This document shows positions 1 through 64,000 of a stretch of 64,000 bases of DNA, piece by piece. Below the pieces are notes generated by a model. It made no database searches. It was not told where the DNA came from and worked only from the letters and a program-made list of their open reading frames with translations. Origin of the DNA: an uncultured delta proteobacterium (GTDB lineage Bacteria > Desulfobacterota > BSN033 > UBA1163); contig CAWHBU010000003.1 of NCBI GenBank assembly GCA_963827685.1, forward strand, positions 512,001-576,000, given 5' to 3'. Numbering within the stretch: the first letter of the stretch is position 1; each line of letters opens with the position of its first letter. Made by a program: the position numbers and the translations under genes.

Positions 1-319
1 TTGAATTCTATCACTTATTTTGCCTTTCAGAAATCTCATCCACCCTCACCTCTTAATTAGTCTGGAGTACTTTCACTCACTGGGTCAGGCATTGCCAACA
101 AGGTATTCTCACGAATTAATCCAACGCTTAAAAATAAAACCATCTCCTTTACTTCTCTTTCTACCCGATAGCCATCTTTCTAAAAATCTCTTTGTCCTTT
201 GATTTACCTCCTCGATTTAGAGAGGATATCATAAAGCGATTCCAATCTAAGGGTAAACAATATTCTGGCACATCGGGGTAAACGATGTGTTGGCGCTTGG
301 CAGATATTAATCATTAAAT

Positions 320-2728
320 TCATGCAAATTGCCAATCAAGCTCTTTTTTTCCGCACCGGCACTTAACTTTCTTGCCCACCTTATCGCCCAATTCTACAGA
401 AACGTATTTCCTGCAATTCGGGCAGAAGAAAAGATCCTCGAATTCGTCTATGTCCTTCATAACCTGCTGAATGTCACCCTTGGATTGGAAGGGTGGGGAA
501 TCATGAGAACTTTTAGCTGTGATTAGCGATAAAGTGACAAGCCTGTCCAGGATGGGAGCACCCTTAATGTTACTTTTTTCTCTGTTTAGCTTGCCTCGGA
601 GCTCACTGAGCATTTCCCCTATCATCCTACGCTCATTAAGACCATCTGGCAAGTACTTCATCTTGACCTCAAGGTTGAATGAAATCTGCTTGAGTACGTG
701 CTCCAGAAGTTTCCTCAGGTCGTTACCGACATCGAACTCATTTACCTTTACTTTGCGCTCAATCTTTTCTCTTATACCTACAATACTATCTCTAAACTGT
801 ATACCATCATCTATGGACCAAGTCACATCGTTAAATAACCATCCTAAAGACTTCATCTCCGCATTAATAAGCTCGTACCAGAACTTCTCATGTGTAAAGA
901 GCAATACTTGATAGTCCTTGAAATGGTCTTGCAGCAGTCTTAGTAAAGGGACCCTGTGGTCACTGTCAAAGCTTGAAATGACATCATCCAAGACAAAGAA
1001 CCTGTTCACCTTGTTGGAAAGCTTTACCGATGCCAAGAAGAGGCAAATGCCCAAACAGTGAAGATGGGACTCACTGAGATATTTGAGAGGAGGCTGTGAA
1101 TCCTTCCCATGGAAAGTTAACTTGAACTCGACACCCTCCTCACCAACAAGGTCAAACCGAATCTTTTCTATTCCCTCCTCTGTGTTCATCTCGCTGTAAA
1201 ACTTATCAACATCAGCAGAGATCGCATTAAGTGCTTTCTGCAGAATCTCCCCCTGAAGCTGTATGAACGAGTCCCTAATCTTGGTGACCGTATCTATCTG
1301 CGCTTCAAAGATATCAAGTTCTTTCGACAATACTTTATTGTCTTTGAAAATCCGATTCGCATTGCCAATAAGGTTAAATACCTGGAATTGAAGCCGTTGG
1401 CTTTCTGTCTCTGCCAGGGCAGTCATCTTCGTCTTTATCTTTGGAAGTAAACCGGCAATCTCGGTCTTCAGGTTACTAAACTGTTCCTCAAACAACTCAG
1501 AGTCCTTCTCAATGATTTCAAGCCGCTCAAATTTCCCTTCCACGTCCTTAATAACTTGATCGAGAGACGTCTGGGCTTTTGAAACCGTATCGTTGACTGC
1601 GTTAAAGTCAGCATCGTCTTCTATCTTGGCACGCGTCACCTCATCGAGTGCCTTTTTGATGCTCCTAAGGTTTAACAGGGCCAAGCTTTTCTTTGAATTC
1701 GCCTCTTGCACTTCTTTGTTGATTTCCTCAAGCTCCTGTAGCCTTTCAGCTATTTCATTGAGAACGCCTATGGAATCAATGCTACTAAGGCATAGGGGGC
1801 AGATGTTTTCACCAACTATCTTGTCCTGTATAACATCCTGCCCTTGCTCAAGAAGCTGCCTAAGACCTATCCTCCTGATTTTCTCCTTGTCTTTTAGCAG
1901 TTCAGCGTATGCCGTGAGAAAACCATCATAGTTTTCAGTCTTTTCAACGTCCTTTTTCAAGCTTTCAAGTGCTTGCTGCAAATCAGAGAGCTTTTGGCTT
2001 CTTTCAAGTTTGATCTTATCTGTCTTTACTTGGATTGTCTCTATACATGCATTAAGTGAAGCCTCATCAGTGACTACAATTCCAAGGTGTAAGGGCTTAA
2101 TCTGGGTGTTGACGATGAGATAAAGGTCTCCTTCGCTTTCTATCGTCTGGCCGATTTTGTCCATCAGGTAAGCATTGTTCTTTTCTATTTGGTCCCTTAC
2201 GCTCCTAAATTTTGAATTCTTTTCAAGAGAATTACAGGCCGATACGAGTGTGCTTCTTATATCACTAACATGGCGGTATCCAATTATGTCGAGTATCTGG
2301 GTGCGCTTTTCTCCCTTGGTGAGTAGCACAAACCTTAGTACATCCCCATACCTGAGGAAGAGCCGTTCTTTTTTGGACTGCTCAAGGTAATCGTTGAACT
2401 CTTGCGTGCCATTGCTGTATTTGCTACGGAATTTGGCATTCAGGGTCTTAATTGAATTAAGGCGGGTATCGCTGAAATCAATTGATAAAAGGATATCTTG
2501 ATTGTCAGGGAAGTGGGTGTTCCTCAGGCATTCCTCCTTGCAGTCCTCCCGCCAAAGGTGCTCTATCTTGTTGAAATAGAACCATTCAAGAGCATCTGTA
2601 ATCGTGCTCTTGCCACCACCGTTGTCTCCGTAAATCGCTACGGAGGCATGGCGATTGGTAAAGTCCATTTCGACAGGTAGTCTGGCTCCCCTGAACCCTT
2701 CAAGTTTAATCTTTCTTAGGCTCACCAT
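320..2728 (-). CDS. Rad50/SMC-like ABC ATPase (AAA_13/RloC-like architecture) with zinc hook and C-terminal Zn-binding extension
   Basis: Walker A GDNGGGKST, long coiled coil with central CPLC hook, signature-like YLSESH, Walker B FVLDDVISSFD, H-loop LFTHE, C-terminal CPNC..CRC. Confidence 0.85.
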   Translation of the reverse strand: MVSLRKIKLEGFRGARLPVEMDFTNRHASVAIYGDNGGGKSTITDALEWFYFNKIEHLWREDCKEECLRNTHFPDNQDILLSIDFSDTRLNSIKTLNAKFRSKYSNGTQEFNDYLEQSKKERLFLRYGDVLRFVLLTKGEKRTQILDIIGYRHVSDIRSTLVSACNSLEKNSKFRSVRDQIEKNNAYLMDKIGQTIESEGDLYLIVNTQIKPLHLGIVVTDEASLNACIETIQVKTDKIKLERSQKLSDLQQALESLKKDVEKTENYDGFLTAYAELLKDKEKIRRIGLRQLLEQGQDVIQDKIVGENICPLCLSSIDSIGVLNEIAERLQELEEINKEVQEANSKKSLALLNLRSIKKALDEVTRAKIEDDADFNAVNDTVSKAQTSLDQVIKDVEGKFERLEIIEKDSELFEEQFSNLKTEIAGLLPKIKTKMTALAETESQRLQFQVFNLIGNANRIFKDNKVLSKELDIFEAQIDTVTKIRDSFIQLQGEILQKALNAISADVDKFYSEMNTEEGIEKIRFDLVGEEGVEFKLTFHGKDSQPPLKYLSESHLHCLGICLFLASVKLSNKVNRFFVLDDVISSFDSDHRVPLLRLLQDHFKDYQVLLFTHEKFWYELINAEMKSLGWLFNDVTWSIDDGIQFRDSIVGIREKIERKVKVNEFDVGNDLRKLLEHVLKQISFNLEVKMKYLPDGLNERRMIGEMLSELRGKLNREKSNIKGAPILDRLVTLSLITAKSSHDSPPFQSKGDIQQVMKDIDEFEDLFFCPNCRKYVSVELGDKVGKKVKCRCGKKELDWQFA

Positions 2729-2915
2729 CTTCTTTTACAGCCGCCTCCCTGATAGACTCAAGCCTTTTTTCTATCGCTACCTTGCTAAAGTTATCTGTCT
2801 TGAAAAGCTCAGACAACGCCTCCCTCGTAGCGCGGTCGAGGCTCTCATCTTTTAGGACTTGTTCGAAGAACTCGTTGACTATCTCCTCACCCGATTTTAT
2901 AATTTCGTCAGTCAA
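2706..2915 (-). CDS. small acidic helical hypothetical protein, overlapping the ATPase start
   Basis: 69-aa ORF, TTG start preceded by purine-rich GAGGTGAAGGG, overlaps ATPase start by 23 nt. Confidence 0.65.
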   Translation of the reverse strand: MTDEIIKSGEEIVNEFFEQVLKDESLDRATREALSELFKTDNFSKVAIEKRLESIREAAVKEDGEPKKD

Positions 2916-3018
2916 TTCCCTTCACCTCAGCCCCGGTCGTGGGGTGTGCTTTCGGCTTTATAAAACTGCCGGAATCGAGGGGACACGTTTAAAACCTGAT
3001 CTGCTATAGTTACCGTTT

Positions 3019-3495
3019 ATGGAGACCAAAAGAGTTACGTTCTCCCGGGCCTACAAGCTAACTGACGCAACCATCAACCCATTGAAAGGCTACGTTGGCC
3101 TGTACCTCATATACCTGGACAACCTCGCCATCCCGTACCCATTTAGGGAGTCGAGGCTTATCTACATCGGCAAAAGCGATTCAAAACAATACAGCATAGG
3201 CAGAAGGCTCAAGGACCACATCTCGGGTGCAGGAAACCCCGGAGTTTACAACTATGCCCAGAAATACCACTTATCCTTCACGTTCGTTAACTTCGAACTC
3301 GTCAAGCCCTTCTGGAAAAACTCAATAGAAGACCTGGAAAATTATTTCATAAACGACTTCCTCAGAAAGTTCGGCAACTATCCCATATGCAACAACAGGA
3401 GCAGCTTCGAAGAAATTAGGCTGCCACCAGAAATCCAGCTCGAAATAGACTGGGGCTTCTTCTCGGCACAAACTCCCTCAGGAAATAGCCGCTAA
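3019..3495 (+). CDS. GIY-YIG superfamily nuclease
   Basis: GLY...IYIGKS...IGRRLKDH, later conserved E (DLEN) and N (PICN). Confidence 0.75.
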   Translation: METKRVTFSRAYKLTDATINPLKGYVGLYLIYLDNLAIPYPFRESRLIYIGKSDSKQYSIGRRLKDHISGAGNPGVYNYAQKYHLSFTFVNFELVKPFWKNSIEDLENYFINDFLRKFGNYPICNNRSSFEEIRLPPEIQLEIDWGFFSAQTPSGNSR

Positions 3496-3723
3496 CTCGG
3501 CCTCCTGTGTTATGAATCCAATCCGTAGACTTACCAAACACCTTGCTAATTTCCAGGAAAATCTCAACAGGTTTGGGGCCTCTTCTCCGATTCTCCTTAA
3601 ATAAAAAATAAATAGATGCTATTTTTCTTTCTTCTGGTCCTCGGCTTTAAGGAACTTCTTTATTTATCTGAAAGGCTACCACGATATTTTGTGTTGTCAA
3701 GGACAAATTGTGAGTCATACGGT

Positions 3724-3770
3724 GGGTAAAGTTATCTTCTTAGCGTTCACCTTTTCCACCAAATTCCACC
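3724..3770 (+). repeat. dispersed repeat copy R1
   Basis: gggtaaagttatcttcttagcgttcaccttttccaccaaattccacc; matches R2-R6. Confidence 0.8.
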
Positions 3771-3886
3771 AAAAGAACTATCCGTATTCTCAAGAGGCTA
3801 ACATTATAGAGCTAACAGCAGAGCCTTTTCAGAACCGTCTAGTTTTCTCCTAACAATCCTCGGAAGAGCCCTAATCAACTGTATAT

Positions 3887-4270
3887 TCAGAACATTCCGT
3901 TGTTATTGGCTGACGATTCCGGAATCTCCTGGATCGTATCCCAGTGTTCGACGATCTTTCCGTTCTCCAGCTTGAATAGATCGAAGATCGCGCGGCCTCG
4001 CGTGCCGGGAATGCGCACCGAGTGCACATGGAGAATGACATAGTCCCCCTCCGCAAAGACCCGCTTGATTTCGCTTCTCGCGTCCGGATAGTTCGACTTT
4101 AGGAACTCAACGAAAACTTTGAGGCCCTCCAGACCCTCTGCCACAAGGGGGTTATGCTGGATATAGCGATCTCCGATGTATCTTGAAGCAAGCTTAAAGT
4201 CCTTCTTATTAATGAGGAAGTTGTAGAATTCTTGAACGGTTTTTTTGTTGGCTTCGAGAGATGGTTGCAC
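3887..4270 (-). CDS. SnoaL/NTF2-like (ester cyclase-type) protein
   Basis: NKKTVQEFY...YIQHNP...AEGDYVILH...DLFKLENGKIVEHWD motif; GGAGGT RBS before GTG. Confidence 0.9.
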   Translation of the reverse strand: MQPSLEANKKTVQEFYNFLINKKDFKLASRYIGDRYIQHNPLVAEGLEGLKVFVEFLKSNYPDARSEIKRVFAEGDYVILHVHSVRIPGTRGRAIFDLFKLENGKIVEHWDTIQEIPESSANNNGMF

Positions 4271-4581
4271 GTCGGCACCTCCTTAGATGATGCGATTGCT
4301 CAGGAGCAAACCTTTTATTCCAAAACATCTCCTGATTGCCCGCCGTTATTCCTGCGTTCATCTCAAAAAATGGTATGTGTCCCTATTTCAGTCAGTCTTT
4401 AAATGAATTGCTATTTCCTGTTTCAGGTATTTTATGTTTTGGTTTTCCGAGATTGGTCTCCCAAAACCAGCAACTTCCAGTGTCAGGTCTACACCTTTCA
4501 CAAAGTTTTATCTTTACACGCCAGTGTGTCAGGCCTCCAAACATGAATCAAGCGAAACCACTTCGGTAAAAGCCCTAATGC

Positions 4582-4719
4582 GGGTTAACTCTATTTTCTT
4601 AGGTTCTCCTTCTCCACCCAGTTCTGGATATGCTCACTTCAAAAATCTGCCCCTAAATATTCGCATCTTCTTCTTAAACCCACCTGTCGGCAATTTGTCC
4701 AATGACACACCCTGACCCC
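4582..4719 (+). repeat. dispersed repeat copy R2, closed by inverted CCCTGACCCC motif
   Basis: gggttaactctattttcttaggttctccttctccacc at 4582-4618; ccctgacccc at ~4710-4719. Confidence 0.65.
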
Positions 4720-4743
4720 ACTTGCTCGACGAGGGTGGAATGT

Positions 4744-5514
4744 TTAACCGGTAAAATGGATATAGAGAACCATTTCGATCGTAGCCACGAGGCTCGCTAA
4801 GGAATGCATGACCATCAAGAGATGAATTGAACCCGTTTTAAGTCGCGCTACTCCCAACAAGATACCAAGAGCAAAAACGGTCGTAATGCCGTAAATGTCG
4901 TACTGTACATGGATGACAGCCCAAAAGAAGGAAGTAATTCCAATCGCTCCTATGGGACCCAATCGGGAGTACCGAATCCCTTGAAAGAGGAACCCACGAA
5001 AGAAAATCTCTTCAAAAATCGGCGCCACAATGATGATCGCGAAAAGAAGGGCCGGAAGAAAGGAAGCGGTTTTATAAGCGTCGACCATAGAAGGGGGAAC
5101 GATCGGACGATGGAGAAGTAAAGTAACCGCATCGGATAGAAATAAAAGTGCTGCCAGAATAAGGAGCCACTTGACCCACTCGCTCGTCAGGGGCTCCTTA
5201 AAACCAATATAATTCTTGATGGAAATATTCTTGCGAAGTTTTGTGAACAAAAGAGTCAGAGGGATGCAAATCAGTCCCGAGACGATCTCGCTTATGGCGA
5301 TACAAAATCCATTGGAGGACAGGCTTTTCGCATAGACCTCCAAATCCAATCCTGGATGCTGGACCTTCGCGAGAGAAACGAAGCCAATCACAGTCAGCAA
5401 TTGAAGGGCACAAAAGAGAGCGAAGATGATCGCCGAAAACCCAAGGGTCGCCCAAAATCCCCAGGGCTTCACTTTAATTTCATCTGATGATAGCGACAAC
5501 TCATTCGACAACAT
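4744..5514 (-). CDS. CPBP/Abi (CAAX) family intramembrane metalloprotease
   Basis: multi-TM; APIFEEIFFRG, FWAVIH, HSLAS motifs. Confidence 0.92.
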   Translation of the reverse strand: MLSNELSLSSDEIKVKPWGFWATLGFSAIIFALFCALQLLTVIGFVSLAKVQHPGLDLEVYAKSLSSNGFCIAISEIVSGLICIPLTLLFTKLRKNISIKNYIGFKEPLTSEWVKWLLILAALLFLSDAVTLLLHRPIVPPSMVDAYKTASFLPALLFAIIIVAPIFEEIFFRGFLFQGIRYSRLGPIGAIGITSFFWAVIHVQYDIYGITTVFALGILLGVARLKTGSIHLLMVMHSLASLVATIEMVLYIHFTG

Positions 5515-5562
5515 GGAATCCTCTCCAGAAAGAGGGCCGTAGGTTCTAAAACATTTTCACCT

Positions 5563-5682
5563 GACGAGGTCTACTTCTTACCGGTTACCTTTTTCACCAA
5601 ATTCCGCCAACATTGAAGACTTGATCCTGTATTCGCTCCACACTTCAACAAAATCTTCTGTCAAGTTTCAAGATCAGGAACC
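5563..5682 (+). repeat. dispersed repeat copy R3 (long form)
   Basis: aligns over ~120 bp with 12841-12967 (caccaaattccgc...atcttctgtcaagtttcaaga). Confidence 0.8.
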
Positions 5683-5887
5683 AGTTATTCATGCCAATTA
5701 ATTTCTGATGTCAAGTTGTTTTAGAAGCGACGTCCCCATCTACTTTTGAAGAAAAAATACCTTTTACAACTTGAACGCTGTTTTCAGTGGGTTGTTTGAC
5801 TCTTCCTGAGCCAGAGATCGTCGATTGTGGAGCCTTTTAGGAGGTCGCAACTGGCCCAGCCATTCCTTACAAGGCAAGGGATCCACC

Positions 5888-7246
5888 TCATTGATCTTCT
5901 GAACCAGCCTGACCCAGTTTTTTCTGCCCGCGGCCAGGCAGTTTTAGTCGCCAAACGCCTAAATAAAGTAGGCCAACGAAGACAAGTCCCATAAATATGA
6001 TCGCAATTCTTCCCCAAAGCCCAAGATGCTTATTGCCGTCAAACGTTGTTATCAACGTGTTGACAGTGGATATAACCGAGAGGAGGGCAAATACAAGTCC
6101 TCCTACGGCAAACCTAAACGTCCTTGTTGCGCTTGCGGAATCCTCAATCCATTTGAACATTTCTTCCAATGCTCCTAATTGGTTTTTGATCTGATCGACT
6201 AACGTATTCATCTCTTCTGCTTTCCAGAATTCCTGCAATTGCTTCATGTACGCTGCTTTCAAGCGCACGTTTATTGGACTGGATTCGACGATAAAAGAGA
6301 TGACGAACATGCGGAAAAGCTTTAGTTGGCCGTAGCCCTCCGCTGCAACCATGGACGCACCGTTCATTCCACTTTGCAGCTTGTGCAGGTCGCAGCGGAG
6401 ATGCTTTTGAATCCAGAGGAAGCCAACAAAGGTCGAAAACCCAATTCCAAGTACCGGCAGATATGAACGATCCAGGGATTTGATTGAGGCATCTTTGTAG
6501 CGGATGCTGATCTCCTCAGACCCCTGGTTTTCGACGAAATCGATGAAATATACATCAAAAAGGATGTCTTCGTAGATTGAGAACATTTTGGGATCTTCAC
6601 GGACGGACTGCTCCGCGCGACGAAAGCTGTCCAATCGACTTCCCGAATGAGACGGAACAAGTTCTCTGTTGTAAGCGATAGCTTGTTTGCATTTCTCGAT
6701 GTCATCAGTGGAACAAAGAAGCGGGCTCAACATCTCGGTGGGAATGCAAGCGAAGATAACATCGGCAATCTCGTTGAAGATAAAGGTCAGCTCCACATAG
6801 TGCTCCTCGACGATTTCTTCCAGTTGAGCCAGACTGAAGAATCTTTTGCCGTCGAAGGAAATTTGCACCATGACCAAGATGACGCCGGTTGGACAAATCC
6901 AAATCAAGTGATCAAATTTGTATCCGTGAGGTGGAAGGGGCAATCGTTTTTCCTGAATGTACGTTGATAAGGCAAATACATCGAACAACTCGGTGTACGT
7001 GATCGTCAGTGGCTTGTCGAGCGGGAAAAACGTCTCTGGATGATAATCCATTTGAGCGATTTGAAAATGAGTTGCACTCTGAGAAATTCGCTGGGAGATC
7101 TGGTCTTTGACTTTGTTCCAGCTACTGGGGTCCCGTGTAGGATATAAGTAGAATGGAATGCTAATGTGGAACCCTGCCATGAAAACAAGACTGTGTTTGC
7201 CTGCGTTTTTATCGTTTGGAAACATCTTCTCATCCGTGAACAACAT
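5888..7246 (-). CDS. hypothetical protein with large soluble N-domain and two C-terminal TM helices
   Basis: 452-aa ORF with GGAGG RBS; helical stretch followed by two hydrophobic segments (CorA-like topology). Confidence 0.7.
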   Translation of the reverse strand: MLFTDEKMFPNDKNAGKHSLVFMAGFHISIPFYLYPTRDPSSWNKVKDQISQRISQSATHFQIAQMDYHPETFFPLDKPLTITYTELFDVFALSTYIQEKRLPLPPHGYKFDHLIWICPTGVILVMVQISFDGKRFFSLAQLEEIVEEHYVELTFIFNEIADVIFACIPTEMLSPLLCSTDDIEKCKQAIAYNRELVPSHSGSRLDSFRRAEQSVREDPKMFSIYEDILFDVYFIDFVENQGSEEISIRYKDASIKSLDRSYLPVLGIGFSTFVGFLWIQKHLRCDLHKLQSGMNGASMVAAEGYGQLKLFRMFVISFIVESSPINVRLKAAYMKQLQEFWKAEEMNTLVDQIKNQLGALEEMFKWIEDSASATRTFRFAVGGLVFALLSVISTVNTLITTFDGNKHLGLWGRIAIIFMGLVFVGLLYLGVWRLKLPGRGQKKLGQAGSEDQ

Positions 7247-7267
7247 TTTGAACCTCCATCGGCGTGT

Positions 7268-8107
7268 TCACTCAGATTGAGCGAGCACGAATCTTGCGAG
7301 AGCAGTAATCAGACGCGAATCCGCCTCGACACGTTTGTTGATATCGGCTAAACCTGGAATCTCAGTACAGGCAGTCCGTGGGATGCCTGAGTGGAAGAGA
7401 AGGTCCTCAAAAGAGCCATCGCGATAGTCAAAAATGATTCCTTCGCGTACAAATCCACCCTCCAGCGGTCCGTCGGGGAAGAAGTCAAAGAACTTAGCTG
7501 CTTCATCTCGCAGGGCGTGAGAAAACAAACCAGGTGTCGGAGAAGTCTCAAACGTGTATAGATAGCATTTTAAGTACTCCATATCTTCGTGCAGTGAAAG
7601 GAAGCCATGACTTGCCAATGATGTGAGCAAGGGCAAGTGCCTTAGCAAGATCTGCCCTTCCCGAGAAGGCGGTGGTTCGTTGGGTCCGCGATGTACAGTT
7701 GGATTGCTATGAAAGAATCCCCGGTTTGGGTCTTCTCCCCAGATATTTGTGCGTATGTGATTACGGAAACCAGTCGGGTTTACCAAAGGCAGGAAAGACA
7801 GGGTCAAGGAATGAAACGATTCTAAGCTGTTCAAGAAACGGGTAATTCCCCAGCATCCAGCTGGTTCGTCGCCGTGAAAGCCTGCGGCAAAGAGAACACG
7901 TGGCCCTCCATTTAGAGTTATCGGTGTGAGGAGCAAAAGCGGGTAGCCCTCGATATCTCCTAAGTTTTGAATTCGCAAACCGCGCCTTGCCGCCAATTCG
8001 CGCAGCCGTTGCATCAGTTTATCGTAATCAAAGGCGTCGCACTTCTCCGTGTCGATCCAAGTACTGCTTTTCGATCTATCTCCAGAAAACCTTTTACCCA
8101 TTTGCAT
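7268..8107 (-). CDS. M14-like Zn peptidase / succinylglutamate desuccinylase-aspartoacylase family
   Basis: GFHGDEPAG, PLVNPTG, DPNRGF, LSLHED, C-terminal TE motif. Confidence 0.85.
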   Translation of the reverse strand: MQMGKRFSGDRSKSSTWIDTEKCDAFDYDKLMQRLRELAARRGLRIQNLGDIEGYPLLLLTPITLNGGPRVLFAAGFHGDEPAGCWGITRFLNSLESFHSLTLSFLPLVNPTGFRNHIRTNIWGEDPNRGFFHSNPTVHRGPNEPPPSREGQILLRHLPLLTSLASHGFLSLHEDMEYLKCYLYTFETSPTPGLFSHALRDEAAKFFDFFPDGPLEGGFVREGIIFDYRDGSFEDLLFHSGIPRTACTEIPGLADINKRVEADSRLITALARFVLAQSE

Positions 8108-8134
8108 TGTGAGTGCATCCTAAAATATATGCTA

Positions 8135-8228
8135 TGTATGATAAGGATTCGCTTTTTAGTGAGTTGAATATACGAAAAACAAAGTTGTATGTCAAGAAAA
8201 AGGACCACAAGATATGCGGTCCTTTCCG
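8135..8228 (-). promoter_or_regulatory. sigma70-type promoter module (TTGACA-N17-TATATT), homologous to 20418-20512
   Basis: -35 at 8190-8195 and -10 at 8167-8172 on minus strand; ~95 bp similarity to the ECH upstream region. Confidence 0.65.
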
Positions 8229-8462
8229 CATTTGTCAATCAAATAATCCTATTGGTTTATCATATCGAATACAGCAATCGACTTACCGATTAGGGGTTGA
8301 AACATTGCATTATAGGGTGAAAATGAAAAATCAAGACTTCAGGAAGAAGTCACCATCACACTTGACAATGTCTGTATAGTCAAATTCTGACTTTCACACA
8401 TGATTAATAAGAAGCGAGGATATCCTTTGAGGTCACTCATACATCATCAAATTCACATCGCA

Positions 8463-8498
8463 GGGGTCAGGCCTATTTTCTTAGCGTTCACCTTTTTC
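8463..8498 (+). repeat. dispersed repeat copy R4
   Basis: ggggtcaggcctattttcttagcgttcacctttttc. Confidence 0.8.
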
Positions 8499-8514
8499 TT
8501 GGATCAAGCTAGAA

Positions 8515-8856
8515 TCAGGGGGATTCCTTACCTTTCCTTGTCTGGCGTGCTTTTTCCATCAACCAGTTGACGAGCGGTTTTAATTTCTCCGGCATGGCTT
8601 CCTCGCTCACTCTCACCGCGTACTGCCGGCCACTTTCTTCCAGCCTTAATTCGTACTGAAAGCGGTCAGGCTGGGGAGACCGCGACACGATCTTCCCGGG
8701 CAAATTAAAGAAGTCAGCTTCCTCAACCAGCTGGCGAAGCTTCAGAGCTTCATCTGGCGCAAGGTCTTTTTTATCAACAGCCGTTTTCATCGTTATGCCG
8801 GCAAAGCCACCGCTTCGTTCAATGGAGATCCGCAAGGTCTTTTCCTCCCCTGGCAT
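8515..8856 (-). CDS. emfourin (protealysin inhibitor), copy 1
   Basis: SGGFAG and PDRFQYEL motifs; immediately downstream of M4 protease. Confidence 0.92.
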   Translation of the reverse strand: MPGEEKTLRISIERSGGFAGITMKTAVDKKDLAPDEALKLRQLVEEADFFNLPGKIVSRSPQPDRFQYELRLEESGRQYAVRVSEEAMPEKLKPLVNWLMEKARQTRKGKESP

Positions 8857-9899
8857 TAAGTTACCCCAACCGCTTTCCAGGCTTTCTGCACCGCTTTCAT
8901 CTCTTTGCTTCCATTACCGTAGAGATCCTTGGCAACACTGATGGTGGTAGACGCAGCACCTGCAAAATTCGACTTACTCCGCAGCCGATCCCGAAGAGCA
9001 ATGTACCAGATCTTTCCTGCCTTCGTCCAGGCATTACCACCGATCTCCATGGCCGCAAGATAGAAGGCATGGTTAGGAATGTCAGAGTTGATATGGACGC
9101 CGCCGTTATCCGAAGTGGTTTGCACGTAACCCTTCATCGTAGCCGGCTGCGGGTCCTTCCCAAGGACGGGATCATCATAGGCTGTCCCGGGCGCCTTCAT
9201 GGAGCGGAGGGCCTTTCCGTGAATTTTGGGCATTAGAAGACCCGCGCCGATCAGCCAGTCGGCTTTGGCCGCTGTTTGTTTGAGGGTCCGTTGTTTCACC
9301 AGAGAGCCGAAGACGTCCGACATGGACTCATTCAATGCCCCTGGCTGGTTGGAATAAGCAAGATTGGCTTCGTACTGGGTCACGCCGTGAGTCAACTCGT
9401 GGCCGATGACATCGATACATTTGGTGAAGCGAGCAAAGATCTCACCGTCTCCATCGCCATACACCATCTCACTGCCGTCCCAGAAGGCGTTGTCATAATT
9501 GACATCGTAATGGACATAGGAGACGATAGACATCCCCCGGTTGTCTATGGAGTTGCGCTGATAGATATCGTAGTAGAGGTCATAGGTGGCGCCTGCTCCA
9601 TCATAGGCTTCGTTGACCGCAACATCCTTTCTGGGGGGATCACCTTCTTTGCGAACCAGAGTGCCCGCAGGAGGCTGCCCGTCTTTGTGCTTGCAATCAT
9701 AGACAGTACGGGATTTATGGCCGACAGGCGCCGCTGACGGAAGGATGCCCAATGCATGGCGTTGCCCTCTGATAAAGCCAGCCGAAGTCAGGTTCCGGAG
9801 AGCCCAATCCCTCTGATGAGGCTTGCCGCGCTTAGCAATCTCTTCCAGCATGTACGGGGGGATGATAGAACGGATTCCTACATATCTGATCGGTCTCAT
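8856..9899 (-). CDS. protealysin-like M4 metalloprotease, copy 1
   Basis: short propeptide with IIPPY, NAFWDG, HELTH, GALNES, GGVHINS. Confidence 0.95.
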   Translation of the reverse strand: MRPIRYVGIRSIIPPYMLEEIAKRGKPHQRDWALRNLTSAGFIRGQRHALGILPSAAPVGHKSRTVYDCKHKDGQPPAGTLVRKEGDPPRKDVAVNEAYDGAGATYDLYYDIYQRNSIDNRGMSIVSYVHYDVNYDNAFWDGSEMVYGDGDGEIFARFTKCIDVIGHELTHGVTQYEANLAYSNQPGALNESMSDVFGSLVKQRTLKQTAAKADWLIGAGLLMPKIHGKALRSMKAPGTAYDDPVLGKDPQPATMKGYVQTTSDNGGVHINSDIPNHAFYLAAMEIGGNAWTKAGKIWYIALRDRLRSKSNFAGAASTTISVAKDLYGNGSKEMKAVQKAWKAVGVT

Positions 9900-10006
9900 G
9901 ATCTTCTCCTTTTTGAAAGGAAATAAAGGTAATTACAGAATATCAAAAAGTATTACGTGTTAGAACTATTTTATTTTCGCTTCTGCTCAGTGCAGAGCCG
10001 TCGGTA

Positions 10007-10045
10007 GGAGGTTAAGTCTATTTTCTTATCGTTCACCTTTGCCAC
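10007..10045 (+). repeat. dispersed repeat copy R5, truncated at IS630 insertion
   Basis: ggaggttaagtctattttcttatcgttcacctttgccac then CTAG/IS end. Confidence 0.8.
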
Positions 10046-11167
10046 TAGTATCTACTTGACATAATAAGCGTAATATGCTAACTTTCCTGTATTATGAGCA
10101 GGAAAGCAAAAGAAATCACGTTGGAGCCCGAGCAACGGGCTGAGTTGGATCGATTGGTTCGAACCCATACCACTCCCAAGCGTATGGCGGAGAGGGCGCA
10201 AATTATTCTCTGGGGTGCTGAAGGGCAGAGTAACACGGAGATTGCCAAAAGGCTGAGGACTCGTGTTGCACGCGTTTGCAAATGGCGTAGCCGTTTCGTC
10301 AGAGAAGGGTTGGCAGGTTTGCTTGATGAACCGCGCCCCGGGCAGCCACGTAAGTACACCGCAGAGACCGAACACACAATTCTGCGCAAGATCGATGAAG
10401 CTCCTCCGAAGGGATATGCCCAGTGGAACGGAAGGCTTCTGGGGGAGAGGACGAGCATCCCGGATTATGAAGTGTGGGCGGTGTTGCGCAAGTATGGGAT
10501 TAGCCTTCAGAGACGGCGCAGTTGGTGTATTTCGACGGACCCTGAATTTGCACGGAAGTCCGCTGATATTGTTGGGCTTTACCTGGATCCTCCTGAGAAC
10601 GCCATGGTGGTATGCATGGATGAGAAGCCAGCCATTCAGGCGTTGGAACGGGCTCAGGGGTGGCTTAAACTGCCCAATGGCAAGGCGCTGACGGGAGCCA
10701 ACCATGAGTATAGACGGCATGGAACGAGTACCCTCTTTGCAGCCTTGAATGTGGCCACGGGACAAGTGAAGGCGGGCCATTACGGCCGCCGTCGTCGCCG
10801 GGAGTTTCTGGATTTTATGAACGAGATCGTTGCCGAACATCCGGACGAGGAAATCCATGTGATTATGGACAATTTGAAGACTCATCGACCGAAGAGGGAT
10901 CATTGGATTAAACGCCATCCGAAGGTTCATTTTCATTTTACGCCCACACATGCTTCCTGGCTGAACCAGATCGAAATCTGGTTCAGTCTTCTGAGCCGCT
11001 ATGCCTTGAGGGGCGCCTCCTTTACAAGCGTCCGACAGTTGCGCCAGGCGATCGATGAGTTTATTTCCGTCCATAACGAAAAGGCAGCCCCGTTTGAATG
11101 GACCAAGCGTTATGTCAAATCAGTTCACCCTAAAAATAAGTACGCTTATTTATATAATTAGATACTA
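10046..11167 (+). mobile_element. IS630-family insertion sequence
   Basis: imperfect 27-bp terminal IRs (tagtatcta...ataagcgta / tacgcttat...tagatacta); CTAG at both junctions, consistent with TA duplication. Confidence 0.9.
10094..11161 (+). CDS. IS630-family transposase
   Basis: N-terminal HTH; DEK, MDN, SWLNQIE DDE motifs. Confidence 0.95.
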   Translation: MSRKAKEITLEPEQRAELDRLVRTHTTPKRMAERAQIILWGAEGQSNTEIAKRLRTRVARVCKWRSRFVREGLAGLLDEPRPGQPRKYTAETEHTILRKIDEAPPKGYAQWNGRLLGERTSIPDYEVWAVLRKYGISLQRRRSWCISTDPEFARKSADIVGLYLDPPENAMVVCMDEKPAIQALERAQGWLKLPNGKALTGANHEYRRHGTSTLFAALNVATGQVKAGHYGRRRRREFLDFMNEIVAEHPDEEIHVIMDNLKTHRPKRDHWIKRHPKVHFHFTPTHASWLNQIEIWFSLLSRYALRGASFTSVRQLRQAIDEFISVHNEKAAPFEWTKRYVKSVHPKNKYAYLYN

Positions 11168-11347
11168 GATTACATAGAAAATAACGTGTCCGTGTCACGT
11201 GTCCGTAAACCGTAATATTTTTTTGAGGATGACGAAGCCGTCATGAAACATTCCGTAAACATCAAAGTCTTGATCCCGAGATTTACTCTTATCTGCTCGA
11301 TGGGCGAGTGGTGCTCGATGGCACCTTTTTTCTGGATTAAGTCAGGA

Positions 11348-11689
11348 TCAGGGGGATTCCTTACCTTTCCTTGTCTGGCGGGCCTTTTCCATCAACCAGT
11401 TGACGAGCGGTTTTAATTTCTCCGGCATGGCTTCCTCGCTCACTCTCACCGCGTACTGCCGGCCACTTTCTTCCAGCCTTAATTCGTACTGAAAGCGGTC
11501 AGGCTGGGGAGACCGCGACACGATCTTACCGGGTAAATTAAAGAAGTCAGCTTCCTCAACCATCTGGCGAAGCTTCAGAGCTTCATCTGGCGCAAGGTCT
11601 TTTTTATCAACAGCCGTTTTCATCGTTATGCCGGCAAAGCCACCGCTTCGTTCAATGGAGATCCGCAAGGTCTTTTCCTCCCCTGGCAT
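11348..11689 (-). CDS. emfourin (protealysin inhibitor), copy 2
   Basis: identical to copy 1 except one L/M residue. Confidence 0.92.
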   Translation of the reverse strand: MPGEEKTLRISIERSGGFAGITMKTAVDKKDLAPDEALKLRQMVEEADFFNLPGKIVSRSPQPDRFQYELRLEESGRQYAVRVSEEAMPEKLKPLVNWLMEKARQTRKGKESP

Positions 11690-12732
11690 TAAGTTACCCC
11701 AACCGCTTTCCAGGCTTTCTGCACCGCTTTCATCTCTTTGCTTCCATTACCGTAGAGATCCTTGGCAACACTGATGGTGGTAGATGCAGCGCTTGCAAAA
11801 TTCGACTTGCTCCGCAGCCGATCCCGAAGAGCAATATACCAGATCTTTCCTGCCTTCGTCCATGCATTACCACCGATCTCCATGGCCGCAAGATAGAAAG
11901 CATGGTTAGGAATACCCGAGTTGATGTGGACGCCTCCGTTATCCGAAGTGGTTTTCACGTAGTCCTTCATGGTCGCCGGCTGTGGGTCCTTTCCAAGGAC
12001 GGGATCATCGTAGGCTGTTCCCGGCGCCTTCATAGAGCGGAGGGCCTTCCCGTGAATCTTCGGCATTAAAAGTCCCGCACCGATCAGCCAGTCGGCTTTG
12101 GCCGCCGTCTGTTTCAAGGTCCGTTGTTTCACAAGGGAGCCGAAAACGTCCGACATGGACTCGTTCAATGCCCCTGGCTGGTTGGAATAAGCAAGATTCG
12201 CCTCGTACTGGGTCACGCCGTGAGTCAGCTCATGGCCGATGACGTCGATGCATTTGGTGAAGCGAGCGAAGATCTCACCATCTCCGTCACCATACACCAT
12301 CTCACTGCCATCCCAGAAGGCGTTGTCATAGTTGACATCGTAATGGACATAGGAGACGATAGACATCCCCCTGTTGTCTATGGAGTTGCGCTCATAGATA
12401 TCATAGTAGAGATCATAGGTGGCGCCTGCTCCGTCATAGGCTTCATTGACTGCAACATCCTTTCTGGCGGGATCACCTTCTTTGCGGACCAGAGTGCCCG
12501 TAGGAGGTTGCCCGTCTTTGTGTTTGCAATTATAGACAGTACGGGATTTATGGCCAACAGGCGCCGCTGACGGAAGGATTCCCAATGCAAAGCGCTGCCC
12601 TCTGATAAAGCCAGCCGAAGTCAGGTTCCGGAGAGCCCAATCCCTCTGATGAGGCTTGCCGCGCTTAGCAATCTCTTCCAGCATGTACGGGGGGATGATA
12701 GAACGGATTCCTACATATCTGATCGGTCTCAT
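11689..12732 (-). CDS. protealysin-like M4 metalloprotease, copy 2
   Basis: HELTH, GALNES, GGVHINSGIPN; start placed by homology to copy 1 and AGGAGG RBS. Confidence 0.95.
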   Translation of the reverse strand: MRPIRYVGIRSIIPPYMLEEIAKRGKPHQRDWALRNLTSAGFIRGQRFALGILPSAAPVGHKSRTVYNCKHKDGQPPTGTLVRKEGDPARKDVAVNEAYDGAGATYDLYYDIYERNSIDNRGMSIVSYVHYDVNYDNAFWDGSEMVYGDGDGEIFARFTKCIDVIGHELTHGVTQYEANLAYSNQPGALNESMSDVFGSLVKQRTLKQTAAKADWLIGAGLLMPKIHGKALRSMKAPGTAYDDPVLGKDPQPATMKDYVKTTSDNGGVHINSGIPNHAFYLAAMEIGGNAWTKAGKIWYIALRDRLRSKSNFASAASTTISVAKDLYGNGSKEMKAVQKAWKAVGVT

Positions 12733-12840
12733 AATCTCCTCCTTTTTGAAAGGAAATAAGGGGTAATTACAGGATATCAAAAAGTATTACGTGTTAGAAC
12801 TATTTTATTTCCGCCTGTGCTCAGCGGCGAACCGTCACTA

Positions 12841-12967
12841 GGTGGGATCAAGTCTATTTTCTTAGCATTCCCCTTTTCCACCAAATTCCGCTAAGATCGA
12901 AAACTTTATCCTGGATTCTGTCCACACCTCGATAGAATCTTCTGTCAAGTTTCAAGACCAGGCACCA
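12841..12967 (+). repeat. dispersed repeat copy R6 (long form)
   Basis: gggatcaagtctattttcttagcattccccttttccaccaaattccgc...caagaccaggcacc. Confidence 0.8.
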
Positions 12968-13250
12968 CCTATTTCTGCTCTTTCGCGGGTTTTAAAATAT
13001 TAAATGTTTAACTGATATAATTGTGATAATTGTCGGGAGTCCCCTCACTGATCTCAAACTCCTCGGTGTTATCATCTGAGTATTGAGACGAATAGGCTAT
13101 GAGATAGGCGTCATGGGGGCTATATCCTGCCTTCAACGCAACGATATACGTAATGTAATAATGAAACTCAATATCCATAAACATTCAACTCTTTCCGTTA
13201 AAAGTTTAAATCCGCTTCTCCTCAATTTCATTTCTAAGTTGTTTTTTGGA

Positions 13251-14712
13251 TTACCTTTCCGTTGTTGCGGCCTTCGGGGGTGCAGGCTTCTGGGGTCCAG
13301 CCTTCTTAGGTTCAGCATTCTGGGTGACCACTTTGATTGTCGTTGCGATCATCTTATCCCCTTCCTTCTTGTACTCCACCGCGACCGGCATCTCAGCCTT
13401 CAAATCGTTAATCTTAAGCTCCGCTTTGTCTTTGGTAATCTTTGTTTGCTCATCAACTACAAAGGTGTTCTTTGTTTTCCCATCGGCACTAGTAACGACA
13501 ATGCTTTTTGCCCCCGCATCGACGCTTTCGATCTTTCCACTGAATGCTGGAGGGGACACTTTGATCGCCGTTGCGGTCGCCTTATTTCCTTCCATCTTGT
13601 CGTAGCTTACGACAACCTGCATATCTTTCGTCAAATCGGCGAAGGTAAGAGTCTTTCCGTCTTGGCTGATCTTTGTTGTTTGCTCATCAACTACAAAGGT
13701 GTTCTTTGTTTTCCCATCGGGTACTAGTAACGACAATGCTTTTTGCCCCCGCATCGACGCTTTCGATCTTTCCACTGAATGTGAGAGGCGCGGCAGGCTT
13801 CTTTGTTTCTGGTTCGCCGAGTTTCTTAGTTATAGCGTCTATTTGGCCGTCGAGATAAATTATGTAACTATCTTTTTTAATTTCTTCATCAGTTATTGTT
13901 GGCTTCTGGTGTCTCAATTCGCTTATCCGATTATCCTTTTCAAGGACAAGTACTTTCAATTTTTGCTCAAGCGATGCCCTGTCTTGACCTGTCGCAGGTT
14001 GTGTACCTTCCTCTAAGGCTTTCTGGAGACCAAGCATAAACGAACATGTCTGATGGTATTTTATAATATCAGCCAAAGCAAAATTCAAAGGGTAATCTTC
14101 GTATTTCCCGCCTTTATTAGCTTCGTATTTTGTCATTATAGCGTTTCTCTCATTAAGTCGTATTTCGTTAATTTTTTTGATAATAGCGGGGACCAATACT
14201 GACTTATAAACTGTTTCGTTAACCAGAGACCGCTCTGAATTTGAAAAAAATGCCAGTCCAGCCAAGATAGACTTGCCTATTGCTCCGGTAGTTATCGTCG
14301 CTGCCCCGGAGAAAGCATTAGTAAGTGTTCCCGTTATGATATTCACTGTTGCTTCATTTCCTAATATTGTTTTCATATGCTTTTCACACATCCCATCAGA
14401 TATGGCAATTAGATCCCCAATGAGAAGGTTTCTCTGATATACGCAAAGTTTATTAAGCTGATCGTCACTTAGCAGGTCTTTTCCCCTACACTTGGCGTCC
14501 ATTTTCCCGTTTGCTGCGTCGCCGAAAAGGTTATTATAAAGGTCACTATATTGTTTATCGTATTCTAATGGTCTAATAGAATAGTCACGATATATTAAAT
14601 TATCAAAAAGCGACCAGCATGAACAAAGTAGTAAAGCAGTCAGTATCATCAAAACATATTTATATAGAGAAGTGGGAAAATAGGAAGGAAATAAGATCTT
14701 TCTCGCTTTCAT
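13251..14712 (-). pseudogene. putative lipoprotein with two C-terminal OB-fold/DUF5666-like repeats, split by a +1 frameshift (possibly a sequencing error)
   Basis: lipobox-like LLLCSC; ORFs 13687-14712 and 13251-13775 join if one G of ggg at 13719-13721 is removed; the second repeat copy reads through in frame. Confidence 0.75.
13441..13780. repeat. ~105-bp near-identical intragenic direct repeat (13441-13546 / 13676-13780)
   Basis: both encode FSGKIESVDAGAKSIVVTS.DGKTKNTFVVDEQT. Confidence 0.9.
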
Positions 14713-14760
14713 ATTAATTACCTCCTGTTTTAGATAAGAATATCGTTTCTGCGATGCGAA

Positions 14761-15222
14761 TCAACTCTCTTTTTGCTCAACCCTTCCCAAATCCTGTCTC
14801 GTGGTCCTACCAAATAAGTAACCGGCAATCGCTCCGAGAACTCCAATGGCCGAGGTAAGTTGTTCTGTTGTGGGAGATGCAACCACTACAAACAAAATAG
14901 CTTGCACGACTAGAACGAGGCCACCTCCGTTGACGATATTTGCTGCTGTAAAATTTCTGCTATATTTCATGAAAAGCAATATCAAAAACAAAAACAGAAC
15001 TGTTGCTGCTGCAATGATCACAAGCAATATCAATTTTTGTTGATATTGAATCGCCCGTAATGCATAAAGACCGCTACCTGAGACTTCCTTCGGCTCCTTT
15101 TCTTTTACAAATTTCAAAACATCGTCGATCGCTTTTTTAGAGGGAACCTCTTGGGCATATAGATTGCCACAGAACGGCAAAAGCATAGCGATTGAAATTA
15201 ATATGATAAGCATTATTCTCAT
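14761..15222 (-). CDS. hypothetical membrane protein with signal peptide
   Basis: N-terminal signal, 3 TM segments ending AIGVLGAIAGYLFG; AGGAGG RBS. Confidence 0.75.
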   Translation of the reverse strand: MRIMLIILISIAMLLPFCGNLYAQEVPSKKAIDDVLKFVKEKEPKEVSGSGLYALRAIQYQQKLILLVIIAAATVLFLFLILLFMKYSRNFTAANIVNGGGLVLVVQAILFVVVASPTTEQLTSAIGVLGAIAGYLFGRTTRQDLGRVEQKES

Positions 15223-15242
15223 AAGACTCCTCCTTGCCCTTT

Positions 15243-15575
15243 TTATGGGCACTTCTTTGACATGATGAGTTCATCCACGATCCTCTGCAGATTCATATAA
15301 TAATCCACATAGTTTTGACTTTGCGGGGAGGCACAACTATTAATCAACTTCTCCTTTAGTTGTTTCAAATCTGAGCAATTTAAGGGCTGAATGCGTTGTC
15401 TGAATTCAATGTAGACGCTAGCATCTATGCTCTTCTGTTGCTGTTGGGACCCTTCTGGAGGGAGCGGCAGAAGTTCACCACAATAAATTGAGCCCCCTGT
15501 TGCAAAAATCATAACGATTATTACTAAGATGCCCTCAATACTTTTTAATGAATAAGGAGTGACTTTATAATTCAT
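15243..15575 (-). CDS. hypothetical exported/anchored small protein
   Basis: hydrophobic N-terminus, several Cys; GGGAGG RBS. Confidence 0.65.
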   Translation of the reverse strand: MNYKVTPYSLKSIEGILVIIVMIFATGGSIYCGELLPLPPEGSQQQQKSIDASVYIEFRQRIQPLNCSDLKQLKEKLINSCASPQSQNYVDYYMNLQRIVDELIMSKKCP

Positions 15576-15601
15576 TTTCTGCCTCCCTTCGATAGACTCT
15601 G

Positions 15602-16453
15602 TTAGTCTGCCTTCTTGGCGATGGTGATGTTAACTGATCCTCCTTCGGGAATTGATGTTTCAGGCACGGGTTCTTGTTTTATCACCTTCCCGACCAAGGT
15701 CTGATCTTCTGTAGTGTCTTCAGAAGACTCACCCAATTCCAGGTTAGCAGTTTTCAAGATTTCTTCTGCTTCTTCTTTTGTCTTGTGCAAAAGATTAGGG
15801 ACTTTCACTTCAGAAACTTTTTGTACTTTAACAGCCTTGAAAATGCTACTTACTTGGACATCCAACCATTTGAAGACTTCTCGAGAGCCATAACCTGAAA
15901 GTACACCGAGTCCAAACATAGATAGCGTCTGCCTTATATTGTTAGTATTAGCCTGGAAGTCTTCTCCAAGAACTGCCATCCCACTACGGACTAAGGCAAA
16001 CGCAAAGAGGGCCAAGGTAGTACCAATCCATGGATCAGTGATATGCTTCCACACAAATCGATGACCGAAAGCAGATCGCTCACTATGCCAGCCTATAACA
16101 CTCCGGATTCCATTGATAACGCCTCCAAGACCACCCCCAATAAATGTAAACACAACTAGTCGGAAAGAAGGAGAATCAAGTCCAATATCCTTATAGCCGA
16201 CCCATCTAACCAACGAATATTGTCTAATCCACACGTCAAAAAGTTGCCAGAAAAAGAAGGCAAGCATAAATAGTAGATATAGGATGCTTATGATTGCAAA
16301 AGATGTGTCTAAAGCCTTCTCAGGGTGCAGTTCGTAAACAATGCCGGTCACCTCATCGCGGACATAGATTTTCTCATGAGTCTTCCTCTTCTTCTTTATT
16401 TCCTCCTGTGTGCTATTTTGGGGAACCTCTTTGTTGGGTAGTGGATTATTCAT
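15602..16453 (-). CDS. multi-TM protein with C-terminal PASTA domain
   Basis: ~4 TM segments; VKVPNLL..TKEEAEEILKTANL..GKVIKQEP..G.SVNITI is PASTA-like. Confidence 0.8.
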   Translation of the reverse strand: MNNPLPNKEVPQNSTQEEIKKKRKTHEKIYVRDEVTGIVYELHPEKALDTSFAIISILYLLFMLAFFFWQLFDVWIRQYSLVRWVGYKDIGLDSPSFRLVVFTFIGGGLGGVINGIRSVIGWHSERSAFGHRFVWKHITDPWIGTTLALFAFALVRSGMAVLGEDFQANTNNIRQTLSMFGLGVLSGYGSREVFKWLDVQVSSIFKAVKVQKVSEVKVPNLLHKTKEEAEEILKTANLELGESSEDTTEDQTLVGKVIKQEPVPETSIPEGGSVNITIAKKAD

Positions 16454-16811
16454 GACAAACCTCCTTTCCAATATGGGACCAAGCTTTCAGGCGGCCTTCC
16501 CGTAAAAGTAACTCTTAATAAAGTCACCACTATTCGCTTTCCTGTCCTTCTTGGACCAAATGAGGCCCAACCTCCCCTCCCCTTCTTCATAGAATAGGAC
16601 ATAATTCAGGTTGACGATGCTTCCTTAAGTGAGCCTGTCCACGCCTCAAACCGCTGAGATGCGTTTTCTTGCTCCGAATAAATAATGGTATAAGTCAAGT
16701 GCTTTAAACCAACGAATCCTCCAGCCTGTCCCTTAATATACCTTTCCCGCCACGTGCCTGTATTTAAGTAAATTTGCTCTAACTCGGCAATCTCGTCGCA
16801 AATATGAACAA

Positions 16812-18128
16812 TCATGCCTGCTCTTTTTTTGTGAAGCCGCTCCAATAGTCGAAACTGTAACCCTTTGCACCTTTGATATGGCGCAGGTCCTCCTCAGAAG
16901 AGTAAAAGATGACATACGTGAGGGCCTTGGCGCTTGCAAACGTTGAGTCAGCCTTGCATTTTCTGATCTGTTGGCGCCACGTCCCGGTATCGAAAAAGAA
17001 CAGCTCATTGCCGTCGTTGTCGCGACGCTTCAAAAATTCGACGCATGGAGAATGTGTGTGGCCGGCCACAACATATCTTCCTGCGCTTGTGCTTAATATC
17101 TCTTCCCGTTGAGCATATTGCCACGGTTGCGGCCCGTCGGAATGCATGCTACTGATAAGTGTGATGATGGATTTTGTGGGGAGCAGTTTGGTCGGTAGCC
17201 ATTTGGCTAATGGAAGAATTTTCCCCCACGTTCCCAATTTGCTCCGCAAGAATTTACTGTTTAAAGCCTTCTTCACGACGTTATCGGCGACAGGCGTGAG
17301 GTATTCCCAGACATCGATGTCATCTGGCGTTTTCACTTGTAAAAAATCTACTATATCTGACTGTGGACGCAGGTTGTCGAATTCAAGCAGTTTACAGTAA
17401 ATAGACTGATGTAGCTGGTTACCCGACTTGATTTCCTCTTCATGAAGTTTTCTGTATTCGAATGCGAGACCAGCGGCTATATCAATGGTCGCATAGTCCC
17501 CCAACGGAGCCTGAGAATAGTCTGCAGGATCAACATTGAATACCCCTATCTCCGGGATATTTCCTGCAAAATTGCTTCGGTCATACTCATGTCCGTGTCT
17601 GATGAGCACTCCATATTCGTCCGAACGATAAACATGATCAAATTCCGCGTCGTCCGGGTTGTTCTGTCCCAATAATTCTGCTTTAGCTCTTTTTCTCAGA
17701 TCGGGATGCAGATTAATGAGACGGTCGTGATTGCCCGGCAGATATTTAAAGACAATTTGACAGCCGTTTTTCAGTCTTTTCTGGATCGTTTCCTTGAAAA
17801 TGCTGAAAGTTTTATCATTGCTTTTGATAATATCCGTCAGAATCGCATCAGCAACGGGATACCATTGATCCGGGGTATGTTCACCGTATGGCCTGACATC
17901 GCCTGCAAGCCATTTTTGACTCCGGTTGAGATCGAAAATATCCCCGGCCAGGATGATGATCAACTCCACGGCCTTATTACTGTCCGCTATTGTCAAAATC
18001 TCCTCAAAAAACTCTTTGAATGCATCGGGCGACACATTCCTGTCCACGGTGATGGGATTGTTATTTTTGTCTGTAATAGTGTCATTTACTGTATCTTGAA
18101 AGTGAAGATCGCTTATCACAACCAACAT
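16812..18128 (-). CDS. calcineurin-like metallophosphoesterase
   Basis: SDLH, GDIFD, GNHD, HGH, GHTH, DTGTW motifs. Confidence 0.88.
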   Translation of the reverse strand: MLVVISDLHFQDTVNDTITDKNNNPITVDRNVSPDAFKEFFEEILTIADSNKAVELIIILAGDIFDLNRSQKWLAGDVRPYGEHTPDQWYPVADAILTDIIKSNDKTFSIFKETIQKRLKNGCQIVFKYLPGNHDRLINLHPDLRKRAKAELLGQNNPDDAEFDHVYRSDEYGVLIRHGHEYDRSNFAGNIPEIGVFNVDPADYSQAPLGDYATIDIAAGLAFEYRKLHEEEIKSGNQLHQSIYCKLLEFDNLRPQSDIVDFLQVKTPDDIDVWEYLTPVADNVVKKALNSKFLRSKLGTWGKILPLAKWLPTKLLPTKSIITLISSMHSDGPQPWQYAQREEILSTSAGRYVVAGHTHSPCVEFLKRRDNDGNELFFFDTGTWRQQIRKCKADSTFASAKALTYVIFYSSEEDLRHIKGAKGYSFDYWSGFTKKEQA

Positions 18129-18288
18129 AAGAACCTCCTTTCAACCGTTATCTTCCAGCGGGTTATTCCTAGTTATCGACTGCTTTCTTTCCTATGACAA
18201 TTTTAGACGACCGTAAACAATTCCTGATAAAGCTCGTTTTGCATTTATCATGAACAGCCTGTGCTATTTCAGCCGTAGGATCACATTT

Positions 18289-18918
18289 TTATACCCTCTT
18301 TAATAAATACGTCTTGTGAGGAACTTTGGTTTGCCAGAGGTGCTCTGGGCCTGTGTTGGTCGTTGCCACATCCCTGGCAAGATCGATTCCTACCGCAAGA
18401 TACGCCTCCTGCACGAAGGCTGAACAGTAAAGCGCATGCTTTGTATTCCAAAGGTTGCGCCATTTTTCGGTCCCGGATAGATAGGCGAATAATGTGCCGA
18501 AGAGTCCGGAAATAGAGTACATGATCTTCTTTTTAACCATGTCGAGCGCCTTCTGAACTATTTTATCGGCGTCTGGATCGCTCAACCCGAAATCGAGAAC
18601 GGCGCAGTGCAAAGCCTTTTCCGTCCCATAGTACTTATCGATCCTGTTCTCTTGTGCACCGTTGATGATCCGCATCCGGAACAATTCCACAGTGATGTCG
18701 GACTCTGCAATCCAATCGTGGCCGTCGGGTCTCTTGCCCGTGAAGAGAAAAGCATGTGCCCACAGACTCGGCTTCTTGTCAGGCGTGACCAGTGCCTGCG
18801 CCTCACAGATAGCCCGATGGATCCACGATGTTCCTCCCACCAGCCCGACCGCACCCTTCCTCGCATACCGCTTCCAGAATTCTTCCCTTGAAACCCCTTC
18901 AATCTCTTCTATAGACAT
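18289..18918 (-). CDS. permuted NlpC/P60 (YiiX/YebB-like) papain-fold amidase
   Basis: His motif (WAHA) N-terminal of Cys motif (LYCSAFVQEAY) and terminal P..L. Confidence 0.75.
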   Translation of the reverse strand: MSIEEIEGVSREEFWKRYARKGAVGLVGGTSWIHRAICEAQALVTPDKKPSLWAHAFLFTGKRPDGHDWIAESDITVELFRMRIINGAQENRIDKYYGTEKALHCAVLDFGLSDPDADKIVQKALDMVKKKIMYSISGLFGTLFAYLSGTEKWRNLWNTKHALYCSAFVQEAYLAVGIDLARDVATTNTGPEHLWQTKVPHKTYLLKRV

Positions 18919-18951
18919 CGTAAGCCTCTTTTCTCCACGCCCTCTGGTGAA

Positions 18952-19116
18952 TTATTTTGAGTGGGCCCAAAGAGATGGTCTTCAATCCAAAGTGATTAGG
19001 CTCTGCGCCTCCCTGATGGCCATGCCAATCATGTCTTTAGCCCCTACAATTCCGATGATTCCCGGCTCATAATTGCTCGTAAAAAACTGAAGGAGCCGAG
19101 GATTTAATTCCTCCAT
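18952..19116 (-). pseudogene. truncated paralog of the adjacent permuted NlpC/P60 gene
   Basis: translates MEELNPRLLQFFTSNYEPGIIGIVGAKDMIGMAIREAQSLITLD*RPSLWAHSK*, matching GAVGLVGG...AICEAQALVTPDKKPSLWAH. Confidence 0.75.
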
Positions 19117-19246
19117 AACTTACCCTCCATTGGGAGTCAGGCCATAAACCGGGTTGCCACGCCTGCGTGCCGTAACGCCTTCTGCGCAGATACGCCGTCA
19201 ATCCAGATGCTTCTCGTTTAGTTTAATGGGAGATCAAATTGCGGAA

Positions 19247-19279
19247 GGCTCTAAGGGAACGGATCTACCCCTTAGAGCC
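19247..19279. terminator. 11-bp stem hairpin overlapping stop of micro-ORF A
   Basis: ggctctaaggg-N11-cccttagagcc; weak U-tract. Confidence 0.55.
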
Positions 19280-19319
19280 AGAGCCATTGCCAGGGCATCT
19301 TTTGGTAGGACCTTTTCAT
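19272..19319 (-). CDS. micro-ORF A, MKRSYQKMPWQWLWL (15 aa)
   Basis: GGAGG RBS 5 nt upstream; paralog of micro-ORF B. Confidence 0.55.
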   Translation of the reverse strand: MKRSYQKMPWQWLWL

Positions 19320-19665
19320 CTTTCCCTCCAAAAGACTGAACTGTAGCAGGAATAAGCGTCCGGAGACTACATCTTCGTTTGTTATCAAATTTCTTGAAGG
19401 CCGATGGTACAACCCACCCTAAGAACGGAACGGACTCTATCAAAATTGTGCAGGGAAGTCAATTAATATTTTTTGCTCACCCCATCCCGCAATATTGTTC
19501 TTGCTAATCCCCAAAGTCAGGTCCCCTTCGGAAGGTCTTTTCTCACCCAAGGAAGCCCCAATCTGTCCTTTTTGAAGGTTCTTTTCTTTCTTCAATCTAG
19601 AAACTTAAAGACTGAACCGTGCATCGAATTCGAAAACTCATTGATTTGCGAAAGTGAAACTATGG

Positions 19666-19703
19666 AAAGCTCTAAGGCAGCACAAGTATCGCCTTAGAGC
19701 TTT
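19666..19703. terminator. 13-bp perfect hairpin overlapping stop of micro-ORF B
   Basis: aaagctctaaggc-N12-gccttagagcttt. Confidence 0.65.
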
Positions 19704-19735
19704 TGCCAGAGCATCTTCTGGAAGGACCTTTTCAT
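19694..19735 (-). CDS. micro-ORF B, MKRSFQKMLWQKL (13 aa)
   Basis: GGAG RBS 6 nt upstream; paralog of micro-ORF A with a synonymous CAA/CAG change. Confidence 0.55.
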   Translation of the reverse strand: MKRSFQKMLWQKL

Positions 19736-19868
19736 CGTTCACTCCAGGAGGTTATAAGCACTAATGGGTTGATGGGTTAATGCTTTAAAAAGTCAACTCC
19801 TTTTTTAGAGAATGCATAAATGATAAGTTACGGGCGATCTCGAAGAGAAAAATATCATTTTATTATAC

Positions 19869-19883
19869 GCAAACCACGTGCCA
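19869..19883 (-). promoter_or_regulatory. sigma54 (-24/-12) promoter
   Basis: minus strand TGGCAC-GTGGT-TTGC, consensus match, facing the micro-ORFs. Confidence 0.75.
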
Positions 19884-20417
19884 GTCATTGGATGTCCAAA
19901 TAAATTGTTGATAACAACCTGATGCTTAAGGTATTTTCCTCTCTCCATCATTTTCGAGAAGCCACCAAAACACAACTAAGGAATTGCCTACTTTAATAGG
20001 CAGTTCATAAGAAAATGGGCAACCCTTCGTGACAGGTACGTCACCCTCGAATCCCGCACTTGGCTAATAAAATTTTCCGACTTTTTGGGTTAAGGTCAGG
20101 GTTACGAAGCCCGTTTCGTACAATGAACGATGGACAATGAACAAAGAAGATAATACACTGTTCATCGTTTATCGTTTAATGTTCATCGTCCCTAAATAAC
20201 ACATGCATCGTCACCCAGAATGGACACAGCCTCATCATACCACAGAAGAGGTTACAGATTGGTAACAGATTCGCAAAAAAATGAGGAATCTTTTTATCTT
20301 GCGTTCTATCGCCTTGAATTCGAGGCTCGCTTCTTTCTTAAGCTCTTGTTTATTTTAACTTTTTCAAGGCGCCCTCTTTCAGGACTCAAGATTCTCCTGG
20401 TAGGCGGAATAGAGAAG

Positions 20418-20512
20418 AAAGGCCACCCTATCTTGCGGTCTTTTTTGCTTGACATACAACTCCGTTTCTCTTATGTTCAACCCAACCCGAAGCGAGTTCT
20501 CATCATTCATTC
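20418..20512 (+). promoter_or_regulatory. sigma70-type promoter module (TTGACA-N17-TATGTT)
   Basis: -35 at 20449-20454, -10 at 20472-20477; inverted homolog of 8135-8228. Confidence 0.65.
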
Positions 20513-20560
20513 GCTATCAGTCATTCTTCATCACTAATCACTCTTTTCAGGAGGGCTTTC

Positions 20561-21349
20561 ATGACAAATCAAATGGTCAAATGGGAAGTGAAAGACGGTA
20601 TCGGCGTAATCACCCTCAACCGCCCGGAAAAGCGCAACGCCATTAACGGAGAGGTACTGGAAGGAATCAACAATGCATTCTCGGAACTCAGCCTGAGCTT
20701 GGAAGCCAAAGTTATTCTGCTCCAGGGTGCCGGTCCGGCCTTCTCTGCGGGCATTGATTTTAACTACCTGGCCGATACTGCCCAGGATCATGGGAGGGCC
20801 TCCGGGATCGGCCTCCGAGAGCGTATTGATGCGATTCACACCATCTTCAATCGGATTGAACGCATTGAAAAGCCTGTAGTGGCCAAAATTCAGGGCTTCT
20901 GTGGCGGGTTGGGGCTGGAACTGGCTTTGACAGCCGATTTCCGAGTCGCCTCCGAGAACGCAACACTGGGGGTTCCCGAGATTATCCTGGGGATCATTCC
21001 GGATTGTGGCGGAACGACCCGGTTAACGCGTATGCTCGGTCCAGCCTGGGCCAAGGAGCTGATTATGACTGGGGACATGATCTCTGCCCGGAGAGCTTAT
21101 GAGATCGGCCTGATCAATCGGATCTTTCCCGATGCCCAACTCGAAGAGCAAACCAATCTCTTTTTGGCTAAACTGCTCCAAAGGCCTTCCCTGGCCCTGG
21201 GACTGGCCAAACGGGCTATCGATTGGGGGGTGGGGCTGGACAAGATGACCCACATGGAGATCGAAGCGCTGGTCCAGAGTCTTTTGGTTACGGCGAAAGA
21301 TTTCCCCGAGACTTTGCAAAAAGGTTTTGCCACATTGCTAAGAAAATAA
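20561..21349 (+). CDS. enoyl-CoA hydratase/isomerase (crotonase) family
   Basis: TLNRPEKRNA, FSAGID, GGLGLELAL, PEIILGIIPDCGG. Confidence 0.95.
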   Translation: MTNQMVKWEVKDGIGVITLNRPEKRNAINGEVLEGINNAFSELSLSLEAKVILLQGAGPAFSAGIDFNYLADTAQDHGRASGIGLRERIDAIHTIFNRIERIEKPVVAKIQGFCGGLGLELALTADFRVASENATLGVPEIILGIIPDCGGTTRLTRMLGPAWAKELIMTGDMISARRAYEIGLINRIFPDAQLEEQTNLFLAKLLQRPSLALGLAKRAIDWGVGLDKMTHMEIEALVQSLLVTAKDFPETLQKGFATLLRK

Positions 21350-21356
21350 ATGGGAT

Positions 21357-21962
21357 CAGTAGTGTCCCAACGTTTTACGCATAGGGACATGTAAGCCTTT
21401 AAATCTAACAGGAATTGAGCCGAAAATTTTTTTTCGATTTCAATATCCCAATAGGCCGTACTTCTGCATCACCACAGAAGGAGATGGCCCGTGAACTCCG
21501 GAAAAACGATCTTTGCCCAGCTCATGGAGTTCTCACCCGCTTACGAATTTCAAAAATGCGTTCAACGATACAACGGCCACTACAAAGTGAAACACTTTTC
21601 TTGCTGGAACCAATTTCTCTGCATGGCCTTCGCCCAACTGACTTATCGAGAAAGCCTCCGAGATATCGAGGCCTGTCTCCGTTCGGTCCAACGGAAACTC
21701 TATCATGCGGGCTTCCGAGGGAACGCCTCGCACAATACTCTGGCTCATGCCAACCAGGTCAGAGATTGGCGAATCTATGCCGACTTTGCCCAGATCCTTA
21801 TCAGCAAGGCTCGTCGCCTCTACACAATTCTACAGATTTTGAGTATCACCCTTTTCGAGAAAACGCCCATTTTAGAGGCTCTTTCGATCATTCGAACCAA
21901 AGAATTAGAGCATGTACCTTGTAACCAGTTTACTTTATTCGATTAACGTTGGGACACTACTG
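21357..21962 (+). mobile_element. non-autonomous IS4-family deletion derivative (606 bp)
   Basis: perfect 18-bp terminal IR cagtagtgtcccaacgtt / aacgttgggacactactg. Confidence 0.88.
21491..21946 (+). pseudogene. IS4 transposase with in-frame internal deletion of the DDE core
   Basis: DUF4372-type N-terminus (FAQLTYRESLRDIE) fused directly to C-terminal LYTILQILSITLFEKTPI. Confidence 0.85.
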
Positions 21963-22066
21963 TTCCAAAATATAAACGTCGAATGATTGGTCCGCCCCCA
22001 TTTATTGGGGGCGAGACCGATAAGATCAAGGCAGGCACGGAGGCCTGCCGTACAAAAAAATAATTT

Positions 22067-23572
22067 ATGCGATTTCTACTGGTTGATCCACCCCATAAAA
22101 TCTGGACTATTCTTCGAGCCTGGACCCCTTCACCGGGATGCCTCCAATTATTAGCCTATTTGGAAAGGGAGCAATTGGACATCGAATACATGGATTGCAC
22201 CCTTAACGATAATCCCTGGAGGGATCTTGAGGAGAAAATTCGAAGAGAGAAACCCGATGTCGTGGGCATCTCTGTCATCTGCACAGCCTTCCTCTATGAT
22301 GGGATGAATGCGGCCAGTCTGATTAAAGCGGCCAATCCTAAAACGATCATCATCATGGGAGGGGAACATCCTTCCTTTATGGCCGAAGAGACACTCCGTG
22401 ATTGTCCAGCCATCGATTATATCTGTGTGGGAGAGGGAGAGGTCACACTCGCTGAATTTCTCCGCACCGTTGAGAAGAAGGGAGATCTCTCCCGCGTCTT
22501 GGGCCTTGCCTATCTCAATGAGAAAAAAGAATTCGTCTATACCGGTGATCGGCCCTTCATTAAAGATCTCGACACCCTTCCGATGCCTGCCTATCATCTC
22601 GCCAAGATGAATCATCCTTTTGTGACACTTCCCTCGGAAGGAAAAAGAGGGCTCGTGGTCAATTTTTCAAGAGGATGCCTCTGGGATTGCACCTTCTGTT
22701 CAGAATCGGCGTTTTATAGGAAGACGTGGAGGAGACGGAGTCCAAAACTGATCGCCGATGAGCTTGAGCTTCTCAAAGAGAAATATAATAAGGATATCTT
22801 CTATGTGGGTGACAATACCTTCAATGTCCAACGCGAGCAGGGGGTTGGCTTCATCGAGGAGATGCTCAAGCGAAAGACGAACCAGCACTTCTGGTTACAA
22901 TCGAGAGCAGACCTCATTATTCGGGACGGAGACCTGCTCGATGGCTTCCGTGAGGCCGGGGTCTATCAATTTATGATGGGACTCGAATATCATTCTGATG
23001 CCGTTCTCAAGGACATCAAAAAGCACCAAACCACTGAGCAGGCGGTCAAGGCAATGGAGCTTCTGAAAAAACATAAGCTCATGGTCATGGCCACCCTTTT
23101 AATCGGGCACTGGAACGAAACAGAAAAAGACCGTAACGAGTTTTTCAATTTCTTTGGAAAATATGTGGACCATTTCGGCCTGAACCTCATTACCCCTCTT
23201 CCGGGAACCCCTCTTTTTAAACAGATGAAAGAATTGGGAAGGATCAAGGATTGGGATTATCGGAATTATGACTATCTCCATGCCGTGATGTCGGCCAAAG
23301 AGGTGGAAGATCTCGAACAGTTAAACCTCATCTATCGAGACATCATGAGGCGTTACTACTGGCGACCCAGAGAAATGCTCAAGATGTTTTCACCCAATCC
23401 CATTTTGAGGCACCATCACCGATATTACATCACCAAAGTCGCTTTCAACATTATGATGCACGAAGTCTTCGGAACACCGATCTGGGTGCAACCCAACTAT
23501 GAGGAGTATAAAGATTATTTAGTGCAGAGGGGAGAGGCGCTTCCCAAAGAGTTGATGGCTTGGGCCAAATAG
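22067..23572 (+). CDS. B12-binding domain radical SAM protein
   Basis: N-terminal cobalamin-binding fold (GGEHPS, GEGE), SRGCLWDCTFC CxxxCxxC, TPLPGT. Confidence 0.93.
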   Translation: MRFLLVDPPHKIWTILRAWTPSPGCLQLLAYLEREQLDIEYMDCTLNDNPWRDLEEKIRREKPDVVGISVICTAFLYDGMNAASLIKAANPKTIIIMGGEHPSFMAEETLRDCPAIDYICVGEGEVTLAEFLRTVEKKGDLSRVLGLAYLNEKKEFVYTGDRPFIKDLDTLPMPAYHLAKMNHPFVTLPSEGKRGLVVNFSRGCLWDCTFCSESAFYRKTWRRRSPKLIADELELLKEKYNKDIFYVGDNTFNVQREQGVGFIEEMLKRKTNQHFWLQSRADLIIRDGDLLDGFREAGVYQFMMGLEYHSDAVLKDIKKHQTTEQAVKAMELLKKHKLMVMATLLIGHWNETEKDRNEFFNFFGKYVDHFGLNLITPLPGTPLFKQMKELGRIKDWDYRNYDYLHAVMSAKEVEDLEQLNLIYRDIMRRYYWRPREMLKMFSPNPILRHHHRYYITKVAFNIMMHEVFGTPIWVQPNYEEYKDYLVQRGEALPKELMAWAK

Positions 23573-23910
23573 TCAAACCATGCCTTCTGGAGCGCCATCC
23601 TCCTTCTGGGAATGAGGGCAATGGGTGCAAACCTCAAGGTAAAGAATTGCTCCGCTTGATCGCGAAAGGTGAGATTGAAGAGGACGGTATCCGTTCCATA
23701 GTAATTATCACGACTGAGGAAGATCTTTTCCATTTTGGAGAAGGGAATTTGTAAATGGATTCTCTCGCCCCCCTTCCCTTCCGGAGCCTCGAAGGCAACC
23801 TTGTCTGTCTCCACCCAAAGGCGTCCCTTCCGTCTCGTTCCTTTAACCGGAAGCCCTCCATAGTAGTAAGCATGGCAAGGTTTAGGGGTCATCAGAATGA
23901 AATATAGCAC
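23515..23910 (-). CDS. hypothetical protein (possible PH-like beta fold)
   Basis: 131-aa ORF with YYGG motif and beta-rich pattern; overlaps radical SAM 3' end. Confidence 0.55.
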   Translation of the reverse strand: MLYFILMTPKPCHAYYYGGLPVKGTRRKGRLWVETDKVAFEAPEGKGGERIHLQIPFSKMEKIFLSRDNYYGTDTVLFNLTFRDQAEQFFTLRFAPIALIPRRRMALQKAWFDYLAQAINSLGSASPLCTK

Positions 23911-24091
23911 GGAGGTCCTTCTTCAGCAATAGGGAGAAAATCATCCAAATTCCGATTTAGAAAATTGCCATTGCGAGGGAACCGAAGCAATCTCGCATTT
24001 TTCGATCAGATTGGAAAATGGGTTTCGTTCTCTAAATCGGATTTCGCGAAATGATCCGGACATTTTTATTGAACGGAGAAGAGGTTGAAGA

Positions 24092-24376
24092 ATGAAAAAA
24101 GAGGCTCGATCCGATTTTTCCAAAAGATTGAAGAAAAATAGGGAGGCGCTGGATTTCCTTGATCGAAAACTATTAACCCTCCTCAATCAACGGCTCCGCA
24201 TCACTCTGGAGATAGGAAAAATCAAAAAAGGGATCGACAAGAAGATTTATGATCCCGAGAGGGAAAAAGAAATTTTAGAAAGGTTACAACGAAAAAATAA
24301 AGGCCCTCTGAACGAAGAAGATTTAAAAAAAATATTTATGACGATCATGAAGATATGCCGGCGGTCTCAAATCTAA
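24092..24376 (+). CDS. chorismate mutase type II (AroQ), monofunctional
   Basis: R..LD.LDRKLLTLLNQR...IGKIK...IYDPEREKEIL. Confidence 0.85.
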   Translation: MKKEARSDFSKRLKKNREALDFLDRKLLTLLNQRLRITLEIGKIKKGIDKKIYDPEREKEILERLQRKNKGPLNEEDLKKIFMTIMKICRRSQI

Positions 24377-24429
24377 GTATGTCAAACATACGAACCATAC
24401 TGGCTTTCATAAGAAATTGGATCCCTTCA

Positions 24430-24533
24430 CCCCGTTAGAAATAATGCCCCACTGCTCTGCAGTCCCGCTATAGCGGGATTACATTCTAAATAATTCCGGC
24501 GGGGTTCAATGCCCCGCTGTAATTTCTAACGGG
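24430..24533. repeat. REP/MITE-like palindromic element
   Basis: terminal IR cccgttagaaat / atttctaacggg with internal hairpins. Confidence 0.7.
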
Positions 24534-24535
24534 GC

Positions 24536-26092
24536 TCACTTTGCAACGGGAATCATGATTTTTTCCGCAGGGCCGGCGCCCTGCAATACTGCCTGGGATG
24601 CCCGTTTTCCACTTTCCATGGCAGTGGGAACTCCACCCATGAAAATCGTCGAGAAAGCCTGATAACCCGCCATATAAAACCCCTTCATCGGCGTCCTCAC
24701 CAACTCCCGAGGATGGGTATCCTGACAATCTTCATAATTCCACGACCAACCTGCCACGGCTCCCCCACTCCTGCCACCCTGCTCCTCAAAAGTGAGAGGA
24801 GTGGCTATATCCGTGACTAAAATCGCCTTCTCCAACCCCGGAATGAGATTCTCAACTTCCCGGACTAAAGCTCTGCCCAGCCGGATTTTGTAATCCTGGT
24901 ACAGAGGAAGCCTTTTCCCCCAGGCGGGGCGATATTTAGCAAAATGGGAATGATCAGCTTCGGTGCGAATCACAATGATCTCTGTTCCCGCAGGACAAAG
25001 CGTCCTGTCCCCCTTGCTCCACAAACTGACTTCCAGTTCCCGACCGGCAAGGTCTTCAGGATTAACTTCATCTCCATTCCAATCGAGCTCTTCGGTGGAA
25101 TTTCCCTTGCCTCGCTTATAAATCAGCCTGTCGGCTTTCTCGAAAGAAGAGAGATCAACTCTGTTCGCATCCACACCCAAACATACTTGCAGATTTGACC
25201 TGGTCTGCTTGGCGTTGTGCACAGCGCAATACCACTCTTCAGGAACGGCTTTTGAGTCGATCAGTTTGATAAAGGTAGTTTTATAGTCAGCATTAGAAAT
25301 CACGGCGTCGGAATCGATCTTCAGGCCGTCCTTGAGTGTCACACCCAAAACCTTACCCTTCTCTACTCGAATCTCTTTTACCTCTGTTCCCAATCTCATC
25401 TCACCGAAGTCTCTCGTATTGGAGACTTGATGCTCTCCCCGATGTCCAATGACTGCTTGGGCCAACCTCTCGCACAATGAACGCATGCCTCCAGCGGGAT
25501 ACCATATCCCCTCTTTGGCCATGGAGTTCCACATGGCAGCAAGCCACGGGAGGCTGCTGTAAGGCTCCTGAGTCCCCTGACTGCCCAGGATTCGGCGCAG
25601 TCTCCAATCATTGACCAAGCTTGAGAGATACTCTAAAACCGGCTTCTCTGACGCTTTCTCAAGAACGGAGCGATTGAAGGCATTATCTGGAGACTTCATA
25701 GCAGACAAAATCTCTTCCATATCCTTAAAAAATTGTTTGACAGATTTGCCCTCTTCGGGAAAAAGTTTTGTCAGCTCTTCGATCATCTCTGAGAAGGTAA
25801 CCGAAAGAGGGATTTCCAGATCAAACGCTTTGATTCGATACTGCATCTGTGAAAGTTTTAGATCGTCTCCATCCAGCGCATGGAGGGTGTCTCTCACAAT
25901 CGAAGGAGTGCTGAAACCAAGAGGACCCATAGGAAAGGTGAACCCTTTTCGTTTATACGCATAAGCCGTGCCACCGGGATGCGGGTTTTTCTCCAGAACT
26001 AAAACACGTAATCCCGCTTTCACCAGCATGGCGGCGGCCGTAAGACCCCCTATTCCTGCACCCACAATAATCACATCCCACTGATCAGACAT
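24536..26092 (-). CDS. phytoene desaturase-family FAD/NAD(P)-dependent oxidoreductase
   Basis: IVGAGIGGL, EKNPHPGG, YPAGGM, ATPLTF, GGVPTAMESG. Confidence 0.9.
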   Translation of the reverse strand: MSDQWDVIIVGAGIGGLTAAAMLVKAGLRVLVLEKNPHPGGTAYAYKRKGFTFPMGPLGFSTPSIVRDTLHALDGDDLKLSQMQYRIKAFDLEIPLSVTFSEMIEELTKLFPEEGKSVKQFFKDMEEILSAMKSPDNAFNRSVLEKASEKPVLEYLSSLVNDWRLRRILGSQGTQEPYSSLPWLAAMWNSMAKEGIWYPAGGMRSLCERLAQAVIGHRGEHQVSNTRDFGEMRLGTEVKEIRVEKGKVLGVTLKDGLKIDSDAVISNADYKTTFIKLIDSKAVPEEWYCAVHNAKQTRSNLQVCLGVDANRVDLSSFEKADRLIYKRGKGNSTEELDWNGDEVNPEDLAGRELEVSLWSKGDRTLCPAGTEIIVIRTEADHSHFAKYRPAWGKRLPLYQDYKIRLGRALVREVENLIPGLEKAILVTDIATPLTFEEQGGRSGGAVAGWSWNYEDCQDTHPRELVRTPMKGFYMAGYQAFSTIFMGGVPTAMESGKRASQAVLQGAGPAEKIMIPVAK

Positions 26093-26454
26093 GATGAAAA
26101 ACGTAACACAGGCTACAATATTGAACAAGAACTTCTGAAAACTTTGTTGGAAGATTTTTTGTTTATTTTTTAAGAAGTTAGAGAATGGTTTCTGTCACGG
26201 GAAAAAAGAAATAGAAAATGCCGCATCGGCCAAGTTGCCGCTATCACAAAGGTTAACGCTGCGCTAAGATAGTTCTGAATGGTAACGATTATTTTCTGAT
26301 GGAGTGATATTTCGATCTTTTCCCATGATTTGGCTTTTCATTAGGAAATCGACGGCATATGACGGTCAAAAAATGCCATAGGTTTTACCCCTATGAAATT
26401 CTATTTTTTTAGGAAACCATTAAATATCAACTTGTTATATGAATTGATTGTTTT

Positions 26455-26470
26455 TGGCATTGAAATTGCT
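26455..26470 (+). promoter_or_regulatory. sigma54 promoter
   Basis: TGGCATTGAAATTGCT upstream of 26520. Confidence 0.7.
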
Positions 26471-26519
26471 GCCCCCAGGGGGGAACAGAAAAATTCTGGA
26501 GTCAAAGAGGTAATGCTTT

Positions 26520-26702
26520 ATGGCAATTGTAGAAGGAGACAGATTCAGGGACAAATTAACCGGACAGTCCTTCGTCGTGAAGAAAATCATGGACAGTACC
26601 GTTATTCTGGAAGCCGAAGATACGCCCAATAGGTTTTGTCTCAGCAATGCAGTTGTGGAATTACTTTTCGAGAGGACAGAAAATAAAAAAAATATAAACT
26701 AA
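26520..26702 (+). CDS. small hypothetical protein (SH3-like pattern), paralog of 52115-52291
   Basis: GD.(F/V)R..L.G..(F/Y).VKKI....(V/A).LE shared by both. Confidence 0.65.
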
Positions 26703-27772
26703 ATTTTTCCACTTACCTTATGATCTAATGCCTTCTGTCTGAGCAAATGATCGACAAGAACAATACCCACCATCGCTTCACAGACAAGGTTGATCCTTGG
26801 AATGGCTGAGACATCGTGTCTGCCTTTGATTCGCAGTGAGACAGGTCGCATCGCTTGATCAACCGTCCTCTGCTCCAAACTGATCGAGGGAATAGGTTTC
26901 ACAGCCACACGTAGAACAATATCCGCTCCATTCGATATTCCCCCCAGAATCCCTCCAGCGTCGTTTTTCTCGAATCCCTCTGGCCCTAAGGGGTCATTGG
27001 ATTGTGATCCAAACATCCGGGCCACCCCAAACCCGGCCCCAATCTCCACGCCTCGCACTGCGCCGATGCTCATCAATGCCTTAGCGAGATCAGCCTCTAA
27101 TTTATCGAATACCGGCTCTCCCAATCCTGGAGGACAACCTCGCACAAGGATCTCCACAATACCTCCTAATGTATCCCCTCGTGCTTTCGTCTCCTCGATC
27201 TTCCTTTCCATCGCCGCAGCGGCTTTCCGATCCGGACAACGCAAAACATTTCTTTCGATTTCCTCATCATCTATCTTTTCCGCTCGAATCCCTCCGAGCT
27301 CTAATGTGTAAGCAAGGATCTCAACCTTTTCTTTTCCCAGAATCTTTTTGGCCACTGCCCCTGCTGCCACCCTCCCAACGGTCTCTCTCGCTGAAGCCCT
27401 CCCTCCACCTCGGTGATCTCGGATTCCGTACTTAGCCTGATAGGTAAAATCAGCGTGACCGGGTCGGAAGACCTCCTTCCATTCTTCATATGAACTGGAA
27501 TCAACGTCTTCATTTCTGATCACAAGGGAGATGGGTGTTCCTGTCGTCCTTCCTTCAAAGATGCCCGAGAGAATCTCCACCTTGTCTCCTTCTTTTCTCG
27601 GACTTGATCCCTTCCCCTGACCTGGCCTTCTTTCGTTGAGCTCCTTCTGAATGTCTCCACTTGAAAGGTCTATCCTGGGTGGGCAGCCATCAATCACCAC
27701 TCCCAGGGCTTTCCCATGGGATTCTCCCCACGTGGTAATCTTAAAAAGCGTTCCGAATGAATTCCCTGCCAT
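26699..27772 (-). CDS. aroC: chorismate synthase
   Basis: [25 protein letters not shown]. Confidence 0.97.
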
Positions 27773-27897
27773 ATTGACCTCACAAATTTATAAAAACATA
27801 AATCTCTTAGAATCTTGCAGACTACGGTGCAGTCAGAATCAGGCGGGTGCCCCCAAGGCCACTGACCGGTCAAACGTGATGCAGAGCCCCTCCTCAT

Positions 27898-29025
27898 TTA
27901 CAAACTCTCCAGAAGATTCTTCCAAGCTTGACGGTGGGACGGCTGAGTGTTCCAAAAATCCAGATGCTCACCAACTTTTTGAAGGAACGTTGTACGGATG
28001 TGTTCTCCTCCGAGCGCTAGAACACTTCTGGCAAGATCGAAAAAGTCGAAGACATAGAGGTTCTGACCACTAGCAAATGCACGCGTGATACGCTCGTCGA
28101 CGGCGGACTGCTCAGCCTTTTTTACTGTCGGAGCCGTAAAGAAAATATCCTTAATCTTACGTTTCCTGCATTTCCGAAGTGTTCCCTCAACGTCGGTCAG
28201 CGTCAGCGTACGTTCTTTTACCTCGATCGCCAAAACGACTTCACCTTGAGCATTTACACATTCCAAATCGGCGGTCTGACCGATGGCCTCATCGCTAGCA
28301 TTAATTCGTGCGCGATCAACCTTCGCATAAAGACCAAAGTGAATTCCTACTGCGTCAAAGAGTGCACCACAGAGAGCTAGACCTCGATCTCCTCCAGATT
28401 TCTGTTCCAAAAACCGGTGAGCAAGGGAGAGAGCATTTTCCAGGCTGATTCTCGGCGGCAGTGGGTAAGTAAACCGAAGAGATTTCTGCCGCCGAAATAT
28501 TTCTAGCAATACCTGTCGAAAAACCGCCTCGGTGAAGTCCGGGTTACCCTGCGACTCTACCTGTTCCAAAACGTCCACAAGAGTGTTCCAGCCTGCTACA
28601 TCCTTCTTGCTTTGGTCATCACGCACCATACGAGGAATTCGCATGGGGTTGCCTACGTAAGGGTCGTTTGACGTGCCCAGAACGTTTTCCTCCTTTTGAT
28701 TGAAAGGCGCGACAGCTTTACTTCCCAGGCTCCGTGCATCCCATCCAGTGACGTCGTTTGGATCTCCCCTTTTCTTCTGTAAACGCAGGCAATCAAGCTT
28801 TGCGTTGGTTAGCTTCCCCAGAAGCTGGATCGGGAGGCAAAAACGATAGGCTACTTGTTTGTGGTTGACTGAATCATGAATTGCCTGGCGCAGAGAGACA
28901 TCAGCAATATATTCAATATCGGGCTTTCCGCTGGCTTCAGCCACGACGGCTTGCCAGTGCGTCTCAAGCAAGTCCCCGGCCTGCCTTAAGTCAAGGGTTT
29001 CTCTATCGCCGTCTTTTCTTGTCAT
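27898..29025 (-). CDS. type II restriction endonuclease, SacI-like PD-(D/E)XK
   Basis: ASD...ADLEC...AIEVK motif; directly downstream of and overlapping a DNA MTase; start uncertain (29025 or 29058). Confidence 0.75.
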   Translation of the reverse strand: MTRKDGDRETLDLRQAGDLLETHWQAVVAEASGKPDIEYIADVSLRQAIHDSVNHKQVAYRFCLPIQLLGKLTNAKLDCLRLQKKRGDPNDVTGWDARSLGSKAVAPFNQKEENVLGTSNDPYVGNPMRIPRMVRDDQSKKDVAGWNTLVDVLEQVESQGNPDFTEAVFRQVLLEIFRRQKSLRFTYPLPPRISLENALSLAHRFLEQKSGGDRGLALCGALFDAVGIHFGLYAKVDRARINASDEAIGQTADLECVNAQGEVVLAIEVKERTLTLTDVEGTLRKCRKRKIKDIFFTAPTVKKAEQSAVDERITRAFASGQNLYVFDFFDLARSVLALGGEHIRTTFLQKVGEHLDFWNTQPSHRQAWKNLLESL

Positions 29026-30037
29026 GTTTGCGCGTATAGTAGCGAGCAGGTCGCTCAAAAAGATAGAGGTTCATGTCAGGCGGAACATAGCTGGCCGTCT
29101 GCGAGTAAGATTCCGGATCGTAATTTGCCCATAATGATTCTGTGCGCTCGCCCTTCGAAGAATTACAGAGGCGAGTATTGGCATCTACCCTAATCCAGTC
29201 ACGATAGAGGCGATCCATCAAAGAGCAGCGATAGCCTGATACCGCCACAGCACCATGCACGGATCGAAGGATCTCAGCAAGCTCCTCATGTTCACGATCC
29301 GTCATTTCGTAGCCGTAGGCTTTGCTATCGCCACGTGCTTCGTGAGGGTAAGGTGGATCGCAATAGAAGAGCGTTTTCGGAGAATCATAGCGAAGGATTA
29401 CCTCCGTCGCGGGGGCGTTTTCGATCTGAACGCGCTGTAGGCGCTGGACAATCTGGGGTAAGCCTTCTACGCTGCCTAACCAACGTGAGACAGCTCCGGC
29501 CATGCCAGCACGGGAGGTCAAGACACAATGAGCCCAACGGCCCTCTGAACTCGTCTGCGCCAATCCGGTTCGTGTCTGGCGTGCCCGAACGAAAAAGCGG
29601 CGGGCACGCTCGATCGTCGAAAGATTTGGCTCAGGACGGCAAGCTTTCACCAGCTCTTCGCGTGAGAAGGGAGTCAAGCTGATGAGTCGGATAAGCTCAT
29701 CGCCATGATCACGTAAACGCTGGAAGAAATTCACGACTTCAGAATCCAAGTCGTTATAAGTTTCAACAGGTGCCGGTGGCCGGTTAATCAGGACGGCCGC
29801 GGAGCCGCCAAAAGGTTCGCAGAAATGAGTAAATGTGGTCGGAAGCAACGGCAGAAGGAAATCCAGGTGGGAGAACTTCCCGCCGTAATAACCAAAAGCA
29901 ATCATTTTACTACGGCGCTCGCTCGCACGCGCGATTAGCCGACGATTGTTGAACCCTGGCCCCGCTTCCGAGCGTTTGTTTCCCTTGTAATTGTCTTGCG
30001 CAGAGCTATGGGATCGTGGCTTAACAGGATTGTTCAT
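29003..30037 (-). CDS. DNA adenine methyltransferase (Dam/D12 class)
   Basis: YYGGK, EPFGGSAAV, YNDLD, YCDPPY; true start may be downstream (MIAFGYY). Confidence 0.92.
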   Translation of the reverse strand: MNNPVKPRSHSSAQDNYKGNKRSEAGPGFNNRRLIARASERRSKMIAFGYYGGKFSHLDFLLPLLPTTFTHFCEPFGGSAAVLINRPPAPVETYNDLDSEVVNFFQRLRDHGDELIRLISLTPFSREELVKACRPEPNLSTIERARRFFVRARQTRTGLAQTSSEGRWAHCVLTSRAGMAGAVSRWLGSVEGLPQIVQRLQRVQIENAPATEVILRYDSPKTLFYCDPPYPHEARGDSKAYGYEMTDREHEELAEILRSVHGAVAVSGYRCSLMDRLYRDWIRVDANTRLCNSSKGERTESLWANYDPESYSQTASYVPPDMNLYLFERPARYYTRKHDKKRRR

Positions 30038-30416
30038 CTCCTTGATAGCACCTCTTTGCTCTGTTTAGAGATCTCTTTTCGTTTAGAATATACACTATTT
30101 TTAGATTTTTTGGAAATGCGAAAAAGTTGTTCCATATTTGACATTGACTGTGAAGTAAATCAGTAACCACTACAATAAAAGACTGAGGTAAAGATTGAAG
30201 CAAATCTAAAATCAGTTAAAGATATTTGAAATTTTCTAACTCGCCAACCAGAACTTTCCCTTAAAATAAACCACAAAAAACCAAAACTTGATCTTAATAA
30301 AATTGTCGAATTGACTTCTGACGGTGATTTAACATAAAAAAATTAGGATCTATATATAATGCATATAAAATATCTTCTTATTTCAATTCTGCCAAGTAAA
30401 TACAAACTGTGAAATC

Positions 30417-31862
30417 GAGGGTGTGCTAAATTTAGTTGAAATTTGAGAAGTGGCTCCTAAAATGGTGGTAATCTCTTACTTTGGGAAGAAAAAGAAAAAC
30501 CACCAAGAAAGGAGCCAGTGATGGAGAAGATATTACGGATTGGTAGAGGTGTCAAGGTTAGGCGGGCGCGGGTGAAAGAGATTTGTGATAGGGGATTGAA
30601 GCAGATGGATGTGGATATGAAGATAGAGTTAATCCAGGCATTGATCCCCGTAGGGTTGTGGCATGTGAAGGAGGTTTTGGAGGAAGAAGTCAGAAGTTTA
30701 GCTGGGGAAAGATATAAGCGCCGGGGGGTTCCTGGGTATGATCGTTGGGGGAGCCAAGGGGGGTCAGTTTATCTATCGGATCAGAAGCTTCCGATCTTGG
30801 TGCCAAGGGTGAGAGATAGGCGTGGGGGGAAAGAGGTACGGTTAAAGAGTTATGAGCGGTTACAGGAGCCTCGTGGGGCAGATGAAGGGGTATTGAGACG
30901 AGTTCTCCATGGATTAAGTTGTCGGAACTATGAGGAGTGTGCGGAAGCGGTGCCGGAGGCTTTTGGTTTGAGTGGTTCGACGATTTCGAGGCGATACATT
31001 CGAGTCAGCGCAAAAGCGCTCAAGGAGCTTTGCGAGCGTCGATTGGAGGGGTATGATTTTGTAGCATTGATTCTGGATGGGAAGAGTTTTGGTGCAGATG
31101 AGATGATTTTGGTATTGGGGATTACCGTCAAAGGGGAGAAGATTCTTTTAGGATTTATTCAGGCGGGGACGGAGAATGAGCGGGTTGGCCGGGAAATGCT
31201 CCAGGGGTTGCTGGAGCGTGGGCTAGAGATGGAAGAAGGGTTTTTATGTGTGATTGATGGATCGAAAGGGTTGAGGAAAGCGGTGTATGAAGTTTTTGGG
31301 AATAAAGCCTTGGTGCAGCGATGCCAGTGGCACAAGCGGGAGAATGTGGTGAGTTATCTTCCGAAGGCGATGCAGGCTTCGATGAGGCGGAAGCTTCAAG
31401 AGGCCTATGAGGAGCCCATCTATGAAAGGGCGAAGGAGAGACTGTTAAAGATTCGTAAGGAACTGCAGCTGCTCAACCGATCGGCGGTCAATAGTTTAGA
31501 CGAAGGATGTGAAGAGACCTTGACGCTGCATCGTTTGGGACTCCTTAGAGAATGTGGGATCAGCTTTAAAACCACGAACTGTATCGAATCCTTGATGGCG
31601 CTCATTGGTCAGAAGACCGACAAGGTCGATTATTGGAAGAATAGTGATCAGAAGCATCGGTGGTTAGCCGCAGCCCTTTTAGATATTGAGCCGAGACTTA
31701 GAAAGGTCAAGGGTTACAGATATCTTCCACAGTTAAGAATTTCTATCCAGAGGGAGATTGCGAGACAGGGAGGAAAACAAGAAATGCCGAAGGTGGCGGA
31801 GGCGGCCTGATGAACTCAACAAGGAGCCATTATCGAATTTCAACTAAAAAAGGTATTGACTC
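30417..31862 (+). mobile_element. IS256-family insertion sequence
   Basis: 8-bp target duplication gtgaaatc (30409-30416 / 31863-31870); imperfect IRs sharing ttagttgaaatt. Confidence 0.92.
30518..31810 (+). CDS. IS256-family transposase
   Basis: LDGK, IDGSKGL, QRCQWHK, TTNCIES. Confidence 0.93.
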   Translation: MMEKILRIGRGVKVRRARVKEICDRGLKQMDVDMKIELIQALIPVGLWHVKEVLEEEVRSLAGERYKRRGVPGYDRWGSQGGSVYLSDQKLPILVPRVRDRRGGKEVRLKSYERLQEPRGADEGVLRRVLHGLSCRNYEECAEAVPEAFGLSGSTISRRYIRVSAKALKELCERRLEGYDFVALILDGKSFGADEMILVLGITVKGEKILLGFIQAGTENERVGREMLQGLLERGLEMEEGFLCVIDGSKGLRKAVYEVFGNKALVQRCQWHKRENVVSYLPKAMQASMRRKLQEAYEEPIYERAKERLLKIRKELQLLNRSAVNSLDEGCEETLTLHRLGLLRECGISFKTTNCIESLMALIGQKTDKVDYWKNSDQKHRWLAAALLDIEPRLRKVKGYRYLPQLRISIQREIARQGGKQEMPKVAEAA

Positions 31863-32392
31863 GTGAAATCAACGTTGTCGATGGTTTTGCAACCCAAGAG
31901 CTTTAGTTGAGTTTCTCGAAAGTCCTCGTTGAACTCTTTTTCATAAGTTTCTTTACTTTTTTCATAATCATTATCCGTAAAGATCAACTCATAGCAGTAA
32001 CTATTTTTGTTACTATTTCGGAAATTTTTCAATTTCTTAATATCCTTTTCTAATATCCCTTTTGTTTCCGATTCGGTTTGCCATCTCTTTATCTCAAAGG
32101 CGAATTTGTTTTGGTCTTCATAAAAAACTAAATCTACTGGACCGAATTGAGTTTTGACTTCTGTCTCATATTTTACATTCCTATTTTGTTCAAGATCTTC
32201 ATAAAATTCTCTTAGCATGATGTATCTCAATGTATGTTCCTGCAATATACTATTTAAGACAAAAATCTTACCCTTTCCGCTCTTGATTTGATGTTGGTCC
32301 AAAATATTTTGTCTTAGCAAAGAACTTATTTCTTTCTGGGCTGCTTTATACATAGCCTCAAAAACTTTTTCCCAAATATTAAACTTTAACAT
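31844..32392 (-). pseudogene. PD-(D/E)XK nuclease-like protein, C-terminus displaced by IS256 (native end at 30378)
   Basis: GPVDLVF...AFEIK; frame resumes beyond the IS as DFTVCIYLAELK*; AT-rich. Confidence 0.7.
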
Positions 32393-32419
32393 AGCCTTAT
32401 CCTCCGCAATCGCAAAAGC

Positions 32420-32950
32420 TTAACTTTTTATAATCTTCTCTTTAAAAATGGCTACGACACGCTCAACGACCGCTTCCACATCTAATGTTGAGGTGTCGAC
32501 CTGGATTTCCGAAGCTTTCTCGTAAAATGGTTTCCGTTCGGATATCGTTTCTTCTATCTCTTCCAAAGTCCCTTTTCCAGTCAATGTTGGCCTTCGGGTA
32601 GAGGATCCTTGATCCTTTTGAATTCTTTTGAAAAGGGTCTGCTGATCTGCTTTAAGCCAGATAATAAAACCATTCCTTTTTAAAGCGTTGACATTGTCTG
32701 TGTCAAGAACCGCTCCTCCTCCGGGGGCGATGATCAGATGATCTCCATTTGAAATCTCTTCGATGACGGTCTTCTCCAGTCTCCTAAAATGATCCCATCC
32801 ATGGGATTTCACAATATCGCTGATCAGAACCCCCCGACGTTCTTCAATGAGATCATCCGTATCCACAAACCTCATCTGAAGACGGGCAGCCAGCCTGCTT
32901 CCCACTGTGCTTTTGCCTGAACCGCGGTATCCGATTAAGATGATGTTCAT
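32420..32950 (-). CDS. aroK: shikimate kinase
   Basis: GYRGSGKSTVG, DTD, GGG, RP, R.PFY. Confidence 0.95.
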   Translation of the reverse strand: MNIILIGYRGSGKSTVGSRLAARLQMRFVDTDDLIEERRGVLISDIVKSHGWDHFRRLEKTVIEEISNGDHLIIAPGGGAVLDTDNVNALKRNGFIIWLKADQQTLFKRIQKDQGSSTRRPTLTGKGTLEEIEETISERKPFYEKASEIQVDTSTLDVEAVVERVVAIFKEKIIKS

Positions 32951-32960
32951 AAAACAACCC

Positions 32961-33068
32961 AGGGGTCAAGGGGTCGAGGATTCAAGGATTCAAGTGTTAT
33001 TTAAAAAAATTTATCAGTGTTTTAAGCATTTCACCCGAATCCTTGACCCCTTGAATCCTAGAACCCTT
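32961..33068. repeat. inverted arrays of 8-mer units (ggggtcaa/ggattcaa ... ttgaatcc/ttgacccc)
   Basis: ~4 units per arm around a ~35-bp spacer. Confidence 0.7.
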
Positions 33069-33070
33069 TT

Positions 33071-34327
33071 TTAGTAGAGCCTCTGAATAACCTTCCAAAA
33101 TTCCGGGAACGACTTATCCACACATCGTTCTCCCTTAATCTTTACTCCGGGAACCACGAGCCCTGCAACGGCAAAACTCATGGCCATACGGTGGTCGTCA
33201 TATGTCTCGATCTCTGCTCCATGGGGCCTTCCTCCTTCAATCTCCAATCTATCCTCCCCCTCTTTTGTTCGAATACCCATCTTGCTCAATTCTACAGCCA
33301 AGGCATGGAGGCGGTCCGATTCTTTAAAACGAAGGTGCCCTATATTCTGAATGACAGTCTTCCCCCGGGCAAAGGCAGCGGTAACCGCCAGAGTTGGGAC
33401 GAGGTCAGGCATTTCGTTCATATCTGTCTCGATTCCATGAAGTTCTCCACCCAGTACTTCTATCCAGTCACTTCCGCGTGTCACACGACATCCTATGCTC
33501 GCTAATATCTCGAGAAATCCTATGTCTCCTTGGACAGTAAACGGATTGAGGTTTCCAACTTTTACTCTCCCCCTGCAAACCGCTGCGGCCGAAAAAAAAT
33601 AGGAGGCATTGGAAGCATCCCCTTCAATTCGATACTTTCGTGGAAGATAGCGTTGTCCTGCCTTAATGAAAAAGGAACGGTATTCCTGGTTCTTTGTCTC
33701 CGCACCAAAGGCAGACATCACATCCCGAGTGACGTCCACATAGGGTTTGGAAGCTAAAGAACCCGTCACCTCTATGTTCACATCTTTCTGGGCATACGGT
33801 GCTACCATCAGGAGGCCGGAAAGGAATTGGCTGCTTTCTTCTCCCTTGATCCTCGCTCTACCACCCTTAAGACCCTGGGACTCCACAATCACTGGTGGAA
33901 AGCCGTCTCCTTTTTTTGAATAGGCTTTGACCCCCAACTCTACCAAGCCATTCAACAGCTCGCCGATGGGCCTCTTTCTCATCCGTTCACTTCCATCCAA
34001 AAGCGTAATTCCTTTCTTAAGAGCGGCCAGAGCTGTAAGAAATCTCATGGAGGCCCCGGAATTGCCCACGTCGATTCTGTCATCGGACGTTTTAAACTTT
34101 CCTCCTTTTCCCAGAACCCGAATATGATCGCTTCCCCAAGAGACCGGCACTCCAAATCTTATCAGCGCCTCAGCCGTATGCTCGGTATCTTCACATCGAA
34201 GGCCATTGATTAATACGGATTCTCCATCGGCTAACGAAGAAAGGATAAGGGCCCGGTGGGTATAGCTTTTTGACCCGGGGATTCTCACCACTCCATCACA
34301 ATGACTGAGGGGTGTTATTTCGATCAT
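33071..34327 (-). CDS. aroA: 3-phosphoshikimate 1-carboxyvinyltransferase (EPSP synthase)
   Basis: PGSKSYTHR, GNSGASMR, SSQF, KESDR, DDHRMAM, KSFP. Confidence 0.97.
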   Translation of the reverse strand: MIEITPLSHCDGVVRIPGSKSYTHRALILSSLADGESVLINGLRCEDTEHTAEALIRFGVPVSWGSDHIRVLGKGGKFKTSDDRIDVGNSGASMRFLTALAALKKGITLLDGSERMRKRPIGELLNGLVELGVKAYSKKGDGFPPVIVESQGLKGGRARIKGEESSQFLSGLLMVAPYAQKDVNIEVTGSLASKPYVDVTRDVMSAFGAETKNQEYRSFFIKAGQRYLPRKYRIEGDASNASYFFSAAAVCRGRVKVGNLNPFTVQGDIGFLEILASIGCRVTRGSDWIEVLGGELHGIETDMNEMPDLVPTLAVTAAFARGKTVIQNIGHLRFKESDRLHALAVELSKMGIRTKEGEDRLEIEGGRPHGAEIETYDDHRMAMSFAVAGLVVPGVKIKGERCVDKSFPEFWKVIQRLY

Positions 34328-34339
34328 CTCTTTCCTTTT

Positions 34340-35197
34340 TCAAACCTGGCAGGATGGGTCTTTGTGAATTTTCTCTCTTAGCGCCCGGCGAAGATCTTTC
34401 CTGATTTGCCCAATTTCCAATCTTCTCCCCGTCCATATCTCTAATTGGGCCACACCCTGACGAACGAACATCTCCAATCCGTTGACCGTGAGACACCCTT
34501 TCTCCTTCGCCTCGCGGAGGAGTCTTGTCTGCAGGGGCTGGTAGACTATGTCCATGACCATCATCCCTTCTTTCAACAACTTTCTTGGGATAGGAGTCTC
34601 TCGATCTTGTGGAACCATTCCGAGAGAGGTGGCATTGATGATGACATCGGCTTCAAGTCCTCCTGCCTTCATCCTGACGAGAGAGGATGTCGGCAGATAA
34701 TCACACCCCAATTCTTTACTCAACTCTTCGCCCCTTTTTCTTGAGCGGTTGGAAATGATTAATTGACAGCCTCTTCCCTTTAGGCCAAAACCGATGGCCC
34801 GGGCCGCCCCACCTGCCCCAAGAAGGACGACTTTCTTTCCTCTCAAATTCATCTTTTCTTCCAATGCCCCTAAGGCCCCCTCGCAATCCGTGTTGTAGCC
34901 AATGAGCTTTCCCTCTCGATTGACAATCGTGTTAACGGCCCCGATCTTTTTTGCCAATCCTTCGACCTTATCAAGAAACGGAACCACATCAGTCTTAAAT
35001 GGGGTGGTCACGCTCACTCCCCTCACCTCAAGTCCCCTGATTCCTCTCAGGGCTTCTTCAAGATGTTTTACTTCGAAAGCCAAATAGACAGCGTTCCAGC
35101 CCAATCTTTTAAAAACGCCGTTGTGAATCATGGGGCTCAAGCTGTGTCGCACCGGATTTCCGATAACTCCGTAAAGCTCTGTCTGAGCATCAATCAT
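34340..35197 (-). CDS. aroE: shikimate dehydrogenase
   Basis: HSLSP.IHN, GAVNT, NTD, GAGGAARA, DIVY.P. Confidence 0.96.
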   Translation of the reverse strand: MIDAQTELYGVIGNPVRHSLSPMIHNGVFKRLGWNAVYLAFEVKHLEEALRGIRGLEVRGVSVTTPFKTDVVPFLDKVEGLAKKIGAVNTIVNREGKLIGYNTDCEGALGALEEKMNLRGKKVVLLGAGGAARAIGFGLKGRGCQLIISNRSRKRGEELSKELGCDYLPTSSLVRMKAGGLEADVIINATSLGMVPQDRETPIPRKLLKEGMMVMDIVYQPLQTRLLREAKEKGCLTVNGLEMFVRQGVAQLEIWTGRRLEIGQIRKDLRRALREKIHKDPSCQV

Positions 35198-35228
35198 CTC
35201 ATTTTCTCCCGTAACACTTTAACTCTTT

Positions 35229-35393
35229 CCTAAATTTAGCGATTTTTCTTTATTAATGACATCAAAGATACTGGATTCCTGCTTCCGCAGGAATGACGAC
35301 CATCGACCACTGAATAAACATATCATTCCCGTGAAAACGGGAATCCAGAAGGCTTTATCTTTAAAAATAGGATTAAGAATCGCTCAATTTAGG
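35229..35393. repeat. MITE/REP-like element
   Basis: terminal IR cctaaatttagcgatt / aatcgctcaatttagg enclosing attcctgc..gcaggaat and attcccg..cgggaat palindromes. Confidence 0.7.
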
Positions 35394-35422
35394 TCTTTAT
35401 AAAATCACCCTGCGACGTCCCG

Positions 35423-36106
35423 CTAAAGTTTTAGCATTTTCCAGATCTCTTTCATCTCCTCAGCAGTCAGTTGCCCTGAAGCGGAAGCCCTGCTTCGATT
35501 GAGCGAAGCGTATACCCAGGCCGCTCCTAAGAAAGGAGAAAAGATGCGGCTGATCTTCCCCTTTTCGCCCATACAGAAGGCAACGATCTTCTGCCTCCTT
35601 TCTTTAGCATAGGGAATGAGCGACAGGATGGTGAGATTGTCTTCCCAGGTCCTGGCAAAGGGAACAATCTTGACCACGTCCGCTCCCAACTGAATCATTT
35701 GGCCACAAAGCCTTTGAAGTTCTTTCAGAGAAGGTGTTCTTTGGAAATTATGGAAAGAAAGGATGACTTGCGTTCTTCCTTTATTCCTGATTAAACCTCG
35801 CAGCCATGATCTCTCCGTTGCCAATTCGACGTCGATATAATCTGATCCCAAATCAATGGCTTCCTGCAAAACACTCAACCTCTTTCTTCCATCACCTTTG
35901 TATTTTCCTCCTTCTTCTTTTCTTCGATTGGTAACGATGAAAGGTTTCCGCCGGTTTTCAAGAAGAGGTGCCAGGTTCACTCTCTTGAAATAGTCTACTC
36001 GAAGCTCAATCAGGTCTGCCCATCGGTTCACTTGTTGGATAGCGAACAGAGCCTTTTCTACGGTGGTCTCGACAATAGGGATACAAAGCTTTTGCACGTT
36101 TCTCAC
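35423..36106 (-). CDS. aroD: type I 3-dehydroquinate dehydratase
   Basis: DLIELRVD, R..EGG, YIDVEL, SFH, VKI, MGEKGKISR, ASGQ. Confidence 0.93.
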   Translation of the reverse strand: MRNVQKLCIPIVETTVEKALFAIQQVNRWADLIELRVDYFKRVNLAPLLENRRKPFIVTNRRKEEGGKYKGDGRKRLSVLQEAIDLGSDYIDVELATERSWLRGLIRNKGRTQVILSFHNFQRTPSLKELQRLCGQMIQLGADVVKIVPFARTWEDNLTILSLIPYAKERRQKIVAFCMGEKGKISRIFSPFLGAAWVYASLNRSRASASGQLTAEEMKEIWKMLKL

Positions 36107-36383
36107 CTTTCTACGATGCTCTCATCAATCTGAACCCCGACTTTCTGCGTACCTGAGAGAAAACATAACACAGGCCTAAAAATTGAACAAGAACTCTCAC
36201 TAATACAGTCGCATTAATTCATGATACCCCTGCCCCACCCTCCCTTTCGAGAGACTGTGTCGTCATGTCGCAGAAATCATTTCAGCCCTGTGACGAAAAA
36301 GGGCCTCTCTTGCATTCTTCAACAGATTCTGCCATTGCGATTAATCCTTTAGGATTCCAATAGTTTCGTCATCAAGACTCTTT

Positions 36384-36399
36384 TGGCATTGAATTTGCG
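36384..36399 (+). promoter_or_regulatory. sigma54 promoter
   Basis: TGGCATTGAATTTGCG upstream of PilZ gene. Confidence 0.7.
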
Positions 36400-36451
36400 T
36401 CCAACTGATACAGGCCTTTCTTTGTCCATACTTTTTACCGGATGGGGTAAA

Positions 36452-36880
36452 ATGAACAAGCCTTCTGATCCCAAAGAGAAACGGAAATATCCGAGGGTTT
36501 TAATCAATATGCCCCTTGATTTCAAGATGACGGAGGATTCGATTCAAAGCGCGGGACTGGTCATTGATGCAAGTGAAGCCGGCCTCCTCATTCAGACTTT
36601 TAAAGATATGCCCATCGGGAAAAGAGTAACGATTGAAGTCTCGTCCCCCAAAAGGGTCAAGCCTGTAAAATTCAGTGCGATGACTGAGATTATTTGGAAA
36701 GATGTGTATATTTGGGATGATTGGGGGGCATATCAATATGGCCTAAAATTTACTCAAATTTCGTATGAAGATTATCTTAAGCTAAAACAGATTCTTAGCA
36801 GCCAATCTAATATGGAAGAGGTTACATTGGCCGATGAGTCTAACCACGAGCAAAGGTTAATCATAAAAACAAAGGTGTAG
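36452..36880 (+). CDS. PilZ domain protein
   Basis: EKRKYPR and DASEAG (RxxxR, D/NxSxxG). Confidence 0.88.
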   Translation: MNKPSDPKEKRKYPRVLINMPLDFKMTEDSIQSAGLVIDASEAGLLIQTFKDMPIGKRVTIEVSSPKRVKPVKFSAMTEIIWKDVYIWDDWGAYQYGLKFTQISYEDYLKLKQILSSQSNMEEVTLADESNHEQRLIIKTKV

Positions 36881-37098
36881 CTAATAAAACAACGACCCCT
36901 TTTCTATCCCTTTTGGTTTAATCCGCCTGATCTCCCAGAAAGAACGAAACGTTATAAAATCTCAGGACTCTATCCGTTCACACTTTTATGTATTGACTTA
37001 TGAGAAAAATAGTCAGACAATGCAGGAGGAATGATAACAATGGTGGGTCTCCTATTGAACGCCTGATTAGGGAAATGTAACCGGTTTTGAAACTTTCC

Positions 37099-37398
37099 AT
37101 GAAAAGAAGGCTTGCTCAAATTTTTTTGGTTATTTTAATTTCCCTTTCTATTCCACTGCTTTCAGCGTATCTTGATTACTATGACTTGGCAGAGGCTGGT
37201 TTTCTCGCATGCGATATAAGTTTCGAAAATTCTGATGAAGATAATCCGTCGATTGATCGGCAGAACGAATACGAGGCATTCCTACCAAGTGTCTTTTCAA
37301 TCAGGTTCCCTTCAGGAATCGATCTCCTGGGACAACTCCCGCATTTTTCTTTCACAACCTGTTTTCTCGAACAAAAGACCTTCTTTCTTCGTTGTTGA
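37099..37398 (+). CDS. small hypothetical exported/membrane protein ending LRC
   Basis: N-terminal hydrophobic helix; upstream of skp. Confidence 0.5.
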   Translation: MKRRLAQIFLVILISLSIPLLSAYLDYYDLAEAGFLACDISFENSDEDNPSIDRQNEYEAFLPSVFSIRFPSGIDLLGQLPHFSFTTCFLEQKTFFLRC

Positions 37399-37558
37399 GA
37401 AAATCCCATAACGATTCATTTCTTAGCTAGCCATACATGTCTCAATCCGCTTGGTAAACAAGCAATGGTCCTGTTTGGCATCGGTCCTTAAGAACTTCGC
37501 GGAGTCGGCATTACATCCAAAGAAATTGTAACTATCCATAAACACCATGCAGGGAGAA

Positions 37559-38107
37559 ATGACAATGGACAGAAAAAGTTTTAGAATGCTTGTGGTAATT
37601 CTCCTTCTCATCGTTATAGGAGGACTACCGACCAGGCAGGTTTACTCTCAGAATTTAAATATAAAAATCGGATCAGTTGATATCCAAAAGGCACTTAATG
37701 AGTGCCACGCGGGGAAGGAAGCCAAGAAGGCCCTCGCCAGAGAGGTGGAAACATTTCAGGGTCTCGTCGCTGAAAAACAAAGAGAACTTCAAGAAATGAA
37801 AGCATCTCTGGAGAAGCAGGGCCTGATGTTGAATCCTGAAGCGAAGGCAGCAAGAGAAAAAGATCTACAGACCAGGCTCCGAGATTTCCAGCGATGGGGA
37901 GAGGACATTCAAAACGAACTCAATCAGAAACGAACAGAAATGCAGAGGAGCATTTTTCTTGGCCTTCAAAAAGTGATTCAAAAGTTGGGGGCAGATGAAG
38001 GCTACACCCTCATTTTGGAGAAAAACGAGAACATTGTACTCTTCGCTTCCAAGTCCACTGACGTGACGGATCTGGTGATTAAAGCCTATGATGTCCAGAA
38101 GAGATAG
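37559..38107 (+). CDS. OmpH/Skp periplasmic chaperone
   Basis: signal peptide, KIGSVDIQKAL, coiled coil, GYTLIL, DVTDLVI. Confidence 0.9.
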   Translation: MTMDRKSFRMLVVILLLIVIGGLPTRQVYSQNLNIKIGSVDIQKALNECHAGKEAKKALAREVETFQGLVAEKQRELQEMKASLEKQGLMLNPEAKAAREKDLQTRLRDFQRWGEDIQNELNQKRTEMQRSIFLGLQKVIQKLGADEGYTLILEKNENIVLFASKSTDVTDLVIKAYDVQKR

Positions 38108-38204
38108 CACGGATGAGAGTTAGCCGGCTTGGACGTTTTTTGACGGGGCAAATAGCCTCGTATGTTAAGAAGTGCAGTAAAAAACTCTCCGGAGGTGGAA
38201 GACG

Positions 38205-38492
38205 ATGTCAGTGAGAATCATTATCGATCGGAAGGTAAAGAAGGGAAAGGAAGCGGATTTTGCCAAACTCTTGAGGAAATTAAGATCAAAATCCATTTTC
38301 TCAAAAGGTTACATCTCAGGGGAGATGCTACGAAACCGGGATGACCCTCAAAATTATATTGTGATCACAGCCTGGCAGAGTGTCGCTGACTGGGAGGAAT
38401 ATGAAAAGGTTCCAGAAACAAGTAAGATCCATGCCAAGATTGAAAAACTAATGGCGAAGCCCACGAAGGTGAAAGTATGTGTGCATGCTTAG
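38205..38492 (+). CDS. antibiotic biosynthesis monooxygenase (ABM) family protein
   Basis: VKKGKE.DF, GYISGE, ITAWQSVADW. Confidence 0.85.
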   Translation: MSVRIIIDRKVKKGKEADFAKLLRKLRSKSIFSKGYISGEMLRNRDDPQNYIVITAWQSVADWEEYEKVPETSKIHAKIEKLMAKPTKVKVCVHA

Positions 38493-38800
38493 GTGGTTAT
38501 CTTTAAACAAAAGTTCTTCGCGCTTTCATGAACCATACCTTATTGCGCTATTTTTAATTTTTAGGCGGTTAAGTCCCGACCAGATTCACGATCAAAATTG
38601 GGCGCTGAGAGATACCTAAGAATAAAGATACATCTCACTTAGAATGAACGTTCAAAGATTACTTTCTGAATCCGTTGGGTAACAGATTTCGGCCGCGACG
38701 CAAGACTTTATTCCCAAATCGTTACCTGGCGGATTGTCGTAAAACTCTCCTCCATCTATTTTGATTTTTTGTAATAGACATTCAACTCTGTTTTTTATAT

Positions 38801-38957
38801 AGTGAAGCTCCCCGGCCGCCCCATCAAAACGGGACAGGCACGCCGGGGCTTACGGGGCACGTAGTGACGAGCGGAAAGCTCACAAAGGAAATATCGTTTT
38901 AATTGTGCCCCTTAACCCCGCCTACAAGGCGGGGCTTACGGGGCACTTGCCGGTCAA
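38801..38957. repeat. palindromic REP/MITE-like repeat, copy 1
   Basis: near-identical to 53822-53958 (agtgaagctccccggcc...ccccgcctacaaggcgggg...ccggtcaa). Confidence 0.85.
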
Positions 38958-39039
38958 CCCAGCCAAGGCGAGTTCTTATGATTCCGAGAAAATTTTTCAG
39001 TAAGTGCTCCAGGCATCTTGGGTAAAAAGGAGGATTCTC

Positions 39040-40452
39040 ATGGCTGAACTTTGGAGGTTATCCGGATTAGAGTTGAGGGGAATGATAGCCGCCAAAGAAG
39101 TTAAACCTTCTGAGATCATGGCAGCCGTCCTATCCCGAATTGAGAAACTGAATCCCAAGCTCAACGCCTTCTGCACAATCACCCAGGATTCAGCCATGGA
39201 CGAAGCGCGGCAAGCCGATGAAAAACTTGTCCACGGGAAGAACAAAGGGCCACTCTTCGGCCTTCCCGTGTCCATTAAAGATCTGGTTTTCACAAAGGGT
39301 ATCCGCACAACCTTTGCTTCCAAAATGCACGAAAATTTTATCCCGGATCAGGATGAAGTCGTCGTTGAGAGGCTCAAGGCAGCCGGAGCTATTATCATTG
39401 GTAAAACGAATTCGTGTGAGTACGGTTATAAGTCCGTAACGGACAGCCCCCTTTGGGGAATCACCCGTAACCCCTGGAACTTGGAGATGACTCCAGCCGG
39501 TTCGAGTGGCGGCGCAGGAGCAGCCGTGGCTTCCGGTATGGGGCCCCTGGCCGTAGGAAGTGATGGCGGAGGATCCGTCAGGGCTCGGGCAAGTTTCTGC
39601 GGAATCTTTGGTCTCAAATCATCCCGTGGAAGGATACCCATATATCCCTTGCTCTCGGGCTGGGAAACTCTGGATAGACGCGTGGCTCATTACGGTCCTC
39701 TAACCCGCACCGTGGCAGACACAGCCATGATGATGGAGGTGATGGCTGGGCCGGACGACCGGGACCCTTTGTCATTGCCAAGAGGAAAGCTCGATTACCG
39801 AGAAGAAATGAAAAAGGGGGTTCGGGGTCTGCGCATTGCCTGGAGCAGGGACCTGGGCCATGTCGTGGTTGATCCGGCAGTCCAAGAAGCCGTCGAGGCC
39901 GCAGCCCGGGTTTTTTCAAAGATGGACTGCGAGGTAGAAGAGGCTACCCCCGAGTTCCCATTGATGCATGATGCCTTTCAACTTCTTTTTGCCGCTGATT
40001 GCGCGGGCGCCATCGGAGCCCAATTGGATGAATGGAAAGATCGCTTGGATCCGGGGCTGGTAAGATTAACTGAAATTGGTCTCAAGGCCAGCGCTGCCGA
40101 TTACGTGCGCGCTGTAAACCGATGTCAGGTTCTTTGGGAGAGACTGCAGCCTTTCTTTGCGAAATATGATTTGCTCCTGACCCCCACGCTGCCGCTTCCC
40201 CCCTTTCCCGTGGGCATCGATTGGCCCAGGGAGGTTGCCGGGCAGAAGGTCCATCCTTTGAATTACCTCGGCTTCACTTATCCATTTAATTTAACCGGCC
40301 AGCCGGCGGCCTCTTTGCCCTGCGATTGGACAGCAGATGGTTTACCCATCGGTCTCCAGATCGTAGGCAGGCGTTTCGCGGATCTCACGGTCTTAAAAGC
40401 GGCGGCAGCCTTCGAGGAAGCCAGACCCTGGAAGGATAAATGGCCGGATTGA
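39040..40452 (+). CDS. amidase signature family protein
   Basis: IKD, GSSGG, GSDGGGSVR catalytic triad motifs. Confidence 0.95.
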   Translation: MAELWRLSGLELRGMIAAKEVKPSEIMAAVLSRIEKLNPKLNAFCTITQDSAMDEARQADEKLVHGKNKGPLFGLPVSIKDLVFTKGIRTTFASKMHENFIPDQDEVVVERLKAAGAIIIGKTNSCEYGYKSVTDSPLWGITRNPWNLEMTPAGSSGGAGAAVASGMGPLAVGSDGGGSVRARASFCGIFGLKSSRGRIPIYPLLSGWETLDRRVAHYGPLTRTVADTAMMMEVMAGPDDRDPLSLPRGKLDYREEMKKGVRGLRIAWSRDLGHVVVDPAVQEAVEAAARVFSKMDCEVEEATPEFPLMHDAFQLLFAADCAGAIGAQLDEWKDRLDPGLVRLTEIGLKASAADYVRAVNRCQVLWERLQPFFAKYDLLLTPTLPLPPFPVGIDWPREVAGQKVHPLNYLGFTYPFNLTGQPAASLPCDWTADGLPIGLQIVGRRFADLTVLKAAAAFEEARPWKDKWPD

Positions 40453-40719
40453 TCGTTTCCTTCTCCATTCTGATTGAGCGGCTTCGCAACGATCATCCCC
40501 TTGATTCAGATTCTTGATAGGCTGTGCTGACACGCCCCTCTCTCTTCCAAATAAGCGTCTCATAAGTTCCTGATAGGGGTGGGAAAGCGGCCGTTGAGTC
40601 CATGAAGACACAGCGAGCGGAGGCAGCACCCTTTAAATTTTTCTTGACCACACCAGAAAAATTTAGTAAGTTTGTGAAGAAAATTCGATACTCTCAAAAT
40701 ATTCTATCGAGGATGCCTA

Positions 40720-41106
40720 ATGAAAACAGCAGAAAGAGAAGCCAAACGCCGTTATGGGATTGCTAATTTTGAAAGAAGGACATACCGCAGATTTCCAATC
40801 CGTCTTCCGATAGAGTACTATCCAGCCGACTCGCCGACCAATCACACTGGTCAGGCTCTCGATGCCAGTGAAGGTGGGTTACAGATTCTCTTTCCAGAAC
40901 AGATGAAGATTGGCCAAAGCCTGAATTTGAAGCTTTTTTTCTCTTCCCAATCTGAATTGAATACAATCGAGGCGCTTGTTGAGGTGGTTTGGATTAACAC
41001 CCAACTGGACGAAGGTGAAAAACATTATCGATCTGGTGTAAGATTTGTCAATATCTCTCCAGAAGATATGAGTAAGCTGAGAAATTTTTCGGCAAGTTTC
41101 TTGTAA
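40720..41106 (+). CDS. PilZ domain protein
   Basis: ERRTYRR, DASEGG; paralog of 52391-52786. Confidence 0.88.
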   Translation: MKTAEREAKRRYGIANFERRTYRRFPIRLPIEYYPADSPTNHTGQALDASEGGLQILFPEQMKIGQSLNLKLFFSSQSELNTIEALVEVVWINTQLDEGEKHYRSGVRFVNISPEDMSKLRNFSASFL

Positions 41107-41265
41107 TCTCCCTGATGGTTTGACAGACTGAAAGTTATTCTACCTCTCTTTCTTCGTGGTTTTGGCTTTGTTCCCGAATGGAAAGGGTATCTTTGAGGAC
41201 AGGCCAGACGGCCACGGAGCGAAGGGTTTTTTTGCTCGATACATGAAAATAGTGCAGAAAGAAGA

Positions 41266-41856
41266 ATGAACATACGCAAAGTTTTTCTTGGACTCACATT
41301 GGTATTATCCGTTCTTGTCGGAACAATAACCCCCCTTTATCACGAGCGACTTTTCGATAAATGTGAAGTCGATGTCGCCCTTCCCGAGAACTGGAAACGA
41401 ATATCTTTACAAGAAAAATTGGATAGCCTTGATGGACTATTGTCAAAAAACGCTGCTTTCTATCTGGTATCCAAAATCAGACAATTAAATATCAGAAGGC
41501 AGTTAACAAAAATGATTATCGATAAAAAAGACGATATATTGAGAGGTGGGTGTCAGTACCGTTTTGCTTTTCGTTTTTTTGTTGGATGGGAAGAATTAGT
41601 TCTTTTGGGTCTGGTAGGATTTGCTTCCGTCTGGGCGATTTATGGGTCTGTAAGAGTGGTTACTCTCTTGATTCCATCCACACCGTTGATACACTTCCCC
41701 TCACCTGCCTTGCGGGGACGGGTTGAATCTCTCAATTTCCCTATGTGGCGTGAACCCGCAGGTCTTGCCAGTGTCAGGATAACTCTCTTTGGTTTCCTTG
41801 CTCTTGAAGAACGACCCCAAAGGCCGAGGAAGCCAGTGGCAGTGTGGATAGATTAA
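41266..41856 (+). CDS. hypothetical membrane protein
   Basis: 196-aa ORF with two hydrophobic segments. Confidence 0.5.
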   Translation: MNIRKVFLGLTLVLSVLVGTITPLYHERLFDKCEVDVALPENWKRISLQEKLDSLDGLLSKNAAFYLVSKIRQLNIRRQLTKMIIDKKDDILRGGCQYRFAFRFFVGWEELVLLGLVGFASVWAIYGSVRVVTLLIPSTPLIHFPSPALRGRVESLNFPMWREPAGLASVRITLFGFLALEERPQRPRKPVAVWID

Positions 41857-41929
41857 ATGCTATGCTGCCTCTTTTTCTGCTAACGACTTTCAACTCATCC
41901 ATAACACTTTACACCCTGCGCCCCATGTC

Positions 41930-43327
41930 TCACCCGGCCTCATTCTTTTTCCTCGCCCTGCCATATCTCCACATATGGGCAAAGACTCGAACAGCATGCT
42001 CCGGGAAATCATAGCAGGAGAGACGATTCCCTTCTAAAAAACCCTGGCAGGCTTCTATATCTTTTTTAGCCCCTAAAAGGGAAAAAAAGACCGGCTTGGG
42101 CCGTTGTTCCAGAAGGAGATCCACCATAGGCCGGTAGATTTCAGGCCCCCTATTGGCAAAGGAGATCCAAATAATTCCGTCCACTCCATCGTCTTCCAAG
42201 AGAGCCTTCAAAATCTCCGTGGAGGTTTTTTCAAACCCATGGGCCAGCATGTCGGGAAAAAGGTCCACAGGATTCCGGGTTTTGGAAGGGGTGGCTATAA
42301 CCCTGGAAATTTTTTCGCGCGTAGCCTCCCCCAGACGGGCCACTTTTAGTCCATGTTCCACCGCAGCATCGATGCTCATGATGGCCTGTGCCCCGCTGTA
42401 AGTGACAAAAGCAAGGCGCCCTCCATGAGGAAAGGGCATGTTTAGAAATCCTTTCAGCGTTCGGATGAAATCATCGATCCCGGTCATGCGCAAGGCTCCA
42501 GCCTGGCGCATGGCCCCCTCGAACACAGCGTCTTCCCCCGCCATGCTGGCAGTATGGGAGGCCATGGCCCGGCCTCCCTCCTGAGTCCGTCCCCCTTTGA
42601 TAATGAGCACGGGCTTTTTGGCCACTGCCTTCTTTGCTGTTTCCAAAAATCGGCGCCCATCGCGCACATCCTCCAGGTACATCCCGATGATCTTTGTTTG
42701 CTCGTCATCCATCAGGTAGGAGAGCGCATCGGATTCGTTCACGTCCACCTTGTTGCCCAGCCCAATTCCTTTGGAAAGCTGGCAACCTTCAAAGGAACTC
42801 AAATACCGGAGAAGGGCTCCTATGAAAATCCCGGATTGAGCAGCAAATCCAATAGGCCCAGGCTTCAGCATTTGGGGAGTGGCAAAATAGGAAGTGGTCA
42901 GTCCATTCTCCGTATTCACCAAGCCCAGGGTATTAGGCCCAAACCCTCTCATGCCTGTCGATCGGAGGATGTCTCGCACCTCTTCCTGGTATTTTGCTCC
43001 CTCGGAACCGGTCTCCGCAAACCCCTCTGCAGAAATAACCACTCCCTTCACACCTTTGCGGGCGCATTCCCTCAGCGCATCACCAACGAACTGTGGAGGA
43101 ATGTGAAAAACCGCCAAGTCGACGGGGAAAGGGACCTCTTGTAGACTGCGATACAAAGCGGTTTCAAAAACCTCCCCTCCCTGTGGATTTACGCCCGCCA
43201 CCTTGCCCTGATATCCGACTCTCTTTAAAGCCTTGAGGAGCTGCGCTCCCGGCTTTTCCGGATCCCTCGATGCTCCGATGACCGCAACACTTTTGGATTC
43301 TAAGATTTCCCGAATTGACCACATCAA
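41930..43327 (-). CDS. acyl-CoA synthetase (NDP-forming) alpha subunit, CoA-binding
   Basis: VAVIGAS, GPNTLG, AQSG, GNKVDV, ASHTAS phospho-His, NPVD. Confidence 0.9.
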   Translation of the reverse strand: MMWSIREILESKSVAVIGASRDPEKPGAQLLKALKRVGYQGKVAGVNPQGGEVFETALYRSLQEVPFPVDLAVFHIPPQFVGDALRECARKGVKGVVISAEGFAETGSEGAKYQEEVRDILRSTGMRGFGPNTLGLVNTENGLTTSYFATPQMLKPGPIGFAAQSGIFIGALLRYLSSFEGCQLSKGIGLGNKVDVNESDALSYLMDDEQTKIIGMYLEDVRDGRRFLETAKKAVAKKPVLIIKGGRTQEGGRAMASHTASMAGEDAVFEGAMRQAGALRMTGIDDFIRTLKGFLNMPFPHGGRLAFVTYSGAQAIMSIDAAVEHGLKVARLGEATREKISRVIATPSKTRNPVDLFPDMLAHGFEKTSTEILKALLEDDGVDGIIWISFANRGPEIYRPMVDLLLEQRPKPVFFSLLGAKKDIEACQGFLEGNRLSCYDFPEHAVRVFAHMWRYGRARKKNEAG

Positions 43328-43457
43328 GCTCAGCCTCCTGAACGATCCTCTTTGACTAAATGATTTTTAAGGCAGAAAATCATGGAAATAGAACCATCAC
43401 AAAATAATATTGAATTAGACATTCATACCATACAACAGATTATGGAGGGCACACGCT

Positions 43458-44270
43458 TCACTCCTTAAACAACCTCCATAAAGCCTTTGCCTCTAAACCA
43501 AACCATTTTTCTAAGAGTTTCTCATACTCGCCTGTCTCCTTCATCTTTACTAATGTTGAATTGATGAAGTCGAGCCACTCCTTATCCCCCCTCCTAACTG
43601 CCAGGCCGTATCGGGCCGGGCGGAAAGGTTGCAAATTCGCCATTTTTAGACCCGGATTTTTCTGAAGAAGATCAAAAAGAAGAACATAGTCTTGTACAAA
43701 TGCCTCCACACGACGCTCTTTCAAGGCCTGGAGCGCTTCGAAATTACGCTCGAATTTAACCCGCTCCGCAGCAGGAACCAGTTCCCCGATGGCCATATCA
43801 CCTGTTGAGCCTCGGATGGTAGCAACCTTCTTTCCTGCTAAGTCCTCATATCTTGTAATCTTACTGTTCCCCTGGACCAGGATAAGCTGGGCGGTAATGA
43901 AATAAGGGATACTGAAATCAACTTCTCTCTTTCTTGCCTCCGTGATGGTCAAGGTGGCCACGACAACGTCAATTTTCCTTGAAGTTAGGAAAGTAATCCG
44001 GTTTCCTGACGTGACGGGTACGAATTGAACCGCATCCTCGTTCCCAAAGAGTTCTTTTGAAAGTACCTTGGCAATGTCAATATCGAATCCTTTATGAACC
44101 CCCTTCTTATCCAAAAACCCAAGAGGGGGATAGTCGGTTTTTACTCCTGCAATCAGTTTACCCCTTCTCTTGACATCTTGAAGAGTTCCCGCAAATCCTT
44201 CTCTCGAAAAGACAAAAGGTAGAAGGCAAAAAACAACCAACAAGAGCAGAGACGTATTCCTCTTCATCAA
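43458..44270 (-). CDS. amino-acid ABC transporter substrate-binding protein (family 3)
   Basis: signal peptide, GFDIDIA, TITEARK, DFSIPYF. Confidence 0.92.
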   Translation of the reverse strand: MMKRNTSLLLLVVFCLLPFVFSREGFAGTLQDVKRRGKLIAGVKTDYPPLGFLDKKGVHKGFDIDIAKVLSKELFGNEDAVQFVPVTSGNRITFLTSRKIDVVVATLTITEARKREVDFSIPYFITAQLILVQGNSKITRYEDLAGKKVATIRGSTGDMAIGELVPAAERVKFERNFEALQALKERRVEAFVQDYVLLFDLLQKNPGLKMANLQPFRPARYGLAVRRGDKEWLDFINSTLVKMKETGEYEKLLEKWFGLEAKALWRLFKE

Positions 44271-44801
44271 TATTCTCCCTTCGTATAAAGTTGCGATTCA
44301 AATCTATATCAGTATTATACTTTAAGAACTGATCAAACACCATCTCATCCTTCCCATACGAACGTTCGGCCTTTGGTAACTGTCACCTTTTGGAACTATT
44401 TCAGAGTGAATCTTTGTGGTAGAATCAACACCGACGTAAAGGCTCGGCTCCATGAATGGTGTGATCTTCATCCGCCGCCTCGCACAACTTGGGTGACCCA
44501 CCCAAAATACTTCGGCGTTGAACCACCTGACCGGGAACAGACAGAACACAAATTTCCGGAATTCCTCAGGGGTAAGAAGTCGCCTTCAGACGGAGCGACT
44601 ATACCAAAGGCAGACGTGTGCGTTAAGGAAAATAGACCCTCGTCAAGAATTCAGTTGATTCTTCTTAAAAGCTGGATATAGGATGCTGGTTATGCGAGAT
44701 CGTAGAATTTAATTTGGGGCGCGGCAATAGAGGACCTAAATCCTTCACTCATCGATCGGCTTCTGCTTAATCCTCACCTCGCTGTTTGGCGAATGAGGTC
44801 G

Positions 44802-45845
44802 TCACCCTTCAAGTGTTTCAAATATGTCTTTAAAGACACGGACAAGCTCAATGAAGGCCTTTCTTAGATTTGGGTCGAAGTGTTCAGGAGACGTCCTTCC
44901 ATCGCCCTCCACGATGATCTTCACTGCAACCTCGTGGTCTAAAGAGGATTTGTATGGCCTTCTGCCTCTCAGGGCATCGTACTGGTCAACAATATTCATG
45001 ATTCTTCCTGCCATAGGGATTTCTTCCTCCCTAAGTCCACGCGGATATCCAGTGCCGTCCCACCTTTCATGGTGAGTCAGCGCAATCGTTTCCGCCATCT
45101 GGAGGTACTTTGATTTCGAATCATGGAGGATATCGGCCCCGATGAGTGTATGGGTCTTTACCAAGGCAAATTCTTCCTGAGTAAGTTTCGAACTCTTCAA
45201 CAGGATCTCAAGGGGAATGCCCACCTTGCCTATATCATGCATGGGGCTGGCATGCAGGATGGTCTCCTGATCTTCTTCCGACCATCCAAGATGTTTCGCC
45301 ATGTGTTGACAGTAACGGCCGACTCTGCGGATATGAGCTGCTGTTTCTTCGTCCTTGTATTCTGCTACTGTTGTAAGCCTGATAATTGTATCAATGTATC
45401 CCTCCCGTATCTGCCTTATCTTTTCTTCTACTTCTCTTTTGAGAATATCATTATGGTTGCTTAGAAAGTCCTCGAATTCCTTTATTCTAAGCAGGTTTCC
45501 AATTCTTGCAATCAGCTCCGGTCTGTCGATTGGCTTTGTAAGAAAATCGTTTGCACCTGCCGAAAGTCCTTTAATTCTCAGTTCCCTGTCTATAGACCCT
45601 GTAATCACGATGATGGGTATGTGGCGAGTGAATGGGTCACCCTTCAACTTCTTGCAGACCTCCAAGCCATCCATTTCAGGCATCATGACATCGAGCAAGA
45701 CAAGATCAGGGCTGTAGGTTTTTACCTTTTCAATGGCTTCTATTCCATTCGTTGCGGTGGTATAGTGGTAGTCATATTTTTCTAAAACGGCACTTAAGTA
45801 CTTTAGAAGAACCGGATCGTCGTCGGCTATAAGGATTTTGGGCAT
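44802..45845 (-). CDS. response regulator with HD-GYP c-di-GMP phosphodiesterase domain
   Basis: REC (ADDD, LDVMMP, KP); HDIGK, HHERWDGTGYP, RRPYK. Confidence 0.95.
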   Translation of the reverse strand: MPKILIADDDPVLLKYLSAVLEKYDYHYTTATNGIEAIEKVKTYSPDLVLLDVMMPEMDGLEVCKKLKGDPFTRHIPIIVITGSIDRELRIKGLSAGANDFLTKPIDRPELIARIGNLLRIKEFEDFLSNHNDILKREVEEKIRQIREGYIDTIIRLTTVAEYKDEETAAHIRRVGRYCQHMAKHLGWSEEDQETILHASPMHDIGKVGIPLEILLKSSKLTQEEFALVKTHTLIGADILHDSKSKYLQMAETIALTHHERWDGTGYPRGLREEEIPMAGRIMNIVDQYDALRGRRPYKSSLDHEVAVKIIVEGDGRTSPEHFDPNLRKAFIELVRVFKDIFETLEG

Positions 45846-45858
45846 TCTTTCTCCTTCC

Positions 45859-45888
45859 AGGGTGTGCTAAATCTATTTGAAACTTGAG
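45859..45888 (+). mobile_element. solo IS256-like left-end remnant
   Basis: agggtgtgctaaatctatttgaaacttgag vs IS end agggtgtgctaaatttagttgaaatttgag at 30418. Confidence 0.55.
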
Positions 45889-45983
45889 TCAAGTTGAAAA
45901 AATCTCTTTGAATAAATAGTAATATACGCAAAATCTCGTTCATGTGTCAAGAATAAGGTTAACTGGAATCGGGGTCTGGAAAT

Positions 45984-46009
45984 GGGGACCAAGTTTTGAA
46001 TGATTACTT
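45984..46009 (+). repeat. GGGG.CAGGTCT-type repeat, direct copy of 48223-48247
   Basis: ggggaccaagttttgaatgattactt vs ggggccaggtcttgcattattactt. Confidence 0.55.
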
Positions 46010-46640
46010 TCGATCACCTTTAAGAAATAAGAGTTGGCAGAAATGCCTTGTTCCGCCATTTTCAAGGCCCTTTAAACCCTTTTGAGCGGATCTAAAAAGG
46101 TTATGTCCCGGCCAGATTCCCGAACCGATCGGTTTCCCGAAATTGGTTGATGAATAGTATTTTCTGAAACAAGCAAGATCGCAATCCAGCAGAAAATTAG
46201 AGGCTATAAATGGAAATAAGCAACCTCCTTTGTCTTCGAGCAAATTGATTATCTCTCCGATTCTTCACGTTTTGCTTTATCATAGATTCTCTTCGGACGT
46301 TCCAGAAAATCACCGCATTCCCCTTGGTCTAAAAATACCGTCATCCTTCAAGAAAAATACAGTGTTTGCCCTATTCATTTGGGAACCCCGCAAGTGCTAA
46401 TTTATTTGTGTGCAGACATCTTCCTCCTGGACAACGTTGTATTGCGAAACCTGGGTTGTTTGGTTTGTTATGCAGAACGATATGGGCGCCACTGCCCCGG
46501 GGAACTAGAAGCAGCACCCCGTCCTATCCCCAAGTAGAGAAAAGAGTGAAATAGGATCAGATGGCAGGCAATAGGATCATGAAAAGGAGGAGAGCTAGTC
46601 TCAGATCCTGAAAAATTCCGTAAAAAGGAGGTAAGGAAAA

Positions 46641-48041
46641 ATGTCAAAGGCAATAAAATACTTTGGATTGGCAACGGGGGCTCTGTTATTGATTATTGTG
46701 TCCATTTCTACTTTTGCCCAATCTCCTCTAAGGGGAGAGTCGAGTTACTCCCCCGTAGTAATCAAAGAGAGTTTTGAAGCGATCATGGCCCGTATGAAAG
46801 CTGCAAAGCCAGGGGTGATGAAGCGTCAGATGGATTTGCTCGATGAACGCTATGACTTGAGTAATCGTCCGGCTGCAGGGGTGACGATGTCTCGTGGTAA
46901 GCCAGTTCAGGAGGGCGTTCGTATCAAACTTCCAGTGGGGATGACCTGGGAGAGATTGGCCGGGATGAGTCCGGAGGAAATTCGCGAGAAGAACTTATTC
47001 CCGGCGGGTTTCTTTCCTCTCCCACACCCTAATCATGCTGAAGGTGGCATGCTCTTCCCCAAGTTCCATATTGAGGAAATCAAGAGGCAAGAAGGTCGGG
47101 ATCTCACCCGCTTTGACCTGGATTATGACTTACCAGATCATTTTCTTCCTGAATTTCCAGCACCCATTTATCTGACTACACGTCCAGACCTTGGAGATGT
47201 CTCCCAGGGCAAGTTGGTCACAATCGATAATTACTATGAACTGTTCAATGGAATTCTGAACCCCAAGCAGATTGAAGGCTTGAGGCTATTGCTCACCCCA
47301 TTCCCACAACAGCAGTTCAACCAAACCGAGGACCGGCGGTCCGAACGTCCAAGCCGTGGGGTAGTCTGTTTTGACTGCCATGCAAACGGACATACGAATG
47401 CCTCGACGCACCTTGTTGGCGATATCCGGCCCCAGGAGTTTCGGCATCGTCTTGATACCCCGAGTCTGCGTGGCGTGAACATTCAGCGACTGTTTGGGTC
47501 CCAGCGGGCACTGAAGTCGGTCGAAGACTTCACCGAGTTTGAACAAAGAGCTGCTTATTTTGACGGTGATCCGGTAATTGCTACGAAAAAGGGTGTCAGC
47601 ATCCTTGAACGGGGGAGCCAGGTCCATTTCATGGCGGAGTTCCAAGAATTGCTGGACTTCCCTCCGGCTCCTAAGCTTGGGATCGAAGGAAAGCTTGATC
47701 CGAAAAAAGCAACCCAGTCGGAGATGCGGGGGCAGGAGGTTTTCTTTGGCAAGGCCAGATGTGCAGGCTGTCATCCAGCACCGTATTATACCGACAATCT
47801 CATGCATAACCTGAAGGCGGAGCGTTTCTACAAGCCGCGGATGATCAATGGTCGGATGGCAAGCGCGGATGGTCCTATCAAGACCTTTCCGTTGCGAGGC
47901 ATCAAAGATTCCCCTCCTTATTTACATGATGGAAGACTCCTCACGTTGGAAGATACGGTGGAGTTTTTCAATTTGATTCTTGAACGTGGACTCAGCGTAC
48001 AGGAGAAAAAAGATCTGGTGGAATTTATGAGATCACTTTAA
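46641..48041 (+). CDS. exported di-heme cytochrome c (cytochrome c peroxidase-like)
   Basis: signal peptide; CFDCH and CAGCH; TPSLRG, PPYLHDGRLLTLED. Confidence 0.85.
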   Translation: MSKAIKYFGLATGALLLIIVSISTFAQSPLRGESSYSPVVIKESFEAIMARMKAAKPGVMKRQMDLLDERYDLSNRPAAGVTMSRGKPVQEGVRIKLPVGMTWERLAGMSPEEIREKNLFPAGFFPLPHPNHAEGGMLFPKFHIEEIKRQEGRDLTRFDLDYDLPDHFLPEFPAPIYLTTRPDLGDVSQGKLVTIDNYYELFNGILNPKQIEGLRLLLTPFPQQQFNQTEDRRSERPSRGVVCFDCHANGHTNASTHLVGDIRPQEFRHRLDTPSLRGVNIQRLFGSQRALKSVEDFTEFEQRAAYFDGDPVIATKKGVSILERGSQVHFMAEFQELLDFPPAPKLGIEGKLDPKKATQSEMRGQEVFFGKARCAGCHPAPYYTDNLMHNLKAERFYKPRMINGRMASADGPIKTFPLRGIKDSPPYLHDGRLLTLEDTVEFFNLILERGLSVQEKKDLVEFMRSL

Positions 48042-48066
48042 TAGTTCTCCACCGAACGAAATTGCT

Positions 48067-48095
48067 AAAGGGCGAGGCATAAGCCTCGCCCTTTT
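48067..48095 (+). terminator. intrinsic terminator
   Basis: aaagggcgaggc-ataa-gcctcgccctttt. Confidence 0.8.
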
Positions 48096-48188
48096 AATTA
48101 TGCCCAATTCTACCAGTCGTTAACTTTCAGGAGTGGGTCAGAACGAACCTTTGTAGACGAAAGCAAGAGCCGGATGCGAGAGCTCTAG

Positions 48189-48247
48189 GGGAAAGGGGGG
48201 CCAGGAAAGGGGGCGAGGAAAGGGGGCCAGGTCTTGCATTATTACTT
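48189..48247 (+). repeat. three tandem ~13-bp ggaaagggggc(c/g)a units ending in GGGGCCAGGTCTTGC motif
   Basis: visible tandem units. Confidence 0.65.
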
Positions 48248-48289
48248 CTGGCCATTTTACCAAAATAAGAGAAAGAACTCTCGCACAAG

Positions 48290-48320
48290 AAAAGCCCTGA
48301 TCAAATCACCAGGGCTTTTT
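48290..48320 (-). terminator. terminator downstream of tRNA-Glu
   Basis: aaaagccctg...cagggctttt hairpin. Confidence 0.7.
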
Positions 48321-48328
48321 GTTATAAT

Positions 48329-48404
48329 TGGTGGTCCCAAGGGGATTCGAACCCCTGTTACCGACGTGAGAGGCCAGTGTCCTAGGCCACTAGACGATGG
48401 GACC
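48329..48404 (-). tRNA. tRNA-Glu (CTC)
   Basis: cloverleaf, GGTTCGAATCC T-arm, anticodon loop ctCTCac, encoded CCA. Confidence 0.95.
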
Positions 48405-48608
48405 TTATCAAAAAATCAATTTGCGTTGATCAATGAACAATTTTCAATTAGCAAGAACCCAACAGTGGCTATTTCTTCCTAAGTGAAATAAAGCCATTTC
48501 AATCGAATCAACCTTGTTCAAATTAACGCACAACCCATCAAAAATCAAGCACTAAATAGTCTCTTTCCCCTTGTATTCAAGAACAAGACCAATTATATTT
48601 ATGCAACT

Positions 48609-49580
48609 ATGATCCCGATTCGAGATGCTATTCGTTCGAAGAACTTTCCGGCTGTCAATGTTCTCATCATCGGCTTGAATATCATTGCCTTCTTATGGGA
48701 GCTCCTTCAGGGCCCTAACTTAAAAGAAGTCTTTTATCTCTATGGAATGGTGCCCCTCCGATACTCCAACCCGGAACTTGCCGCTCACTTTACGAGTTTC
48801 CAACAATATCTCCCCTTTCTAACTTCCATTTTTCTTCACGGAGGGTTTCTTCATATCATCATGAACATGTGGTTCCTCTATATCTTCGGCGATAACATCG
48901 AAGACAGGCTCGGTCACATTCGATATCTCGTCTTCTATCTTTTCTGTGGTGTGGCAGCTGGTCTGGTCCACCTCTTCACGAATTGGAATTCCAATATCCC
49001 TACCATCGGAGCGAGTGGAGCCATATCAGGTGTCATGGGAGCCTACCTTCTCCTCTACCCTCGTTCCAAGATCTTGACATTAATACCTATCTTTTTCTTT
49101 TTTCAATTCGTAGAAATCCCTACCTTCATCTTCCTCGTTTTTTGGCTCTTCACGCAACTATTTTCCGCTGGCCTCACACCCAGGAATGTCGGAGGTGTTG
49201 CTTTCTGGGCCCATATTGGGGGGTTTGTCGCCGGTTTCATTTTTATAAAACTATTTGATGCCATTCCAAGGACAGGTCTAAGTGGAATGCTTTCTCAACA
49301 CACCGAGAGAAAGACCACACCCCGCATTCAAACACTTTCTCTTCACTCTCCTTCGGAAGAATTGGATATCTATGGAGCTCTCGCGCTTACCCGGAAGGAA
49401 GCCTCTTATGGGGCTCGTAAACTAATCTCCATCCCTCAAGGATTGAAGAAGAGAAGCCTTTGGGTAACCATTCCACCTGGAGTTCATGAAGGAACACGCT
49501 TGCGCCTCAAAGGATTAGGCCAAAGAGATACGGAGGGGAACCGGGGAGATTTGTTTCTTGAGGTCCGAATTCTGGATTGA
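48609..49580 (+). CDS. rhomboid intramembrane serine protease with C-terminal DnaJ_C-like domain
   Basis: H...HIIMN, GASGAISG, AHIGG; C-terminal VTIPPGV.EGTRLRLKGLG...GDLFLEV. Confidence 0.9.
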   Translation: MIPIRDAIRSKNFPAVNVLIIGLNIIAFLWELLQGPNLKEVFYLYGMVPLRYSNPELAAHFTSFQQYLPFLTSIFLHGGFLHIIMNMWFLYIFGDNIEDRLGHIRYLVFYLFCGVAAGLVHLFTNWNSNIPTIGASGAISGVMGAYLLLYPRSKILTLIPIFFFFQFVEIPTFIFLVFWLFTQLFSAGLTPRNVGGVAFWAHIGGFVAGFIFIKLFDAIPRTGLSGMLSQHTERKTTPRIQTLSLHSPSEELDIYGALALTRKEASYGARKLISIPQGLKKRSLWVTIPPGVHEGTRLRLKGLGQRDTEGNRGDLFLEVRILD

Positions 49581-49612
49581 GGCCAAGGGGAAAAGAAGAA
49601 GGGAGAAAAATA

Positions 49613-50311
49613 ATGGGAAAGCTTTCGATATTCGATCAAGTCAAGAAAGAAGGCAGGTCAGTACTCACCGAATTCGAATCCAAAAGAATTCTTAAACAGG
49701 CGGGAATATCCGTTGTGGAAACCAAACTGGCGAAGACCTCAAAAGAAGCCGCTTCGTTAGGCCGGAAAATGGGCTTCCCTGTGGCGTTAAAAATAACTTC
49801 CCCGGATGTAATCCACAAAAGCGACTCGGGTGGTGTCAAGCTTTCATTAAACAATATTACCGAGGTAAAAAAGGCCTATGATGAAATTTTGAAAAAAGTT
49901 AAGAAACAATATCCCCGCGCAGTTATTCATGGAGTATCCATACAAAAAATGGTCCGACCGGGGACAGAAGTCATTATTGGCACCAGCAAAGATCCTCAAT
50001 TTGGTCCTGTCATCATGTTTGGGTTGGGGGGCATTTTTGTGGAATTACTCAAAGACGTTTCTTTCAGGGTCATTCCTCTTGAACGGAAGGATGCTCAAGA
50101 AATGATTAACGAAATAAAAGGATATCCACTGTTGCAAGGATACAGGGGGAAGGAGCCTGCCAGCATCCCTGCTTTAGTGGAGATCATTCTAAAGATATCC
50201 AAATTGATAGAGGAGAATCCCCAGGTTAGAGAATTAGAACTGAATCCTGTATTTGCTTATCGAGACAAGGCCGTGGCCGTGGATGCAAGAATTATTTTAG
50301 AAAAAGATTAA
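49613..50311 (+). CDS. acyl-CoA synthetase (NDP-forming) beta subunit, ATP-grasp
   Basis: LTEFESK, HKSDSGGV, DPQFGPVIMFGLGG, ELNP, VDAR. Confidence 0.92.
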   Translation: MGKLSIFDQVKKEGRSVLTEFESKRILKQAGISVVETKLAKTSKEAASLGRKMGFPVALKITSPDVIHKSDSGGVKLSLNNITEVKKAYDEILKKVKKQYPRAVIHGVSIQKMVRPGTEVIIGTSKDPQFGPVIMFGLGGIFVELLKDVSFRVIPLERKDAQEMINEIKGYPLLQGYRGKEPASIPALVEIILKISKLIEENPQVRELELNPVFAYRDKAVAVDARIILEKD

Positions 50312-50336
50312 ATGGATACGGTTACCCTCTGCGTTC

Positions 50337-51443
50337 TTACCTTGCTGCAAAAAGCCTTAAATACTTTGCATACCCTTCTTTTTCCAGTTTCTCTTTGGGA
50401 ATGAATCTTAACGCTGCGGAATTCATGCAATACCGAAGTCCTGTCGGCTTTGGCCCGTCGTGAAACACGTGGCCGAGATGGGAATCGGCATCTTTGCTCC
50501 TCACCTCTATCCGTTTCACAAAAAAGCTGTTATCTTCTTTTTCGACAATACGGTCTGGTTCAAGGGGTGTGGTAAAACTTGGCCATCCGGTCCCGGAATC
50601 GAACTTGTCGAGGGAACTGAACAGAGGCTCTCCAGAGACGATATCGACATAAATTCCTTCCCCCTTATTATCCCAATATTCGTTCTGAAACGCCGGCTCC
50701 GTACCATTCTTTTGAGTCACCTTATACTGCAAAGAAGACAGTTTTCTTCTGAGGGTCACCTCGTCGGGTTTTTTATAGGTCCTTCCATCATGGGGCGTTG
50801 TGCCTTCCAGGTCTTTTCCCCAAACTTTGCTTAGAAACTGATCTCGACCGGACGCATGCCTGTAATATCTATATTTGAGAGGATGTTTCCTATAGTAATC
50901 CTGATGATACGCCTCTGCTTCATAAAATTTGGTAAACTTTATGATCTCCGTCACAACAGGTTTATTGAACCTTCCGGATTTGTCCAACGCCGCCTTTGAC
51001 TTTTCCGCCAATCTTTTTTGCTCTTCATCGTGATAAAAGATGACGCTCCGATATTGCGCACCTCGATCCACAAATTGTCCACCCGGATCAGTGGGATCAA
51101 CATGCTTCCAGAAGAAATCGAGTAATCCTTCATAAGTTAATTTAGAGGGATCATAATATACTTGGATGGCCTCGACATGCCCGGTCGTCCCAGACGATAC
51201 CTCTTCATAGGTTGGATTCTCTTTGTTCCCTCCGGTGTAGCCTGATATGACTTTGACAACCCCCGGCAATTTTTCAAAGTCTGCTTGAGTACACCAAAAA
51301 CATCCACCGGCGAAGGTAGCCTTTCTTGTCGCCTCATCCTCTTTCATCATACCATTTTTCACCCTTTGTTGAACTATATCGGACTTTTGACACCCGTTGA
51401 CGGCAACGAGCATTACCACCAACAATAAGAATAGAATTTTCAT
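50337..51443 (-). CDS. msrAB: exported bifunctional methionine sulfoxide reductase MsrA/MsrB
   Basis: [14 protein letters not shown] (MsrA); [20 protein letters not shown] (MsrB); lipoprotein-like signal. Confidence 0.95.
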
Positions 51444-51762
51444 TATGAATATCACCTCCGTTTGGCACGCCATTCATCATGGATTATGGTAAATTTAGCA
51501 GCTAATATCACTCCACAATGTAAGAATGATTATGAGTTTGCTAATTGTCAACCTTTTGCCCCCGGTATGAACCTTCGGCGTGAGCCTTTGCGGGGCCGAA
51601 TGGGCCAAGAAAAGATCAGAAAAGACTCTGTCATCAACAAGGATGTTAAGGCAACAGATTCTACCGTGTTTAAGTGGGAGAATTTTCTTTAACATTTCAT
51701 CCTCACCCGCGCCGTCGCCAGAGCAGCTATGGCGCGTCGGCAACTCCCCCTCTCCCCAGCGG

Positions 51763-51960
51763 CTGTGTCGTAACGTCATTGCGAGGGAGTAAAATGACCG
51801 AAGCAATCTCATAGTTATGGAGAGAGGTTGCCACGCCTGCGTGCCGAAATGTTTGCTTGCACGAAGCACTTCGACTAAGAAAGGCACTCCAGCGTGCAGG
51901 CTCGCTTTCCCGCCAAGGCGGGATCGCTCGCAATGACCAAGAGGGGTTACAACACAGTCT
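51763..51960. repeat. nested REP-like palindromic element
   Basis: gtcattgcgag...gaagcaatctc...ttgccacgcc...ctcgcaatgac; fragments also near 19152 and 23967. Confidence 0.7.
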
Positions 51961-52114
51961 CCTAACGGAGAGGGGGTGAGGGCAAAATTTCAGAGGATTA
52001 CAGTAAAAGAAATTAAAGTGGAAAATATTCGTGTAAGAAATTTGTTTACACCAAGATAGGTTTGTGCTAACTTATCATCGTGGCGGGGAAGGGGTAAAAA
52101 TGGGAGGAACCGCC

Positions 52115-52291
52115 ATGGAAACAAAGGTGGGAGACACGGTGAGAAGCATTTTAAACGGTATCGAGTATAAGGTTAAGAAAATCGTAAAGAGCATGGCCGT
52201 CCTTGAATCCCGAGACGGAAAAAACCAAATTTTAACAGAGCTTGAAAACCTAAGCTTATTCTACAAGAAAAAGAGAGGAAAAGTCGTATGA
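52115..52291 (+). CDS. small hypothetical protein, paralog of 26520-26702
   Basis: GGAGG RBS; GDTVRSILNGIEYKVKKI...VLE. Confidence 0.65.
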   Translation: METKVGDTVRSILNGIEYKVKKIVKSMAVLESRDGKNQILTELENLSLFYKKKRGKVV

Positions 52292-52390
52292 ACCAAGATA
52301 TGATAAATCCCCTTCCCGCCACATCATCTTTCAATTAAGACCGTTTATCTTCCCTCAGGCTTTATCGTTGTAGCCATTCTATCTCATGCT

Positions 52391-52786
52391 TTAAAGAAGC
52401 TCTCCGCAAAGACTTCGCAAAAAATTTCTTAGCTTCTCCAGGTCCCCCGGCGAGATATCAACAAACTTCACTCCCGCCCGATAATCCCCCTGATTCTCCC
52501 CCAGATGAATATCCATCCAAACTACCTGGACCAGCGTCTCGACGGTTTTTAATTCAGACCCGGAAGAAAAAAATAATTTCAACGACAGATGGTGTCCAAC
52601 TTCCATTTTTTCAGGAAGGTAAAGTAGCAACCCCCCTTCACTGGCATTGAGGGCCCCGCCACGGTTGGCAACCAAACCACTTCGAACATACTCTACCGGC
52701 AGATTAACATCAAAACGGGGATGTTTCCTCTTTTCAAAATTTACAGTTCCATAACGGGGTTTGACTTCTTTTTCTTCTTTTTTCAT
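52391..52786 (-). CDS. PilZ domain protein
   Basis: EKRKHPR, NASEGG. Confidence 0.88.
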   Translation of the reverse strand: MKKEEKEVKPRYGTVNFEKRKHPRFDVNLPVEYVRSGLVANRGGALNASEGGLLLYLPEKMEVGHHLSLKLFFSSGSELKTVETLVQVVWMDIHLGENQGDYRAGVKFVDISPGDLEKLRNFLRSLCGELL

Positions 52787-53006
52787 CTCATCAGTTGGCT
52801 AATAAGTTATCCCTAAGAGGTCTTCCAACTTAATCCACAAGAAAATGTTGAATAGCTGTGGAATTCAATCGTATTTTGCTTGAAGGGAGCGATTTCAACC
52901 ATTTTGCTTAATAAATAAGCACAGATAAGTCAAGAAATAGATTCATGAATCTGAGAAAATTTAGTAAATTGAATATTGTTAAGGTTACTACATATTACTT
53001 TTTTCT

Positions 53007-53201
53007 TCAACATTTATTAGTAACGGACTTGCTATCCCATTTTTTATCGGGATTCTCTTCTTTTTTGACAAATCCAAACCCTCCACATCTCGGGCAAACT
53101 TCGATATCTTCAGGGTCATTGAGTAATTTGCCGTTGCCATTACATTCGTTGCAGGAAAGCATACCATATTTTTCTGGATGAAAACTTTTATCCGTAGCCA
53201 T
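53007..53201 (-). CDS. small DnaJ-type CxxCxGxG zinc-finger protein
   Basis: CNECNGNG and CPRCGGFG; AGGAGG RBS. Confidence 0.7.
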   Translation of the reverse strand: MATDKSFHPEKYGMLSCNECNGNGKLLNDPEDIEVCPRCGGFGFVKKEENPDKKWDSKSVTNKC

Positions 53202-53247
53202 TCTTCCCCCTCCTTCTTTCAACATGCCAACTCAACGGACTGAAAGG

Positions 53248-53430
53248 TCAGGCATCCAATTTCCCAATTTTTTGTCTTTCCTCCCCCATCCGGCTTAGCG
53301 ATCGCCTATTCTCCAAAATTAAATAGTCAATAATTTCTCCACAATAGATGCACTTCCACCCCAGGAAATGTTCATGAGGACCATAAAATTTTTCCTGGAC
53401 CATGGTACTTCCGCAGCGATCACACCTCAT
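53248..53430 (-). CDS. small zinc-ribbon protein
   Basis: MRCDRCG...WKCIYCGEIID. Confidence 0.7.
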   Translation of the reverse strand: MRCDRCGSTMVQEKFYGPHEHFLGWKCIYCGEIIDYLILENRRSLSRMGEERQKIGKLDA

Positions 53431-53519
53431 TGGGAACTCCAAGAAGAATCCTCTAATTCCTTTGTTGGAAATCTACTCCTTCGACTTAGATTCTTTCCAT
53501 GGCTTCAGAGATGGTCATT

Positions 53520-53536
53520 AGCAAATACTATACCCA
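53520..53536 (-). promoter_or_regulatory. possible sigma54 promoter
   Basis: minus strand tgGG-tatagtattt-GCt (GG-N10-GC). Confidence 0.45.
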
Positions 53537-53821
53537 TTTGAATCACTACAAGATTGCACTTACTAACTTTTGGTCATTACAAGGCTTATACAGCTGACTC
53601 AGGTAGAGAAGTGGCTGTCAAAAGGATGCAACGAAAGTTGACATCTTTTTAGCGGCCTTCGGATAAGTTATTTAAATCAGTAAATTGGCCTTTGGTAAAA
53701 AAAGTTGACAGTGCAAAAAAAGTTGCACCTTTTTATAAGGCAGAAACCTAAAGAGAAGACGATGCCTGAGGAGTATTTGATGATGGGAGGCCGTGGAAAA
53801 GAATTGTGGCCTGCCAAATGC

Positions 53822-53958
53822 AGTGAAGCTCCCCGGCCACAGGCCGGGGCTTCCCGGGCACGCAGTGGCGAGCGAGATGCGAGCAAAGGAAATATCGTTT
53901 TAACTGTGCCCCTTAACCCCGCCTACAAGGCGGGGCTTGCGGGGCACCTGCCGGTCAA
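53822..53958. repeat. palindromic REP/MITE-like repeat, copy 2
   Basis: near-identical to 38801-38957; lies just 3' of tRNA-Gln. Confidence 0.85.
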
Positions 53959-53970
53959 CCACAAAATGCA

Positions 53971-54044
53971 TGGCTGGGGGGCAAGGATTCGAACCTCGGT
54001 TGATGGAGCCAGAGTCCATAGTCCTACCGCTAGACGACCCCCCA
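53971..54044 (-). tRNA. tRNA-Gln (CTG), copy 1
   Basis: U1-A72, anticodon arm atgga-ctCTGgc-tccat, GGTTCGAATCC, GCCA end. Confidence 0.93.
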
Positions 54045-54339
54045 ACCCTTGAAAAAACAAAGCCTGCCTCCGCTGCCTACCGGCAGGCAGATGCGGAGGG
54101 CAAAGAGCATAGCTTTGTTGGCTCAAAGCAATGATACCACTAAAAATGCAGATGGATCAATATCAACGAGACTTAGCTTCGAGATGACTTAAAAGATCGC
54201 CCATTGGAATCTCTTTGGGGTTTCTGCCTCAGTATTTCTCAAGAAGCTCCTGAAATCTCTTAGCCCATTGGGTCTTGCGAGATGGGTAGGATATGATATA
54301 TTAAGAGGCGAAGTGGAGCAAGAGAAAGGAACCTACGCC

Positions 54340-56028
54340 ATGGGTCAAACCAATTCGTCAGCCTCCTCAGATTTTATAAGAGAAATTATTGAGGAACACC
54401 TAAGAACCAATAGGTTCCAGGGACGTGTCGCGACACGCTTTCCACCCGAACCGAATGGATACCTCCATATCGGACATGCCAAGTCCGTCTGCCTCAATTT
54501 TGGCATCGCCGCCCAGTATGGGGGTACCTGTAATGTAAGGATGGATGATACAGATCCAAGTGGTGAATCCCTTGAATATGTCGAATCGATTATCAACAAT
54601 GTCCGCTGGTTGGGGTTTGATTGGGAAGATCGCCTGTTCTACGCTTCTGACTATTTTGAGCAGCTCTACCAATTTGCAGTCCGACTGATTGAAGCCGACA
54701 AAGCCTATGTCTGCAGTCTGAGTGCAGATGAAATAAGGGAACAACGGGGTACTTTAACCGAGCCGGGAAAAGAGAGTCCTTATCGGAACCGCTCCATGGA
54801 AGAGAACCTGGATTTATTCAGGCGAATGCGGGCGGGAGAATTCGAGGACGGAGCCCATGTGCTTCGTGCCAAAATCGATATGGCCTCTCCAAACATCACC
54901 CTACGAGATCCTGTCCTCTACCGCATCAAGCGGGCGACTCACTATCGAACGGGGACGAAATGGTGCATCTACCCGATGTACGACTTTGCCCACTGTCTTT
55001 CAGACTCCATCGAAAAAATCACTCATTCGATTTGCACCCTGGAGTTTGAAAATAACCGTCCCTTGTACGATTGGATTCTGGATCAGTTGAGCGTGGATTG
55101 TCATCCTCAGCAAATTGAATTCGCTCGTCTCAACCTCAACTACACGATTCTCAGTAAGCGAAGACTAATCGAATTAGTAACCAGAGGGCATGTGACAGGC
55201 TGGGACGATCCACGAATGCCCACTATAGCGGGGATGAGAAGGCGAGGCTACACACCGGAGGCGATCCGAAACTTTTGTGCGAGGATCGGTGTAGCCAAGA
55301 ATGAAAATCTTGTCGATATTTCTCTTCTTGAGCACTGCGTTCGTGAAGATTTGAATGAACGGGCGCTACGCGTCATGGGCGTATTGCGGCCCCTTCGTGT
55401 GGTCATCGATAACTATCCCGAAGGGCAGGTCGAAGAGTTTAAATGTCCCAATCATCCACAGAACCCTGATATGGGATCGCGGAGTGTCCCCTTTTCCAGA
55501 GTACTCTATATTGAACAAGATGACTTTCACAAAAATCCTCCCAAAAAATACTATCGCCTCGGTCCGGGGCGTGAGGTGCGCCTGCGATATTCGTACATCA
55601 TAAAGTGTGTAAGGATGGTTGAGGATGCGAAGACGGGTGAGGTCGCTGAAGTGCACTGCACCTATGATCCAGAGACGCGAAATGCCCCGCCCCCAGACGG
55701 ACACAAAGTTGAGGGAGTCATTCACTGGGTGTCGGCGAGCCATTCGGTTCCTGTTGAGGTGCGATTGTATGATCGTCTCTTCCAGATCCCCGAGCCAGCG
55801 GCTGAAGGAGATGATTTTACAAGACACCTAAATCCAAAATCGTTGGAAACCCTCACCTCATGCCGTGTGGAACCCAATCTCGCTAAGGCAGCCCCAGGAA
55901 GCAGATACCAGTTCGAAAGGCTCGGCTATTTCTTTGTGGATCCTGTTGATTCTTCCGATACAACCCTGGTATTCAATCGGACTGCGACACTACGAGATAC
56001 CTGGGCCAAAATCTCGGGGAAAGGATAG
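54340..56028 (+). CDS. glnS: glutamine--tRNA ligase
   Basis: [35 protein letters not shown]. Confidence 0.96.
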
Positions 56029-56042
56029 TACATAGTAGCTTA

Positions 56043-57179
56043 TCATGCTAGTAATGTCCTTAGATTTGTCAGGATTTCTAAAACCGGGGCAATTTCAATT
56101 TTGCCATCATACATCCGGCGATTTCCTGTGTAAACAAAGTACGCCTTTGCCATAGGATAATCTGCTAAGAATGATTTTAACCCTCCAAGCATGGCCGATG
56201 TAATCCTCGATGTTCTTTTTATTTCAAAGGCGAGCAGTCCTTTAGGCCCATACAAAACAAAGTCCACTTCTCTGCCATTTGAAGTACGCCAGTAAAAAAT
56301 CTTATAACCAAAATCCAAGGCGTTATTAAGCGCAATGAACTCTTGAAGAAAGAGCGCTTCCAAAGCGATTCCATCAACCTCTTCCGGAGCATCGAGCGGC
56401 CCCATGGGTCTCAAAGTCCTATAGATCCCTACATCAAAAAAATAGAATTTGGGATGTACTATAAGCCGTCTTTTTGCCTTCTTAGAGAAAATGGGTACCC
56501 GGTAGCCGATCATAAGATCCTCAAGTATCGAAAAGTAACTTTCAACAACCTTTCTTTCGACATGACATTCCCGTGCCACAGAAGAAATGCTCAAAACAGA
56601 TCCCTGCGAGAAACTCGCGGCCTCCAGAAATCGAGCAAATGCCGAAAGGTTTCTTGTGAGCCCTTCCTGACGAATCTCTTCTTCAAGATAAGTCCTTACA
56701 TAGGCCTCAAGATATTTCTTGGGATCGGCTTCCGTGTAGACGCTGGGTAATTGACCATACCTAAGAGAATGTTCCAATCGAAAATCGTCTCCCAATTCAG
56801 TAACAGATAAAGGATACATGGAAAGCGTCAACGCCCGGCCAGCCAGAAGGTTTGGACCCTTTCCTTTCAGCTTCCGTGGGCTGGAGCCGGTGAGAACAAA
56901 GCGATATTTTTTTGTTTCAATCAAGCGGTGGACTTCATGCAAAAGATCGGGGATCCGCTGAACTTCATCAATAATGATCCAGTCCTTGAAATCAGGGGGG
57001 AAAAAATTCGACAATCGTTGTGGATTTGCTGTCAAATCATTGAATAGCTCAGCTTCTAATAGATCAATATAAACAGCCCTTGGAAAGGCAGACTTAACCC
57101 ATGTGGTCTTGCCGGTTCCTCGGGGACCGAACAAAAAGAAACTTTTGGCTTTTGGCGGCCTGATAATTCTGGAATACAT
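56043..57179 (-). CDS. AAA_14 ATPase with DUF4143 / PD-(D/E)XK-like C-terminus
   Basis: GPRGTGKT, IDEVQ, LTGSS, KFYFFDVG, EVDFV..FEIK. Confidence 0.9.
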   Translation of the reverse strand: MYSRIIRPPKAKSFFLFGPRGTGKTTWVKSAFPRAVYIDLLEAELFNDLTANPQRLSNFFPPDFKDWIIIDEVQRIPDLLHEVHRLIETKKYRFVLTGSSPRKLKGKGPNLLAGRALTLSMYPLSVTELGDDFRLEHSLRYGQLPSVYTEADPKKYLEAYVRTYLEEEIRQEGLTRNLSAFARFLEAASFSQGSVLSISSVARECHVERKVVESYFSILEDLMIGYRVPIFSKKAKRRLIVHPKFYFFDVGIYRTLRPMGPLDAPEEVDGIALEALFLQEFIALNNALDFGYKIFYWRTSNGREVDFVLYGPKGLLAFEIKRTSRITSAMLGGLKSFLADYPMAKAYFVYTGNRRMYDGKIEIAPVLEILTNLRTLLA

Positions 57180-57542
57180 GATTCCATTTTACATATAAAT
57201 TTGGAGTTGTCAAGTAAATTTCTACAAATTCATTCCCTGGCCTTCACTTCCACTCATCCATTCTGAAAAGCTCTCGCCAATGAAGGTAAGGAAATTGAAC
57301 AACGCTTAATGCTCACCCTGTTACCAAGGGGTTACTCCCGAAAGATGAGTACGGTCAGATTGATATCAAATCTTTGAGATGTTATCATCATTACGCGTTG
57401 CAGAGTTCGTGTCAATATGGCTTATCTCCTTATTTGTAAGATTCGTCATGATCAGCTGAAAAACTCTTGATGACCAAAGTGGGTGTACAAGAAGCACATC
57501 ATTTGTAATTGATAGTGATTCTAAATCCTCAGAGGTGGGTCG

Positions 57543-58526
57543 ATGATTGAAGAAATCTTGGCAAATCTATACAAAATCGAAATTCCTCTTCCGAAGAATC
57601 CCCTGAAAGCCATCAACTCCTACGTGATAAAGAATGCGGAACGAAACTTGATTATCGATACCGGCTGGAATCAAGAACAGTGCATGGAGGTCATGCAAGC
57701 CGGTTTGAGGGAACTTGGAGTCGATATAAGAAAAACAGACTTTTTTATTACTCATCTCCACGCAGATCATTTTGGTCTTGTCTCCAACCTTATTACAGAT
57801 AATTCGAAGATATACTTCAACCGGCCGGATGCCGATCGATTTAAATCGGGTTTTCGGCTGGAGGAGTTTCTAAACTTTGCCCGCTTGAACGGTTACCCTG
57901 AGAATGAGCTTCAGAAGGCCCTCCAGAGCCATCCCGGCCTTAAATTCAGGCCAAGCGCCGACTTAACTTTTCATATCTTGAAAGAGGGCGACACCATAAG
58001 CATCGGGGATTATGCATTCAAGTGTATTGAGACGCCCGGCCATACTTGGGGGCATATGTGTCTTTACGAACCCGGCAAGAAGATCTTTGTATCCGGAGAT
58101 CATATCCTTAATGACATCACTCCCAACATCCAATTGTGGTCAGATGAGTGGAATCCCTTGAAGGAGTACTTAGCAAGCTTGGACAAGGTCTATGAGCTTG
58201 ATATCAAACTTGTACTGCCCGGACATAGAGGCATTTTCAGGGACTGCAGGAAAAGGATTCAGGAATTAAAACAACACCACCAGGACAGGCTTGATGAAAT
58301 TGTTTCTATTCTGGGAAAGGCCAAGATGAATGCTTTTCGGGTGGCTTCTAAGATGACCTGGGATATTGTAAGTGACTCTTGGGATCTATTCCCGGTCTCC
58401 CAAAAATGGTTTGCCACTGGCGAGGCAATTGCTCATCTGAAATACCTTAAGGAGAAAGGAACCATAAGAAGCGAAGTTCGGAAACAGAAGATCGTGTTTT
58501 CTCTGAACAGAAATCATGCGATGTAG
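57543..58526 (+). CDS. MBL-fold metallo-hydrolase
   Basis: THLHADH, PGHT.GH, SGDH, PGH. Confidence 0.92.
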   Translation: MIEEILANLYKIEIPLPKNPLKAINSYVIKNAERNLIIDTGWNQEQCMEVMQAGLRELGVDIRKTDFFITHLHADHFGLVSNLITDNSKIYFNRPDADRFKSGFRLEEFLNFARLNGYPENELQKALQSHPGLKFRPSADLTFHILKEGDTISIGDYAFKCIETPGHTWGHMCLYEPGKKIFVSGDHILNDITPNIQLWSDEWNPLKEYLASLDKVYELDIKLVLPGHRGIFRDCRKRIQELKQHHQDRLDEIVSILGKAKMNAFRVASKMTWDIVSDSWDLFPVSQKWFATGEAIAHLKYLKEKGTIRSEVRKQKIVFSLNRNHAM

Positions 58527-58606
58527 CTCTCGAAGAGAGAAGCATCCAAACAATCTGCTCAAGAGAGGTATTAAGAATCGCCTTTAGACTGTTTCCTGCT
58601 CTTGGC

Positions 58607-58650
58607 AATAAAAATGGGTCTGGCACAATGGAACCAGACCCATTTTTATT
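58607..58650. terminator. bidirectional terminator
   Basis: aataaaaatgggtctgg...ccagacccatttttatt. Confidence 0.75.
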
Positions 58651-58653
58651 CTA

Positions 58654-58727
58654 TGGCTGGGAGACGAGGGGTCGAACCTCGATTCACGGAGTCAGAGTCC
58701 GTTGTCCTACCATTGAACGATCTCCCA
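58654..58727 (-). tRNA. tRNA-Gln (CTG), copy 2
   Basis: U1-A72, anticodon arm acgga-ctCTGac-tccgt, GGTTCGAC, GCCA end. Confidence 0.93.
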
Positions 58728-58830
58728 ATTTCTCGTGTCCGTGATTTGTGTCACGTGACTCGTTTCACTCAATAAAAAATATTAACACAAAAACTTTACT
58801 TTAGTACATCTAAAAGTTTATTGATCAATC

Positions 58831-60084
58831 TCAAACAATCTTTGATTTCAGGGTTTCCAAAACCTTGTCAATCGGGATCTCTTCCTGGGATTTGGTTTCC
58901 ATATTTCTCAACACCGCTTTTCCTCGTTTCAATTCGTCTTCTCCCAGGATGAGGACATATCGAGCCTTGAGTTTGTCCGCCCTTCGCATCTGACTCTTCA
59001 GACTTTTCCCCTCATAGTCCAACTCTGCCCGAATTCTTTCGAGGTGGAGCTGGTTGGCCAATTGATAGGCCTTCGTGTAAGGTTTTTCGCCCAAGGCAGC
59101 GATGAAGAGGTGCGGGTATTGGGCAAATTCCTTTTCTTTCGGTAATAGGGAGATCAACCTCTCCATTCCTATGGCAAACCCAATCCCCGGAACATCAAGA
59201 CCTCCGATCTCCTGGAAGAGATTGTCATATCGTCCCCCTCCTGCTACGGCATTCTGAGAACCCAACTGATAAGAAACTACCTCAAAAGCGGTTCGGGTAT
59301 AATAATCCAACCCCCTCACCATTCGAGGATTCAAAATATAAGTCAGCCCTGCCGACTCAAGATATTCCTTCACTTTGTCAAAATGTTTCTGACATTCCGG
59401 ACAGATGAAGTCACTCACCTTGGGTGCGTTGGCAATCGCCTCCTGGCAGGTCTCGACCTTGCAGTCAAAGATGCGCAGAGGATTGGTCTGAAGCCTTCTC
59501 TGACAGTCCTCACAGAGCTGAAAAGATTTGCTGGTTAGAAACTTTTTTAGTTCGTCCCGGTAACGTGGCCGGCAGGCACGGCAGCCCAAGGAATTGATCT
59601 GAAGTTCGAGCTTCTCGAGCCCTACTCTTTCCAAAAAATGGATGAGCATGACAATGAGCTCGGCATCCACCATGGGGTTCTCCACACCAAAGACCTCTGC
59701 ATCAATCTGATAAAACTGACGGTAGCGCCCTTTTTGCGGTCTCTCATACCGGAACATGGGGCCAATACAGTAAAGCTTGGCTACGGAATCAATGGTATAG
59801 AGCTGGTGTTCCAAATAGGCACGTGCCATAGAGGCCGTGGCCTCGGGGCGGAGGGTTAGAGAGTTATCACTCTTATCGGTAAAAGTATACATCTCCTTCT
59901 CAACGATGTCGGTTGCTTCTCCGATGCCGCGGGAGAAAAGTTCTGTCCGTTCCAGGATAGGAATACGTATCTCCGAGAAACCAAACCCCTCGAAAACCTC
60001 CCGAGCGGTCTCTTCTACAAATTGCCACTTTCCGACCTCATCGGGAAGGATATCATTGAAACCACGAATGGCTTTGATTTCCAT
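58831..60084 (-). CDS. hisS: histidine--tRNA ligase
   Basis: LRPEAT, FRYERPQKGRYRQF, RGLDYY, GGGRYD, GFAIGMER. Confidence 0.97.
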   Translation of the reverse strand: MEIKAIRGFNDILPDEVGKWQFVEETAREVFEGFGFSEIRIPILERTELFSRGIGEATDIVEKEMYTFTDKSDNSLTLRPEATASMARAYLEHQLYTIDSVAKLYCIGPMFRYERPQKGRYRQFYQIDAEVFGVENPMVDAELIVMLIHFLERVGLEKLELQINSLGCRACRPRYRDELKKFLTSKSFQLCEDCQRRLQTNPLRIFDCKVETCQEAIANAPKVSDFICPECQKHFDKVKEYLESAGLTYILNPRMVRGLDYYTRTAFEVVSYQLGSQNAVAGGGRYDNLFQEIGGLDVPGIGFAIGMERLISLLPKEKEFAQYPHLFIAALGEKPYTKAYQLANQLHLERIRAELDYEGKSLKSQMRRADKLKARYVLILGEDELKRGKAVLRNMETKSQEEIPIDKVLETLKSKIV

Positions 60085-60148
60085 GCTGAGTCCCCTCACT
60101 TTTGATCTCAGTAATTTATCCCATTGACTACCAAAAGTCAAAATCGAA

Positions 60149-60220
60149 ATCCCCCTCACCCTCCCCTTCCCCTGCCTTCGCCGAAGCGGCTTCGCGCAGG
60201 CAGGCCACAGGGGAGAGGGA
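60149..60220. repeat. REP-like nested palindrome
   Basis: ccctcaccctcccc...cctgcc..gaagcggcttc..ggcagg...ggggagaggg. Confidence 0.55.
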
Positions 60221-60323
60221 AAAAGCGAAGGAAGTCAAAATACAAATAGTTGATTCTGTTGATTCTTGAGGAGATTTGAGATAACCTGAATCAATGGAGA
60301 AGGTTAAGGTTGGGGTTAAGACG

Positions 60324-61700
60324 ATGCAGATCAATCCACAGATTTTCAGGGAGTATGATATTCGAGGAGTGGTCGATAAGGATTTGACCCCTGATGTGGT
60401 CAGAAAATTGGGTCAAGGGTTTGGAACCCACATGACTCAATTGGGTCGGAGAGAATTGGTCGTGGGCAGGGATGGAAGGCTCAGTTCAAAGGGTTTTGAG
60501 AAGGCTGTGATCGAGGGTCTGATTTCGACAGGATGCCACGTCATCAATATCGGCCTCTGTCCAACGCCTGTCTATTATTTCTCCATCTTCCATCTTAATA
60601 AAGATGGGGGAATGGTGGTCACTGGGAGCCATAATCCCCCGGAGTTCAATGGATTTAAGGTATCTGTGGGCAAAAGCACCATCTTTGGAGAAGAGATCCA
60701 GAATCTGAAGCGGTTGATCGAAAAAGGGAAATTTGTCGCGGGTAAGGGAAAACTTTCTAAAGAAGAAATCATACAACCTTACCAGGACTATATCAAAAAG
60801 GATATTCACATCGAAAAGAAGATGAAGGTGGTGATCGATGCAGGAAATGGGACGGCAGGGGTTGTGGCCGGACCGCTCCTCAGAGATTTGGGTTGTGAGC
60901 TGGAAGAGCTTTATTGTGAGGTGGATGGCCGGTTTCCAAATCATTTCCCAGACCCAACCATCCCTGAGAATTTAAAAGTTCTAATAGATCGCGTGAAGAA
61001 GACTCGGGCGGATGTGGGGATTGGATATGATGGAGATGCGGATCGTATCGGAGTGGTCGATGATCAGGGAAACATCATCTGGGGCGATCAATTAATGATC
61101 CTATTCTCCAGGGAGATATTAAAGGATAAAAAAGGGGCCGTTTTTGTGGCAGAGGTGAAATGTTCTCAGAATTTGTTTAACGATATCGAGAAACACGGTG
61201 GAAAGGCCATCATGTACAGAACGGGGCACTCCCTGATCGAGGAGAAGATTAGAGAGGAGAAGGCGGCCCTCGGCGGAGAGATGAGTGGACACATCTTTTT
61301 CGCTGACCGCTATTTTGGTTATGATGATGCCATTTATGCTTCATGCCGTCTCGTTGAGCTCCTTTCAAAGACAGACAAGAAATTATCCCAACTCCTCAGC
61401 GATGTGCCCAAGACATTTATCACCCCTGAAATTCGAGTCGATTGTGCAGATGAGATTAAATTTAAAGTTGTTGAAACGGTAAAGGAAGCCTTGAGAAGAG
61501 ACTACCCTGTCATCGATGTGGATGGGGTCAGAGTAAAATTTAAGGATGGATGGGGATTGGTGAGGGCTTCAAATACTCAACCAGCGCTCGTCCTACGGTT
61601 TGAGGCCCTGACTCAGGATCGACTCGGTGAGATTAAAAATCTCATCGAGAAAAAAGTCCAGGAGGCCGTTTCTGCTTTGAAAGGGCATCCATTCGCGTAG
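60324..61700 (+). CDS. phosphomannomutase/phosphoglucomutase (AlgC-like)
   Basis: FREYDIRG, TGSHNP, DGDADR, GEMSGH, RASNT. Confidence 0.95.
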   Translation: MQINPQIFREYDIRGVVDKDLTPDVVRKLGQGFGTHMTQLGRRELVVGRDGRLSSKGFEKAVIEGLISTGCHVINIGLCPTPVYYFSIFHLNKDGGMVVTGSHNPPEFNGFKVSVGKSTIFGEEIQNLKRLIEKGKFVAGKGKLSKEEIIQPYQDYIKKDIHIEKKMKVVIDAGNGTAGVVAGPLLRDLGCELEELYCEVDGRFPNHFPDPTIPENLKVLIDRVKKTRADVGIGYDGDADRIGVVDDQGNIIWGDQLMILFSREILKDKKGAVFVAEVKCSQNLFNDIEKHGGKAIMYRTGHSLIEEKIREEKAALGGEMSGHIFFADRYFGYDDAIYASCRLVELLSKTDKKLSQLLSDVPKTFITPEIRVDCADEIKFKVVETVKEALRRDYPVIDVDGVRVKFKDGWGLVRASNTQPALVLRFEALTQDRLGEIKNLIEKKVQEAVSALKGHPFA

Positions 61701-61754
61701 CGCCTGCCGCTGAGGCGTCCGGGACCTGTTCCGTGCAGGCGACCTATGTCCATC

Positions 61755-62936
61755 CTATTCCATTTCGCAGGCCTCGGCAACCATCTCAGAAATATCTTTC
61801 ACCGAGAGCTGGCCTTCAAGTTCCTCTACCTTGACCGCGTCCTGAAGCATGGTCAGGCACTGGGGGCAGGCTACAGCCAAAACGTCAGCTCCTGTCTCTC
61901 TAGCCTCTCTGACTCTGCGTCTCGCTGGCGTGCTCTTGCTTCCGCCGAGCAAATCAATATAAAAGTTGCCTCCGCCCCCACCACAGCAGAGAGCGCTCTC
62001 TCTATTCTTCTCCATCTCCATAAGTTTGACTCCGGGAATAGTCCGCAGAATAGCTCTCGGCGTCTCATACCCGTTATTCCAGCGTCCAAGAAAACATGGA
62101 TCGTGGAACGTGATTTTTACGTTAAGGGAGCGGGAAACATTAAGCTTCCTCTGGCTGATAAGATTCTGGAGAAGTTGGGTATAGTGGCCCACATCAAAAT
62201 TGCCGTTATACTTGGGGTAATCATTCTTCATCGCGTTATAGGCGTGCGGCGAGAGAGTAACAATTTTGTGGACACCCAGTTCTTTAAAATGGGCAATGTT
62301 ACCTCCGGCCAGCATCTCAAACAGAGTTTTTTCGCCGAGGCCATTCACCTCATTACCGTCGCAGTTTTCCTCATTACCCAGCACGCCAAAGGAGACACCG
62401 GCCTTCTGCAGCACTTTCCCCAGCGCCCGCGATGCTTCCTGGGCTCTCGTATCATAAGAACCAACACAGCCGACATAGTATAGGAACTCTTGTCCCTGGT
62501 AGGGTTCTATCCCCGTCCCTTTCATCCACTCTCCCCTTTTCATTCTGGAAGTGCCGTAGGGATTCCCCTGCTTTTGAATGTTCTCTAAGAAACGTTTGGC
62601 GGCAACAGGTATCTTCCCTTTTTCTACCATCTCGCTTTTGGCTGCCACAATCATGTTGAGGATGTCCCCACTGAAACGAAGCGGGCATTTTACCTCGCAG
62701 TTCTTACACGCTGTGCAGGAATAGAGAATGTCAGAAAGATGCTCGCTCCAGTCAATCTCGCCATTCAGCCATGCCCTGGTCAGCCACAGTCTTCCTCCAC
62801 AGGAATAGGTCTCCAGGCGATAGCGACCATAAGCCGGGCAGTTATTGACATCCTCCCAGTTCACGGGAAATTTGCAGTAACCACATCTGAAACATCTGTG
62901 GATCATATCACCGTATTCGAAATCGGCGAGTGCCAT
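61755..62936 (-). CDS. (Fe-S)-binding protein, GlpC/GlcF/HdrD-like (ferredoxin + CCG domains)
   Basis: CFRCGYC, CTACKNC...CP, HDPC, CCGGGGG, ACPQC. Confidence 0.9.
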   Translation of the reverse strand: MALADFEYGDMIHRCFRCGYCKFPVNWEDVNNCPAYGRYRLETYSCGGRLWLTRAWLNGEIDWSEHLSDILYSCTACKNCEVKCPLRFSGDILNMIVAAKSEMVEKGKIPVAAKRFLENIQKQGNPYGTSRMKRGEWMKGTGIEPYQGQEFLYYVGCVGSYDTRAQEASRALGKVLQKAGVSFGVLGNEENCDGNEVNGLGEKTLFEMLAGGNIAHFKELGVHKIVTLSPHAYNAMKNDYPKYNGNFDVGHYTQLLQNLISQRKLNVSRSLNVKITFHDPCFLGRWNNGYETPRAILRTIPGVKLMEMEKNRESALCCGGGGGNFYIDLLGGSKSTPARRRVREARETGADVLAVACPQCLTMLQDAVKVEELEGQLSVKDISEMVAEACEME

Positions 62937-64000
62937 TAGCTCACCTCCCAGTTTCCGGGGTTCATAATCCCATTGGGGTCAAGCAATTGTCTGATCTTTC
63001 CCATCAGCTCAAGGGTGTTCGGGTCGAGCCTTTCCTTTAGAAGCTTCTGCCCGTAAAGTCCAGGTTTCCAGATCGTCCCGCCTAATTCCAGGACGAGACC
63101 ATCCGTTTCGTGTAAGGCTTCCCTGGCGTGCCGTATGGTCTCCGCGTCAGCCCGGTTGAAGGCATAGGTCCACGAAAACATCATGGCATGGGCAGCCCCG
63201 ATACACCGTCCGAGAACAGTATAGGGGATCCCGTGGCTTTCTGAGATTTTGCGTCCTCTCCGGTAGCACTCAGGGTATTTTCCCACCGGCATGATGCTGC
63301 CAACGTATTCAAAGCCGCCCCCCTTTCTCCAGTCGGAGGTTGTGGAAATCTGCGGTCTCTGGAGACCCTGGACAAAGCCCAGAAATCCCCCGTCCCCTCT
63401 TCGAATATATTCTCCGAGGGTATCATCCCAGATGAGCTCCTGTTTGAACTCAAGCTCCTTTTCTGAATCGGCAGCAATATTGATAGTAAAATTTTGTAGC
63501 CCGCTGATTAAGGGTGGTATGGCCTGGCTGAAAGCGACGATATCTTCAGCCATTTGGAGATGGGTAAGCTTGTGCATGATTTCTGGCACAAGTTCTTCGT
63601 CTTCCACGATGAATTGACCCACCCCTCTTATTTTTTTACACGGAAAGAGCCTTAAGGAGACCTTGGTAATAATACCGGTTGTGCCCAGCCATCCTAGAAA
63701 GAGCCCTACGTCAGGCAGTGGATGTTGGGTAAACCAGCTGGCGCCTATTGAGCAAGAGCCAAAGCGGCAAACCTCTCCGGTCGGCAGAACGACCTCAAGA
63801 CCATTTAACATATCGGAGTTAAATCCATAAGGCTGGGCCAGGTCGCCTTGACCGTGGATGGCTAGATTCCCAACGATTGTTGCCGTTGGCGGCGCTCCGG
63901 GCTCCGAGTGAGTCAAACGTGGATACCACCTTTCCAGATAAGATGTGAGCTGCCCCTGGGAGACACCACACTCCACGACGGCATATCTCGCCTGTTCGTC
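62936..64000 (-). CDS. FAD-binding oxidoreductase, GlcD/D-lactate dehydrogenase-like (5' end beyond window)
   Basis: ECGV, ATIVGN, GLEVVLPTG, GTTGIIT, C-terminal LDPNGIMNPG. Confidence 0.88.
   Translation of the reverse strand, partial: DEQARYAVVECGVSQGQLTSYLERWYPRLTHSEPGAPPTATIVGNLAIHGQGDLAQPYGFNSDMLNGLEVVLPTGEVCRFGSCSIGASWFTQHPLPDVGLFLGWLGTTGIITKVSLRLFPCKKIRGVGQFIVEDEELVPEIMHKLTHLQMAEDIVAFSQAIPPLISGLQNFTINIAADSEKELEFKQELIWDDTLGEYIRRGDGGFLGFVQGLQRPQISTTSDWRKGGGFEYVGSIMPVGKYPECYRRGRKISESHGIPYTVLGRCIGAAHAMMFSWTYAFNRADAETIRHAREALHETDGLVLELGGTIWKPGLYGQKLLKERLDPNTLELMGKIRQLLDPNGIMNPGNWEVS

Follow-up and report, generated by a model that had tools for sequence, protein, structure and literature searches.

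The window, a stretch of 64,000 nucleotides from the genome of an uncultured delta proteobacterium of the Thermodesulfobacteriota (GenBank assembly GCA_963827685.1, contig CAWHBU010000003.1, positions 512,001 to 576,000), carries on its minus strand two similar short units, B and A, spaced 416 nt apart. Each has a hairpin (H1) that takes up the Shine-Dalgarno (SD) sequence, a mini-ORF and a second hairpin (H2). On re-reading of the sequence both units, the sigma54-type motif, the hairpins and the stop codons were found where the initial annotation had placed them. The features are as follows.

19883-19869, minus strand: sigma54-type motif TGGCAC-N5-TTGC upstream of unit B, with -24 GG, -12 GC and a 5-nt spacer
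19751-19742, minus strand: 5' arm of unit B H1, paired in the MFE fold with 19723-19714
19745-19742, minus strand: unit B SD, GGAG, within the 5' arm of H1
19735-19694, minus strand: unit B mini-ORF, 13 codons plus TAA, MKRSFQKMLWQKL, frame kept in relatives
19723-19714, minus strand: 3' arm of unit B H1 in the MFE fold, the same bases as codons 5-8 of the mini-ORF
19703-19666, minus strand: unit B H2, arms 19703-19691 and 19678-19666, 13 bp with a 12-nt loop
19462-19434, minus strand: unit A sigma70-type promoter, -35 at 19462-19457, 17-nt spacer, TG-extended -10 ending at 19434
19335-19298, minus strand: unit A H1, 5' arm 19335-19323, 3' arm 19310-19298 (codons 4-8)
19329-19326, minus strand: unit A SD, in the 5' arm of H1
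19319-19272, minus strand: unit A mini-ORF, 15 codons plus TAA, MKRSYQKMPWQWLWL, read from the sequence
19279-19247, minus strand: unit A H2, arms 19279-19269 and 19257-19247, 11 bp with an 11-nt loop
19246-19204, minus strand: conserved tail of unit A past H2, pyrimidine-rich and then an A/U-rich box, from alignments
18982..19116, minus strand: relic of the gene once led by unit A, the N-terminal 44 codons of a gene like that of the 209-aa protein, then a stop
18289..18918, minus strand: first intact co-oriented downstream gene, 209 aa, a 33-38%-identical paralogue of the gene behind the unit in relatives

In both units the stop codon lies inside the 5' arm of H2 (19696-19694 in B, 19274-19272 in A). 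The H2 arms of B are 100% complementary, with an MFE of -18.9 kcal/mol, and the H2 of A has an MFE of -21.5 kcal/mol. The AUG of unit A (19319-19317) is in the loop of H1, the 13-nt arms of which are 85% complementary (MFE of the H1 region -11.9 kcal/mol). Unit A has a weak U-tract, since there are only 4 T in the 10 nt after its H2 stem. The units are 86% identical over the 51 nt of SD and ORF, where A has a 6-nt in-frame insertion relative to B, and 81% identical over 21 nt of 3' arm and tail. A BLAST search of the 5.2-Mb genome with either unit returned, besides the query itself, the other unit (88.6% over 44 nt, E 1.8e-6), the remaining matches being at most 22 nt long with E values of at least 0.11. 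A plain DNA search found related units in the same frame in 7/14 other genomes of the genus. The genome BLAST, the genus relatives and the excess of the sigma54-type motif described below put the observation beyond chance.

The motif upstream of unit B has the canonical spacing of a sigma54-dependent promoter and RpoN is encoded in the genome (an rpoN ORF of 483 aa). Base composition would lead one to expect 8.6 occurrences of the 10-base motif in the genome, where 27 are present, and the copy at this locus is kept, with one change in the spacer, in genome G003 within a 215-nt stretch that is 83% identical. We infer that it functions as a promoter, with transcription expected to start near 19857. 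An inverted repeat at ~20117-20188 was also observed upstream of the motif; no alignment of it was possible in G003. The initial annotation had a single sigma54 promoter facing both units, which has to be revised: unit A has its own sigma70-type promoter, aligned and conserved in 7/7 A-type units of the genus (A itself and 6/6 relatives), so the sigma54-type motif directly serves unit B only. Among the 88 copies aligned below, a -35-like 5-mer peaks at 100-91 nt before the AUG (32/88) and lies between -115 and -80 in 52/88.

There is no gene belonging to unit B ahead of the unit A promoter. The relic behind unit A shows 66-75% tblastn identity to the N-termini of intact 215-228-aa genes that stand behind the unit in genomes G002, G006 and G012. 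For the 209-aa protein encoded further on, the earlier NlpC/P60 label was too firm: Pfam gave only sub-threshold hints of a papain fold (Peptidase_C92, E 0.069; NLPC_P60, E 0.13), and no sequence match was found in the PDB.

The two units are copies of a widespread bacterial control element that was previously undescribed, in which translation of the tiny frame probably decides whether the gene behind is transcribed. The order of the module is constant: its own promoter, a C/A-rich leader of ~60 nt, H1, the mini-ORF, a G+C-rich H2 and a co-oriented gene of almost any function. A covariance model (R1) built from nine units of the genus matched 30/55 genomes of the family. A second model (R2), built from 88 copies, gave six matches in the genome of the window (five with E <= 1.5e-13), 264 matches in 41/55 genomes across the order and 303 matches in 51/68 genomes across the class, with a maximum of 26 in one genome; among the other sampled genomes of the phylum it matched 13/150. 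Copy number per genome ranges from 5 to 26, before unrelated genes. The counts given below for 88 copies are drawn from 93 model matches, from which were omitted two with an ORF of the family kind (L036 and L088), a partial match with the ORF half absent (L035), a partial match with no start codon (L066) and one identical to another copy (L063, identical to L062). Further copies from other families and classes, outside the training of R2, were held out in two sets (n=10 and n=20). No Rfam match came near its gathering score in window positions 18800-20400 or at five loci with typical copies, the best overlapping match reaching 22 bits against a cut-off of 55 bits, and no published description of the element was found by a full-text literature search of main articles.

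Across the family, the SD is part of the 5' arm of H1, the AUG lies in the H1 loop and codons 5-8 make up the 3' arm, while H2 follows directly on the ORF, with only its two outermost pair columns (133-134) between stop codon and stem in 79/88 copies. It is clear from the alignment that H2 covaries strongly and H1 more weakly. Pairing in H2 is 90.4%, with changes on both sides in 10/11 pairs (pair 135-173, for example, is CG in 39 copies and GC in 36), and in H1 81.7%, with double changes in 5/10 pairs. The covariation score is 0.309 against 0.235 for shuffled alignments, a value reached by 0/500 shuffles, and every slid register of the pairing scores below the true one. Median MFEs are -19.9 kcal/mol for H2 (shuffled -6.4) and -8.6 kcal/mol for H1 (shuffled -4.6). 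A run of T residues is not universal: at least 5 T in the 9 nt from the stem base were counted in 40/88 copies and fewer than 5 in 48/88, and in the subfamily of the window the 10 nt behind the stem contain only 2-5 T. With so poor a T count, H2 is perhaps not an efficient intrinsic terminator everywhere.

A number of other pairings were considered and gained no support. In a candidate antiterminator that joins the SD arm to the 5' arm of H2, pairing is possible at 85.3%, with covariation not above that of shuffles; the 5' part of the leader pairs with the 3' arm of H2 at 68.8%, with no covariation; a small hairpin past H2 is 50% paired; and no covariation links the last two bases of codon 3 to the first two bases of the Pro codon. 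A long-range closing helix predicted from one single-sequence fold is broken in the alignment in G006, G010 and G004. The second small stem (ccagR-gcatct-tYtgg) from which an antisense RNA had been suggested is likewise not kept in aligned relatives.

The mini-ORF has the consensus M-[KR]-[RW]-x-[FY]-Q-K-[MV]-P-[ILV]-stop. It could be argued that this is only the imprint of a cis-acting structured RNA leader, with the ORF-like features incidental and a protein or small RNA setting the state of H2 through the leader or the H1 loop, and some of the evidence points that way. Both hairpins covary, and conservation extends to the C/A-rich leader and to the box after H2, where there is no coding role. 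Peptide conservation must in part be due to the RNA, because codons 5-8 are the 3' arm of H1 and thus under a pairing constraint, and because codon 3 swaps R, W and G yet keeps its last two bases. For the same reason the CAA/CAG difference between the two units, which had been read as synonymous, is real but not clean coding evidence, since the base concerned is one side of the H1 pair 66-109 (UG 30, CG 23, UA 21). No clear three-base periodicity of conservation was found overall. Moreover, 15/88 aligned copies have no nearby stop, their ORF being at least 20 aa long or stop-less within the stretch read and running through H2, as it also does in 6/20 and 2/10 of the held-out copies; an exact stop position is therefore not obligatory.

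Against this stands the way in which start and frame are preserved. AUG or GUG is found at a fixed 6 nt past the GGAG in 88/88 aligned copies (ATG 83, GTG 5) and, with the frame, in 29/30 held-out ones (9/10 and 20/20), the exception (L122) having a +1 nt shift after the AUG. The columns of the GGAG are each kept in 72-85 of the 88 copies, and the 6-nt spacing is free of indels in 87/88. The ORF region is 33 nt long in 79/88 copies, and of the nine length variants eight differ by multiples of three (30, 36 twice, 39 four times and 45), whereas the regions flanking the ORF vary in length by single bases; a -2 nt gap occurs together with an early stop in one weak copy. K or R at codon 2 is kept in 79/88 through five codons, K at codon 7 in 82/88 (AAG 63, AAA 19) and P at codon 9 in 72/88 through all four of its codons (29/18/13/12); codon 8 is M in 45, V in 28 (GTG, GTA or GTT) and I in 9, and third-base variation is also seen in the K, Q and V codons. 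A stop stands at codon 11 in 47/88, with all three stop codons used (TGA 32, TAA 11, TAG 4). The ORF is 10 aa long in 44/88 copies, and in 73/88 it is no longer than 17 aa. Nor did an analysis of mutual information reveal any further pairing that would account for the conservation of loop and linker. The initial annotation had named loss of the ATG, frame or ribosome-binding site in homologs as what would speak against it, and all three are kept in the relatives. We consider a purely structural leader unlikely.

Studies of the genes around the units bear on the question of what is being controlled. The 750 nt downstream of a unit are filled by a co-oriented ORF in 73/80 cases, by one in the opposite orientation in 6/80 and by none in 1/80. 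The next gene usually starts within ~0-150 nt of the module end. The 85 proteins encoded downstream have matches to 72 Pfam families, with cyclases, C1 peptidases, cupins and binding proteins among them; the neighbourhood changes from locus to locus, and no common function of the downstream genes was found that would hint at a signal. If the units were instead stand-alone short genes, each giving a ~150-nt transcript that ends at H2 and acts in trans as a small RNA, through its 10-15-aa peptide or in both ways, then one would understand why each module comes with a promoter of its own and a terminator-like hairpin, why unit B has no gene of its own and why the peptide consensus is kept across the phylum. 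There is also a precedent in the trpL leader of Sinorhizobium, for which the portion of the literature used here describes both a trans-acting attenuator RNA and a leader peptide. The strong downstream co-orientation is hard to square with such a reading, as upstream ORFs are co-oriented or opposite in a ratio of only 16 to 11 (none in 4/31), and so are the short distance to the next gene and the presence of up to 26 diverged copies in one genome, which would be unusual for a single trans-acting product. We therefore rate stand-alone genes as improbable.

The reading that we favour, with rather more confidence than doubt, is that the module is a translation-coupled transcription attenuator, in which a ribosome finishing the mini-ORF blocks H2. 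Each unit would then be a self-contained promoter and leader that gates the gene behind it through translation of its mini-ORF. Transcription would begin ~60 nt before the AUG and pass through the C/A-rich, G-poor leader, after which H1 would form between the SD region and codons 5-8, leaving the AUG in the loop. Should no ribosome initiate, H2 would fold right behind the ORF and stop or strongly damp the transcript. A ribosome that does initiate would open H1, translate the 10-15 codons and end at the stop abutting H2, which in the subfamily of the window would leave the terminating ribosome on a stop codon inside the 5' arm of H2. Its footprint there would prevent H2 from folding, so that RNA polymerase would continue into the gene. 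The model supposes translation of the ORF, termination of transcription at H2 and relief of this termination by translation. In the window there would be two such modules in tandem: B, driven from the sigma54-type motif and with no gene of its own, and A, with its sigma70-type promoter, ahead of the gene relic and the co-oriented cluster. [quoted passage not shown]

The general idea of ribosome-coupled attenuators in the initial annotation holds up, with a sequestered SD, a kept AUG and frame and a covarying H2; its suggestion that Trp, or aromatic, codons beside the stem are read does not. It was prompted by three Trp codons in unit A and one in unit B, all close to H2. The Trp positions are variable within the genus, however, the matching residues in other units being Y, F, C, I or Q, and across the family codon 10 is W in only 8/88 copies, most ending after this codon with I, L or V; nor is there an aromatic amino-acid biosynthesis family among the 25 of the 72 downstream Pfam families that were listed. 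Sensing of Trp is very improbable. It is scarcely credible that the units are precursors of modified peptides (RiPPs) or small toxins, as had also been proposed from short conserved peptides in several copies and a B12-binding radical SAM gene (22067-23572) 2.3 kb off, since that gene runs on the opposite strand and an enoyl-CoA hydratase gene lies in between, Radical_SAM occurs once among the 85 downstream proteins, no modifying enzyme or exporter is conserved beside the units, ten residues leave no space for leader and core, the peptide of 10-15 residues is basic with no membrane-spanning stretch, and no conserved antisense element was seen. A more specific, and doubtful, extension of the attenuator reading is that the conserved ten-residue nascent peptide is itself a sensor that slows release at the stop codon, the signal being a small molecule or the state of translation, so that one switch would control, throughout the phylum, a regulon of 5-26 accessory genes in each genome, with exported proteins over-represented. 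On that view the pre-stop codon, in most cases the rarest one for the amino acid concerned (ATA, CTA or GTA), might contribute a programmed pause.

If the attenuator works as proposed, it would define a regulon and a global signal in organisms about whose regulation hardly anything has been learned. The module would also serve as a marker of real promoters and gene starts in the annotation of MAGs, and as a small natural device for coupling translation with transcription. If the peptide does the sensing, it would count as a new arrest peptide.

Leader-peptide attenuators are textbook devices. In the classic examples (the trp, his, phe and ilv leaders) a short leader ORF is followed by a terminator hairpin, and the position of the ribosome decides the folding. 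To our knowledge, such attenuators serve single operons and sense the amino acid of the operon, or a drug. The module is like them in having a short ORF in the 5' leader with a hairpin behind it. It is unlike them in having neither a run of codons for a sensed amino acid nor, among the downstream Pfam families listed, biosynthetic genes behind it, in that its SD is locked in a hairpin and its peptide sequence is conserved across the phylum, and in occurring in 5-26 copies per genome before unrelated genes. The sense of the switch also differs: a ribosome at the stop would prevent termination in the module, whereas it favours termination in trp. TnaC acts in a Rho-dependent manner and senses tryptophan; leaders of the TnaC type share with the module a short conserved peptide and a step, termination at the leader ORF, whose regulation would feed downstream transcription. 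The rnTrpL/peTrpL system of Sinorhizobium shows, in the accounts drawn on here, that a terminated leader transcript and a ~14-aa peptide can have functions of their own, and on the same accounts its sequence and context are unrelated to those of the module.

A further parallel is found in MsrDL of the streptococcal mef-msr system, in which, as far as the sections of the report used here describe it, a ribosome held at the end of a very short ORF obstructs a Rho-independent terminator, the leader ORF ending, as in the module, beside a terminator-type hairpin (PMC10314930). MsrDL senses macrolides and controls a resistance gene, whereas the module has an unrelated peptide and is found in many chromosomal copies before diverse genes. 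The E. coli tR2 reporter has the same geometry of stop and hairpin, going by the portions of its report cited here, and is an engineered construct, not a natural family (PMC4824070). What is new in comparison with these systems is that one conserved module of promoter, leader, mini-ORF and hairpin stands before dozens of unrelated genes, in up to 26 copies per genome, and that its peptide consensus persists throughout an uncultured lineage of anaerobic bacteria from sediments.

Two related elements, units A and B, lie on the minus strand of the window with a spacing of 416 nt. Each carries a mini-ORF, a hairpin with the SD in its 5' arm and the AUG in its loop (H1) and a G+C-rich hairpin at the end of the mini-ORF (H2).

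Features of units A and B and of the genes behind them
19883-19869, minus: sigma54-type motif TGGCAC-N5-TTGC, read from the sequence
19751-19742 and 19723-19714, minus: unit B H1 arms, from a single-sequence fold
19745-19742, minus: unit B SD
19735-19694, minus: unit B ORF, peptide MKRSFQKMLWQKL, then stop
19703-19691 and 19678-19666, minus: unit B H2 stem arms, 13 bp, 100% complementarity
19462-19457 (-35) and a TG-extended -10 ending at 19434, minus: unit A sigma70-type promoter, from alignment with relatives
19335-19323 and 19310-19298, minus: unit A H1 arms, from inverted-repeat comparison
19329-19326, minus: unit A SD
19319-19272, minus: unit A ORF, peptide MKRSYQKMPWQWLWL, then stop
19279-19269 and 19257-19247, minus: unit A H2 stem arms
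19116-18982, minus: relic (N-terminal, 44 codons) of an orthologue of a 215-228-aa gene, by tblastn
18918-18289, minus: 209-aa paralogue, 33-38% identical to the 215-228-aa genes

The initial annotation had described a sigma54 promoter facing two micropeptide genes, each ending in a hairpin, and sequence reading, complementarity, BLAST and folds showed this account of motif, units, peptides and stems to be correct; the stop codon does lie within the H2 5' arm in both units. H1 was absent from that description. In single-sequence folds the minimum-energy structures of both units contained the two hairpins, with codons 4-8 forming the 3' arm of H1; where the units differ by CAA/CAG, a U/C difference in the facing H1 arm matches the change. 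Identity between the units is 86% across the 51 nt of SD and ORF and 81% across the 21 nt of 3' arm and tail, and at that level of similarity BLAST against their own 5.2-Mb assembly found only these two. A B12-binding radical SAM gene, which had been cited in connection with a modified peptide, is present at 22067-23572, but on the plus strand, opposite to the units, and its linkage to them did not hold in other genomes.

The genome contains 27 occurrences of the sigma54-type motif where 8.6 are expected, rpoN is present, and the motif is kept at the equal aligned position in the unit of a related genome (G003); judged from sequence, this motif would drive unit B. The sigma70-type promoter of unit A is common to it and 6/6 A-type relatives in the alignment. 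No gene belongs to unit B itself, which would read into the unit A promoter; downstream of unit A are the gene relic and then a cluster of the 209-aa ORF with genes for Metallophos and PASTA proteins. Duplication and gene loss seem to have produced the tandem arrangement. A 64-nt segment after the sigma54-type motif and before unit B (19768-19832, minus) has no counterpart in G003; with a -35-like hexamer at 19796-19791 that resembles those of the sigma70 promoters of other copies, and no matching -10, it has the look of a decayed promoter. A possible activator site, not alignable in G003, is a long, A/T-rich inverted repeat (20117-20188; 12-bp outer stem, -25.3 kcal/mol as RNA) in the divergent intergenic region, ~240-300 nt before the sigma54-type motif. 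Between the units (19521-19587) a 23-nt sequence is directly repeated at a distance of 44 nt; the two repeats are 74% alike, and each has a small palindrome.

When 41 related genomes were searched at the DNA level, 7/14 other genomes of the genus had clear matches, one unit each and with the frame as in the window units, the peptides being MKRFFQKILYPYCKL, MKRFFQKIPWQKL, MKRLIQKILYCKL, MRRPFQKIPYQKL, MKRSFQKIPWQKL, MKRSFQKILYIYC and MKRSFQKILFIYSKL. The genes behind these units vary: three genomes have a 215-228-aa protein related to the 209-aa ORF of the window, two have a papain-family C1 peptidase and one has an amidohydrolase. The relic shows 66-75% identity to the gene behind the unit in three genomes (G002, G006 and G012), and tblastn similarity extends beyond its stop as far as the start of the intact 209-aa paralogue.

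A covariance model built from nine genus units (R1) matched 30/55 genomes of the taxonomic family, often with many matches in a single genome. Sixty further places were fetched and confirmed by the model, and 88 distinct copies from 30 genomes were aligned (alignment A5); five of 93 matches were excluded, three missed by the core search (two of them with an ORF of this kind), a partial copy without a start codon and an identical duplicate. A second model (R2), built from the 88 copies, gave 264 matches in 41/55 genomes of the order (the same genomes as the family), 303 in 51/68 genomes of the class, with up to 26 per genome, and a match in 13/150 other sampled genomes of the phylum; the copies are mutually related, so these counts are not independent events. 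In the window's own genome there were six R2 matches, five with E <= 1.5e-13 (model E-values are rough): the two window units and three others. These three, too diverged for BLAST, lie at C2:699842-699989 (+), C3:911470-911625 (-) and C1:271072-271231 (+), with ORFs of 26, 10 and 28 aa respectively. No family matching the module was found in Rfam and no description of it in full-text literature searches. Units often stand in co-oriented local arrays of unit-gene-unit-gene, 2-5 kb apart (e.g. G024 C7:55172, 57629 and 59754; G049 C15:187895 and 190091; G064 C17:15161 and 17088), which suggests that the module has spread by tandem duplication together with its gene.

The order of elements is a sigma70-type promoter, leader, H1 with the SD, mini-ORF, H2, tail, A/U-rich box and, last, the ribosome-binding site of a co-oriented gene. 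The -35-like 5-mer of this promoter is found 100-91 nt ahead of the AUG in 32/88 copies and between -115 and -80 in 52/88; the leader is ~60 nt, C/A-rich and G-poor. H2 starts immediately 3' of the stop codon in 79/88 copies and the tail is T-rich in about half (at least 5 T in 9 nt in 40/88). The window units belong to a subfamily of 15/88 copies that have a sense codon at position 11, an ORF three codons longer, the stop within the H2 5' arm and a T-poor tail (2-5 T among the 10 nt that follow the stem); comparable stop-in-stem variants recur in other lineages. The A/U-rich box (A5 columns 201-215, 15-25 nt after H2; 19231-19204 in unit A) is moderately conserved. Within the window's subfamily it is loop-like, in a 4-5-bp hairpin with compensating stem changes, a hairpin that had no support from family-wide counts.

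Over the 88 copies H2 was 90.4% paired with both-sided changes in 10/11 pairs, H1 81.7% paired with such changes in 5/10, and the covariation score lay above all 500 shuffles and every slid register. Median folding energies were -19.9 kcal/mol for H2 (shuffled -6.4) and -8.6 kcal/mol for H1 (shuffled -4.6). The SD arm could instead pair with the H2 5' arm in 85.3% of cells, but without covariation, and none of three further candidate pairings was supported.

Several features favour translation of the mini-ORF. AUG or GUG is present in 88/88 copies at a constant 6 nt after GGAG; codon 2 is K or R via five different codons, codon 7 (K) uses both codons, codon 8 (V) three and codon 9 (P) all four (29/18/13/12), and each of the three stop codons is represented at codon 11. 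Of the 88 copies, 44 have an ORF of 10 aa and 73 one of at most 17 aa. The ORF region is 33 nt in 79 copies, with 8 of the 9 others differing by multiples of three; single-base variation in length is seen in the leader, loop and tail. Start and frame were kept in 9/10 and 20/20 copies that had no part in building any model. Against this, codons 5-8 double as the H1 stem, codon 3 alternates R/W/G with two bases constant, the alignment showed no overall three-base rhythm in conservation, 15/88 copies read on past the stop site through H2, and one held-out copy had a +1 shift. On balance there is a good likelihood that the mini-ORF is translated. The codon before the stop (A5 columns 125-127) is ATA, CTA or GTA in 54/88 copies, the codons rarest in this genome for Ile (12% of the codon family), Leu (5%) and Val (13%); this could be a pause site or merely an RNA-level preference.

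The 85 downstream proteins matched 72 Pfam families. Among the matches listed were nucleotide cyclases (5), C1 peptidases (3), cupins (3), CMD (3) and periplasmic binding proteins (2), with no common pathway apparent; several of the proteins are class III nucleotide cyclases. An N-terminal hydrophobic segment was predicted by crude hydropathy in 42/85 (loci L009-L098) compared with 494/2049 long genome ORFs, and this roughly twofold frequency hints that exported or membrane proteins are over-represented. The following gene was co-oriented with the unit in 73/80 cases, whereas the upstream side was split 16 to 11, which argues that the units act in cis.

The simplest reading of the module, and a probable one, is that H2 is relieved by translation. 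Without a ribosome the SD would be held by H1 and H2 would fold, and the transcript would be ended or damped; with a ribosome on the mini-ORF H2 would be blocked and the gene transcribed. The switch might be set by the opening of H1, for which temperature, a factor on the C/A-rich leader and the supply of free ribosomes are candidates, or by the ribosome's stay at the end of the ORF, at which the conserved peptide and usually rare codon before the stop hint. The module resembles an E. coli reporter in having a stop codon that abuts a terminator-type hairpin; in that study (PMC4824070), this arrangement reduced termination from ~90% to <10% while translation was on, and termination returned once translation was removed. 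The leader MsrDL controls msrD through the same stop/terminator geometry (PMC10314930).
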